Notes under the pieces: generated by a model
What the model was told of the DNA's origin: nothing
Database searches by the model: none
The model's input: only the letters and a program-made list of their open reading frames with translations
Made by a program: the position numbers and the translations under genes
From: Octopus sinensis
Taxonomy: Eukaryota
Direction of reading: 5' to 3'
DNA: 64,000 nt
Assembly: GCF_006345805.1 (NCBI RefSeq)
Contig: NC_043011.1
Location: 24,068,464 to 24,132,463, forward strand
Shown here: positions 1-64,000 of the stretch, piece by piece
Numbering within the stretch: the stretch's first letter is position 1
Layout: each line of letters starts with the position of its first letter

Positions 1-1059
1 GTATGTGTGTGTACACCAGAGTGTGAATATGAGCACGTATGACAGAGTACTTGCAAGAGTGTGAATGGGAGTGATCTTGGAAGTGTAACAAAGCTAGTTG
101 AACAGAAATAATTAAAGACAGACTGTACATATTGCCCATTTGTGAAGTGCATCCTCCCTGCTTTCTCAATCATTATCGTAATAATCTTTACTCATCTTCT
201 GAACTTTCTAACAACATAGCACCTCCAATCAAACATACATTCTCCTGTCACCCCACTGATTATGCATTAAGCACTTCACTCACAAACCTTCTCTGCAATA
301 CTCTCCCCATGCTTATTTTCTCTTCTTTCAATCATTGACAACTAAAGATCCAAAACGAACATTAACTAGTAGGAACTGGAAAAGCTATAGAGCGCATCAC
401 AAACCAATTTCCATGTCTAAATAAGAAAATAAACAAACAAGACTATATAGGTAAAACTACATAAGAAAATATTTGATGTGAGAAAAAATAAACAAACAAG
501 CAAACATAAAACAAAGACAGATGACACTGCATTAGTAAAACTATATATATATATATGGCTGAAAGGAATTTTAAAGAGTAAATGACAGTAAAAGACATAT
601 GCAATACTGAATGACTAAAATATTAATATTTTGAATTGCATTCCAAATCAGTCATTAGCTTGTCTTGTCTCAGTTTTTGTTTTAGTTATTCTGAGCAGAT
701 CAAAGCTGAATGAATTATTCAAATCTATGATAAAATAAATAAATGCAAGTAGCAAAGTATGAAAAAAAAAATAGTTAATTGCATAATATGTGCAATATCT
801 TTACATAAACAGTGAGTAAATATTGGTATACTTACAAAACATAACAGAGCTAAGCTTAGTAGTGATGCAGACAACTGATTAATCCAAGTATATTATTGGT
901 TATTCTTTATTTTATTTTTTTGTCTAGAAAGAATGACAAAATCAAACACCTTGCAGAATTTGAACTCATAAGCGAGAAAGAGAAAGAGAGCCCAAAAATA
1001 ATTTTACATTTTTTTTTATTTAGAGCATATACTGTCTTAGCTACTTGCAAATTAAATGT

Positions 1060-1276
1060 TGGCTTCAAATTTTGCCACAAGGCCAGAAATTTTGAGGGAG
1101 GGAGAAAGTCGATTTTATCAACCCCAGTGCTCAACTGGTACTTATTTTATATACCCCAAAAGGAATGAAAGCTAAAATCAACCTTGGTAGAATTTGAACT
1201 CAGAATGTAAAGATGGACAAAAATGCTACTAAGCATTTTGCCTAGTGCACAAATGATTCTACCAGTTTACTGCCTT
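1060..1276 (-). mobile_element. SINE copy (family B here; core TTCTGAGTTCAAATTC..AAGGTCGACTTTGCCTTTCATCC)
   Basis: Reverse complement matches the + strand copies at 12150-12355 and 30855-31025 (GAGTTCAAATTC, ACTTTGCCTTTCATCCTTTTGGGG, GGCCTTGTG tail). Confidence 0.7.
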
Positions 1277-1629
1277 ACTTGCAAATTAAATATAAGATTA
1301 AAATTAAATATTCTAAACTTCATGAATGACTCCACATTTTCTGCCACAAAAAACAAAATGACCTACAAACAAACAACTCTATGGAGTCTTGAAAAAATAA
1401 TAAACAAACAAAAAACAAAACATTATTTCAAAGATAACTGGTCAAAGTTACCATTAAAATTATAATTACTAGAAACAGAACATGGCAAAAGACCAGCTTT
1501 ATCACTTTACTGATTAAGATAGACAAGTTTTAGTCACTGACTTTTAAGCGATAAAGATGACATGCTATCTATTGTTCTAAATAACTACATGTATAGCTAA
1601 TAACCATAATGAGTCACAATCCAATGTAA

Positions 1630-2018
1630 GAACCCCTATACAGTCACTCAACCTACAAAAAATAGCAGTCAAATCTCATCCTACCATCTTAAAAAAGGAG
1701 GACACATTGGATAATCTTGTCACAAGTGAAAAAAATTTGGCGGAGGGGTGGGGGTGGAATGAGCCATTTATGACTGGAATGATTGATCATAGATCTGCTG
1801 AATCAGGGCTGATTTGGGGTTAAACAACTCTAAAGAAAGAACTTGTACATTATCACTCAACCAATTAGAAATAGGAAGTAAAATCTATTGACACTTAACT
1901 ATCATAAAATGGAAAGATACACTAGAAAATGTAGTCCTGATATATAAAAAGACAGTCTTGGTTGAACCAACTTTGAACACAAAACTACTTTATCAATATT
2001 GACCTAGGGTTAAACATC
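1630..2018 (-). repeat. Two tandem copies of a ~200 bp dispersed repeat (family C here)
   Basis: Motifs CAAATCTCATCCTACCATCTTAAAAA..GGACACATTGGATAAT..ATGACTGGAATG..GGGTTAAACAA occur twice and recur at 2815, 9080, 11635, 30395 and 30600. Confidence 0.65.
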
Positions 2019-2294
2019 AACCACTCCAGTTCCTGTTAGGTTATGCTCTGTCCTCTCTTTCTCCTAAATGGAATTCTGCTATTCAAAACTTACTGGCTGC
2101 TCATCAGTCATCTTGTCTCCTCTCTCTTAACCCCATCATGACTATTAATAATTTTTGATGCTTCAAATACTATGCTCTTAAGAGAAGAAAATGACAAAAT
2201 TAAAAGCTTGAATGATTTCTAAAGATTATTTACATTTGAACAGTATTATTGCAAACAAGCAATTATAATATCTGACAGTTGTGGCAGAATTACT

Positions 2295-2610
2295 GACATG
2301 GTTGTACAGCAGATGAATTTCCTTTGCAAGTAAGTGGTTCTGGGTTTGATCCCACTGCACAGCATCTTGGCTAGTGTCCTACCACAGCTATTGACACTTT
2401 AAGAGTCATGTATATACATGTTTGTATTTACTCCAAAACCAGTATTGTTTAAAGAAGCAGCATTGTATGAAAACAATGCCAAACTTCACAATTCAAAATA
2501 TATAGATCAATAAAATAAGTACTAGGGGAGGGGCAATATGATCAACTAAGCCTTTGATGACACCTCAGTATGATTGAAGTCCAGTGACTGAAACCAGTAA
2601 TATAAAAGAA
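2295..2610 (+). mobile_element. Degenerate tRNA-derived SINE (family A)
   Basis: GGTTCTGGGTTTGATCCCACTGCA head and TGACTGAAACCAGTAA tail match the intact copy at 56262-56677. Confidence 0.6.
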
Positions 2611-2814
2611 TGTAACATATATTTTCTTGCAAGATATTTACTTCTACACCAGCCCAACTTCTCAACTGCTGCTTCCAAACACAAAGGGATTCATTTGCCA
2701 ATAACTTGTGCTGACATACACATGCATGTACCTGAACATATGTATAGGTCTGAAATGTTTCTATAATTTACTTGGGTAATTAATATTAAAACTGAATTAC
2801 TATGACAGAAGTAT

Positions 2815-3030
2815 AATTGTTCTTTAGCCCCAGGTTGGCTCTGGAGGAAAAAGGTCCATGATCAAAGTGTTTTAAATGTGACCAACTAACTTTTCTTTTA
2901 AACGATAGTGTACCCCAGACTATATAATCCACAGTGTCTTTCCTTTAAGATGGTATGGTGTTAACTAAAGGATATTTAACTGTTATTACTAGCAAGTTGA
3001 ATGTCCATGTAGAGAGACTCCTTGTCGACT
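2815..3030 (+). repeat. Family C dispersed repeat
   Basis: TTTAGCCCCAGGT..ATGATCAAAG..TTTAAGATGGTATGGTG..CTAGCAAGTTGA is shared with the other family C copies. Confidence 0.6.
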
Positions 3031-4684
3031 CTTAATGATGTAGAGTTAAACAATTACTCGAATGAAGAAAAGGTTGAGTGATAGTTAGTAAGAAATAAAT
3101 GATTATACAGTAAGGTTGTTATTGTAAATTGATGGATATTCTCAAATTACAATATATTGTGTTGATAAAACAAAAGTTTTTTTTTTGTTTTTTTTTGGCT
3201 GTTTTCATCCATGAGTGTGTTGGTTTTTGCTGGAGCAACTGTTTCAACAACTGAATGTCCTTCCTTCATAACTGCTTAAGTAGAAGTGAAACTAGCTATC
3301 AGTCAGGCTAGCTGAACCAAAAGATAAGGATAAATCAATTGTTATAGTCATGAGACTTATAACTTTGTGATCAAGAGTCTAGCACCTTAACCGGATAGCC
3401 ATATGTCTATTTCTTTATACACATACATAATTAACTACTATTCCATTACTCGAAGCTTTTCATTGCAATGACATTCATCAAATAGCATATCAAGACATTT
3501 TTGAAAATCATATGAAGACATTTAGTACACTGAGATTCTATTACAACACAGACACATCTTCAATGGGAAGATGTTATTTAAAATAGAAGAGAGAAAAACC
3601 TAACAAATTATGGTAATATAAAAGTATCATGTTCAATTTCAGAAGATAAATAATTTACTATAGGTAACATCATGAGGTTGTTTGGAAACCCCACCCACAC
3701 TCACACATAATCTACTCATTTGCTTCCAACGAGAACATTTCACTATCTTATAGAATTGCTAAAGAAATATTTAAACTATACTTTTATAAGAACAAACACA
3801 GGATCAAGAATCTACATTAATTGAAAATGTTTTATTTTTCTGCTATTTGACACTTCCTGTTGACGAATATCAAAACAATGAAAATTTGAGCAAAAGTTTG
3901 ATAAAACTTAGCAAGTAATTATTAAATTAATACTTTTTGCCCATCTGAATGTCTTTATCTAGGCCATCAAATTAAATCTGATTATGCATGTGTGTGTGAA
4001 AAGTGACACCCTCACAAACTGCTAGTGTGGAAGAGTGTTAAGTATTTATCAAAACAAAGTCAATATTTTCACATATAAACACCCACAAAAAGAAAATGAG
4101 ATACAAAAAGAAGCATATGTTGTTTAATATTTTTATATTCAACATCATTTTAAACAGTAATGGAATTGGACATAAAATAATTAGTGATAATATATTTTGT
4201 TAGTGTTAAAAAAAAAAAAAAATTCTGAGCAATTTGATTTGGTGTTTCTACACAAAGGTGTCAACATGCAGGAATAGAAAGTGGAGAAAAAGATATGAAG
4301 AAAAATTCAGTTTTCATCAATATTGATATAGATAGGAATTATTGATTTTCTATGAAGGTCAGATATAGATTGATTAGCTAGTGTACAGAATGCTATATAA
4401 CAACTTGTACATATTTCAGAAATACGCAAGAAGTTATGTTGCATGACAGCAGACAGAACTACAAAAAGAAACATTCAACATGAAGCATACACACACAGTC
4501 AGTCTGTCTAAACATATTTTTAGCTCCATTGCTTAAGAACCATGGTTGTGCACTAAGATTAACCAGATCAAGTATGAGAATGCTTGACTGCAGCTAGCAG
4601 GTTTACAACTGTTATAAAACCTCAATATCATTGTTAATAAAAGCTGATATCAATGATTTAAATAATTCTTGCAAAACATGCAAG

Positions 4685-5125
4685 AGAGCTGATGTAAAAG
4701 GAACAGAAAGGAAATAAAATTAAAGAGAGATGGAGGGAGGAGAGAGAGAGGGGGAAAAGGGAGAAAGCAGAAAGAGGAAGAACAGGAGAAAAGAGAGAAG
4801 TGGGGAAAAGGAGTGAGAGAGAAAGAGAGCAAAGAGTGGGTGTGGTAGAGGGGGTAAGAAAATAGGGAGAGAAACAGAAGTGATAAAAATGGGAGAAAGA
4901 TAGCAAAAATAAATAACAGGAAAGGGTAAACAGAAGGAGGCAAGTGGGCAAATAAAAAGGAAAAAGAACAGGAGAGGGGGGAATTAACAGGGGGGGGGGG
5001 GCAAAAAAAAAAAGAGATAGGAGAGGACAACAAACAGGATTGGGGAAGAAAGAAAGCGAGGAAAAAAGGGGAGAAAGAAAAGGAGGGAAAGAGACAAAAA
5101 GCTAAAGAAAGAGGGGATAAAATAT
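4685..5125. repeat. Purine-rich (GA) low-complexity tract
   Basis: Almost exclusively A/G on the + strand; it produces the F/S/L/P-rich spurious minus-strand ORFs. Confidence 0.9.
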
Positions 5126-5859
5126 GAAAAACTATTCCTATAAGACAGAATTATAATAAAAAAAGAATGAGCAAACCATAAGACTTATTTGAATTTGTAT
5201 GTTTATTTATTTATTTTTTTTTTTGCTCTTTGAAAATTCAAGTAAAATCGTAAAAGGAAAAGGGAAAAAAATTGTATAAAATCTTGGAAGATTTAACCTC
5301 AAGTTGAAGAATAAGGTAGATGAAGTTGTTAATCCTTCCATCTTCAACTATTGAAAATCTGATTTGAAGCAATATGAATAGAAAACTATGTCAAAGTAGC
5401 AAAGTACAAATGTAAATGATAAGGTCAGACACTAAAGTGTAGTTCTTAGAAGGATTTACACAGTGAAAAACAACAGACTTATTGGAAGTAGATTTGATGA
5501 ATTGCAACGTTGGTTTGCTAAATTCACAGAGAACACAGCAGTTCAGGGATTTAAGAGAGATTAAAAGGTTCAGGTGCTTTCTTATGGTTCAAGTGTGAAC
5601 TCAAAGAAACTAATATCAAAATGACATTTTAGAGGAAGTTCAATTCTTCATTAGTAATGTAACTTGTTTGGTTGAGACAGTTGACTGCATTTGCATACAA
5701 TGTTTTTAAAAAAATCATTTTTCATGCTCCAACAGCAGTTAAGGAAGTTTGAAGGAAACAAACAGCTTATTTGCCATGAATGCAGTACAAGCAAATACAA
5801 AGGCCAGTCTTTGGTGACATAACAGTGCTAATAATTTCTAGGTAATCAATGACAAAGAA

Positions 5860-6410
5860 CTTAAGCCAATCTCAGACTGAAACTGAAAGCAGTTTTAGCA
5901 AAAACTCAGCAGACACGTGACTCATACCCAAATCTTCAGTAATAATGAACTGAACAGAACCATAACTAATCTGTACATCCTCTGATAACTCATGGATGGC
6001 AATTCGATGATTTTTCCTCTCACAGCTGCACGCACATCTGCAATGTTTTTCTCAGTTCTGCTGGTTCGGGTCTCCCAGAACATTTGTCCCTATTGACCAT
6101 CTTAGAAATGTCTGAACGATCATACACTTGTGTGTGACTCATACATTCCTTTCCATACATATTCTGCAACTTTGCTTAGGCCTCTGAGCAAGTATTGCCT
6201 TGACAACTTTTTGCCATGGTCAATGTGATGGTCACACACTACACACCTTCCTTCCAAGCACTGTGTAAACAGCAGAAGTAAGCTAGAACATTAAAACTTA
6301 CTGCACATGCACAGCAGAGTTCAAGGTCAATCTTTGTCGAGGGGCTTCACTGGGTGCTTTAGCTTTGTTACTATGGCAATAATCCGGATACTTATTGATC
6401 AGACCTCGTA
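5860..6410 (-). mobile_element. Truncated mariner (Tc1/mariner) transposon: 5' TIR plus decayed transposase N-terminus
   Basis: The minus strand begins TA-CGAGGTCTGATCAATAAGTATCCGGA, a mariner-type TIR after TA. Broken frames read KLQNMYGKECMSHTQVY, RTSRTEKNIADVRAAVR and IHELSEDVQISYGSVQFIITEDLGMSHVSA, matching the mariner HTH region. No second TIR was seen. Confidence 0.85.
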
Positions 6411-7794
6411 TTAATGGCATGGTGGACAACATGAAGTAAATTTTTTACCTGCAGTAAATGCTTTACACTGATATTTAACATGCAGATATCAGTGTTATAG
6501 ACCATGCAGCAACATAACCTTAATTTCTTTTTTCTCAATCTAGAAGTTATAACTTTAATGTTAAAAACTCATCAACTGCCAACTTATCTAGACACAAACA
6601 TTGACAACCATACTCACTCCCACCACTGAACCCTAACAATTATTCCTTACATCAGACACAATTTTAAGATGTTTACCTTTTACAAATACAGACAATATAG
6701 TGAGAGGTGATATTATCTCCACTTGAACATGGATGTTCTGATAGAACAAACTATACTGTGGTAGATACCATGTGAGAGAAACTCTCATATTGGCTTTTGG
6801 TGCAAAAAGCATGCTTGTTTTTTTCACTAGTGGAGAGATAAATCCCCACCATCTCCAGTACCAAGACCACCAGATCACATGATTTCAACCTTCTTTGATC
6901 TTTGTTAATGTTTGACTGCTAGAGATAGCAGTGACTCATCTCCCCACCAGTAAGATATAGAAAAATAGTGCCAAAACAGGCGCTGGTGTTGTGATTAACC
7001 AGTGAGCTTGTTAAAACATATATGTTAGCAACAGACAATATAGTGAACTAATTTTCAGTACTAATCACACTTTTACTCATCTTCCATTAATTAGTATAAA
7101 TACTGATTTTGTTTCCTTACCTCCTTTAAGAAGATATTAGTACATTAAAAGAAAAAGGTAGGGAGTGTAAAATCATTGATTGGTCTGATCTAGAACACTG
7201 ATAATTTATAGAAAGGAATACCAACTCTGGTGACATTTTAACCTCCTGTTTTCAAGCCCTACATCAACCCTAATTGAGCAAACCTAGAATAAATAGAATT
7301 CTAATAAATTAGCAAAAATAGAAATTTCCTTGCATCTTATTTGTAAATTAATCTGCAGTGAAACATTTGCCTTGAGTTTTCTCAATTTGAAACTACTATT
7401 ATTAAAGAAAATAAAAAGCATTACGTAACAATGTTTCTGCCTAATTTATCAGAAGTTAATTAACATCAGAAATTCCAAAGGGGAAAAAATATAGGAGTAA
7501 AATTAATGAGAAATACTAGTAAAACAGAAAAATAAAGATAACGAGAAACTGACATTTCTAAATGTGTGGTTTGAAAAATATTTTTGGAATAGATTCCATT
7601 CCATTCAGGGAACATTTTAAAGTTAGAAAATGAGGAAATTCTAATAGAAAGACATGACTTTTTTGGAAAATCATTCAAAATGCATTTTTTTTTAATCAAG
7701 TATTCCTCATTTTAACAATTCCAATACCTTAATGGCCTTTTACAATAGGTTTTCTTCACATCATTTTGGAGAAAGCATAAGTTTGAATAATTCT

Positions 7795-7985
7795 ATTTAT
7801 AGATAAGATAGAGAGAGAGGAGTGATGGGAGAGAGAGAAGAGAGGAGGAGAAAGAGGTGAGAGGAGAGAGAGCAGAAAGAGGTGAGGAGAGAGAAGAGAA
7901 GAAAATAGTGGAAGTGAGAGGGGATGGTGAGAAGGAGTAAAAGAGAGGAGGAGAGAGGCAGCTTAAGAGCGGGGGAGAAGAAGTG
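7795..7985. repeat. Purine-rich (GA) low-complexity tract
   Basis: GAGA/GGAGA repeats on the + strand. Confidence 0.9.
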
Positions 7986-8859
7986 ACATAAATAGTTAAT
8001 GGCACACACAAAATATAGAAAAAAAACCCCTTTAAATTCAATGTTGTAATGGTAGTAAAAGAATAAGACAAAATACAAACCAGCAAATGACAGAAATAAG
8101 AAAACTTACAAACCACAATGCATTTATTTTTAAAAACAGCATGATTCATTTTAGAAAATTTATAAGCCAAATATATAAATTATTCCCCCAAAATTTCACT
8201 ATCAAAGACAGCCCTGATTTCTTCACTGAAAAGGCTTTACATTGGAAATCCAACAACAGATATAAATTATATCAAATATGCCTTGAATGATTTTAAAACC
8301 AAATCTCTAAGTCTTAATTACATTTTCATAACATGGAAGTGAACTAGAAATAAATGTTAAGAATATTCAAAAGCAATTATGAATTAGCATTTTTATTAAC
8401 TTAAATGAGAGCCAATAAAAGATCATTTGTAAAGATTTTTCTGTTTAGACTTAATAAAATTACCAGAAGTCATGAGTTAAAGCAGGGAAATTGAAACAAG
8501 GGAAGCTTGTCAATTGTTTAACAAACATTTCTGATACATCAAAAGAAAATAAATAGGCTGTGATAAGGCTATTTGGCTGATGTATTCATACATTTATGTT
8601 ATTTAGCAACACTATCACAGTTCTGTATAATATATACATACACACCTTTTGAAGGGTATCTAATAGGAAACATTTGAAACTGGCACTTGCTTCTCTACAT
8701 CATTTGACAGAAATATCAAATACATTAGATATGATACAGTCAGAAAAATCGAGAGTTTAAACATCAAACAGAATATAACTGAACTTCTATTCAAAAGAGT
8801 GGAATAAATATGGTCAATAGAGGCATTTGTTTCCTCAAGTGAGTAGAAAAAGTATTAAT

Positions 8860-9060
8860 GCATCTGGATATTAAAAGTATCAAATGATAATGTGCAGGAG
8901 AGGTAACCGTGCATATATGGACATGTGCTATATAGATGGATGAAGCATATTGGTTGAAAAGGTGGTGTGTAATTGCTGTGTAAGATAGACCAAAGACCTA
9001 GAAAAATATAGGGAAAAAGTAGGGATATCAGATCAGATGTGAGAAAGGTGGGCTTTACTG
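8860..9060 (+). mobile_element. Highly degenerate RTE LINE C-terminal remnant
   Basis: GTGCAGGAGAGG..TATGGACATGTGCT..ATGGATGAAG..AGACCTAGAAAAATA aligns by eye to VQERR/YGHVL/MDE/RPRKT of the intact copies. Confidence 0.5.
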
Positions 9061-9079
9061 CAAACAGATTCAACTCATA

Positions 9080-9278
9080 CTGTTGTTACTTGGCCCTTCA
9101 TCAGCTTTGATTGAGCTAACTTATGATCACACGCATTCTAACAGTGTCAATTCTGACTTTTCAAGGGCAAGTAGGACTACATTATCTAATATATCCTTTT
9201 CTTAAACTCAAATGTTATCTGGGTGAAGTTTGGCTGCAACTTCTAGCAAGTCATGTAACCGTGTAAAGGTTCCCTAAC
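9080..9278 (+). repeat. Family C dispersed repeat
   Basis: TATGATCA..GCATTC..TAGGACTACATTATCTAATAT..TTTGGCTGC..TTTCTAGCAAGT. Confidence 0.6.
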
Positions 9279-9737
9279 TTTCATGGAACAATGAAACTTA
9301 AAACAATGATGGTAACAAGGAAGATAATTGAAGACTTTTAAAGATATCAAAATGTTTTGTTTTTTTTTCTCTTCGACTTGTTTCAGTCATTAGACTGCAG
9401 CGATGCTGGGGCATTGCCATTCATTGAAATAAAACAAATTAGTAGCTTCACATATTTTTTATCCCACAAGAAAACAATCTAATATGATCACTGGGACTTA
9501 TATTATCAGTCAGAAATCTCAAGAAACTATATTGTTTAGCAATACTGTTAGCTGTCTTAATTAGTAGACTCTTCATTAACAGATACCAAAAAAATATTAT
9601 TCAAAGAACTATAAATAGGGTTTCTCTTAATGTGCACATCTCAAGAAAATTTTGGGTGGCGACTGTCTGTATATACCAGCCTGGACTATTTCAAATGACT
9701 TTCAGTCAGGAAGAATGCAATATTTGGTGGGATTTCA

Positions 9738-10572
9738 AATGACCACATGCAAGTGGGAGAAATTAGAAGTAGTTAATAGTTTCCACTACCTAGGCGACCA
9801 AGTCTGTAGTGGGGGTAGCTGCTCTGAGAGTGTAGTGACTAGAGTAAGAATAGCCTGGGCAAAGTTCAGGGAGCTCCTACCTCTGCTGGCAACTAAGGAC
9901 TTCTCGCTCAGAGTGAAAGGTAGATTGTATGATGCATGTGTGAGAACTGCCATGCTACATGGCAGTGAAATATGGGCCATGAATGCTGAGGACATGCATA
10001 GGCTTGAAAGAAATGAAGCTAGTATGATCTGCTGGATGTGTAATGTCATGGTGCATACATAACAGTGTAAGTGCCCTGAGAGAAAAGTTGGGCATAAGAA
10101 GCATCAAATGTGGTGTGCAAGAGAGGCGTCTGTGCTGGTATGGTCATGTGTTATGTATGAATGAAGATAGCTGTGTGAGGAAGGACCACTCCCTAACCTG
10201 TGGAAGAGGTAGACCCAGGAAGACATGGGATGAGGTGGTGAAGCATGAACTTCGAACATTGGGCCTCACAGAGGACCTTTGGAGATATGGTCAATGCCAG
10301 GTCTGCCTGACTGGCTCTTGTAACAGTGGCACATAAAAAGCACTATCTGAACGCAATCGATGCCAGGCCCACCTGACTGGCTCCCATGCCGGTGGTACGT
10401 AAAAAGCACCTACTACACTCTCAGACTGGTTGGCATTAGGAAGGGCATCCAGCTGTAGAAACATTGCCAGATCAGATTGGAACCTGGTGCAGCTGCTGGC
10501 TCTCCAAACCTCAGTCAAACCATCCAACCCATGCCAGCATGAAAAATGGATGTTAAATGATGATGCTGATGA
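9738..10572 (+). mobile_element. 5'-truncated RTE-clade LINE (RT thumb/C-terminus, 3' UTR, (GAT)n tail)
   Basis: ORFs 9652-10062 and 10043-10336 read LEVVNSFHYLGD, RVRIAWAKFRELLPLL, KGRLYDACVRTAMLHGSE, RRLCWYGHV and GRGRPRKTW. The conserved 3' terminus and ATGATGATG tail follow. Confidence 0.92.
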
Positions 10573-10827
10573 GTTACTGGAAATTATTGTTTGATAGTAT
10601 TTTAAGATACATTACATACTGTGCAATAGGACTGCTTTTATTGTAAGCTTTCGTAGGCTTCAACATTTCAATGTTAGCAAGTCACCCTTAGAATTTATTT
10701 ACCACAATCATTTTTTAGAGATTCAAATGTCTTAATCATTTACGTACACCAATTTAGATATTAAAAATATCAAATGATATTGTATAAAAGTGAATTTTTT
10801 TTCCTTCCATGACTAAGTTACAATCCT

Positions 10828-11325
10828 TTTGTTCTGAGTTCAAATTCAGGTCAAACTCAGTCTGTGGTCAACTTTGTCATTCACACTTTCAGGGTTGATA
10901 AGATACACTTCTAATCATGTAATAGGGTCAATATAATTAACTATGTTCTCCTCAACAAATCTGAAGCGCAGTAGCTATGTTGAGAATCAAAATTTAATTA
11001 TGCCATTATTAGGGTCTACTTAAACCATTCAATCTTGTCATGCATCAATAAAGTACCAGTCATGCTGGGATTGACTAAATTGATGCCACTTCTCTCAAAA
11101 GATGTGGCTTTGTGCCAATGTTAAAAATTAGATTGCCAGAACCAATAGAGTGAAAGCTAAAATTCCTTGCATTAAGTCTGAAGTTCAAAACCTGCCATGA
11201 TTGAATCTTCCTCTCATCATGTTGATAACATAAGTACCAATGAAGTACTGTGATTGATTTAACAAACAATAACCCACTCCCTGAAAATAACTATTGTGTC
11301 CTTGTACCTATATTAGAAATCCTTA
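10828..11325 (+). mobile_element. Cluster of degenerate family B SINE fragments
   Basis: TTCTGAGTTCAAATTC, GATAA..AAGTACCA and CTTGTACCTATATTAGAAAT motifs occur in 2-3 partial copies. Confidence 0.5.
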
Positions 11326-11634
11326 TTTGATGGCTTAATTATTCTAATAATACAACAGAAAATATGAGAGTATTTCAGATGTCTGCTCATGAAGATGGAA
11401 GATGATATGCTATGCAGAAGAGATTCTATGTGAAAAACTTCAATTTTTGAATTAAAAAGAAATTAATACAGCTTTAACAGAAATTGAAATAATTCTAATA
11501 ACTTCTGCCTAATTTATCTTCCCAATATATAGTCTTAGGCAAATTAATACCAATTAATAAGCATAAAAAAAATTTCATTTGAAATATAATATGTAATAAT
11601 TCTGTGAGGAATGAAAGCACACAGACACTATTTA

Positions 11635-11825
11635 CTGGAGCCTGCTAGAAATAGAAGCCAAATTTCTCACAAATCATATCCTATTATTTTAAAAATACGA
11701 AGGAAACAGTGAATAATGCAATCATAGGCACATTATATCAGGACAAAAAATGCTGGATAATCATGGCTGAAACATCTTTAATTATAGATTTATCCAGTCA
11801 AAGATTATTTAGGGCTAAACAACAG
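11635..11825 (-). repeat. Family C dispersed repeat
   Basis: CCTGCTAGAAATAGAAGCCAAATTTCTCACAAATCA..GGATAATCATGGCTG..GGGCTAAACAAC. Confidence 0.6.
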
Positions 11826-12149
11826 TGATAAATCAAGAACTATATGGTTGAATAATATCTTTGGTCTCAATTTGCCATGCTTGAGAATCCAACCAGAAAG
11901 TCTAATGACAATTGTTTCTGATAGGACCTGACGTAGGAGGTGGTGTTTGAGGACTCTAAACCCATGACCCTCCCAGGAATAGTGGGTGGAGAAGACAAAT
12001 GGAAACAGGAGAAATATGGTAACTATTATAGAGAGACCACATGACTAACTCCTTCGTAAGGTTGTTGTTAGTAGATAAATGTGATACAGCAGCGATATAA
12101 ACTGTATTTTGTATAGGAAATACAGATATTTAAATTTATATTTAATCTA

Positions 12150-12355
12150 GGTCAGGCAGCAAGCTAATAGAATCATTAGCATGCTGGGTAAAACATTTAG
12201 TGGCATTTCATCTTCCTGTTTTGAGTTCAAAATCCACCAAGGTCGACTTTGCCTTTCATCCTTTTGGGGGTGATAAAATAAGTTCAAATTATAAGGGGTT
12301 TGACTTACCCCTCCCCTCCAAATTGCTGGCCTTGTGCCAAAATTTGAAACTAATA
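12150..12355 (+). mobile_element. Family B SINE
   Basis: GGCAGCAAGCTAATAGAATCATTAGC head, GAGTTCAAAATCC B-box-like motif and AAGGTCGACTTTGCCTTTCATCC core. Confidence 0.75.
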
Positions 12356-13038
12356 TCTAATGTAGGTTACATCCAACCAGCATCTTCTGGAATGGAATAT
12401 TCCATTTGAGATTGTCATTTATGAGATTCAACATCAAGGAAGTGTGTATGAGCACATGCCTATATAATTGTGTGCATGTGTAATAGTTATTTAAATTAAA
12501 TATCCTACTAATCCTGTTGTCATTGTAGCTAAAAGTTATAAAATTCTCCCCCTTCAGGTTGCATACCTATAGTTTTACACACACACAATGTACACTTCTG
12601 TATGCGTATATAATGTGTGTGTATGTGGTATAAAGAGTAAAAAGAGAGGGTGGAAGGCAGGAGCCATTGCAATGATAAAAATCACCAGATACAAGCAACG
12701 GAAGCTATTGCTTCCAACCAGACTTCTATAGAATATGCAATTAATTACAGTCAAATTCAAAAAGGTAAAACATACTTTTATGACACAAGAAGAAAAATTA
12801 TAATAGTGACTGAGGAAGAAACTTTCACCTTGTAATTAACTGACTTCAAGAGATCAATTTACCAAGTCTTCAGTCATTTTACTGTGATCAGTTACATTTG
12901 TTGAACTCTACTAAAGCAAAAAACAAAACTATAATCACAGCATCACTAGCAATTTGTATGGGAAACTTGTTATTTTCCATTTTTTTTTTCTCTTCCTCTT
13001 ATTCCTTTTCAAGCATTTATTTTTATCATTCTTATTTT

Positions 13039-13061
13039 AGAGAGAGAGAGAGAGAGAGAGA

Positions 13062-13096
<35 letters not shown>

Positions 13097-13131
13097 TGAG
13101 AGAGAGAGAAAGAGAGAGAGAGAGAGTGTGT

Positions 13132-13162
<31 letters not shown>

Positions 13163-13200
13163 GGTGGAAGGGAGGGGAGAAAGAAGAGAGGAGGGAGAAA
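13039..13200. repeat. (AG)n/(TG)n compound microsatellite
   Basis: Directly visible. Confidence 0.97.
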
Positions 13201-14195
13201 CATATAAATCATGCAAAATATACATATACAAATCCAATTTGAAAATTTTTTATAATAATCTCTAAAATTTGCCTGTGGAGTGGTTATATAAGTTAGCAGC
13301 TGTTTTCCTGCAGAGAATATCCCTCTGATATTATACCTTTGAGTTCCTATCTATTTTTAATCTACTGTTGCCACAGTATCTACTTGATGCGAAAGAACAC
13401 CCAACCACAAAACCCCCAACTCTTCTAATTTATATCTGTTATTACTATTATATTGATTTTTCGGTAAAATTTTGTAGCAAGTTCCACCACCCATCCCTGC
13501 CATCACATTAGTCAATGCCAGCAATTTTGTTGCTAGTTGAAAGTTAGTTGAAGATTTTGCACATTATGATATTGCAGCTTTTTTTTTTTTTTTAAGCAAA
13601 CCACTATACTAAATTAACTTTAACAGAATTAAAAATGCTTCAAGGAACAGGAATGCAACAGGGGTGTAGCTTTTGCAAGTGAAAATATTGTTATATTCAT
13701 TGAAAGCTCTCTAAATCATATGTATGACACTATGGACATAGCAAGGAAAGCACATGGAAAGATTGAATAACGTAAACGTATTGATACATCAGGAAAATTA
13801 CACCAACTTGAAAGATTTCCAATTTGTAATCATGGCCACATGGTGAGATCATATAAAAAAAATTCTACTTTTATAAAATAATTGAAGACAAATTTATAGC
13901 AGCAGATATAAAATATAACCTACATTTGAACTAGTCAAAAGCTAAATCTCAGAGTTTTGAAAACCTTAAATACTTTTGTATCTAATATAGAAAGAAATTA
14001 TATTTCAGACATTTTATCAGCTTGTTATGTTCTGAAAGAAGACATACTAAAAGGGAGAATAACGTTTTTACAATCTTGATTTTTATTTCCTGTATGATTT
14101 TCAAACAAAATGTGATATTTACCATAAAACTTTAAAATGATCAAATTCAATACAGAAAATTATTTACAGTGCTGTAAGATTTCTCTCACAGTTAA

Positions 14196-14419
14196 TATGT
14201 ATACATATACATATATATACATATATATACATATACATGTATCTATATCGATATAAACATACATACGTGTATGTATATAGGTATATACATATACGTATGT
14301 ATATAGATATATACATACATATAATATATATATATACATATATAAATACATATATATGTATATGTGTGTGCGTATACATGTATGAGCATGTTTTATGTGT
14401 GTGTATGTATATATATGTG

Positions 14420-14450
<31 letters not shown>

Positions 14451-14600
14451 GTCTTATGTGAAAACATACTCCCTTATTTGTTGTATCTTTCCTTACACTT
14501 GCACCCTTGTATGTCCATGTGTGAGTGTATGCACTTTTGTGTGTGTGCGCGTGTTGTGTATTTGTGTATGTATATCCTTGTGTGTTGAGTGTATGCATTT
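14196..14600. repeat. Degenerate (TA)n/(CA)n/(TG)n microsatellite
   Basis: Directly visible; the source of Y/I/C/V-rich spurious ORFs. Confidence 0.95.
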
Positions 14601-15230
14601 TTTTTTTGTATCACTTGTAAATTTATAAGAATTTTCTCCTTCATATAATCGTTTTTTGTTCCTATTCTTTTGTGATTGTCTACCCTACCCCAGGCTAGGT
14701 TTTGAATAAGGTTTTATTCTTGAATACACCGAACACTCCTGTCTCTGATCAATGCTTTTTCATTAAGTTCTCTTTGGTTTTTTCTGTTTGTATGTACATT
14801 TTTACCTGAATTTGGTACCTTTTTCCAACATCGTCTTGTCTATCACCTTTAGCCTCTTGTAATAAATATATTTTTTTTCGTTTTTCAATATTAATACGAA
14901 TACGTATAACTCTCTATGGCGCTTTTCTTCTAGTGTACCTGTTGCATTATATTATATTCTACTATACATACATGGCCTTGTTTACATTATACTTTGTCTC
15001 GACCTGTTACTATTTCTTAAAACATATCCGTTAGATTTTTATTTTTATGTTATAAAACTTTGATATGTCTGTCTTTTTTCTCTTTCGTCTCCCTCTCAAT
15101 ATTATATTTTACTGCTACTTTTCCCTTTTTACAACTTGTTTGAAAATATCCGACTTTTCCCTATTTTTCCATCTTTATTCTCCCTTACTGTATTTTATTA
15201 AACCTTTTTTTGATGTCCTACCAAAAATTC

Positions 15231-15309
15231 CTCATACTGATGAGAATGACAATCCATAAATTTAATTATAATTACATATTTGTATTGTCTTTTGAAACAT
15301 ATGTATTGA
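15231..15309 (+). ncRNA. Decayed type I hammerhead ribozyme motif (Penelope-like-element type)
   Basis: CTGATGA at 15237-15243; stem II GAATGACAAT/ATTGTCTTTT pairs 9 of 10 including a G-U; GAAAC at 15294-15298; palindromic stem III ACATATGT; GTA cleavage triplet at 15303-15305; imperfect stem I TCATA/TTGA. Confidence 0.6.
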
Positions 15310-15407
15310 ATCCAATTTTGTACTAAATCTGATCTTGATTCAACATCTTTTTCTTCCCCATTTTATATTTTATGGTATATTTATATCTATAACACAATTT
15401 TTCAAAA

Positions 15408-15689
15408 ATATACATATATAGATACATGCATATACATATATACATACATATACATATATAAATATATGTAAGTACATATATATACACATACATATATACA
15501 CACATACATATATACATACACACACACATATATATATATACACATACATAATATATATATACACATACATAATATATATACACATACATAATATATATAT
15601 ACACATACATAATATATATATACACAAACATAATATATATATACACAAACATAATATATATACACATACATATATATATATACACATAC

Positions 15690-15731
<42 letters not shown>

Positions 15732-15840
15732 GATATAAATATATATATGCATATATATATATATACATAGATATATACATACACACACATATATATATAT
15801 AAATATGCATATATATATATATATACATAGATATATACAT

Positions 15841-15895
<55 letters not shown>

Positions 15896-15935
15896 GATAG
15901 ATAGATATATATATACACACACATTATATATATAT
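15408..15935. repeat. Long degenerate (TA)n/(CA)n microsatellite with ~20 bp higher-order repeat (ACACATACATAATATATAT)
   Basis: Directly visible. Confidence 0.97.
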
Positions 15936-18224
15936 GTATTTAAAACAAAGTCAATGTAGTCACATTCCTAATGGAAGATGATTACAATGATGATATGATT
16001 CAAGTCCATTAAAGATATTTTCATTAAAACCATTTTTATTTGAAACAGATCTTGGACTTATTTTTCTTATTGAAAGACATACTAAATATGACAAGTTGAA
16101 ATATGAAGAATGTATATATGCAAACTCTATAAATATGTATACATATGTGTGAAATAATCTAAGATTTTCATCTATGATAAAGAAGGAAAAAAAAGGAGTA
16201 ATCAATGTACACTTATTCTAACAATATTTAGGAAAGATGTATTTGTAAACATTTCTTATTTGCAAGAAAATTTTTTAAATGCAAAAAAAAATATATATAT
16301 ATAAATATATAAAATAAATTATATTTCAGAAGCTTGAACTGGAAAACTTACCTTCAGGCAAAGAACGTATTTCATTCAAAGAATTTAAAAAAAGAATATT
16401 CAACTAGATTTAGATAGCAATTAGCTTATATCTGTTCAAGTTTATGCCTGAGTGGTTTTCTTTGATCTTCCAGTGCTAGACTTTGATATACCTTTTTAAT
16501 CCAAAATTTAATATACACACACTCGTACATATATACACATACACGCATAAGCATATATATATACAATACACACATATATGCATACATACACATATATGCA
16601 CACACATACATATGCTTATACACAAATAGAAATGCATTATTCATGGCTGAATTTAGCCAAATATACCACCAGATAATGTTCTTGTGCATGCATGCATATG
16701 TGTATTTATGAGAAAAACACATTTTTTTTTCAAAATAGTAAATATTTTTATGTAATTGCTCCCAGACAAATCAAATTACCCTCTTTTGCTGAATCTCTCT
16801 CATTGACAATAGGTACCATTCCTATTTCATGGTTGAGGAGTTAGCAAAAGCAGTAAAGAAGGCATCCCCTGATAAATGTTCCTGTAAATCTTTTAACTTA
16901 TTAGAGCTTACCTAATTTATTGTAGCATGGGGACAGAGAGCGATAAAAAAAAAGATTGCAAAGCAGCATTTGTAAATATATGACTGATATAAGTCTTTAT
17001 ATATGTGATTCAAAAGTCTCATTAATATAATTAACAGGCTGCCAACAAGGTCTGATGAACTCATGTCTCTCTATTGACTGCTGTGGACCAGAGATTCCAG
17101 GAAAACAAACTACAGCCCTCTGTCCATAATGTCTGCTGTATGAACTGCCCCAGATAGTTGAACTGGTTTGTCCAGGTCTACATGGACAACTGAACAGCAT
17201 TATTCTTACATTGTGCCACTTTTATTTAGGACAATGAATATTCTCTCATTTTTTGATAATGACAAGAAACATAAATGTAAGCACCATGTGAAGTAGAGAA
17301 TTGGGTGACAATCTATCATCTGTTACATTAGCCAAAGTGGAATAGTGACACCACCATACTGATTACAAAAGAAGGGGCACAATAAGCTGCTTTGGAGAGT
17401 TAATTTCTGGTACTGAGTTATTCTTAGGACAGAAATAGACAATATCACTGATATAGTTGAAGTGAATGAAGAAATCAATTGGCATTTCATTCCAATGTTT
17501 ATAAATGTATAGTGATTTTACTTCAAAGTAAAGGCTGTGTTATAAATGATATAAAGATTACCTATAACATTGAAGCCACTAGTAGTCCCTTTAAAAGCAA
17601 TGCAACATATATATTAGAGTTTACAAAATGTCAGTTAACTTTCTTTGACCTTTCAATAGGATCTGAAATTTACATTACTTATGCAACAGGATGATCTGAT
17701 AAGTATGAACATTAACGGTATAGATAAGGCTAAATAATATAAACATTAGATAACATGTAACTGTAAAATTATTTAACATATAATTTCATACATTTAAAAG
17801 TGTATTTATATATTCATCGTTTTGCTAGAGTTAGCTGTTCATACTAAATGTTAAGCCAGCATGTAAAAGAGAAGGAAAATATATACAGGATAAATTTTTT
17901 AGATGTTTATCAATTCACATTATACATAATTTCTTTGAGAGATTAATAGGAAAATAATGGAAATATATATAGGTATGATAACTGTGCTTATGCAGTTAAA
18001 ATTATACAAGAGTAGGCAATAAAAACCAAACATCAGTCTTTTTTCAACAGATTTTACTCGAGATAGAGGATACTGAGTAAAAGATTTTGATTTGTTTACA
18101 GAAACAAGTTAGAATTGATTTTATACATATTCAGAAAGTTATACTTATGCAACATTAAAATTTTTCTCGAGTTAAAATTTTTCAAGTTAATTTCCTCTAT
18201 AAAAGAGAAACAAATGATGTTATA

Positions 18225-18261
<37 letters not shown>

Positions 18262-18265
<4 letters not shown>

Positions 18266-18494
18266 TTTTGGCTAGGTTGATTCTAAGGCCCTTCGATTCT
18301 AATCCTTGTTTCCACACCTGAAACTTCTCCTCCAGTTCTGATAGTGACTCAGCAATTAGAGCAAGGTCATCAGCATATAGGAGCTCCCAGGGGCATCCTG
18401 TCTTAATTCTTCCGTTATTGCCTGGAGGACTATGATAAATAGGAGGGGGCTGAGGACTGAACCTTGGTGGACCCCAACCTCTACCCGGAATTCT
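18262..18494 (-). mobile_element. Inverted duplicate of RTE RT segment 18505-18738 (left arm of fold-back)
   Basis: Reverse complement of 18505-18738 with a single 1-nt indel seen (AATTAAG vs AATTTAAG). It abuts (TA)n on the left. Confidence 0.97.
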
Positions 18495-18496
18495 AG

Positions 18497-19571
18497 TACA
18501 GTGAAGAATTCCGGGTAGAGGTTGGGGTCCACCAAGGTTCAGTCCTCAGCCCCCTCCTATTTATCATAGTCCTCCAGGCAATAACGGAAGAATTTAAGAC
18601 AGGATGCCCCTGGGAGCTCCTATATGCTGATGACCTTGCTCTAATTGCTGAGTCACTATCAGAACTGGAGGAGAAGTTTCAGGTGTGGAAACAAGGATTA
18701 GAATCGAAGGGCCTTAGAATCAACCTAGCCAAAACCAAAGTCCTAATAAGTAGGAAGGTGGACCAACCACAAACGACTTCAGGTAGATGGCCCTGCTCGA
18801 TCTGTAAAAAAGGTGTAGGTAGAAACTCTATAAGGTGCACCAAGTGTAAGCTATGGACACATAAGAGGTGCAGCAATGTCAAAGGAAGGCTAACTAAGAA
18901 AATAGTTTTTGTCTGTGGCAGATGCTCAGGAGAAATAAACACTGGAAATGTGCAGAGACCAACTTCTACCACGTTCCAGGGAGACAAACTAGAAGTAGTT
19001 GATAGCTTCCGCTACCTAGGAGACCAAGTCAGTAGCGGGGGTGGGTGTGCCGAAAGTGTAACTGCTAGAGTAAGAATAGCCTGGGCAAAGTTTAGAGAGC
19101 TCTTACCCCTGCTGGTGACAAAAGGCCTCTCGCTAAGAGTAAAAGGCAGACTATATGATGCGTGTGTACGTACAGCCATGCTACATGGTAGTGAAACATG
19201 GGCCGTGACAGCTGAGGATATGCGTAAGCTTGCAAGAATGAAGCCATGCTCCGATGGATGTGTAATGTCAGTGTTCATAATCGTCAGAGTGTAAGTACTT
19301 TGAGAGAAAAGTTGAACCTAAGAGTGTCAGTTGTGGTGTGCAAGAGAGACGGCTGCGCTGGTATGGTCATGTGATGAGAATGGCTGAAGATAGTTGTGTG
19401 CAAAAGTGCTACACCCTAGCAGTTGAGGGAACCTGTGGAAGAGGTAGACCCAGGAAAACCTGGGACGAGGTGGTGAAGCACGACCTTCGAACTTTAGGTC
19501 TCACCAAGGAAATGACTGAAGACCGAGTCCTATGGAAGTGTGCTGTGCATGAGAGGACCCGGCAGGACTAG
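18497..19571 (+). pseudogene. RTE-clade LINE reverse transcriptase ORF, 5'-truncated, with an internal PHD-type finger; small frameshifts near 19240 and 19322
   Basis: One open frame from 18497 reads YSEEFRVEVGVHQGSVLSPLLF, LLYADDL (YADD at 18623-18634), GLRINLAKTK, a C4HC3 finger, FRYLG and AMLHGSETW. It continues RRLRWYGHV, GRGRPRKTW, TRQD* with the stop at 19569-19571. Confidence 0.95.
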
Positions 19572-22500
19572 TCAGGCCATATCCCATGGCCCCTACCTGG
19601 GACGTAGTCGATCCACCTGTGCATACCTCCCTTCTTGTGACACTTGTGAAGACCTGCTGAGGCAAGTGAAAATCAATCAAAATAGATGAACATCAATGGA
19701 ATTTGTATCTTTGTGGTACCAGTGCCTGTGGCACACAAGAAAACCATCCGAACGTGGCCGTAGCCAGTACCGCATCGACTGGCCTCCGTGCTGTGGGAAC
19801 ATGGTGGCACATAAAACACACCATCCGAAGACCCGGCAAGACTAGTCAGGTCATACCCGTGGGCCCTACCTGGGACGTAGTCAGTCCACCTGTACATACC
19901 TTCCTTCTTGTGACACTTGTGAAGACCTGCTGAGGCAAGTGAAAATCAAATCAAATCAAAACAAATCAAAATAGATGAACATCAATGGAATTTCTATCCT
20001 TGTGGTACCAGTGCCGGTGGCACACAAGAATCCATCCGAACGTGGCCGTAGTCAGTACCGCCTGTGGTACCAGTGCCGGTGGCACACAAGAATCCATCCG
20101 AACGTGGCCGTAGTCAGTACCGCTTGTGGTACCAGTGCCGGTGGCACACAAGAATCCATCCGAACGTGGCCGTAATCAGTACCGCATCACTCGCCATCGT
20201 GCTGTGGGCACATAACAAACACCATCCGGTCGTGGCCGTTCGCCAGCCTCATCTAGCACCTGTGTCGGTGGCACATAAAAAGTAGTCAGTACCGCTTGTG
20301 GTACCAGTGCCGGTGGCACACAAGAATCCATCCGAACATGGCCGTAGTCAGTACCGCATCACTGGCCATCGTGCTGTGGGCACATAACAAACACCATCCG
20401 GTCGTGGCCATTCGCCAGCCTCATCTAGCACCTGTGTCGGTGGCACATAAAAAACACCTTCCGAAGACCCGGCAAGACTAGTCAGGCCATAAACCATGGC
20501 CCCTACATGGGACGTAGTCAGTCCACCTGTGCATACCTTCCTCCATGTGATACTTGTGAAGGCCTGTTGAGGCAAGTGAAAATCAAAATCAAATCAAAAC
20601 AAATCAAAATAGATGAACATCAATGGAATTTGTATCTTGTGGTACCAGTGCCGGTGGCACACAAGAGAAAACCATCCGAAAGTGGCCGTAGCCAGTACCG
20701 CATCGACTGGCCTCCGTGCTGTGGGCACACGACAAACACCATCCGATCGTGGCCGTTCGCCAGCCTCATCTAGCACCTGTGTCGGTGGCACATAAAAACA
20801 CCATCCGAAGACCGGCAAGACTAGTCAGGCCATAACCCATGGCCCCTACCTGGGACGTAGTCAGTCCACCTGTGCATACCTTCCTTCTTGTGACACTTGT
20901 GAAGACCTGTTGAGGCAAGTGAAAATCAATCAAAACAAATCAAAATAGATGAACATCAATGGAATCTGTATCTTTGTGGTACCAGTGCGGTGGCACACAC
21001 TTTGTGGTACCAGTGCCGGTGGCACACAAGAGAACCATCCGAATGTGGCCGTAGCCAGTTCCGCATCGACCGGCCTCCGTGCTGTGGGCATGTAACAAAC
21101 ACCATCCGATCATGGCCGTTCGCCAGCCTCATCTCATCTGGCACCTGTGTCGGTGGCACATAAAAAACACTTCCGAAGACCGGCAAGACTAGTCAGTCCA
21201 CCTGTGCATACCTTCCTTCTTGTGACACTTGTGAAGACCGGTTGAGGCAAGTGAAAATCAAAATCAAATCAAAATAGACAAAATAGATGAACATCAATGG
21301 AATTTGTATCTTGTGGTACCAGTGCCTGTGGCACACAAGAATCCATCAGTGCCGTAGTCAGTGCGGTGGGCACATGACAAACACCATCCGATCGTGGCCG
21401 TTCGCCAGCCTCATCTAGCACCTGTGTCGGTGGCACATAAAAAACACCATCCGAAGACCCGGCAAGACTAGTCAGGCCATAACCCATGGCCCCTACCTGG
21501 GACGTAGTCAGTCCACCTGTGCATACCTTCCTTCTTGTGACACTTGTGAAGACCTGTTGAGACAAGTGAAAATCAAAACAAATCAAAATCGATGAACATC
21601 AATGGAATTTGTATCTTTGTGGTACCAGTGTCGGTGGCACGTGGCACATAAGAAAACCATCCGAACGTGGCCGTAGCCAGTACCGCATCGACTGGCCTCC
21701 GTGCTGTGGGCACGTAACAAGCACCATCCGATCGTGGCCGTTTGCCAGCCTCATCTGGCACCTGTGTCGGTGGCACATAAAAAACACCATCCGAGCGTGG
21801 CCGTCTGCCAGCCTCGTCTGGCACCTGTGTCGGTGGCACATAAAAAACACCATCCGAGCGTGGCCGTCTGCCAGCCTCGTCTGGCACCTGTGTCGGTGGC
21901 ACATAAAAAACACCATCCGAAGACCCGGCAAGACTAGTCAGGCCATAACCCATGGCCCCTACCTGGGACGTAGTCAGTCCACCTGTGCATACCTTCCTTC
22001 TTGTGACACTTGTGAAGACCTGTTGAGACAAGTGAAAATCAAAACAAATCAAAATCGATGAACATCAATGGAATTTGTATCTTTGTGGTACCAGTGTCGG
22101 TGGCACGTGGCACATAAGAAAACCATCCGAACGTGGCCGTAGCCAGTACCGCATCGACTGGCCTCCGTGCTGTGGGCACGTAACAAGCACCATCCGATCG
22201 TGGCCGTTTGCCAGCCTCATCTGGCACCTGTGTCGGTGGCACATAAAAAACACCATCCGAGCGTGGCCGTCTGCCAGCCTCGTCTGGCACCTGTGTCGGT
22301 GGCACATAAAAACACCATCCGAGCGTGGCCGTCTGCCAGCCTCGTCTGGCACCTGTGTCGGTGGCACATAAAAAACACCATCCGAGCGTGGCCGTCTGCC
22401 AGCCTCGTCTGGCACCTGTGTCGGTGGCACATAAAAAACACCATCCGAGCGTGGCTGTTTGCCAGCCTCGTCTGGCACCTGTGTCGGTGGCACATAAAAT
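19556..22500 (+). repeat. Hierarchical tandem array in the RTE 3' UTR: 7 higher-order units built from ~30 modules of 62-67 nt
   Basis: The unit marker GACC(C)GGCA(A/G)GACTAGTCAG starts at 19556, 19830, 20466, 20810, 21178, 21456 and 21922. The module core GGTGGCACAYAAAAAACACCATCCGANCGTGGCCGT recurs about 30 times. Confidence 0.97.
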
Positions 22501-22675
22501 CACCCACTACATTCTCGGAGTGGTTGGCGTTAGGAAGGGCATCCAGCTGTAGAAACACTGCCAGATCTGACTGGACTGGTGCAGCTTTCGGGCTCCCCAG
22601 ACCCCAGTTGAACCGTCCAACCCATGCTAGCATGGAAAGCGGACGTTAAATGATGATGATGATGATGATGATGAT
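22501..22675 (+). mobile_element. Conserved RTE 3' terminus with CCATGCTAGCATGG palindrome and (GAT)n tail
   Basis: GAGTGGTTGGCGTTAGGAAGGGCATCCAGCTGTAGAAA..CCATGCTAGCATGG..TTAAA(TGA)n is shared with the copies ending at 10572, 35915, 36157 and 62465. Confidence 0.93.
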
Positions 22676-22814
22676 ATATATATATAAATTCATACAGAAA
22701 TTTCATATTTCCAAAATAATTCAACTGCTTAGCATCAAATTTCCAGTTGAAAGTTTAAAAAAAAAAATTTTTAAGTTATAAGAATATACATAATGTGCAA
22801 AAATATTTCCCACA

Positions 22815-23152
22815 ATTGTGTAGTAAGAAGTTTGCTTCCTAACTACATGGTTCCAGGTTCAATCCCACTGTGTGGCACTTTGGGCAAGTGTCTTCCACTA
22901 TAATCCCAGACTGACTGAAATGTTGTGAGTGGATATGGTAGACGGAAACTGAAAGAAGCTCATTGTGTGTGTATCCCACCATCGCTTGACAACTGGCGTT
23001 GGTGTGTTTACATCTCTATAACTTAGTGTTTCAGCAAAAGAAACTGATAGAGTAAGTACCAGGCTTACAAAAAAAGTACTGGGGTCAATTCATTCAACTA
23101 AAAATTCTTCAAGATGGTACCCCAGCATGACTGAAACAAGTAAAAGATAAAG
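22815..23152 (+). mobile_element. Family A tRNA-derived SINE
   Basis: GTAAGAAGTTTGCTT..GGTTCAATCCCACTG, GGTAGACGGAAACTGAAAGAAGC, CATCGCTTGACAAC and a TGACTGAAACAAGTAAAAG tail. Confidence 0.85.
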
Positions 23153-23699
23153 AAAATATATCTTTCTGTTTACAAGGTATTCCTCTAGAAGAAAAAAAAA
23201 ACAGACAAAAATACATCCAGTACAAAAGGTTGAACAAGCTTATTTGAAAGCACTGAAGGTAAATTTATATGTTATAAGTAAAACTTGAAACTTGTTTTCC
23301 TTACAAGTTTTTAATGAAATATGGACTACACATAACATTTCCATATTTCAGACACATTGTAGTCGTTCCCATTACAAGCATTCCAATAGGGCAATTTGCT
23401 GTATACCTCTGGTCAGTCCTGTGCATGAGGGAGACAACAGCTAGATGTGGTGATAGTGAAACTATGATGGTTGAACAACAGGCCCAGAAAGCTTGGAATA
23501 AAAGGGTGCAAGTGAAATATCAAGCAGGAAGCAAGATCTCAAATATACTTAAGCAAAAGAGATTTGCAAATATTCTACACTGTGAGGATTAGTAACAGGA
23601 AATATTCTGAAATGCAAAGCAGTATATTTATATGAATTGAGGAGAAGTGTGTATAGATGCTCTTGATTTCTATGGTAGTGGAAAGAAGGAAACATGAAA

Positions 23700-24280
23700 G
23701 TGCTACTATAAGCTGGTGACAAAAGAATGAGTGAGGTAGCAAAGGACTGCTCAGGGTTGATCCAGCTGAGGTTAACATCAGGATAGTAAGGCTATTAAGA
23801 GGAATGAAAACAGGAAGTGCTGCACCTTAACTAGTGATGATAGCTGATATGAAGAAGATATAATTCAATTTGTGTCAAATGTTAGCTATTCACTAAAATA
23901 AGTAGTGCAGGAAGATGCTATCTCCTCTGTCTTGTATAGTAATACCAATTGGTACAAAGTAAGAGAGATGCAATGGACAGGGCAATCAGAGATGGCTCAC
24001 AGAATTTTTACAAAGCTAGTTAAGAATGTGAGTCTGGATAAGATGCTGTTTAGGCTTGAGTTAGAAAACAAAACTACAAATGTCATATTTCCAGTTGAGA
24101 TACTGACTGAGATCATATACAAAGATTCAAGGAGCTGGAGTGAGTTTAGTTAAGAATTCAATATGCAAGTGGGTGTCCATCAGAGAGAGTACAGTCCTCA
24201 GTCCCTTTATTTTTTGAGGCCATAACAAAAATTCAAAACTAGTTGAACTCAAAAACTTATGTTGATAACCTAGTTGCCAT
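23700..24280 (+). mobile_element. Highly degenerate, internally deleted RTE RT remnant
   Basis: AAGGCTATTAAG..ATGAAAACAGGA (KAIK-MKTG), GATGCTATC (DAI) and GTGGGTGTCCATCAG..GTCCTCAGTCCC (VGVHQ..VLSP) are colinear with the copy at 33955. Confidence 0.55.
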
Positions 24281-24353
24281 TACTTGACTTGCTGGGAATA
24301 TCAGACAAATATCAATTAAAAATCCATCTCTCTTCAAATGTTATATCCTAGAT

Positions 24354-24617
24354 CAGTGTTTCTCAAGCTGCTCCATGAAAATATTTTGGGGTTCTGCAAG
24401 GTTTTTTTTTCTTAAAAATTAAATTTAATAAAAAATTATTTTATATAAAAATGATATTCATCATTTCAAAGTAATGTTATATGTTTTTATATGAATAAAT
24501 TCTCTCTAAATTAGTTTTGTTTCATTTAATGTCTTATCAAAATTAAGGCAGTGTGATGTCTGTAAAATATGAGTTCTGTGATTTGTTTTGAAAATTGTAA
24601 AAAACTGCAAACCACTG
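24354..24617 (+). mobile_element. hAT-like non-autonomous MITE
   Basis: Termini CAGTGTTTCTCAA..CAAACCACTG; flanks TCCTAGAT/CTCTAAAA could be a decayed 8-bp TSD; a related copy lies at 60333-60614. Confidence 0.6.
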
Positions 24618-27600
24618 CTCTAAAAAAAAAAAAAGATAGAATCGGCATAGCTGTATCCAAGTTGTGCACAGCAATCAATACATGCCTCATCATTACACCA
24701 CTAATAAACGGCACTATGGTACTCTAAACACTGACTGAATACTGAATCTGTGAATCATGTGCCTAGTTGTTTGTTACCAATTACAGACCATAGGACTGCT
24801 TAATCAAAACCAATTTGAAAGTTAATAATAGTAAGAAATTTCCTCTTTCAGCGAGACACTATATGAAGCAAGTGAAAGAAGTATATAGATACTGTATAGC
24901 AAGACAACATATACAGAGGATGTAGATCTGTAGATACCAAAGAGAAATAGAATTAGCAGGTGTGTAGCAGATGTAATATTAGTATGCATGAGGGACTGAC
25001 CATAATTGGGCTTAAAACATCAGCTAAATTGTGAAGGAGCAATAATTGCACTGATGTGAATGTAAAGGAGTGGACAAAAAGTGTTGGGTGATAAAGTACC
25101 ATGAGCTTTCAATAGAGTATCCATAGAAAAAGAAAACTAAGATGTAGGAAGAGGTATTACAATTGATTGACTGAGTAATCCTTCACTATCCCACTAGTAC
25201 TTTTCATTCAGCAACTTCTCATTGTAGCACTTATACATCTCTTTCTTTCCACTACCACAGTGGCAGGTTACCATAGAAAATTCAAGTGAACCTGCATCAC
25301 TTCAGGCACACCTCTCAATGACATCTCAATTTATATAAATATGCTACTTTGCACTTTAGAATATTTTGTGTCAATCATCCTCACGGTGTAGAATATTTGC
25401 AAATCTCTTTTGTTTAAAGACATCTGTCAGATGCTTGATATTTCACTTGCTGCCCTTTTTTTTTCAAACTTTCCAAGCCTGTTGTTTAGCTGGTATAGTT
25501 TTACCATTACTATGCCAGGCTGTTGTCCCTTCCATTTACAGAACTTAGTGGCTTACAACAAATAGTCCCATGATAATGCTGGTATATATGAGTATGTATG
25601 ATGAAAGTGTTGTTCAATAAAAGGTAGAAGAAACCAAGACATTTGCTAAAATGATGTACAGTAGATCAGTGTAGCCAGTACCATCATTAATATATTGATG
25701 ATGATTGAAAAGGATATTCCAAACAAATATTTTTAAAAACTGTAACTGCAGTGTGTTTTTGAAATTTTAAAATTCCTGTTAATAATTAGATCAAAGTAAT
25801 TTTCTTAACTTTCAGAGTATAATTATAAATTTTATCAATTTGTTTAAAGATAGTCAAATTTTCTAGCTTTAAAGTATAATTGCCTCTGATCACCGAAATC
25901 TAGTTTAAACAGAACTATTTGAAAAAAAAGAAAAAAGAAAAAAGAAAAAGAAAAAAAAAGAAACTTTGTTGATAGAAAATACTCTTTGTGGACAATGGTG
26001 TTACATAGTTTTCTGTTTGTTCATTTTTGAGTGAAAAACATTTGTAGGCTTTTAAAAAACGATTCCAGATATTCAAGTGCTTCAACCACCTTTTAAAAGC
26101 CATAAATGCTTTTTAGAGTAATGAAGAAAAAAAAGAAAAAGAAAAAAAAAAGAACACAAAACCATGTGAGCAACATCGCACAGGAATATTTTCTATGAAA
26201 AAAGACTTTAGACATTTATCAGAGTTTAATATTTTAGATTACTTTATGAAAATAAGTCAGAAGATGAATGTTATGTGTATTATTTACTGATACCTCATGT
26301 TATAGTATACATGTAGTGCAGCTTATAATTGTTCAGTGTCATGCTTTTACATGAATGTCACACCAGGGTAGCTACAAATGATTTGCTTTCTTTAACTTTA
26401 AAAAAAAAATTTCCATTTATCTCTTGTAATGATTTATTTAGCAAACATGTATTTCAGATCCTCTCCTGCTTAAATATAATTTGGCTGTTGTGTACATTTT
26501 TGTTGTTTTACATTACTTTTCAATATTTATATCAAGCTGCAATTGATAGTAAGCTACTTATTAAAGAATTGTACTCTTCCAGATACAAAAGCAGTTTATT
26601 TAGGTTTTAGGCAACAAATATTCAAGAATTAAAGCATTTTTTTTTCACATTCCCAAGGGAAATTACATTTCTTCAACTAAGTTTATTGAAATTGATAAGT
26701 TTCTAAAAAATAAAATAAGTTTGTTGGAGAGAGTTTTAATATGTCTAGTGAATGAGATTCTTTAAAAGCTAGAACTACTCATGAAGAGCAGAAAATCTCC
26801 ATTTATTTTTTCCATTGAAATGCTTTTGTGCGTTTTGTTGTCACTAAATATGTTTTCAGAATTCTTTGGGGGGAATATGCAGAGGAAGTTCTATTGAAAT
26901 ACACTGATTCAGTTGAGAATGCAAAGAAATTGAGAAATAAATATGGTTGGCATGTAAGTGGTTAAAATTGAAAATTTAGGAGAAGAGATCATTGCTGAAA
27001 GAATGGTAAAAGAGAAATATATTCTTGATTGAGTGAGTGGAAAAAGGACAGATTAGACATATTTGAACCAACAGAGAAATCAGCAGAAATTTCCATTTCT
27101 CTATTCTCTTAACAGGGAATTTAGCCTATATTAACAAGACCATACACCAAGAGCTAAAGGATATTAATATATGACAGTGTCTCTGCGTGTTTCAATAGGG
27201 CCATTTTTAATGCTAAGTTTCACACAACTTGTTAACTTCAATTCAAATAGTGATTCAGTTGAGAAATTGTTATTAAAATTATTCAAGTATTCTGAGTAGT
27301 TTAAAATTTACATAATAGAAGAGTTATTGATCATCTTACCATATTTTGATATGATATTACAAGTGACTAAAATAGAAAAAAAAATTGGAGTTGTACATAT
27401 TTGGTGAGTGACATGGTCTGAGACTATGATTTTCATTTATTTCTCAAAGGTACCAAAATTTTCATTACACCACTACAATCTGACCACTGACAAAATGGAA
27501 CTGTATTGGTGACCCAGAGTGCAGTGGTGTGCTGAAAAGTGACATCTTGAGAAATAAAAAGTGTATGAGCAACCTTTATAAATGAATATATATTCTTTTA

Positions 27601-27638
27601 TCTCTTTATTAATCTAGCAGTCACATGGATGATTATGG

Positions 27639-27677
27639 TTCACTGAGGAGGTCTAATAAGACTGAAACTTGCCTGAA
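27639..27677 (+). ncRNA. Decayed minimal type I hammerhead ribozyme motif
   Basis: Reads TTCA-CTGAGGA-GGTC-TAATAA-GACT-GAAAC-TT-GCC-TGAA. Stem I (TTCA/TGAA) and stem II (GGTC/GACT) pair, but the cleavage triplet is GCC instead of GUH. Confidence 0.5.
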
Positions 27678-30394
27678 GTTGTCACTTCAGATCAGCCTAT
27701 TCTTTTTTTCACTAATTAATTACCTATTTGCAGTTTCAATTAATTGGTAGTCATGCAGGTCCTCTCAGTTAAAAAGATTCCTTTTTGGTTGGGTTGTTAC
27801 TTTTGCCCTTCTTTGAGATCATTCAACACTATTTACTTCTCTTTAATACATGTGTAGTCTTTACTGATGTTTTGATATCAAGTAAATACTTCATTATCAT
27901 CCTCATCAACCTTGGCCACATTCCTAGAAGTAGTGCATTTTAATTCTCCCCTAAGACTTCTAACTGTAGTTTTGTCTTCCTGGATGGGATCAACATTTAA
28001 CCCCCATTCCCCCACTTTTTTCTAATACCAGAGTTCAAATGCATTGCTAATATTATGTAATGTCTGCCTCAATAGATCAAAACTACTACTATTTTATGCA
28101 ATTCAGAATAAGATTCTTAATCACATTTGTCGATTTTTCTTACAATGTGTCAAAACACAAGATAATTTGAACATAGCCGAAATTCAAAGATTTAATATTT
28201 AGTCAACTTTATAACGGAATTGGTATACACAGCAGATAATTATTTTAAATGCTTTACTATATCTAGGTTGAAATGAATTGTTAACTGGAGCAAAATTTGC
28301 TTTTCAAGAATGATGAAATTATAGGAAATGAGTATACAGAAATACATTGAGGTGGAGATAAACTATACCTTCTTTCTGTCTTACAAAATAAACTTTGTAT
28401 TTACTGTGATGGAGGGACCAACTTTTTTGTTGCGCAACAATATCAACTGAAATAAACCTTCATAAATTTAACTACGAAAGCAGCATCAATAATTTATTAA
28501 GAACAAACTGCAATTTTTTTTTATTAAATTTTAATTTTTGGAGCACTTCTGTCCATTTTAGATATTTATATTAACTGCTGTTAACATAAAAAGGTTACAA
28601 ATGGATGCTCTACTTTATCTCAATTTTTAAATTATCAAGTGGGAATAGTAGCTATTTTCAGCTAAGTTGTTCAGGAAAATAATGTAAAGTGCTATATTTT
28701 AAATGCATCCCATAATGGTAGTATTCCCTAGACTATTTCTGTCTTTCCCCTCATATGAACAATTTGTTTTATCAGCTTCTTTTAAAGCAAGATTTGAAAC
28801 CTACATTTAATGTAATAGTTTATGGCTATTTCTAAAATTGCCAAATTTGTTTTCTTAATTTTAAAAGTAGAAAAAAGAAATAATACTATAATAAAAAGGC
28901 TTAAAATTTATAACTTTATTTCATGAACAGGTCATTTGACATCACTACACATAATCAATAACTTATTTTCTTGAAAAACATTCTTACATAATAACTTCAC
29001 TAAATAACTATGCTTCATTTCTTTTCTTGGCTTCCTTTAGTTTTATAGATAAATATACTGCTGGGCTTATTTATGAACAGGCAATAAAAATAAAGAAAAT
29101 CTGATAATTTTAAAAGCAACGAAAGAAGAAAAGCTGAAAAAATAAATGAAATCTATCAAATAGTTTTGACAGTGATTATTTGTAGTATGTCCCATTGTCT
29201 AGAAACAAAAGTAGCAAAGCTTCATTAATCAATCAAAACAACTCACTGATTGTGTGTATGTGTGTGTGTGAGTGAGAGAGAGTTTCTATTATGAAAAATA
29301 TAAGAAATATTAAGATTTAGTGAAATATAAGGTTTCCAAGAAATCTAAAGTGTTCATTGAATTATAAAAACAATGAATGAAGCCAGAATGTTTTCAAAGT
29401 AATTTTTCAAGCAAGTGAGATTAAATGGTCTATTACTGTATTTAGTTAATGCATGCAAGCATATACATTTGTGAATTTCAGAATTATTTCCTCTCACTTC
29501 GAATCCTTTCCTAAATTCTTGCTACTGATATATGGTTATGACATTCACCCTTTCCTATTGGTCTTAAATTATAAGCATCTTCTTTATTTACCAAAATAAA
29601 GTCAAGTAGGTCCAAAAACATTATTCTACTTTCTGGCATTTACCTTAAAATGATTCATAAAAATTCATATCATGTAAAAAACCACTCTGAATAACAGTTA
29701 AAAATTTTATGCCTAACGTATTTAACAAGTACATGTAAATGTAATTTTCGTTTACCACCTCAACATATGTTGGGGAAAAAGAAAAAATCAAACGGATAAC
29801 AAAAACCACAGTAAGAATAAATCTAAAAAGAAATTGAAATTCTTATTCTAAAATATTACTTTGAAGTTAAGCTCATCTTTTTACAGCGTAAAATTATTTA
29901 TTCTTATCACAAAAGAACAGACAGTAACAATACCAAACACTTTACAGTTTTTTTAGATCTAGGAAATGTAAGCAATTGTACATGTTTACTGTACATGTTT
30001 AATTTGCTGTAATATATCAACAGTCAGTGAAAGAAGTTTTTTAAAAATTCTTTCTTTTTGTTGAATTATCTTTGATTTAACTTTAAATTTGTACTTTTAT
30101 TTACCTTTATCTTACTTTGCCTATCTTTCACAAACCTGATCTAATTGCTTTTCCTATGACTTCCTCAGCCTATCTCTATATCTTATCTATCCCATGTACA
30201 TTTTTGCTCAACACATCATTCATTCATAATGTGCCCATACCAGAATCTTTGTCTTTTGTAGGCTTTCATGAAGCACCAACTATTATATATTTTCTAAATT
30301 TACATTTAACACCCAATGAATAACAATCAATCTATTATACAACTATCTCAGCTAACTTGTAATTCATTCATAAAATAATTTGAATGAATAAGAC

Positions 30395-30790
30395 ACCCCT
30401 ACATAGACACTTGACCTGTTAGAATTAGCACATCTCTCTCAAATCATACCCTGCCACTTAAAAAAAAAAAAGGGATAGAGTAATCTGAATGGTCACGACT
30501 GGAATGTCTTTGACCATAGATCTGCAAGGAGCTAAACAATAACAAATAATATCTTACACCATCAACAGAAGCAGTAACTTCTGTTAACAAAGTAAGAAAG
30601 GTTATTGTTGTTTAGAACCAAGGCAGCTTTCATCAAGCAGTCCTGTCATCAAAAGAATTCTAGCTTACACTTTTCAGGAGTAGCTAGTAGTGCATAATGT
30701 GTCCTTCCCCTTTTTAACATAAGATGTAATTTGAGAGAGGTTTAGCTACTGTTTTAACAAGTTCAGTGATCACATAGAGACTTCCTCACC
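30395..30790. repeat. Inverted pair of family C repeats (30395-30545 minus, 30600-30790 plus)
   Basis: The same motifs appear in opposite orientations about 55 bp apart. Confidence 0.6.
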
Positions 30791-30813
30791 AGCTCATTTC
30801 CTTATGCATTTAA

Positions 30814-31146
30814 CCCTTCTGTTTCCATATTTCCACTGAAATACATTGTCATTACTAAGTTCATCTGTCTTTACATTCTGAGTTCAAATTCCACCAAGGT
30901 CAATTTTGCCTTGCATCCTTTTGGGGTCAATAAAAAAAAGTACCAGTTAAATCATGGGGGTCAATGTAATTGACTTACCCTCTCCCCCAAATTTGCTGGC
31001 CTTGTGTTAAAACTTGAAACCATTAAGTTGGTGTTTGAAACAAAGGTTAATATGAAACTTTTATGAATGGTTTTAATTTGGATGACTTTAAAACAGGGAA
31101 TTTGGATCATAGAAGAGGGATCTCAGGTGGGTTGGTCTTAAAACGG
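30814..31146. mobile_element. TTAA-flanked (piggyBac-like) MITE interrupted by a family B SINE (~30855-31025)
   Basis: Ends read TTAA-CCCTTCTG..AAAACGG-TTAA; the internal segment matches family B. Confidence 0.55.
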
Positions 31147-32514
31147 TTAATCTGGAGAAGTTTTATTAATACTTATTTTAACATTGAATGAACCTCAGCA
31201 CTACATTTTTCTAGAATGAATACTAAAGCCTCTTCTAGAAGTTTCCAAGAATAATGTGTAAAATCCTTTATTGCTTTGAAACGGATGAAAGAAATGTAAT
31301 GTTACATTATTAAACAATAGCGCATCTTCAAAAGATTATCAAATTACAAAATAAATAAATAAGATTATCAAATTACAATATAATTAAATAAAAGCTTTGA
31401 AGCTAAAATGATGTCTTGAAGAGTACAAATATACTTTCCTTCACATGCAGGCAAAAATAATTTCTTCTATATATTTCTTTCCAGGCACGTTTAACTGAAT
31501 AACACAATTCTTGTGAAATATTGCCTTATTCTGGAGTTCTTTGGAAGTATTTTCTATTCAAGTGAACTAATCAAAATTAACATAGCCTTACACACACACA
31601 CACACTTCCAGATCAGCAATGCATGATATTAGATCAGTCTTCATTTCTCATTTCTTGAGCACTACCTATTTTATTTATTACGGACAATTTTATCTTTGCT
31701 TTATGCCAAATTCAGCCAGACCATTTCATGAGTGGGTGGGTGGGAAAACAAGCAATATGAAAGAAGTCAATATTGCTGTCCACATGGTATTGTGAGCTGT
31801 ATTAGAACAATAAATGATTCGCTAATTACAGACTATTATTGAAAAGTTGTACAGTTAGAGAGAGAGAGATGGTTGATCAAATCTATCTAATCCATGCCAA
31901 CAAAGAAAATTAGACATTAAATGAAATGATTATAGATATGATATTTGAATAAAGATAATGTATTATTTGAATTAATCATTTACATTTTGAGATAATAAAA
32001 AAAATTGGTCTCTGTATCACAGGTTGCATAAAAATCAATTATGACAATACATTGACTTAGTCGGCAAATGTAAATATTATGAACTAGAGTATATTTCCAA
32101 GAAGGACTAATTCAATGTTTTTCTTTTATTGAAAGACAAATAAAGATAAAGTATGTGCAAAGACAAGAAAACAAATTATACATGTTTATTTTTGAAGTAT
32201 GATAACTGTGTTCTGAGCAAACTAAAATAATAAGTGGTATTAATGCCTAGATTTTAAGTGAAAACATTAACAAAAAACAAAAACAAAAAAAAAACATTTG
32301 CCTTAGAGATAGGTTCTGAAACAATATGATATCAGAATATTTTCTTCATAAGTATTTCTTGTACACACTAACAACAATACAGCCTTTACATAAATAGATC
32401 CTCTAATTGCATAGCACCAATATGCAATTAGTGGGGGTATTTCTTTCCTATTTGTTCTCCAGTCTTCAAATCTATTATCTTCACTTCCAGATTAAATTAC
32501 TGATCCAGTTGTGT

Positions 32515-32942
32515 GTGTGTGGCATTTCGATTATGCACAAGGTGTGATGGTGCATGGTAGTGAGACGTGAATATAAAGGATGAGCAAAGGTTGAAAGGAA
32601 ATGAAGCAAGCATGCTCTGCTGGATGTGTAATGTTAGTATGCATGAATGATGTGATACAGATGGATTGAGAGAAACTATGAAAAAGAAGAATCAGCTGCA
32701 ATGAACAAGAAAAATGAAAACTTTGTTGGTACAGATATGTGAGGTTTATGGAGGATAAGAGATGGGGAAAGAAGAGCCAGGATATCCAAGTGGAAGGAAA
32801 CTGTGGAAGAGAAAGACCAAAGAAGACATGTTTAGTAATAGTAAAAGCTGGTCATAGCTTCACATAAGAGATGACAAAAGAATGCAACAGATGGCAAGAC
32901 TAGGTGGTGGAGCTCAACCCAATCAGTGCAAGCATGGAAAGG
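32515..32942 (+). mobile_element. Degenerate RTE LINE 3' fragment
   Basis: ATGGTGCATGGTAGTGAGACGTG (M-HGSET), GAAATGAAGCAAGCATGCTCTGCTGGATGTGT, GGAAACTGTGGAAGAGAAAGACC and a GCAAGCATGGAAA tail remnant. Confidence 0.75.
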
Positions 32943-33139
32943 CATGCATGCATGCATACATACATACATAATAGCTAAACTGTATGCAATCACTGAAGTT
33001 TCACATTTACATGCTTGTTCAAACTTTTGCATAAGCATATTTGAAACTTAAGTAGTGCCATAAAGCTCAGCATAATAAATACAATCATATTCTATATTAT
33101 GTAACACTTCACTTATGTGCTACAAATTGTTAACACTCA

Positions 33140-33465
33140 GTTTGTGTGGTTAAGAAGTTTGCTTTCTGACTATATGGTTTCTGGTTCAGTTCCACTGTAT
33201 CATACCTTGGGCAAACAATCCCAAGTTGACCAAATCATTGTGAATGGAATTGGTAAACAGTAACTAACGCCCAGTGTGTGCGTGATAATTATATGTGTGT
33301 TTAATCTCCTTGTCTTGCCATCCTGCATTATTTTTAAACATGCATCACTACCTTACTTGGAAACAAGTAAGTATTGATGACAAAAAGGATATCTGGCTAT
33401 AGAAAACCAACCTCAACAACTTCTGTCAGACTCATGCAAGTATGGAAAATTAGATGATAATATGA
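33140..33465 (+). mobile_element. SINE with family A tRNA head and RTE-like 3' tail
   Basis: Head GTGTGGTTAAGAAGTTTGCTT..GGTTCAGTTCCACTG; tail GGATATCTGGCTATAGAAA..CATGCAAGTATGGAAAA..GATGATA. Confidence 0.6.
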
Positions 33466-33954
33466 TACCTCCAAATCAAAGGGAAGTTTCAATGTAAAGA
33501 ATTTATACCATACGATATTCATAACAATACAAATTCATGTCACTTTGATTTATTTCTCTTTGCTGTTTTTATTTTTAATTATGTAAATTACCTTGGCCCC
33601 AAAATATATGCAACTCTACCTTCTGAATTGCAGAGTTAAGTAGACTGTTCTACATTGGTATGGTCAAACAAAACAAAACATGATCATAGTTGTCCTTTGC
33701 CAGTAAATAAATATCAAACTGTCCTTTCAACAAGCATGTAAGTTAAGTTAAGAAATTTATGCTTAATTTCTTGAAATTATCTCCCTTTATCTCCTTGACA
33801 GTCACCAACAATTGTCTGTAGAGTTTGTTTTCTGTCTCCAACTCAAAAGAAAAATTTCAATAAATTAAGTTATCTAAATTCATACCAATGGCTCCTTTGA
33901 GCTTTTTTCTTTAGTTCTTTCAATAATATATTGGAAATGCCATTATGAAAGTTT

Positions 33955-35915
33955 GCTAAACATGGAAAATGAATGGGAGAAGGAGAGTCTATAGACCCAA
34001 CTGAGGGACCAGCTATCTAAATCAACAATAGCTTGGTGGATAAAGCAATTAAGGATATGAAAACAGGAAAAGCCCCTGGCCCATCAGGAATCACTACTGA
34101 GATGCTAAAAATATCTGGTGGAGTAGGATAAGGCCTAGTCACCTATATAGTTAATCAGGTTGTCCATGAGGGAGTAATACCCAGTGATTGGTGTAGCAGC
34201 ATTATAGTCAACTGCTACAAAGGCAAAGGTTATGCCTTAGACAGAAATAATTATAGAGGCATCAAATTGCTGAACCAGGTGATGAAAGTCACAGAAAGAG
34301 TCATAACTCAATTAATTAAGAGAGTTAGTGTAGATGAGATGCAGTTCAGACTTGTGCCAGGCAGGAGCACGACTGATGCTATATTCCTGGTTAGGCAACT
34401 TCAGAAGTATTTAGCCAAAAATAAACCTCTGTACCTGGCTTTTGTTAACATGGAGAAAGCCATTGACAAGGTCCCCTATTTCCCTTATCTGGTGGTCAAT
34501 GCAGAAGCTAGGGGCAGATGAGTGGTTAGTGGAAGCAGTACAAGCCATACATATGTAGGTGTTCACCAAGGCCCAGTTCTCAGCCCCTCCTGTTTACCTT
34601 AGTCCTCAAGGCCTTAACAGAGGAATTCAAGACTGGCTGTTCCTGGGAGCTCCTCAACACTGATGACCTTGTTTTTATAATTGAATCACTACCTGACTTA
34701 TAGAAGAAATTTCAGGTGTGGAAACAAGATCTGAAATCTAAAGGCCTTAGAGTTAATTTTAGCAAAACCCAAAGTCCTAGTAAGTAGGGAAACAGACAAG
34801 CACTAGTCCCTTCTGGAAGATGGCCTTGCTTGATACGTAAGAAGAGTGTTAGTAGAAACTCCATATGTTGAACCCAGTGCAAGCTTTGGACACATAAGAG
34901 GTGTAGTGGTATCACAGGAAGGTTAATGGAGAATAGCCTTTGTATGTAGCAAATGTGCAGGTACAATAAGCACTAAAAATGTGCAGACAATAGGCTCCCT
35001 CAAATGCTGGGTGTGTGTGTTGGGGGGTGTCATTAGAAGTAGTATGTAGCTTCTGCTACCTAGGAGACCAAGTTAGAAGTGGTGGTGGAGGAAGTTCTGA
35101 AAGTGTAGTAGCTAGGATAGGAACATACTGGTTGAAGTTCAGAGTGAAAAGCAGATTGTATGATGCCTGTGTATGTACAGCTGTGTTACATGGCAGAGAA
35201 ACATAGGCTTTGCTACAGAGGACTTGTGAAAGCTTGAAAAAGATAAAGCTAGCATGCTTTGCTGGATGGGTTATATCAGTGTGCATGCACAACAGAGTGT
35301 AAATGATTTAAGAGGAAAATTGGGTATAAGAGGCATCAGATGTTGTGTGCAAGAGAGAAGACTGCACTGGTTTAGTCATATAATGCATATGGATGAAGAC
35401 AGCTGCATAAAGAAGTGCCAAGTTCTAATTGTGGAGGGTACCTGTGGAAGGGGTAGACCCAGGAAAATGTGGGAAGAAGTGGTGAGAAATGATCTTCAGA
35501 CGCTGGACCACACTGAGGAAATGACAAGGGACCAAGAGATGTGGCAATTTGCTGTACTTGATAAGACACATCAAATTAAGTAAAGTGGCTGTCTTCAACA
35601 CATACCGGCTTGACCTTTCAAGTACTGGTGCCACTTAAAAAGCAACTGTGCTGGTGCTGCGTTAAAACAACTGTGCCAGTGCTGTATAAATACACCTGTT
35701 CTGGTGCTGTGTAAATGCACCTGTGCCAGTGGCATGTAAAAAGCACCCAGTACAGTACATACTGTTAAGTGGTTGGCATTAGGAAGGGCATCCAGCCATA
35801 GAAACCATGCCTCAACAGACAGCTGGAGTCTGGACAGCTCCCTGCTAGACAACTCCATGTCAAACCATCCAACACATGCTAGCATGGAAAGCAGACATTA
35901 AATGATGATGATGAT
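33955..35915 (+). mobile_element. Decayed RTE LINE (most of RT, PHD remnant, 3' UTR with ~24-nt repeats, (GAT)n tail)
   Basis: Reads KAIKDMKTGKAPGPSGI, NYRGIKLL, PGRSTTDAIFLVRQLQ, VHQG, NTDD (decayed YADD), CKLWTHKRC, FCYLG and GRGRPRKMW, with many stops and indels. Confidence 0.93.
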
Positions 35916-35929
35916 ATATCTTTGGCATT

Positions 35930-36157
35930 ATGTCATGCTTGAGAAGAAGACCCATCAAGCCGAGCAAAATCACAGTCATGGCAGATACCAGTGTCATGCA
36001 AATGGCACCCATTACAATCTCAGAGTGGTTGGTGTTAGGAAGGGTATCCAGCCATAGAAAACCGTGCCAAATCAGACTGGAGTCTGGTGCAGCCTTCCAG
36101 CTTTGGTCAAACTGTTCAACCCATGCCAACACAGACAACCGACATTAAATGATGATA
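35930..36157 (+). mobile_element. Short RTE 3'-end fragment immediately behind the previous copy
   Basis: GCTTGAGAAGAAGACCC..CTCAGAGTGGTTGGTGTTAGGAAGGGTATCCAGCC..CCCATGCCAACAC..ATTAAATGATGAT. Confidence 0.85.
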
Positions 36158-38844
36158 GATAGACAGATAGATAGATAAATATATAAATAGGCTGTTTTAA
36201 CAGCCAATATGGCTTTGAGAAAAGGCTCATGTTTCATATCAAAGAATATTGCTGACACTTGACATTATATACACGTCATATTAGCAATACATATATAGAT
36301 ATAGATACATGTATGTAGTATAATGCTAGGTATCAAAGAATATATAGAGTTAGTCATCAACAAAGAATTATATAGTGTTGAAAACATAGTCAAAAGTCTA
36401 AATATTCCCCACTGCACTCCACATTCACAGACATGTAATTCCTTCTATATTCTATATAATATTTCTTACCAGGCATACTTAACTAAATAGCACTTATATT
36501 TATGAAACATTTACTTACTCTTAGCTCTTTAGGAACAGTTTCTATTCAAGTAAACCAAACAAAATTAAGAGAGCATTAACTCCAACTATATTCTTCTATA
36601 ACATCAATGCACGATATTAGTCCAGTCTTCCTTTCTTGAATTGTTACAAGGGAATTTTTTTTTTTTTTTTTTTTGTGAAATCAAATATAAAATGTATTCT
36701 AATATCAAAAAATCTTTATATGATACTTTTTCAATAAAATTCATTATATGAAAATGCACACAAAATTCCTACAGAATCAACTCTGGAAACAGTCAATAGG
36801 AAAACCAGAAAATTTGAAAAGGAATCTGTCACTATTGTATGGCCATGTTCTAGTGGGTAGAGTTATAGACTAATACAAATGGTTAAGGTTTCTATTGAAT
36901 ACACATGTAACAACAACAACTGGAAACAGTAAGGAGGGGTGAAAAAGTAAAAGGAAGGAAATTAAAGAAAAATGTCAAGAAATGTGAAAGAAACAAATGA
37001 ATGCATTCAGCCAGATTTCTATTTAAAAAATAAAGCAAGGGGGAAAGAAATTAAATCAATACGACATAATTAGATTTGTTTTACATGCAGCTATTCACTG
37101 TGAATTTGCATAGAAAGAATGAGTAGATATATGGAACGAGTAAGAGAAAATAAACTAATATGAACGAATAGAAAGAAATGTATGAGAAATGATGATCTGT
37201 ATGTGATTGGTTGATACATGTATAACAAAGAGAAAGATGGTTGGGTGGAGGGAGAGTAAGTATCTCTGTATAGAATAATTCCGGACAATAGCTAAATGAA
37301 TTAATTCAGGTTGATGTAGTCTTTACAGAATATATACACTTGTAGAAGAAAATTTTTGTAAACTTGATAATACACAAAGAGAATGGATGGACTATAGTGA
37401 AGATTAGTGGTTGTTATGACATAGCTTAAAGCCTACAATGTATGTTTGCACATGCCACAATTTGTTGGTTTAATATCATAATGACACACATACATATCGA
37501 ATGTATACATTACAATGAATGAATGTTAATTTTAACTGTTTTTAAAACCTATGGAAACCTACTCCAATCATTGTTTTATTAGCTTTCACATCATTATCTT
37601 TAGAAATTATAAAGAAATTTTAATTTTATTAATTCTCAATCCATTAAAGTTATCATTTTAAAACCATTAGTAAACTCATAAATCTACATCAACAAGACTG
37701 TAACTAAATCATCAGAATCCATTTATACAAAATATCAAATGCTCGGAAAAGAAAGAAAAAAAATATTGTGACCCATTGAACAGGAGAGATCAAATCAGAT
37801 TTCATTTAAACAAGTAAATAAAAAAAAAATTAAATATCATAGCAAATAAATTGTATCAGAAGTAGCAGTAGTTGCTTGCCAGCTGGTGAACACTTTTCTT
37901 TAGATTGTATTGATTTCTTATAGCTTGGCATTTAAAGCCAAACTCAAATAAGCTAGTTTACTATTTCTGATCAACTTGCTCTAACAAAGAATTCTATTTC
38001 AAAGTAGTATTATTATCCAAGTGTTCAGGATTTGACTTAGATAATTTCATTTTTATTTAAATGAAATTTTTGATAACCAAAATATATACATAAAGTACTA
38101 CTACAATTAAATTACTATCCATAACTAAGAAATATTTAATTTTATATGCAATATATTCATATAGGATGTATATAATGAATTTCTAGACAAAATGTTAAGA
38201 TATGCATGTTCTACAAAAACATTTCCTCTTGTGAATTTGTTCTTCAAAGTGAATTTAACTAGACATGATTAAATCTTAAGCTGATATCACCTGCAGTAAT
38301 ACAACTCTTTTTAAATTTTGGTAAGTTAGAAATATTAGCCTGGTTGCCTTGTTCTATATAATTTGATTTATTTATTTAAACTAAAATCTGAAGAAGAATG
38401 AGAGAGAGGGACATCATAATTTTCAATAGAAGAGCACTTTCTTTGACTATAAAATAGTCTTCTGGTTCAGTTTATTTTTCGAAATTCCCACTTATCACAT
38501 TATCATTTTGTTTCAAGCAAAATTATCACATTACCATTTTATCACACTTTGTTTCAGGCAAAGAAAGATGCTATGATGTAATCTCCATTCTCATAAATGG
38601 AGAAAATTCCTTTGAAGTTTTGTATTTCTAAATTTTCATTCAATTGCCTCTAGTCACCATATTCCAACAAGCATCATCACAACAATTATTATGTTCAATA
38701 TCTCAACAAACATTTAAGCAATTTTTGCAAGTAACAGAAATGACAGTATCAAAAGAGTTAATGTTCTATGCATATATTTTACACAGATTAAACTGAACAA
38801 TATGTTCAGTTTGTATGAATAGAGAAAAATAAATGTAATCTAAC

Positions 38845-38860
38845 TCAGACAGAGGAGGTG

Positions 38861-38894
<34 letters not shown>

Positions 38895-39000
38895 TGAAAG
38901 GAGAAAGAGGAAAGAAAATAGAGGGAGGGAAATAGAAAAGAGAAAGAGGAGAGACATAGAAGTAGAAAGAGAGAAAGGATAAAGAAGAGAAAAGAGAGAG
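38845..39000. repeat. Purine-rich (GA) tract
   Basis: Directly visible. Confidence 0.9.
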
Positions 39001-39639
39001 ACCTAAAAATGAAAGTAAACTTTTTAAATTTCTATCAAGGCTTCCATCTGAATTACAAATGTCAAAGGTAGCTATTTATGCCTTAAGTCAAAAAATGATC
39101 CACACGTTCTTTCATAATGAGGTTTTCAGAATAATGGATAATAGTTGTGTATGATGAGAAAAAAAAAAAGCTTAACTTAAAATCAAACAGCTGTAAGACA
39201 GTTGTGACAAAGGAAAATCTAAACGAGATCAGATTGAGGTAAATTATACTTGTTGCAATTATATAAATTTCATTTTGATAAAAAACAAGAAGCTAATGAA
39301 GACTCATTTAAAATTCAGAACAGCTTCAAAATCTGTCATCATATACTTTAAAGATTTATATTTTGAAATTTTAAGAGCAGATAAATGGTTTATAAGAGTA
39401 GCTCAGTATTTTTTCTTATTAGTTTGGTCTGAAAGAAGGGGTTGTGCCTATGTCTTTCACAATCCCTCTAAGGCCAGTGAGATCAATATAATGTTCATTT
39501 TGGAAGAGTTGTATATTAAAATTTGAAAGGAATTCCAGAGGGTCAATCTGTAAGGGACAAAACTAACCTTGGGTCACATCACAGTTGATAAAATGTATGT
39601 GTGAATGTGAGAGAGACAAAGAGAGATATGTATAGAGCT

Positions 39640-40620
39640 CACAGATGAGCAGTTTTGTCAGGAGGTTCACATGTTATCTATAGAAAAAGGCCTTGCTGAT
39701 TATGCATGCAACAACACTGTTAAACTGTTTTATAAAATTTCTTGTAGGTTGAGGGTTCAAGCACTGCTGACGGACATAAGGTTCCAAGAAAGCCATAGAA
39801 AGATTCAAGATGTTGGAGGAAGTTTGCTGTCATCTTTGTGGGAATGGGGCAAACTGTAGTACAGTAATCCTTTGACTATTATGGGTGTTACTTTCCCAAA
39901 CCCTTGCGATAGGTGAAAATCCACGAAGTAGAAACAGTACTGTACAATATTTTTTATTTCTATAATTTGTATATATTTCTTTTATTATATATGTAAAACA
40001 ACACCACAGAGGAATCAATGTAAGCTTAAACAAACTGCGATATGGAAAGGGATTACTTTATACTTCTAAGGATCAAAATATATCTCAAAGAATGAAGAGT
40101 TTGGCAAGAGTAGGGGAGAGTTCTGATAGGCATTGTTAATGCTAATAGACAATCTGGTTTGAAGCTGTTGGAAGTACTTTCATACTTGGTCCATATGTGG
40201 ACATAGTGATGAACTGGTGGCACAGAAACTAGCCATGTGAAGTTGGTCCAAAGTGGGGCAGCATAAGCTGAGTCTTTCTTTACAGAAAGTACTGTTATAG
40301 AACCATCATGCTTGTAAAGTGGAAAAAAAGAGGATTACACCAAGTTGGTAGATATCCTTTTAACAAGAGACCAAAAGTATAGGTTGAACTTTGAAAACTG
40401 AAAGAGCTTGCAGGCAATGCAACACATAGAGGAATTCTTTACATTTGGGACAATGATTTTACATGAAAATAGAGGTCAGTTAAGGTAGAAAAGTGCCACT
40501 TTCTGAAGATACTAATGGCAAAGGTTGTAAAAAAGAAAACTCTAACAGAGAGAAGTGAATGCATATCTGCAAAATGGTGGAGCTGACAGGAGATGTGACA
40601 ATATCCACCTATTAGTCATA
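39640..40620 (-). mobile_element. Old CR1/Jockey-group LINE remnant (region just before RT)
   Basis: The minus strand reads QCLSELSPTLAKLFIL (40090-40137), preceded by a PD motif and followed by VCPIP, typical of the non-LTR RT N-terminus. Boundaries are uncertain. Confidence 0.5.
39862..39942 (+). mobile_element. Short TA-flanked Tc1/pogo(Tigger)-like terminal fragment or MITE
   Basis: TA-CAGTAATCCTTTGACTAT..GCGATAGGTGAAAATCCACGAAGTAGAAACAGTACTG-TA, with CAGTA/TACTG ends. Confidence 0.5.
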
Positions 40621-42399
40621 TGCTGAACTGATCCATTCACCCTATTTCAACACAGAAAAAAACTGACTTAAAAAATGGTGATAAGACTACATTTAAAGTA
40701 CATACAAAGTTTAATTTTTACATTGATTATCATATTTTAAAGACTGATATTGTGAAAGAGCTAAGCTCACTCAATTTTTTAAAACTAGTTATGCTAAATA
40801 TAGTACATGCAATATCAAAGATTAAGTATTAATTTCAACTTTTGAGTTTAATTTCAGTTGTTTTAGATCTTCAATTTGAGAATAAAATATTCCATTTATT
40901 CTTTTGAGCAAATATTAGAGGCAGAACCACTTAGTTAACTTAGAAGCAAACAGTTTGACCATTTGGCTTTTGATATTCTATTACTTGTAAAGTTAAAATA
41001 AAATATTACAAAACATAATATTCATCAATCAATTATTTTAGAATAATATTTGTTATGAAATATTTGAAGGTAATTAGAAATCATTCTTATGCAGAAATTC
41101 AGTATAAAATATTTATCTAAACTAAGTCTAATATTCAATTGGTCAGTGTACACGGAAGAAATGACAATTTTATTATGGAAATACAGCATCCTCAATGTTA
41201 TATGAGTGACATGAATGGATGATCCAGACAAGGAAAACTAAGAGCTGTAGGCTGATGGTAAAAGGTAGACAAGGTGGTGAAGATAAACAAAGAGATTTGG
41301 AAGTAAGTGGTTAGGTTAGATTTGAAAAGTTTGGGTCATAAAGGTGAGATGATACAAGACTCGGATGTTTATTGGAAAACACTTGTCTAACCTATGTTGG
41401 CATGAAAAAAAAAAAAAAAAAGAGATGAAATCCATTCTATTTGTTGAAATGGGACTGTCCCTTTGGCTGATTCACTAGCTATTATCAAAAACGAAATACA
41501 CAATAGTGGCTTACTAAAAGACTTTACAGACAAAGAAAATATTAAGTATATGGAAAACAAATTCTAAAATAGAATAAAACTTAGGATGAAAACCAGAAAG
41601 ATAAACCAGTGAGAGGAAATTTAAAGTGCACGAAGACTGTTTCTAATATGTACAATGAACACAAACATCAAAAACAGTAAAAATCAATTGTACTTTTCAC
41701 GAAAAGAAAAAGTAAACAGCATAAGAAATGCATTTATGGAATTGGAAATAAAACAACAAAATTAAGTATGAATTGATATAACCTATTTGTAGAAAAACTA
41801 CAAGTTATGTACAAAACTATTGTAATTCTTAAATGAAGAGATGAGCTCTAGACTCAATTTAATGGTAAATGAACTATTTCCAAATTATCTCTCATGCTAG
41901 ATCAAAATGATACTTTATGGGTAGTTCCATGAAAGGGAAAGAATTTAACTCATTATAAACATAGTCTTTCATGAATCTCTGTGATATGTGAGAACAATAC
42001 TATTTTCCCCCTTTGGCTCACAAAACAATCAAACTTTGTTAGACAGGATGGTGGGCTCTGATACTGACTTGGATATAAGTAATTTCAGGTAAATTAAATT
42101 GTTGTGATAGTGGGATTCAGTGCTATCTCATGTGGTGGAATAGGTGCTGCCAAAAGTTTGGTTGCTTGGAGATGTGTATCACGCAGCAGAAATAATTAAC
42201 ACTTTGTTGAAAATACATGAACTACAGATTCAAAATAGGGATTATCATTTGTTAACATGTGAGTATAATTGATTAACATGTCTCTGGATAATCCCCTCAT
42301 ACAGATACAGAATATGAAACTAGGCGATTTGCTTTGAGTGCTGTTTCAGAGTTTCATTTTTCTCTTTGGCTGTAGTTCCTAAGATACACCAACTCACCA

Positions 42400-43420
42400 A
42401 TTTCTCAGCTGTTTTTGAGCAATCACCATCTCCTGGGTATGTTGGTAGCATCAAGTGAAGCTAGGTTTAACTATATCGAAAAAGTTGCATAATTTATGAT
42501 TCAACAACAGTTCCACAGGAGACTCACAGAGAGTAGCAAGGTGGATGCATAATTCAATAAGCAAATAGAAAATGATTTATTAGTCTCAGTTATGTCATAA
42601 CTTCAAATTGACACTTTCTTCAGAGCTGTACTGAAAGTTTGGACAGCCCTCTCTGTACAACTATTGGATGACAAGCAACAAGATGCATTGGTTACATGCC
42701 ATATACCATTTAGAGACATAAAGCTCAAAAATCCATCACTTGCAGAGGCAGAGCCATTATCTACTGCACATATCTGAAAGGCTATGAATCTTAAAAACAA
42801 GTTTTTCAATGGTTGCTATAGAAGTTCAACTGCTCATAGATGTAGCTTCAATCCATTTGGCCTAAGTGTCTTCAACAAGTGAAAGTATTTTGCTTAGAAA
42901 TGGACCTACATAACCTATATGTAGAAAGGACCATGGGCCAGAAGGCTATTCTCGAAATTGTATTGGAGTATTGACATTATTGTAGCCTCTAACATGGCTC
43001 CTTCTTACTCACAATGCAGCTTTTGCTACCAAATGTAGAAAATGTAAGTGCCTTCATCCTGTTGACATGGATGCATCATGTGACGTTGATAGATTACTTC
43101 ATGCCCCAGATTGAGAGGGATAATTACTCTCAGCATCAAAGTAGGCAACTATCATAGACAGTTAATTCGGAGTTGGATAATGAGAAAGGCTCTAATTCAG
43201 ACAAATCTTGTTCAACTGACCAGTCTTGTTTTATGTTCATGCTAACTATGTGGCTTGCGATCAGATCTTCACAAGTATGGACATCCACTTGCTCTGGTGC
43301 ACAATAAAAATCATCACCTTAATTTTGATTAGAGATGGTTCTGAACTTTGCAAAGGAAGACTACTTCACCACATTCTCATTGGTTCAATGCAATCTTCAA
43401 CTCACCTTCTTGGTCACAAG
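42400..43420 (-). mobile_element. Decayed Gypsy LTR-retrotransposon integrase region
   Basis: Minus-strand fragments ELTVYDSCLL..RVIIP, NRMKALT..YIW, PWSFLHIGYVGPFL..AKWIEA and VDNGS..FLSFMSLNGIWHV..SSNSCTERAVQTF are colinear with the rve integrase core. Confidence 0.88.
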
Positions 43421-44830
43421 TGACCAAGTAAAACTAGTAGAGACAGTAGCATGGAGTACTGAGTACTTTTTGGCTATGTGTGATATAAAGCAGTCTCATT
43501 AGTGCGGGTGTTGTGATGAGATGCACTCGGTGAAGTGGTTGGTGAGTGAGATGAAGTGGTACAGAGTCATGATAGTTCCTTGGCTTTGTTGGCAATGAGA
43601 CAACCTTTTAAGTGGTGATACCACTATGAAATGTACCTAATACACTGTGAGGTGTTTGATAAAGCACCCAGACATAGAATTGATGAAATGTGCAAGCAAG
43701 ACATGCTCTTCTTACTCACTGGCAAAGAGGAGGAGAACAGTAATGCCAAAAGAAATGGATTCAACCCATGACAACATACACTATCCATGCTAGCAAAGAA
43801 AGTCAGTATAAAGTTAAGACCCCACCACGCACACACAATATAGAACAAGTTGAAAATAAGAGGTACATCATAAAATTAGACATAAGCAATTAAATAAAAT
43901 CTAGCAACACTAACATGTAGCTAGTTTGTTTCACACCAACTACATCTTAATTCTTTCGTAAACCTCAGAAAGTGATTTTAACACACATATTCACAGGTTC
44001 AATTAAACCAGTGAAAACACGCTGATGTAGCTACTCATCTAAACTGTCTACAATAAATCATTTTCCAAACATGTGCATACACCTATATTTGTTTGGAAAG
44101 AGAAAGGATGTGAAAGAATACAAATAATGATGTGAAATGAGCATTGACATTTTTGATGAGTAATAAATGCAATATTCTCTATGCAACAATCTAAGAAAAT
44201 TGCGCTGTAATTCAGCAACAGCAACAACAACAAAAAATGTTCAGATAGTTTTATATCCCAATAGATGATTCATTGATAACTTTAAATTTACATTTCATTG
44301 TACATGTTAAAAACTTTTATCAAGTGAATATTTATTTATTTAGTGAAATTATTGAATTTACTTGAAACGTGTTCAATCTCCTTTCCCATTAAACCATACT
44401 TAGGAAGCATCTCTGTTCAGTGAAGAAATAATTAATGAGAGAACATGTCACAAGCAACTACCAGCAAACCTGTTAGATTAAATAGAAACTTGTATGTGAA
44501 TTCATAGTTGTCTTATTTCATATGTGTTTACACACATCAACATAAACACGTAATAATGAAACATGTAGGGATCAATTCTAAGATTTCCTATTTCCTGAAT
44601 GACATTCATTTACAGACAGTAATAGAAAAATAAATTATGCATTAAACAAGATAAAAAAGAAAAAAAAAAGACAAATATACTTCAAAGCATGTCAGAGTGA
44701 GCATACTTACAATTATTACCTTAAGACACAAAATTACTAAGTAAATATGTAGAGGAAATGCAGGTCACTTAATCTTATAGATAATTACATATGTTTCTAA
44801 AAGAAATAAAAGGATATGAAACAACAACAA

Positions 44831-44863
<33 letters not shown>

Positions 44864-46179
44864 CATCATCTTAAGGAAAATAATCTTAAATCAATGAAAA
44901 CAAATATAAAAAAAAAGGCAATATTTTATTTTTTATATATATATATATTTTCTGGTAGGGAAGCAGATCTACAATCGCTATGAAGAAAATAAAGAAATAC
45001 TGAGATGATTCTTTTGCATTTAGAAAAGTTTCTGCATGAAGAAATTAAATCAATAATGTCGATCTTAAGTCAATGTTTCAGCCAGCATATTTCATAGTGT
45101 GCTTACATACACGCACAACACATCAAATAAGGAATAACTGGCATTAATTAAATTATCTCTATTTGACCTTGAGAAATGAAACGTTCTAATATCTAATCTC
45201 GATAGGACTGACACATTCACTGACTGCCAGTTAAGATTCCAAGGATGATCCTTACCCTTTTACATTAAATAATTCCAAATTAAGTAGTATATATTTTCTT
45301 CCTTCAAATAGATACATAATCCTATTTCAGTAACAAATATTTAATGCAAAAATCATTAAATAAATTTAATACGATTTTCTGCATATATTTCTTGTTGAAT
45401 TTTTATTTGCTCTCTCTTTCTCTGCCATTCCTTCTTTATGCATATATAAGAAGAATACACAAAGAATATGAGTATGTGTGTGCAAATATATACAAATATG
45501 TATAAATATATGCAGTTGACCCTGTGTTAATATAAAACATGGTAATAAATGTTATTTTATTAATTTGGCAATGAATAAAATTGCCTAAAAAATGGATTTC
45601 ATAGAAAAATATTGAAAATAGAGGTAATGAAGGGTTGCTTAATCCCACCCTGCAAATTGACTGTTGCTGAAGAAAATGTATAGTCTCTAAAACTACAATA
45701 TGTTCCTGTGAACTTGTAGCATCACTCTAGTTTATTTTGACAATCCTTATGGGATTTTTTTTTTTTTTCAAGAAAGAATTTAATGTGAATTTTCATTTTC
45801 AAATAAAACATTTCCCATGCTGAAAGCAAAGTCTGTACAAAAGAATATTACTGTAGGAATGAAGAAAGAGATTATTCTAAGACAAAAAGTGATTGGTCTT
45901 AGTGCAAAGTATGGATTGGCCTAATTTAAATCTGTACCAAAAGGGGAGAAAAAATTTGCTAAAAAGTGCATCAGTAGTTGTAGGAATATGTAGGCTTTGT
46001 GCCTTGCATACTAGTGACATCAGAAATCTGTTAGTGTAGACCAGAGAGAAACAACTTAGGCAGTAATTCAATGAGTAAAGCATATTTGTAAAAAGTTAAA
46101 AATAACTCGGTGGAACATCGCTTGTTAAGGTCATTTCTACAGATATTCTAGAGAAATTATCACCAGCACTGATTTTTGT

Positions 46180-47065
46180 TATGATGTTTCGTATCTGAGA
46201 TGTCAGCTGCAAATCAGTTGTAGATTTGACAGCCCTAGTGGCAACAACACTCTTTCGGCTATGCATCTTTTAGTGTTCACCATCATCCACAGAATAAAGA
46301 GACAGGTGCCTGCTTCTTGCAACATGCCAGCATGTCCCACTGGGTCTTCTTGCCACTCGCACATGCACTCACTCACTACCCCAGTCACGCAATGACTGGC
46401 ACATTCAGCACTCATGTGCACACTTACACTGCCTCAGTCATGCAATGGTTGGCACGTTCAGCACTCACACACATGCGCTCACTCACACTGCACATGCAAA
46501 GTGACATCGCTATTCGAACTCACTCAGATCCTGTCCTGTACATTCCCTGGATTCTACCTCCTGATATGCACATTTTATTTTGCATCACATTTACCTCACA
46601 ATTCTGAACCTTGTTTTCACTTTGCTGGTCCTGAAATGTGTATTTTGCTTAGCATATTTCAGTCCTCCTACTTGTTTGTAGCGATTTTCAGTCTGCAGTG
46701 GAGTAGTGTAGTGAGACAGAAAAGAGCTATTTTGTCGTGATAGCATAGCACGATCATGCAATGGCCACTTCATCCAATTAGAGCTAGCTGCAGAAGGATA
46801 CATGTGGAAACTTCTGCCCAGCAGAATACATGCCTTCTTCAAATAGCTAAATCAGTTGCAGATTTGACAGTGAGGAAGCAACATTGCTTTCTTTAACATG
46901 GCAGAGATAAATCAGTTGCAGATTTGATGACCCAAGTGACAACATCACTCTTTCTGCTATGCATCTTTTACTCTGTTCACTATCAACACTGCACAACTCT
47001 GTTAAACCCCTGGTTGTCACAGTATAAATAGAGACAGTTGCCTGTCTCTTGAAATGTACTAGCTT
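46180..47065. repeat. Imperfect direct repeats (~46208-46330 and ~46908-47060, partial copy at 46848) around a CA-rich core; possible LTR remnant
   Basis: AAATCAGTTGYAGATTTGA occurs 3 times; CACTCTTTCKGCTATGCATCTTTTA and AGAGACAGKTGCCTG occur twice. Confidence 0.7.
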
Positions 47066-48471
47066 ATCACACTGTGTTCACTAATTTTCTGAAAAAATGT
47101 TGCAATATGTTAAGATTAGTAAAGGTTGTCACAATCCACTCTGGATACTTACTTAAGAAACAAAAAGAAAAAAAAAGGCCCCAAGAAACTTCTACTTCTT
47201 CAGTAACATAAGATCCAGACAATCCTCTGCAGATGTAAGGAGTTCTAAGAGGCTTAGATGAGATGCCTTTTCTCCCCACCCTTGCAATAATTTCCTCTTC
47301 CCCCACCACCTCATTGACCTTCATTTTGGCTAAACAACCCACCTAATTCAGGTGAGAGATTGATTATTCAAAATTTATGATTTTTAAATATTTAAATTTT
47401 TGATTTAATCAATCATTCTTTCCTTTTATAGATTATTTGTTATTTATGTGATAACACCTTTAATGTTGTATTTTACTGTCTGTTAGTGTTTGTCTTTGTA
47501 GGAGAAAGATCTTTGAAATGAGGTGTGAATCATTCATTCAATCTGTTTTATTTTGTTTCAGTCTGTTTTTTTTTTTTTCTTGTTATTTTCTTATTGCACT
47601 ATAATCACATAACTTTTTTTATTATTTGTGTTTTATTCAAGCTTAAAAGGCTGCTTTGTGTGAAATGTGGAAGCTTAGCATTAAATGGTTACTAAATACA
47701 TATGGTTTAATTGATGTTGTAACAGATGAGGTTTTGGAATGAATTACATTTGTAATGGCAGAGTCAACTAGATATATCACTCGTCAATAGAACATTAAGA
47801 GACACATAACACTTTACAATAATCTACTTATATAAGACTTTTTTTTTTCTTTTTAGCAGAGATTTCTAGCTCCTTTTGAGAAAGTGAATATATAATTAAC
47901 AATTCTAAGCACAAAAATTAAATCTTCCAATTGACCTGGAAGAGAAACATTATCAGTATTGGATCAGTGGCATTATAAGGTGCTAACTGTGCTTTTCTTT
48001 GTTTTTAATAGAGCAAGGCTGGCTATATGTCAAGAAGTTAGCTTTGTAATCCAATGGTTTCAAGTTCAATCCCATAATGAAGCACCAACTAGAGTAAGTG
48101 GTTATTATAATCTTATATTGACCAATAATTTTAGTAGAATTTGATAGACAAAATTTGATAGGTAGAAGTTTGTTATATGACATACACATTTGTGTGGTAT
48201 ATGTTAGGGATAAGATGACTAATAGGTTTTTGGCATGTGAATATGGCACTCAACTTGTTGCATTCCCAAAAAGTCAGTCTCTCTAGATTGTGTTCATTTC
48301 TCACTTTGATTTGTTGTCTAATGGACAGTTTTGTATACTTGTGGATTGTTACAACTCTTATACAAGTAAAACAAGTAATGAGTTCCTTCTTTTATGTTGG
48401 AATCAAGTGCATTATATTTTATTATTCTAGCACTCAAGGCTCAAATAACAACTATTGTTACGGTTAAAACA

Positions 48472-49900
48472 ATGGCAACAAGGTTAAGAGATAATATGGC
48501 TATTTCTTTTAAACAAATGGAAATGCTTCTTGAACATCAGCAGAAACAATTTGAGGTAGCACAGTTTAAACTTATTGAATTACTAACTCAAACATTATCT
48601 TTCCACTCGAACAGTGACAAATCTCAGGCACCTTCGAATTCTATTAGAGAATATATTTTCGACCGAATTGCTGATACCTGGCTTGCAAAGTTTTGAAGAT
48701 ACTTTTCATGTTGACTGTTCGAATATTGATGACCAGGCAAAAGTCAGATCACTATTAGCCAAACTCGGAATTAACAAACACACTAAATACATTAATTATA
48801 TACTACTGAAGAATCCTTGAGACATCAGTTTCAATGAGACAGTTGAAATACTTCAGAAGATCTTTGGTGCAAACTCATAACTGTTTAACATTAGATGCAA
48901 TCATTTTAAAATTGTCAAGTCCAAGGAGGAGGATTTTTTTCAGCTATGCAGATATAGTAAATAATGAATGTGAATGTTTCAATTTGAATTCTTTAACTCA
49001 TAATCAGTTTCAATTTGAATTCTTTAACTCATAATCAGTTTCAATTTGAATTCTTTAGCTCATAAAGAATTCAAATTGAAACTGATTATGAGTTAAATAA
49101 TTCAAATTGAAACTGATTAACTCATATTGTACAGCAAGCCAGCAAAGAGTGCCAAAAGTTGCAGCATGACATGAAGATGACTGGAATGAGTGACAAGTTT
49201 ACAGTAAATAAATCAAGTGAAAACTAATCCTGAATCATTACCTATTGACAGGAAAAGAAATTTTGGTTCTCTTCAGTTATACTGGTTTTATGGAGCAACA
49301 CATGGAAAGTTTTGCCCTCATTCTTTTATATGTTTTAGCCCTAAGGCTGTGGCTGTGCTGGGGCACTGTCTATTAGCAACACATGTCAATTATGCCACGA
49401 GTTTGGTCATAAAGAAAAGTCTTGTTGCCTAATCATTTAAAGGAAGAAAGCAGAAAGTCTAATCACTCATGGAAAGTAAGTAAAAACTCTCTTCCTAAGT
49501 TTTCAGCTCGTTACAAACCAAGAAAACAATACTATTTATACCAGCTTTAAAGTGGATTTTCAAAAATAAAACACAAGTATTTAATTGTTTCAATAAATGA
49601 TCCTCCACTTAAATTACAGTTAGCCACAGTATCAGATATCATGTTGATGATTTCTTGCAAAATTTAGAGGCAACTTAGTTATCCACTGTTAGTTGAGAAA
49701 GAACACAATGCCAAGAATGCATCAGGTCATAATATAAAGTTTATTGGTATGGTTAAGTGTAAAGTACAGTTTGATTATTTTTAATGGAACTCTTGTTATT
49801 TGAAAAATCAACATGACTTAAATTTACTTGGTTTAGAATGGATTACTGAACTGATCTTATGTAGTAACCCGATGATCTCTATTTGCACACATTTAAATAC
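48472..49900 (+). mobile_element. Decayed Gypsy (Mag-like) gag-protease region with putative primer-binding site
   Basis: A PBS-like TGGCAACAAGG lies at 48472. Gag fragments read FEDTFHVDCSNIDDQAKVRSLLAKLG, YINYILLKNP*DISFNETVEILQKIFG and FFSYADIVNNECE. A CCHC knuckle CQLCHEFGHKEKSC lies at ~49385, and the protease reads LKLQLATVSDI (decayed DT site) and LNLLGLEWI. Confidence 0.88.
48976..49126. repeat. 31-bp unit in three direct and two inverted copies, forming a 57-bp-arm palindrome
   Basis: The unit GTTTCAATTTGAATTCTTTAACTCATAATCA starts at 48976, 49007 and 49038 (third copy partial). Arms are 49001-49057 and 49063-49119 with 1 mismatch, around loop GCTCA. Confidence 0.95.
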
Positions 49901-49994
49901 TGAGTGGCCCTATCAATAGTTCATTTGAACAATAATGGAGAATATTTTGCCACACAATTGTTGATACGTTCAATAATAACACTAATAACAATAA

Positions 49995-50135
49995 TAGTTA
50001 TGATGCTCATCATCATTGTTTTAATGTCTAGTTTTCCATAGTTGCGTATATCAGCTGAAACTACATTCAAGAAGGGTTTCCTATAGCCGGATGTCCTTTC
50101 CAACACCAACTCTCACCTGTTTCCAAGCAAAGTAA
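49995..50135 (-). mobile_element. RTE-like 3' tail fragment (SINE or LINE end)
   Basis: CATCATCAT..TTTAATGTC..TTTTCCAT..CTATAGCCGGATGTCCTTTCC..CACCTGTTTCCAAG is the reverse of the shared tail. Confidence 0.6.
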
Positions 50136-50889
50136 CGACACCCATTCTACTGTACAACAAACAGTCCTGACATAGTTATGCAAAGAACTAGAAACAAACA
50201 CCATTTGTATGAACACAAGCCATTTATTTACAAAGAGCACAACTTGTCAGGAAGCCAATATGCACTTTCACAGTCAACTACAAACAAATGACACCATCTG
50301 TATGAACAGTGAGGCTTTCATTTACTGTCAGCAAATACGTAAAGATGAGGAGAAATATGAACTCATTCACACATACACACACACACACACAAACATGCAT
50401 GTGTGTGTGTGAGTGTGTGTGTGCATGCACGCATGTACATATATTTGTATATATGAGGAACAACTTTCTTTGTAAACATTTATTGAAAACATGACCATTC
50501 ATTTTATTAATGTTTTTTCATATCTGCATATCAGACTTTTATAGTTCATTTAGAACAATAAAGTTCTCAAGGTTCAACTTTATTATCAATGTTCCAGGCT
50601 ATCTTAGGCTCACCTGCAGCATGTGCAATGATTTAGACTTCTGTAATACACTTTTCATTGTTGATACCTTATATTTAAATAAATTTTTCTACCAGAACTT
50701 GACCATTAGAGTATTAGTGTTCTATGTCATCCAGTTTGCAGTTATGACATGTGTGCTGTAAATTAATTGTAGCTTAGTGATATTAGTATTACTTCCACAA
50801 TCAGTCCTATTTCTTTGAAGAGTTGTATAAAGTATGGAAGTATTTTCTGTTGTTTTCCTTACTATTGTTCCTTGTTTTATTTTCATACA

Positions 50890-51030
50890 CACAAACCTTC
50901 AATTTCTGTCAACCAATTTCACCTGAAAAGCACTGGTCAACCCTGTGTAGCTAACCCATGCAGTGAGATTGAACCCCTAACCATGTGGTTCTGAAGTGAA
51001 ACTCTTAACAACAACACAGCCATGCTTAAA
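50890..51030 (-). mobile_element. Family A SINE head fragment
   Basis: GCAGTGAGATTGAACCC..ACCATGTGGTT..CTTAACAACAACACAGCCATGC. Confidence 0.6.
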
Positions 51031-51490
51031 AGCAATAATAAGAGATGTTTTTTCATTAGATATGAGGCCTGAGATTTAGAAGCCAAAAACAAAAACAGAA
51101 TGTAAAAACAGGATCTAGAAAGAAAAACCTTTGAATTATACGGACTAAATTCATTGATAAATTGCATAGCAAAAAACTTCACCAGTCTATAATACACAAG
51201 AAGAATCTGTGCTGCTGTAACCAGTTTGATGGCAAATGAGTGAATCTAACATAATTGTGAAATTTCTAGTAAATTGATGGATAAGAGATTTGGAAAGATC
51301 AATCAAAACTTTTAAGACAGTATCTTATTTGTGAACTGCTGGAAGCATGAAACATTATTTTATTCTATCTGTGCAATATAAAGCTGTGAGTTTGCATAGT
51401 TGTGCTATAAAGTGGTCGGAAATAATTTAGAAGATATAAAGATAGAGAAACATTCTTTCCTGATAAGATTTGTTTTTAAAACCTCACCAC

Positions 51491-51493
<3 letters not shown>

Positions 51494-51551
<58 letters not shown>

Positions 51552-51580
51552 GAGAGAGTGAGAGACAGAGAAAGAGAGAA
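51494..51580. repeat. (AG)n microsatellite
   Basis: Directly visible. Confidence 0.97.
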
Positions 51581-52238
51581 CTGACAATCCAACTACTATT
51601 TGAAGATTTCTTTGAAGAGAACAAACTAAAATGGTTTCTAGTACTCTGGGGTAATGAGAATTTAAATTCAAAATTGCAGGCTAAAGAAAAACTCATTACT
51701 AATGCAATATCAACACTACTGATTTATACTGTTATCACTAATTACTACTAAGTTGATTGGGTTAATAAAAACTAAAGGTCTTGATCAGTGACTAGATATT
51801 AACCAATGACCAATAAGTTGAAGGAGTTACTGGCTCAGATGATACAATTAGGGCCAGCAAACATTGATTCAGTTAGCTATACCTTCTTAATGATGAAGAA
51901 AAGAATATTATCCATAAAAGACTTAAAACTGTAACTGGTAGTCTAAAACTTAGTGCAGTAAAAAAAATGTTAAACACAATAAGAATATATGTTTTTAAGT
52001 ATACAGAATAAAAATAAAGACATCATTTACTTTTGATTTAGTCTTTAAAGGCTGATCAAACAAATGGGTTTTAAAAATGCCACATTTAACAACTATACTA
52101 GCTGAGAGCTGTATATTACTAAAGCCAAAATAGACATTTTTCATATTTGGAACAGTCAGGAAAAAATAAACTTGAAACTAATAAATATCACAAACAGAAA
52201 AACAAAATAAACACGGATATCATATAATGCAAGCATAC

Positions 52239-52294
52239 CTCTGGATCCTTAAAAGCTGATAAAGATCTAACATGGTATGTTTTTGGTTCAAAAG
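52239..52294 (-). CDS. Candidate 56-nt internal exon of an unidentified host gene
   Basis: On the minus strand a long polypyrimidine tract ends CTTCATACAAG, followed by 56 nt open in two frames (xFEPKTYHVRSLSAFKDPE or LLNQKHTMLDLYQLLRIQ) and a GAG/GTATGC donor. No homology was recognised. Confidence 0.3.
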
Positions 52295-52574
52295 CTTGTA
52301 TGAAGGGAAAAGAGAGAGGGATAGAAACAAGGACGTGCGGAATCAGAGAAAGAAGGAAAACAGAAATGTGTGAAAGATAAAAGAATTTCTACATAAAATT
52401 ATTTATAAATTATGAGTTATTTTAATGTGTACAGTTCTTACAGCTTACTCTAAAACTTGGAAATGTTTCTCCACAATCAAAGCTTCTTTTAACTTTCAAC
52501 ATGCTTACAGTTACTATCGATATTGAAGTTTTACTTTGGTTTCGTGTCTGATTTATTTAATACATATTTACAAG

Positions 52575-53190
52575 TAATGGCAGTGTAGAAATGAAGTTTG
52601 CTTTGCAGCCTTGTGGTTTTGATTTCCAAACCACTGAGTGGCACTTTGGGAAGTATCATACTATAACCTTAGATTAACCAATGCCTTGTGAGTGAAATTT
52701 GCTACATGAGAACAGTGCAGAAACTTCAGAAGCATGTTACATTACATACACACACCTGTGCAGTGTATAAATGTTTACACTTGTCAAAAAGTTGGTGCTC
52801 GTTGTGTTACTTCATGTTCCATCACTTAGCGGTTCAACTAATAAAGATGGATAAAATAAGTTCCTGACTGAAATAGGTACTGGGGTTAATATGATTAAGT
52901 AAAGAATTGTTACAGATATTGTCTAGCATGTGACCATGCTGGGACAGCATTTTACCATTTGTTTGTGCATGTTTCTACATATCTTCACATTAATAGTTTG
53001 AACAATGGTACACTTGTTCATGATTCTTGTAAATGTATATACTGTAGCTCAGCAATTTCAGTTTTGTGAAATAAAAATACCTTATTTGAAAAAACAAAAG
53101 GTTGATTTCAAGAAGAGTATCTGACCATAGAAGATTGCTTCAATAAGTGCATGCTAGTATGGAAAAAGCAGATATATAAAGATAATGATA
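52575..53190 (+). mobile_element. Degenerate family A SINE followed by an RTE-like tail fragment
   Basis: GAAGTTTGCTTTGCAGCC..CCACTGAGTGGCACTTTGGG, ACTTAGCGGTTC and GTACTGGGGT; tail GTATCTGACCATAGAA..CATGCTAGTATGGAAAA. Confidence 0.55.
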
Positions 53191-54764
53191 TAAATCACAG
53201 TAACTTTAATTATTAATATTCAGAGAAGGAATATATCAATTTAGCAGTCAGAGAACCATATAAGATAGTGAAGAATCAATAATCAGAGAGTATGCTGTAA
53301 AGGTTGTCAAAGACAGTGCGATAATTATTGGGAATCTATTGCAGATTCTACAGAGCTAAAAATAAAGGGAAAATATATTAATGCAAGTCTCAGGAAGCTA
53401 TTTAAGACTATCTTAGAATATAATTTAAGCAATGGTATTTTAAATTGTTGCATTTAGTACCAAACTATCAGGAAAACATTATACTAAATCACTAATAATT
53501 TTAGTACTATATAAAAAAAACAAACAAATAAATGAAAATCTGATCCTAAAAACCATATCAGCAAATAACTACTGCAGAAATAGTTAATGTAAACAGAAGT
53601 AAAGCTATGCATAAAAATTGGGATTGTATTTGATAATTTTCATTTTTAACAGTAAAATTTTAGCTTGTTTCAAGATAAGTTGTTTTCAAAAGAAAGCTCA
53701 AATTTTAAAATATAATTGACACAAACTGTTTCATCATAGTTAAAAATAAATTTGACCTTTTACTGGAAAAAAAAATCTTTTAAATCAGCAGCTTACTTCA
53801 AGAGTGAAGATATAAGTGAAAATCTTGATATGATGACAATTGTAACCTGCACTCATTTATAGACGGTAGCATGAAGAAATTAGATTTATGGTGGCCTATA
53901 TATTTTCTGGAAAGCTTTGACCTAGTAATTCTTTTAGTTCAGATAAAATTACAAGGTCTTTGAAATGCCTGTGAATACAAGGCTGCTTTAGTAGATGGTC
54001 ACATATGGTATTATCATGCATATGATGCAGTCAGATGTTTACTCTAAAAATTGACTTTGTATAACTTTTACATTATTTTGCTAACATTTTAACATTAGCA
54101 AAGACTAGGGAAGAATGTTAGCAATGATAAAAAGAAAAAAAAAAAAAACAACAATTTATATCATTTAAACAATTGACTTTTATGCACCTATTTCATTTAA
54201 TCCGTTATTTAATTTACATTTTAAAATTATAACAAGTTTGTAGAGCTTCATAATGTATGTCTAAGTATCTGATCTAAAATGAACAAAAGAATAATAATTA
54301 TAGTAACTGGGTACAGAAATGGATGATAATCTGGGAGGGACTTGGAAACAGTGTCAGGAAATCAGTGGTGGAATTGTAACCAAATATCAACGACAGTTTG
54401 TAGAACTATTTCACACCAGAGAATTAAAGAAACAGGAGGAATGCTACAACAACAGTCATGGAAACACTATATATATACTAATTCAGAACACCACCCATTT
54501 TTTACTTCTGTCAGCAAAATATTTGGCAGGATATAATACAAAAAATAATTTTTTCTTTAGAAAATTTTTTAATTCCTAACAAAGCATGTTATTAATTATG
54601 ATCTTGGTGACATGTTTCTAGAGAAAGTCTTTATAAAAACCTTGTGCAATTTTCTGTTTGTATAGCACTAGTTTTATAAATGATAAAATTAACCCGTGAA
54701 AAGGATAAATGAAAGAATTTACGACATTTTCAAATAGATTTGTTCTTAAGAGTGTTCATTTTAA

Positions 54765-54984
54765 CCCTTTAACATTCAGATTACTCTGTCAACTGTAATA
54801 TTTATTTATTCACATTGTTATGGATTAATTATGCAATATCTCCTAGCTTTCAGGTTTTGCCAATATGATTATTTACTTTTGAAATGATATTTTAGAGTAG
54901 GTGTGAGAGGCCAGATCTGATTGGTTTGAACATAAAACAAGTTGAATATTCGGGCTGGATATGGCCAGTTTAAATGCTAAAGGG
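54765..54984. mobile_element. piggyBac-like MITE (220 bp)
   Basis: TTAA duplications at 54761-54764 and 54985-54988; TIRs CCCTTTAACATT / AATGCTAAAGGG match 11 of 12. Confidence 0.85.
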
Positions 54985-56261
54985 TTAAATATGCCCACAA
55001 TCATTATATATACAGACTCTAATGCAATTCAGAAGTTCTAAAAATATATTTTGCAGCTGACTTGAATCACTGTAGTTATCCTATCCTGCATGCCATCTAC
55101 AAAACAAGGCTTAAATAAACAATAGTCTTTTCACATCCATATAAATCAAGGCTGAAGCACTTATTGAAGTTTTTTTAGTGAAAATTAATAAATATTTCTA
55201 ACAATTTTTTTGATTGACAGCAATACTATAGATGCATTTAACTTTAAAATGTTCTGTACAGATTAATTCTATCATATTAAGACCTAACATTATAAAAACT
55301 TTGAATTACACAAGAACTTTATAATAACCTTGTATATTTGTAATCTTTTCATTGCTCACTGAAATATTGCAGAGAGGCAATCCACACAGAGTAGCAATCC
55401 ACATGAAAAACAACTGTGAATTTGGTGTTAACATTTAATGCTGGTTGCTTCCGGTTAGCTTTTTTATGCTCCTAACATTAAATACATTTCCAGTAACTTA
55501 ATCACTGCATATAGATCCTGGTTGATATATGAGAGGTATAATTATATTTGTAATTTCTAGAAGTCAGTACAAGTTTTGTAAGTTTGAAGTGACATGTAGC
55601 TCTGAAGATTTAAAAAAACAAAACAAAAAAAAACAAAGTGGAGACAGAGTAAAAGAACAGTTTTAGCAATTATGATTCTCTTTCTAGTGCAATACGCTTT
55701 GATTTTATCTGCAGTGAGCTAGTTTACATGCAGAACAGACTTAAAACGTTTGTACAGTGACTAATGTTCCTGTAAAAGAGCAACAATAAATAGTACAAGA
55801 TGAACTTATTGCAGCTCAGTATACACAGCAGATGATAATATAAAACTACAGTTGATCTATATATGTGAAAAATGAAGTGTTTAAAATGAAAATTGTATTT
55901 TTTTGCAAACAGAGAGAGAGAGAGTGGTAAATAAAGCCATAAATGAGAAGAGTTGTGCAACAGATTTATTAGGTGGTTTTTGATCTACAACTTGAAAAAG
56001 CTCTTTGTGAAAGGTAAAATTTAATATTTTTACTATCAGTAATAGAGCTGAATCCAGTATTCATTCCAACATGCACTAATTGTGTATGAAGTAAAATCTC
56101 TTCATACAATACCAACCAGAGACTGGCATCAAATGCAACTATTGCTGATATAAGCATTAAAATGAGAAACCTAGTAGAGAATACTTTTAGCAAGAACCCA
56201 TTTAATACTGAACAAAAGTAAAGAAGTTTCCTCTCATAGCATGCTAAAAGTTCAACTTACA

Positions 56262-56469
56262 CTCTATACTCTCTTTTACTTGTTTCAGTCATGTGACTGT
56301 GGCCATGCTGGAGCACTGCCTTTAGTCGAGCAACTCGACCCTAGGATCTATTCTTTGTAAGCCTAGTACTTATTCTATCGGTCCCTTTTGCCGAACTGCT
56401 AAGTTATGGGGGCATAAACACACCAGCATCGGTTGTCAAGCGATGTTGGGGGGGGGGACAAACACAGAT

Positions 56470-56514
<45 letters not shown>

Positions 56515-56677
56515 CGACAGGCTTCTTTCAGTTTCCGTCTACCAAATCCACTTACAAGGCTTTGGTCGGCCCGAGGCTATAGTAGAAGATACTTGCCCAA
56601 GGTGCCATGCAGTGGGACTGAACCCGGAACCATGTGGTTCGTAAGCAAGCTACTTACCACACAGCCACTCCTACGCC
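56262..56677 (-). mobile_element. Near-intact family A tRNA-derived SINE with internal (TA)n
   Basis: The minus strand reads GGCGTAGGAGTGGCTGTGTGGTAAG (A box) and GGTTCAGTCCC (B box), then GGCACCTTGGGCAAG, an internal (TA)n and a TGACTGAAACAAGTAAAAGAG tail. CpGs are retained. Confidence 0.9.
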
Positions 56678-57764
56678 TATTCTATGCTGAATTCTAACAA
56701 ATTCTTCAAACTTGCCATCAAAATTTTGTTTTGTAAACTTTTAAACTAATGCTGAAATTAACATTAATTTAAATGTAAGTGACTGATTCATAGTAGAGTC
56801 ATGATAACCATTTAAAAGCATACACAAAGCACAAGTGTCACCAGCTGGCAAAGAAAGAAGTTTGCTTCACAAATCATAGGATTCCAGGTTTGCATCTACT
56901 GTACATCCCACTGGGTAAGTATCTTGATAGACAGAAATTGTGCAGCAGCTCATCATGTTAATGTGTGTGTGTGTGAGAGAGAGGGAGAGAGAGAGAGTGT
57001 GTGTGTGTACCAGTGCAAGTTGGTACAGCCCTATATATCAAATGGTAGCAGCTATTTGATTGATAGATATTGATAAAATATATACTGGATTACATAATTG
57101 GGGTGGGGGTGTCAATATGATTGACTAAAACCAGTCAAAGTATAAATGATTACAGAGCTATATACACTTCTGATTTATATTCTATGTACTAACTCGGTCA
57201 ACGGTGTGATTACAATGCAAGAAATTATATAACCATATTTACAGCAGCCGGTATGTTTCAGTTTTAATACATTGAAATTATATTATTGCATTAGGTGTAC
57301 AGCAGCTGGTCACACCATTTCTCTGCATAGTAACCAACAGCAACATCAACAAATATTACATGTAATAAGGATGAAATGGGAATGCTTATGTATGTGAATG
57401 TAGTTAGGTCATGTGACTATCTGATTACTTGAATCATACTTTCAACAGATAATTCAGTGAGTAAAGAAGTTGTTTTGTCATTCTTTTTTTAAATAATTAT
57501 CACACATTCACATATAATTATTTTTGTCTCTGTTCAATTTTTCAAAGTTTCTGCATCATGTTAATGTAATCAAACCAAAGATTGCCATAATGACATCAAG
57601 AAGATTAACACGAGCACAGAAAGATGTGTAATAGAAAAATTTCTTGAAAGCTGCACATAGAAGAATTACTGTGATGTCTGGTTGACAATAAATATAGCAA
57701 ACAGAAAAATAATTTATATGATCAATAATATAAAAATTAGAATTCAAAATAACTAATTCTAGCA

Positions 57765-58340
57765 AGAGAGAGAGATAAAGAAGTTAGAGAGGAGAGAGAA
57801 AACCAGAGAAAGAAGAAAGAGAAAACTAGAGAAAAAAATTACAGAAAGCTGGAGAAAAGAGGGGAGAGGGAAAGCTGGAGAGAGTGAGAGAGTAGAGAGG
57901 AAGAGAAGGAGGAAAGAGAAAACTGGAGAAAGCGGGAGAGAGAAAGAGGAGAAAGAAAAGAGAGAGAGAAAGGTGGAGAAAGAAGAGAGAGAGAGAGAAA
58001 GGTGGAGAAAGAAGAGAGAGAGAGAAAGAAGAGAGAGAGAGAAAAAGCTGGAGAAAGAAGAGAGAGAGAGAGAAAAAGCTGGAGAAAGAAGTGAGAGAAT
58101 GCTAGAGAGAGAGAGAGAGAGAAGGAAGGAAATAAACTAGAGAGAAAAGAAAAGAAAGAAAAGTTAGAGAAAGAAAAGGAAAAAAATTAGAAAAAGAGGT
58201 GCCAGAGCAAGAAAGAAAGATGCAAGAAGGAGGAAATGAATAATAATTGAGAAGAAAAGAAGTGGGAGGTGAGAAAGAAAGATATGAGAAAGTAAGAAAA
58301 GGAAGAGAAAATAAGAAACAGGAAAGGAAGAAAAGGAGAA
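57765..58340. repeat. Purine-rich tract with degenerate AAAGSTGGAGAAAGAAGAGAG minisatellite
   Basis: Directly visible; repeated GGTGGAGAAAGAAG/GCTGGAGAAAGAAG units. Confidence 0.9.
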
Positions 58341-60332
58341 TATGTTTTTCAAAATATGTACTTGATTATCCTTAATCAATGATTTACTGAACAATGAGAT
58401 CTAAATGGGCATTTATATCATCTCAGAGTGTCCACCAACTTCTATAGATTATAATACAGGCAAAAATGCATTATATCTATTGGTGTCAAGTTCTATGCTT
58501 TGCTACCAAAGCATCTCAAATAACAGCATCAATCAGTTTAAAGTGTTCGAAAAACAGCTGAAAAGTATTCTCAGAATTCTAGACCAGTTTACAACTCTGG
58601 GACAACAACACACCAGTGTGGGAAATGGTTGTTAAGACAATGATGATGAAAGAAAAATTGCAAATCTTATCAGGTAAATTAAGTGGATTGTCTTCTTGAC
58701 TAGATCAGCATCAAAACTAGTAATATGTAACATACAAGCAGTGACATATAGTTTAACATGGTAGCGGAACTGTAACAGTATCAACAAAATGATTATTGTG
58801 TTCAGAGTTCAAATCTTGTAGAGATCAACTTTGGCTTTCATCCTTCCAGATTGATAAAGTATCAATCAAGGGAAGTGAACTGGTAAAATTGTTAGACCAA
58901 CATACTGGACGTCTTGTATTTTTTTCCAGCTGTTTGCATTCAGATTCCACTATGGTTTACTTAAGTCTCTCAAGGAAGGGATTATTCTAATGCAAGCATT
59001 TAGGCCAGGTTTCTAGTTTGAAAATATCTTCTTCCATTCCACCAATCTTGAAGGCACTTAAAAGTTCCCCTCGCTCCTCACTAAGAGATGATATATGTAT
59101 AACAAAAAAATAAATAAATAAAAAAAGGAAAAAAAGGGATTTAGTATGTTTATCAAGACAATGTTGGTAGAAAATCCACTGAAAATTCACATGCCACTTG
59201 TATCTAACTAAATCTGTATGTTTGTTACCAGTGATTCTATATAACAGTTAAGAACAATACTCTTTCCTTGCTACATCTTTGAAAAGTAGCATTAAGCACA
59301 TCTTTTTATCTATTTCTATTATGAGATATAAAGCAAAATGAAAATCTAAAAATTTGAATATATGAACAAATCAGTTGGATTTAAGATACTAAAATAAATC
59401 ATAATCTATTCCTATAGGAATGATTTTGAAAAAAAGATTTTCTTTTTTTTACCGTAATGTAAGACAAGAGAATTCTAAAGACCAGAGTAAAGCATGAAAC
59501 AGCATGCACCATCCCTTTAATATAACGCCAAAGTATTAAGGGAAGGGAAAATCTAATGAATAAATGTTTCTTATTTTACCTTACAATGGTGCTGGTAATT
59601 CCTCAATGTAATCTGGGGCAGTCAAGTTATTTCATACAATATTGGATTATGTAACCTGCAAAAAAAAAAAATGTCAATTAAGATGTCTATATACATGTGT
59701 GTGCAAAACAATAGTTATAGTAGCCATAACTATAGAATTTCATTATTTTACATGTAATAACACTCAACACAAATGATGCTTCATTGCTCAATTTTACAAT
59801 GCACTAAATGTAAATGTTCCATTAAAGCATTATTGCAATACAATAAGATGTAAATACAAAAATTTCCAAAAGCCCATAGAGAAAAACAAATGCCATTATG
59901 AGTAATTCTATAAATATAAATAAAATACATCTTTCATAACATTTGTTTTCTACTTATAAGCAAAATTGACAGCTAGGATCTGAAGTCTTGAACAAGGAGG
60001 CTAAAGAAAAAGCATAAAAAACATATCCCATTAAAAAAAATCTCCCGCACAATTTTCACTTACAGATACACTCCATATGGGATCATACAATTAACATGAA
60101 CTCATACATTACTAATAAGACACCTAATACTTTCATTTGGGATTGGGTAATAAAAAACTACTATATTATTGTATAAAGTCAGAAATTCAATTCAAAAATT
60201 CAGGTCAAAATCATTCTCCAATTTTGACAAACATTTTTATATTAGAAAAAAAAACACCCACTCACACACATGTATATACATCAGTTAAAATGAATAAATG
60301 TAAGTAGTAACCCTTAGGCATCTAACAACTAA

Positions 60333-60614
60333 TGCATGTTTTCTCAAAGTGGGTTCCATGAAAACATTCTGGGGTTCCATATGTCTTAAAGAAGAATAGA
60401 AATGTTATTTTTAAAACAAGTACTATTTGCCATTTTCAGAATAAGTTGTTTCTTTTTCTATGAATATATTCTCTCTCAAAAACAATTTGTGCTTCATTTA
60501 ATTAATATCATATTTAAATTGAGATGACAGAAGTTGTACACAAAAAAGAGGTACAAGTTCCATGATCTTTGGAAAATCATATGTTCTGCATTGAAACAAG
60601 TTTGGAAACTACTG
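60333..60614 (+). mobile_element. Second hAT-like MITE copy
   Basis: TTCTCAAAGTGGGTTCCATGAAAACATTCTGGGGTTCC..AAGTTTGGAAACTACTG is similar to 24354-24617. Confidence 0.55.
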
Positions 60615-62464
60615 GACTAATGTATACACTTCATTCCCAGAGCTATGAAATACTGTGTATGCAGTGGATTCATCTAATGGCAATTGTTAGTTCTGTTAGT
60701 ACACTGGTGGTGTATGGTTAGCCACATATTATTTAAGTGTGATTTACATTACTGATATATGCTAATAATGAAGAAAATCTTCAGTACATAATAAAAGCAT
60801 GGGCATGAAAAAGAGACACTGCTTAGATTGAATAGAATTTAATCAAAATTTAAAGTTATAAAATACATAAGAATAAAATATATTTTTAATTTTAAACTAG
60901 AAAAAGTAGAGGTTACAGTTCAATAGTGTGGTGTACTCAAATTTGGTAGGCCATTTAATAGTTTAAATTTGTAATGATGCACTAATAGTTCATTCTGCTT
61001 GTATAACACATTGATTTATATTTTTCAAGAGAAATTAAATAAGTAGGTTTGAGTTCATAAACATTGCACAAAAATATGTTATTCTGTGGTGGGAATGATC
61101 AAAGACAAATAATGTACAATCTACAAACCTTATTTCAAGTACAAATGCAGAATCAGTAATTAAGGTTAAAGAGAAAAGGAATTATGAGAAGGCAAGAAAG
61201 GTGTTTCTTTTTTATGAAGTAGTAACACAGTTAATCAGTATGGACCTAGTATTTTTTTATTGCCAATTATTTGATCAGGGTTGTGATCACAGTTCAATAG
61301 AGTTGATTTGAAATTCATGTCATAAGGTAAATATAGAAATTTTTACCAATTGCAATGAAGTAGTGAATATCTTCCTGACACTAGACAAAGGTAATCATGT
61401 ACTCTCCTTAGGTAAACCACAGAATCCTGCCAGATCTTCCTTGCTCTCTAGGATTACAGTATTTATTAACATTAATAAATTCAGAATAAAACTAATCTAC
61501 CTTTGATTCAGTCAGAAAGAAAATGCTAATAGGTCCTTAATATTGATGAGGCAACTTTACTTTTCGTTGCTTTATTATGACTAAAAACCATAAAAATTGT
61601 CTTCCTTTCTTCTTTCTTAGATAATGCATGGTTTGCTAAAAAAATCATTAGTTGGAGATAAAAGTGTCACATTAAAGTGTTTATTGGCAGCTTAAACTTA
61701 TCTTTAAAATGTACAAATAAATAAATAAATAAAAACAGCAGTGAATACATTATAATAGAGTGAAATAAAATGAAGCATAGGCTTTAAAAAATGTGTTTAT
61801 AATTTTAAGTGACTACTTTCAAAACATTTCAAATGATTAATGGAAATTAAAAGAAATATTTTTCATTTTCTCACACTTATCCATTTTATCAGGTCAATGA
61901 AAATTTAATATTTCATTAAACTATTAAGATTTGGAATAATTAAGCAAAAAGTTAACAAAAAGAGAAATAAAAATAAACGTATAAAAGAAAGATTAATAGC
62001 GTTTGACGTCAAATGTTTTAATTAAAAAATTATATATTTATCACCTTCACTTATGATGAATGGAAGTAGATGAGACTACATTCATCTAATCATTTTGCTT
62101 GCATACATTGGTCAATGACAACAGCTCAGAGATATCTACTCACAAGTGAACAAACTTTTGCATTAAAAAGTAACATAGGTTGGTAGGGATGAATTAAGGA
62201 AGATTTAGAAAGTAGTTTATATATCAAACTTGAGAATGTCATTCCTCACAGACAGAATATAGACATTGGCAGAAACTATACTGTAGATATGAATGAAGCT
62301 CATATCAACATGAAGACTGTCACTATACAGTTTAGATCAAGATGAAGGTTTAAGAATTAAGAGTAAATAATATCTTCCTTGTAAAGTAGCACATTTAAAA
62401 AAAAATTAATTAAAAAGCTAGCCTTCCCCTGATTTTCATGAAATCATCATTTAACTTATCTAAA

Positions 62465-64000
62465 TGCATGATCATCATCGCCATCGTTTAACATCCATTT
62501 TCCATGCTGGCATTGGTTGGACTGTTCGGCTGGGGTCTAGGAAGCCAGGAGGCTACACCAGGCTCCAGTCTGATCTGGCAGTGTTTCTACAGCTGGATGC
62601 CCTTCCTAACGCCAACCACTCTGAGAGTGTAGTGGGTGATTTTTTACGTGCCACTGGCACAGGGACCAGGCATCAACCAAGATTGGATGGTGCATTTTAC
62701 GTGCCACTGGCATGGAAGCCAGTCAAGGAGGCGCTGGCATTGGCCACGTTTGTATGGTGCTTTTTTGATTTTGATGTACTTGACTTAATAGAGCTCCTCA
62801 AGCATGGTACTTTTGAGTGGGCTGGTTATGCGACACTGGTGTAGGTTACAGCTGTGAACTCACTTTATTTGCCAGGTCTTCTCAGTCACAGCATATCTCT
62901 AGAGGTCTCGGTCTTTTGTTATTGCCTCTGTGAGGCCCAAAGTTCAAAGGTCATGCTTCACCACCTCATCCCATGTCTTCCTGGGTCTCCCTCTACCCCG
63001 GATTCTTCCCTGTTTGGGAGTGGTGTTGCTTCACACAGCTCTTCTCATCAATCCGTAGTACAAGACCATACCAACGTAAACATCTCTCTTGCATGCCACA
63101 TCCAATGCCTCTTATGTCCAAGATTTCTCTCAGGGCACTTACACTCTGTCGTGTGTGCACACTGACATTACACATCCAGCAGATCATGCTAGCTTCATTT
63201 CTTTCAAGCCTACGCATGTCTTCAGCAGTCACAGCCCATGTTTCACTGCCATGAAGCATGGCAGTTTGCACACATGCATTGTACAATCTACCTTTCACTC
63301 TGGGCGAGAGGCTCTTTATCACCAGTAAGGGTAGAAGCTTTCTGAACTTTGCCCAGGCAATTCTTATTCTAGTGGTAACACTCTCTGAGCATCCACCCCC
63401 ACAAGAGACTTGGCCACCTGGGTAGCGGAAGCTATCAACTACTTCTAGTTTCTTCCCTTGGCATGTGATGGAATCTGTTTTATGAGCATCTGTGATGTTT
63501 ATTGCTCCTGTGCATCTGCTGCACACAAAAGCTATCTTCCTGGTTAATCTTCCTTTGATGTTGCTGCACCTCTTATGTGTCTATAGCTTACACTAGGTAC
63601 ATCTTATGGAATTCTTTTCTGGATTGGGCTGCTTCTTGGCATCCTTCTGGCCTAGAGTCTAAAGTCACTAATGAACAGTCTATGCTGGGGGTTACATTCC
63701 TTGCCCGAGAGGGTCTTTGTATTTAAGAGTAGTCCTGCATCCCACTGTCTGGTGAGGACGAAATCAATCCGGTTAGCAGAGTCACCTGATTGATAGGTTA
63801 TCAGGTGGCTGTCTGGTTTCCTGAAGTTAGTGTTGCAGGTTAAAAGGTTACATGCATCACAAAACTCCAGTAGCCTAGTTCCCTCATTGTTTTGGGAACC
63901 AATACCATGGCTCCTGTGTACACCAGTGAAGGTATCAGACTGCTGCCCAACATGCCCATTAAAATCATCAGCCACAAAGATGAGGTCATTGCCACTCCTC
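62465..64000 (-). mobile_element. RTE LINE with large internal deletion (AP endonuclease C-terminal half joined to PHD/RT C-terminus); runs off the window end
   Basis: 63652-63975 reads DFNGHVG, NNEGTRLLEFC, IDFVL and QHRL (APE endonuclease). 62993-63526 reads LEVVDSFRYPG and AMLHGSETW. The 3' UTR modules and (CAT)n tail are at ~62470. Confidence 0.93.

What the first reader, a model, noticed from the sequence alone, without database searches (positions are those of the whole stretch)
19556..22675. Reverse transcriptase ORF followed directly by a ~3-kb hierarchical repeat/spacer array
Seen in the sequence: from the last codons of the RT ORF (TRQD-stop), the 3' UTR is expanded into 7 higher-order units. 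They start at 19556, 19830, 20466, 20810, 21178, 21456 and 21922 (lengths 274, 636, 344, 368, 278, 466 and ~580). Each unit has a ~170-nt leader (ORF end and stop, GGCCAT-N5-ATGGCC hairpin, AAATC run) plus 2-8 modules of 62-67 nt. Each module is a conserved ~36-nt core (GGTGGCACAYAAAAAACACCATCCGANCGTGGCCGT) plus one of about three spacer types: AGCCAGTACCGCATCGACTGGCCTCCGTGCT, TCGCCAGCCTCATCTAGCACCTGTGTC or AGTCAGTACCGCYTGTGGTACCAGTGCC. The true terminus with its (GAT)n tail occurs only once, so this is not a stack of independent 3'-end insertions. The other RTE copies in this window have only 1-6 modules. Inference: the array could be an RNA scaffold (many protein-binding hairpins, or a small-RNA precursor) amplified by RT template jumping or unequal exchange, or a satellite being born from a LINE 3' UTR.
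Basis: partly seen in the sequence, partly recalled or inferred. Interest (0 to 1): 0.82.

Follow-up and report, generated by a model that had tools for sequence, protein, structure and literature searches.

The report
Octopus LINE with inherited tail array
The repeat array is the inherited tail of a young octopus jumping gene, found at hundreds of sites with its units in the same order; it likely grows and shrinks by copying slips and is probably a passenger, since short-tailed relatives also spread.

Summary
The array is real but not a one-off. It is the 3' UTR of a very young RTE-like LINE subfamily in an octopus genome. All six internal junctions are identical. That 31-nt junction has 2,521 exact matches genome-wide, plus 897 of a deleted variant. 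Of 58 typed sister copies, 45 have at least 5 units and 43 start with the same unit pair A-B. Same-position units differ by 0.3-1.6% between loci, but different units differ by 2-8%. Copies have their own flanks, 5' truncation and (TGA)n tails, so the array moves with the element. The 'spacers' are homologous versions of one old 63-nt module, not acquired sequences. The best reading is one founding duplication, then homology-guided gains and losses, mostly in source elements or during reverse transcription. The array appears dispensable: a collapsed one-unit form occurs at 4 separate sites. Structure signals are weak, and junctions are dispersed with no large satellite block. The window copy is a dead, 5'-truncated insertion with one extra, locus-specific unit. 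No description was found in nine literature searches; Repbase and Dfam could not be checked.

The parts
18230..18262 (.). (TA)n microsatellite at the 5' insertion boundary
   Evidence: family-wide association with TA repeats
18263..18496 (-). 234-nt fold-back inverted duplication of about 18504-18738, identical except one T in a run
18497..19571 (+). 5'-truncated LINE ORF: RT C-terminal part, PHD-like finger, C-terminal region; broken by small deletions; stop TAG at 19569-19571
   Evidence: (RVT_1 E 1.9e-14; PHD E 6.7e-5, below Pfam cut-off)
19555..19828 (+). Unit A (ORF end, leader, 2 module cores)
19829..20464 (+). Unit B (leader and 8 cores, with internal 62-nt and 172-nt duplications)
20465..20808 (+). 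Unit C
20809..21176 (+). Unit D
21177..21454 (+). Unit E (36-nt leader deletion between two TAGTCAG repeats)
21455..21920 (+). Unit F, an extra locus-specific copy; block about 21364-21920 duplicated at 466-nt offset
21921..22509 (+). Terminal unit F' with five b-type modules
22510..22649 (+). Single conserved 3' terminal region shared with older subfamilies; likely the RT-recognition element (inferred)
22650..22675 (+). (TGA)8 tail, followed by (TA)n flank

Best explanation
The array is the heritable 3' UTR of a young octopus RTE-like LINE subfamily, copied to new sites together with the element, and it likely expands and contracts by homology-guided template jumps between near-identical modules while probably serving no required function. 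Shown: an old ~63-nt module sits in tandem before the 3' terminus of many older subfamilies; one junction (module core joined to the last codons of the ORF, 2-3 nt microhomology) recurs in every internal unit; units keep positional identity across independent insertions. Inferred: one founding tandem duplication made that junction; later gains and losses of modules and whole units arose mostly in source elements or during reverse transcription (RT template switching favoured), and sometimes in DNA after insertion (the window's seventh unit); only the single terminal region would be needed for RT recognition.
For: Junction 31-mer: 2,521 exact matches, control 0; deleted variant 897; this subfamily's ORF end 330. 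Of 58 typed copies, 45 have at least 5 units, 43 begin A-B, 18 are ABCDE(D/F) and 8 are ABDE(D/F). Leader divergence is 0.3-1.6% within a type across loci against 3-12 substitutions per 105-145 sites between types. ORF ends are 0.77% apart on average (29 copies). Copies have distinct flanks, variable 5' truncation and (TGA)n tails. Terminal module counts are 3 or 5 in 43 of 57 copies, and 0 of 117 locus-private module variants occur twice in their locus. Of 7 pairs with identical 917-nt ORF ends, 5 share unit count and 0 share the module string (motif typing is noisy). Signs of template switching: ORF mosaic between sister subfamilies, a 5' fold-back in the window, inverted 5' parts in L100 and L101. 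Dispensability: a collapsed 695-nt one-unit form at 4 separate sites, and 15 of 21 GAA copies have one unit.
Against: The two youngest clades are both mostly multi-unit (AGG 5-6 units at 0.77%, AAA 4 units at 0.28%), which selection could explain. The short hairpin GTGYC-NNN-GGCAC is 94.7% paired over 35 diverse modules. In the window the duplicated block shares variants found nowhere else in the young family, pointing to DNA-level duplication rather than RT. RT and DNA routes cannot be separated for events in source elements. Some private variants may be consensus errors, which weakens the 0 of 117 test.
Confidence: 0.65

Rival explanations
1. The array is selected at the level of the element: repeated module hairpins form a multivalent RNA platform that recruits the element's protein, stabilises or localises the RNA, or soaks up a host repressor.
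For: Modules are kept in tandem across many older subfamilies. Helix GTGYC-NNN-GGCAC is 94.7% paired; covariation score 0.186, reached by 1 of 500 shuffles; RNAalifold predicts the same helix. Both youngest clades are multi-unit. Stringent LINE proteins bind 3' stem-loops (PMC4176376, abstract).
Against: One-unit forms retrotranspose. There are 52 distinct architectures among 58 copies. Folding z-scores of six segments run from -2.44 to +1.09. Most two-sided changes lie at CpG positions, where decay mimics compensation, and the rows are related. No Rfam match lies in the array. Long-UTR copies reach the ORF start less often: 2 of 46 against 3 of 12, p=0.055.
Confidence: 0.2
2. The array is mainly a DNA-level minisatellite or nascent satellite that grows in place after insertion by unequal exchange or replication slippage.
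For: The window's F/F' blocks are identical over about 500 nt apart from one A in a run and share private variants. Of 112 loci, 18 hold an exact internal duplication of at least 150 compressed bases, and several repeat private sites. Satellites born from retroelement 3' UTRs are known (PMC9659126, passages).
Against: Positional orthology of units across loci; 0 of 117 private modules repeated; arrays unchanged in unit spacing in two clusters of neighbouring duplicates, L134-L136; junctions evenly dispersed, 100 against 103 expected; no array longer than 12 units seen.
Confidence: 0.1
3. Assembly artefact: collapsed or mis-joined reads inflated a short UTR.
For: No spanning read could be examined. 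The extra unit and the fold-back are near-perfect duplicates, which mis-joins can produce (about 0.2 for those two features alone).
Against: Hundreds of loci carry the same ordered, diverged units. Nine public runs hold at least half of the stretch's sampled words (some may be the source sample).
Confidence: 0.02
4. A CRISPR-like repeat/spacer array with acquired spacers, or a stack of independent 3'-end insertions.
For: Superficial core-plus-variable-part look.
Against: Spacers a and b are homologous and recur in older subfamilies; there is one terminus and tail; all junctions are identical.
Confidence: 0.01

Closest known systems
RTE-clade LINEs, e.g. RTE-2_OV of Octopus vulgaris (PMC9115989, passages read)
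   Same: Single ORF of about 1,060-1,110 aa with endonuclease and RT, microsatellite tail, same genome (88 exact matches of a published RTE-2_OV primer).
   Different: Only about 29% protein identity over endonuclease and RT; RTE-2_OV copies have a very short 3' UTR with no match to the array. This family has a PHD-like finger after the RT core and a 0.6-4.5-kb modular UTR.
Tandem repeats in the hypervariable 3' UTR of Ogre LTR retrotransposons that seed satellites (PisTR-A; PMC9659126 passages; PMC7004042 listing only)
   Same: Variable tandem arrays carried in the 3' UTR of an autonomous retroelement and spread with it.
   Different: Here a non-LTR element, a two-level array whose higher unit includes the ORF end and stop codon, and no amplified free satellite detected.
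Satellites derived from LINE 3' ends (cetacean common satellite from L1, HeT-A-derived 18HT; PMC9659126 passages)
   Same: Tandem repeats made of LINE 3' sequence.
   Different: Those are detached long arrays; this one stays inside a mobile element in front of a single working terminus.
Mouse L1 5' UTR promoter monomers (recalled, no call)
   Same: Variable tandem monomers inherited by subfamily; this family also has 525-625-nt tandem monomers in its 5' UTR.
   Different: The finding concerns the 3' UTR, where no promoter role was tested.

Membership tests
Non-LTR retrotransposon (LINE) | Endonuclease plus reverse transcriptase ORF | tested here: met
   Full-length copy L090: 1,061-aa open frame, RVT_1 E 1e-31, Exo_endo_phos E 3.6e-7
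Non-LTR retrotransposon (LINE) | Dispersed copies with fixed 3' end, simple-repeat tail and variable 5' truncation | tested here: met
Non-LTR retrotransposon (LINE) | Target-site duplications | tested here: inconclusive
   Flanks printed for 69 copies; none obvious by eye, many lie in (TA)n; no formal search
RTE clade | Single ORF, no ORF1, AP-type endonuclease, microsatellite tail | tested here: met
RTE clade | RT phylogeny groups with named RTE references | tested here: inconclusive
   29% identity (E about 1e-62) to RTE-2_OV copies; 1,123 homologues at up to 59% identity, none named RTE among the 120 listed; no reference tree built
RTE-2_OV family | Nucleotide identity to the published element | tested here: not met
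   Six primers show 6-8 mismatches at best; no blastn match of the array to 8 RTE-2_OV loci
Satellite DNA | Long contiguous arrays free of the parent element | tested here: not met
   Dispersed junctions, 100 against 103 expected on C1; longest array 12 units; unassembled arrays cannot be excluded
CRISPR-like array | Identical repeats separated by unrelated acquired spacers | tested here: not met
   Spacers homologous; no Rfam match in the array
Structured RNA scaffold | Covarying, conserved helices | tested here: inconclusive
   One 6-bp helix 94.7% paired, covariation at CpG sites; second helix 84%
Small-RNA precursor | Phased small-RNA reads | not testable with these tools
   Only assembled contigs of runs were offered

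The most novel reading that the evidence does not exclude
An active LINE lineage that escalates tandem repeats at both ends (5' promoter monomers and a nested 3' array of module hairpins) under selection, using the 3' array as a multivalent RNA platform for its own protein or as a decoy against host repressors, and reshuffling it by RT template switching in each round of retrotransposition.
Probability: 0.15. Interest if true: 0.72.

Novelty: new variant of a known kind. Interest (0 to 1): 0.45.

Why it matters
It gives hundreds of near-identical, independently inserted copies of one nested array, with short- and long-tailed sister lineages side by side. That makes two open questions testable in one system: whether LINE reverse transcription itself generates tandem and higher-order repeats, and whether UTR expansion helps or costs an element. 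It also warns that automated repeat libraries for octopus may split this UTR into separate SINE, satellite or unknown families. The single locus has no special importance.

Tried and rejected
Rfam scan of 18200-22800: 6 matches, all miRNA models on the fold-back palindrome and below their gathering scores; none in the array. Folding of six segments: only the (cb)2 segment reached z -2.44. Identity with RTE-2_OV rejected. I first read L055 and L077 as hybrids with a foreign 5' half; one search showed that the young AGG core as a whole shares that 5' part, so they are collapsed-array derivatives. AGG against AAA full-length frequency, 5 of 58 against 5 of 21, is not significant (p=0.12). Reads: one search covered all 30 bins of 18750-19860 in four runs, but no listed contig bridged the unit junction, so the junction in other organisms or in RNA is not shown; the RNA label of X17 and X20 is a guess. 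Run X23 (share 0.06) is no evidence. Earlier-findings look-ups returned nothing. Nine literature searches found no description of this array. Supplements of PMC9115989 were listed but not opened, those of PMC13282606 were not seen, and Repbase and Dfam were unavailable; a consensus for this family may exist there. Regex unit splitting undercounted units and was replaced by leader-based typing, which cannot separate D from F.

Full report
Observation. The array is present as described: seven units from 19555 to the single terminus and (TGA)8 tail at 22675. All six internal junctions are the same join of a module core (…CCATCCGA) to the last codons of the ORF (AGACCC…), with 2-3 nt of microhomology. 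The upstream ORF is a 5'-truncated fragment with RVT_1 and a weak PHD match. It has small deletions relative to a sister copy and is preceded by a 234-nt fold-back duplication and a (TA)n tract. This copy is dead.

The genome and family. The window lies on contig C15 of a 2.72-Gb genome. A published primer of the Octopus vulgaris element RTE-2_OV matches 88 times, which points to an octopus. The junction 31-mer has 2,521 exact matches and a variant with a ~37-nt deletion behind the same junction has 897. The natural ORF end has 782 matches, 330 of the window's type, and the window's terminal variant has 1,532. I fetched the first-listed loci on C1-C3. Three ORF-end types appear: AGG (the window's), AAA and GAA. 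They are 3.2-3.8% apart, with mean pairwise distances of 0.77%, 0.28% and 2.26% in 29, 15 and 14 copies (tree midpoint-rooted, so no order of events is claimed). A full-length AAA copy has a 1,061-aa open frame with endonuclease, RT and a PHD-like finger. Its 1,123 homologues reach 59% identity at best, and none of the 120 listed is named RTE. It is 29% identical to RTE-2_OV, whose copies have a very short UTR without the array. RTE membership therefore rests on architecture; no reference tree was built.

The array is inherited. Of 60 AGG loci examined (window included), 58 had a terminus within 5 kb. Of these, 45 have at least 5 units, 43 begin with types A-B, 18 read ABCDE(D/F) and 8 read ABDE(D/F); 2 gave no leader call. 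The median UTR is 2,274 nt, range 281-4,485. Leaders of one type differ by 0.3-1.6% between loci, while types differ by 3-12 substitutions in 105-145 sites. AAA copies mostly have four units (12 of 15), and 15 of 21 GAA copies have one. Copies have distinct flanks, variable 5' ends and (TGA)n tails. TA repeats lie at 41 of 69 5' boundaries and 28 of 64 3' boundaries, against 4.5% background. The array therefore travels in the RNA.

The modules. Ninety of 191 termini found in the fetched DNA belong to older subfamilies, and many of the ones printed carry the same module in tandem. One 6-bp hairpin is 94.7% paired (covariation score reached by 1 of 500 shuffles), but the two-sided changes fall mainly at CpG sites and the rows are related; a second hairpin is 84% paired. 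Folding z-scores were -2.44 to +1.09, and Rfam found nothing in the array.

How it changes. There are 52 architectures among 58 copies. Of 7 pairs with identical 917-nt ORF ends, 5 share unit count and none shares the module string (motif calls are noisy). Terminal module number is 3 or 5 in 43 of 57 AGG copies, and none of 117 locus-private module variants occurs twice in its locus. This suggests that most change predates or accompanies insertion. Signs that templates are switched include ORF mosaicism (an AGG copy is 0.3-2.4% from a GAA copy over its 5' 2.3 kb but 2.7-5.2% over the 3' 850 nt), the fold-back, and inverted 5' parts in L100 and L101. Against a purely RT origin, the window's seventh unit is a 466-nt duplication, identical over about 500 nt but for one A. 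It shares variants whose pattern has 3 matches genome-wide, two here and one in a diverged copy, so it is likely a later DNA-level event or an assembly error. Eighteen of 112 loci hold exact duplications of at least 150 compressed bases, with mixed sharing of private sites.

Function. A collapsed A-to-F one-unit form with a shared deletion occurs at four separate sites, so the higher-order array is not needed to move. Long-UTR copies reach the ORF start in 2 of 46 cases against 3 of 12 for short ones (p=0.055), a weak hint of cost. In favour of selection, both youngest clades are multi-unit, and stringent LINE proteins bind 3' stem-loops (PMC4176376, abstract only). A satellite in the making is not supported: the first 111 Mb of C1 hold 100 junctions against 103 expected from the genome-wide count, and the longest array seen had 12 units.

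Other samples. Twenty-three runs in 10 studies hold part of the stretch, 9 of them at least half of its words, under four organism codes plus one metagenome. Contigs of organisms C and D bridge the ORF end and leader A with 1-2 differences. Six runs guessed to be RNA hold 27-35% of the words. Transcription, and the junction itself outside this assembly, are not shown.

Prior knowledge. Tandem repeats in retroelement 3' UTRs that seed satellites are known for Ogre, L1 and HeT-A (PMC9659126, passages). RTE tails and insertion signatures are treated in PMC6007223 (passages) and RTE UTR-derived SINEs in PMC5786205 (passages). PMC13282606 (first third read) lists 13 recently active RTE families in O. 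vulgaris without UTR detail in that part. PMC9115989 was read as passages. Nine searches found no account of this array; Repbase, Dfam and the supplements were not seen. Mouse L1 monomers and the YY1 motif are recalled, not from a call.

Verdict. This is a real, subfamily-wide nested 3' UTR array of a young octopus LINE, most likely a mutational passenger (0.65), with element-level selection as the main rival (0.2). It is a new variant of a known kind; interest 0.45.

Noticed in passing
L114 about 3300-4980 nt upstream of the ORF end; also L108, L071: The 5' UTR is also tandem: monomers of about 613-625 nt (at least three in L114) or 525 nt (L071), with a TATA-like box and a YY1-like motif (motif recalled). 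Sister subfamilies carry different 5' UTRs.
   Followed up: partly
L090, L114, L055, L109, about 3060 nt upstream of the ORF end: A pyrimidine tract plus CAG, like a splice acceptor, lies just before an ATG in both 5' UTR types.
   Followed up: no
window 18263-18738: Near-perfect fold-back duplication with a ~10-nt loop at the 5' end; either self-primed cDNA or a long-read artefact.
   Followed up: partly
69 copies in L034-L130 and the window: Strong association of insertion boundaries with (TA)n: 41 of 69 at the 5' side, 28 of 64 at the 3' side, 4.5% background.
   Followed up: partly
AGG, AAA and GAA loci: 5' truncation points cluster near 395, 1410, 2020 and 2850 nt upstream of the ORF end, possibly RT pause sites.
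   Followed up: no
L147 against L109, L071, L083: ORF mosaicism between sister subfamilies with a switch about 850 nt before the stop.
   Followed up: partly
P0002 residues 802-845: PHD-like finger directly after the RT core, annotated in many of the 120 listed homologues.
   Followed up: no
window 9742-10572 (+), 34555-36188 (+), 62467-63613 (-): Three older relatives; the middle one has 25-nt repeats instead of 63-nt modules and a second 3' terminus stacked directly behind it.
   Followed up: partly
L134-L135 (C2, 90.64-90.65 Mb) and L136 (C3, 11.66 Mb): Three and two neighbouring copies with the same unit spacing, probably segmental duplicates or assembly duplicates.
   Followed up: partly
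L160:1046-4417: An RTE-2_OV-type copy with a 1,123-aa open frame is present in this genome.
   Followed up: no
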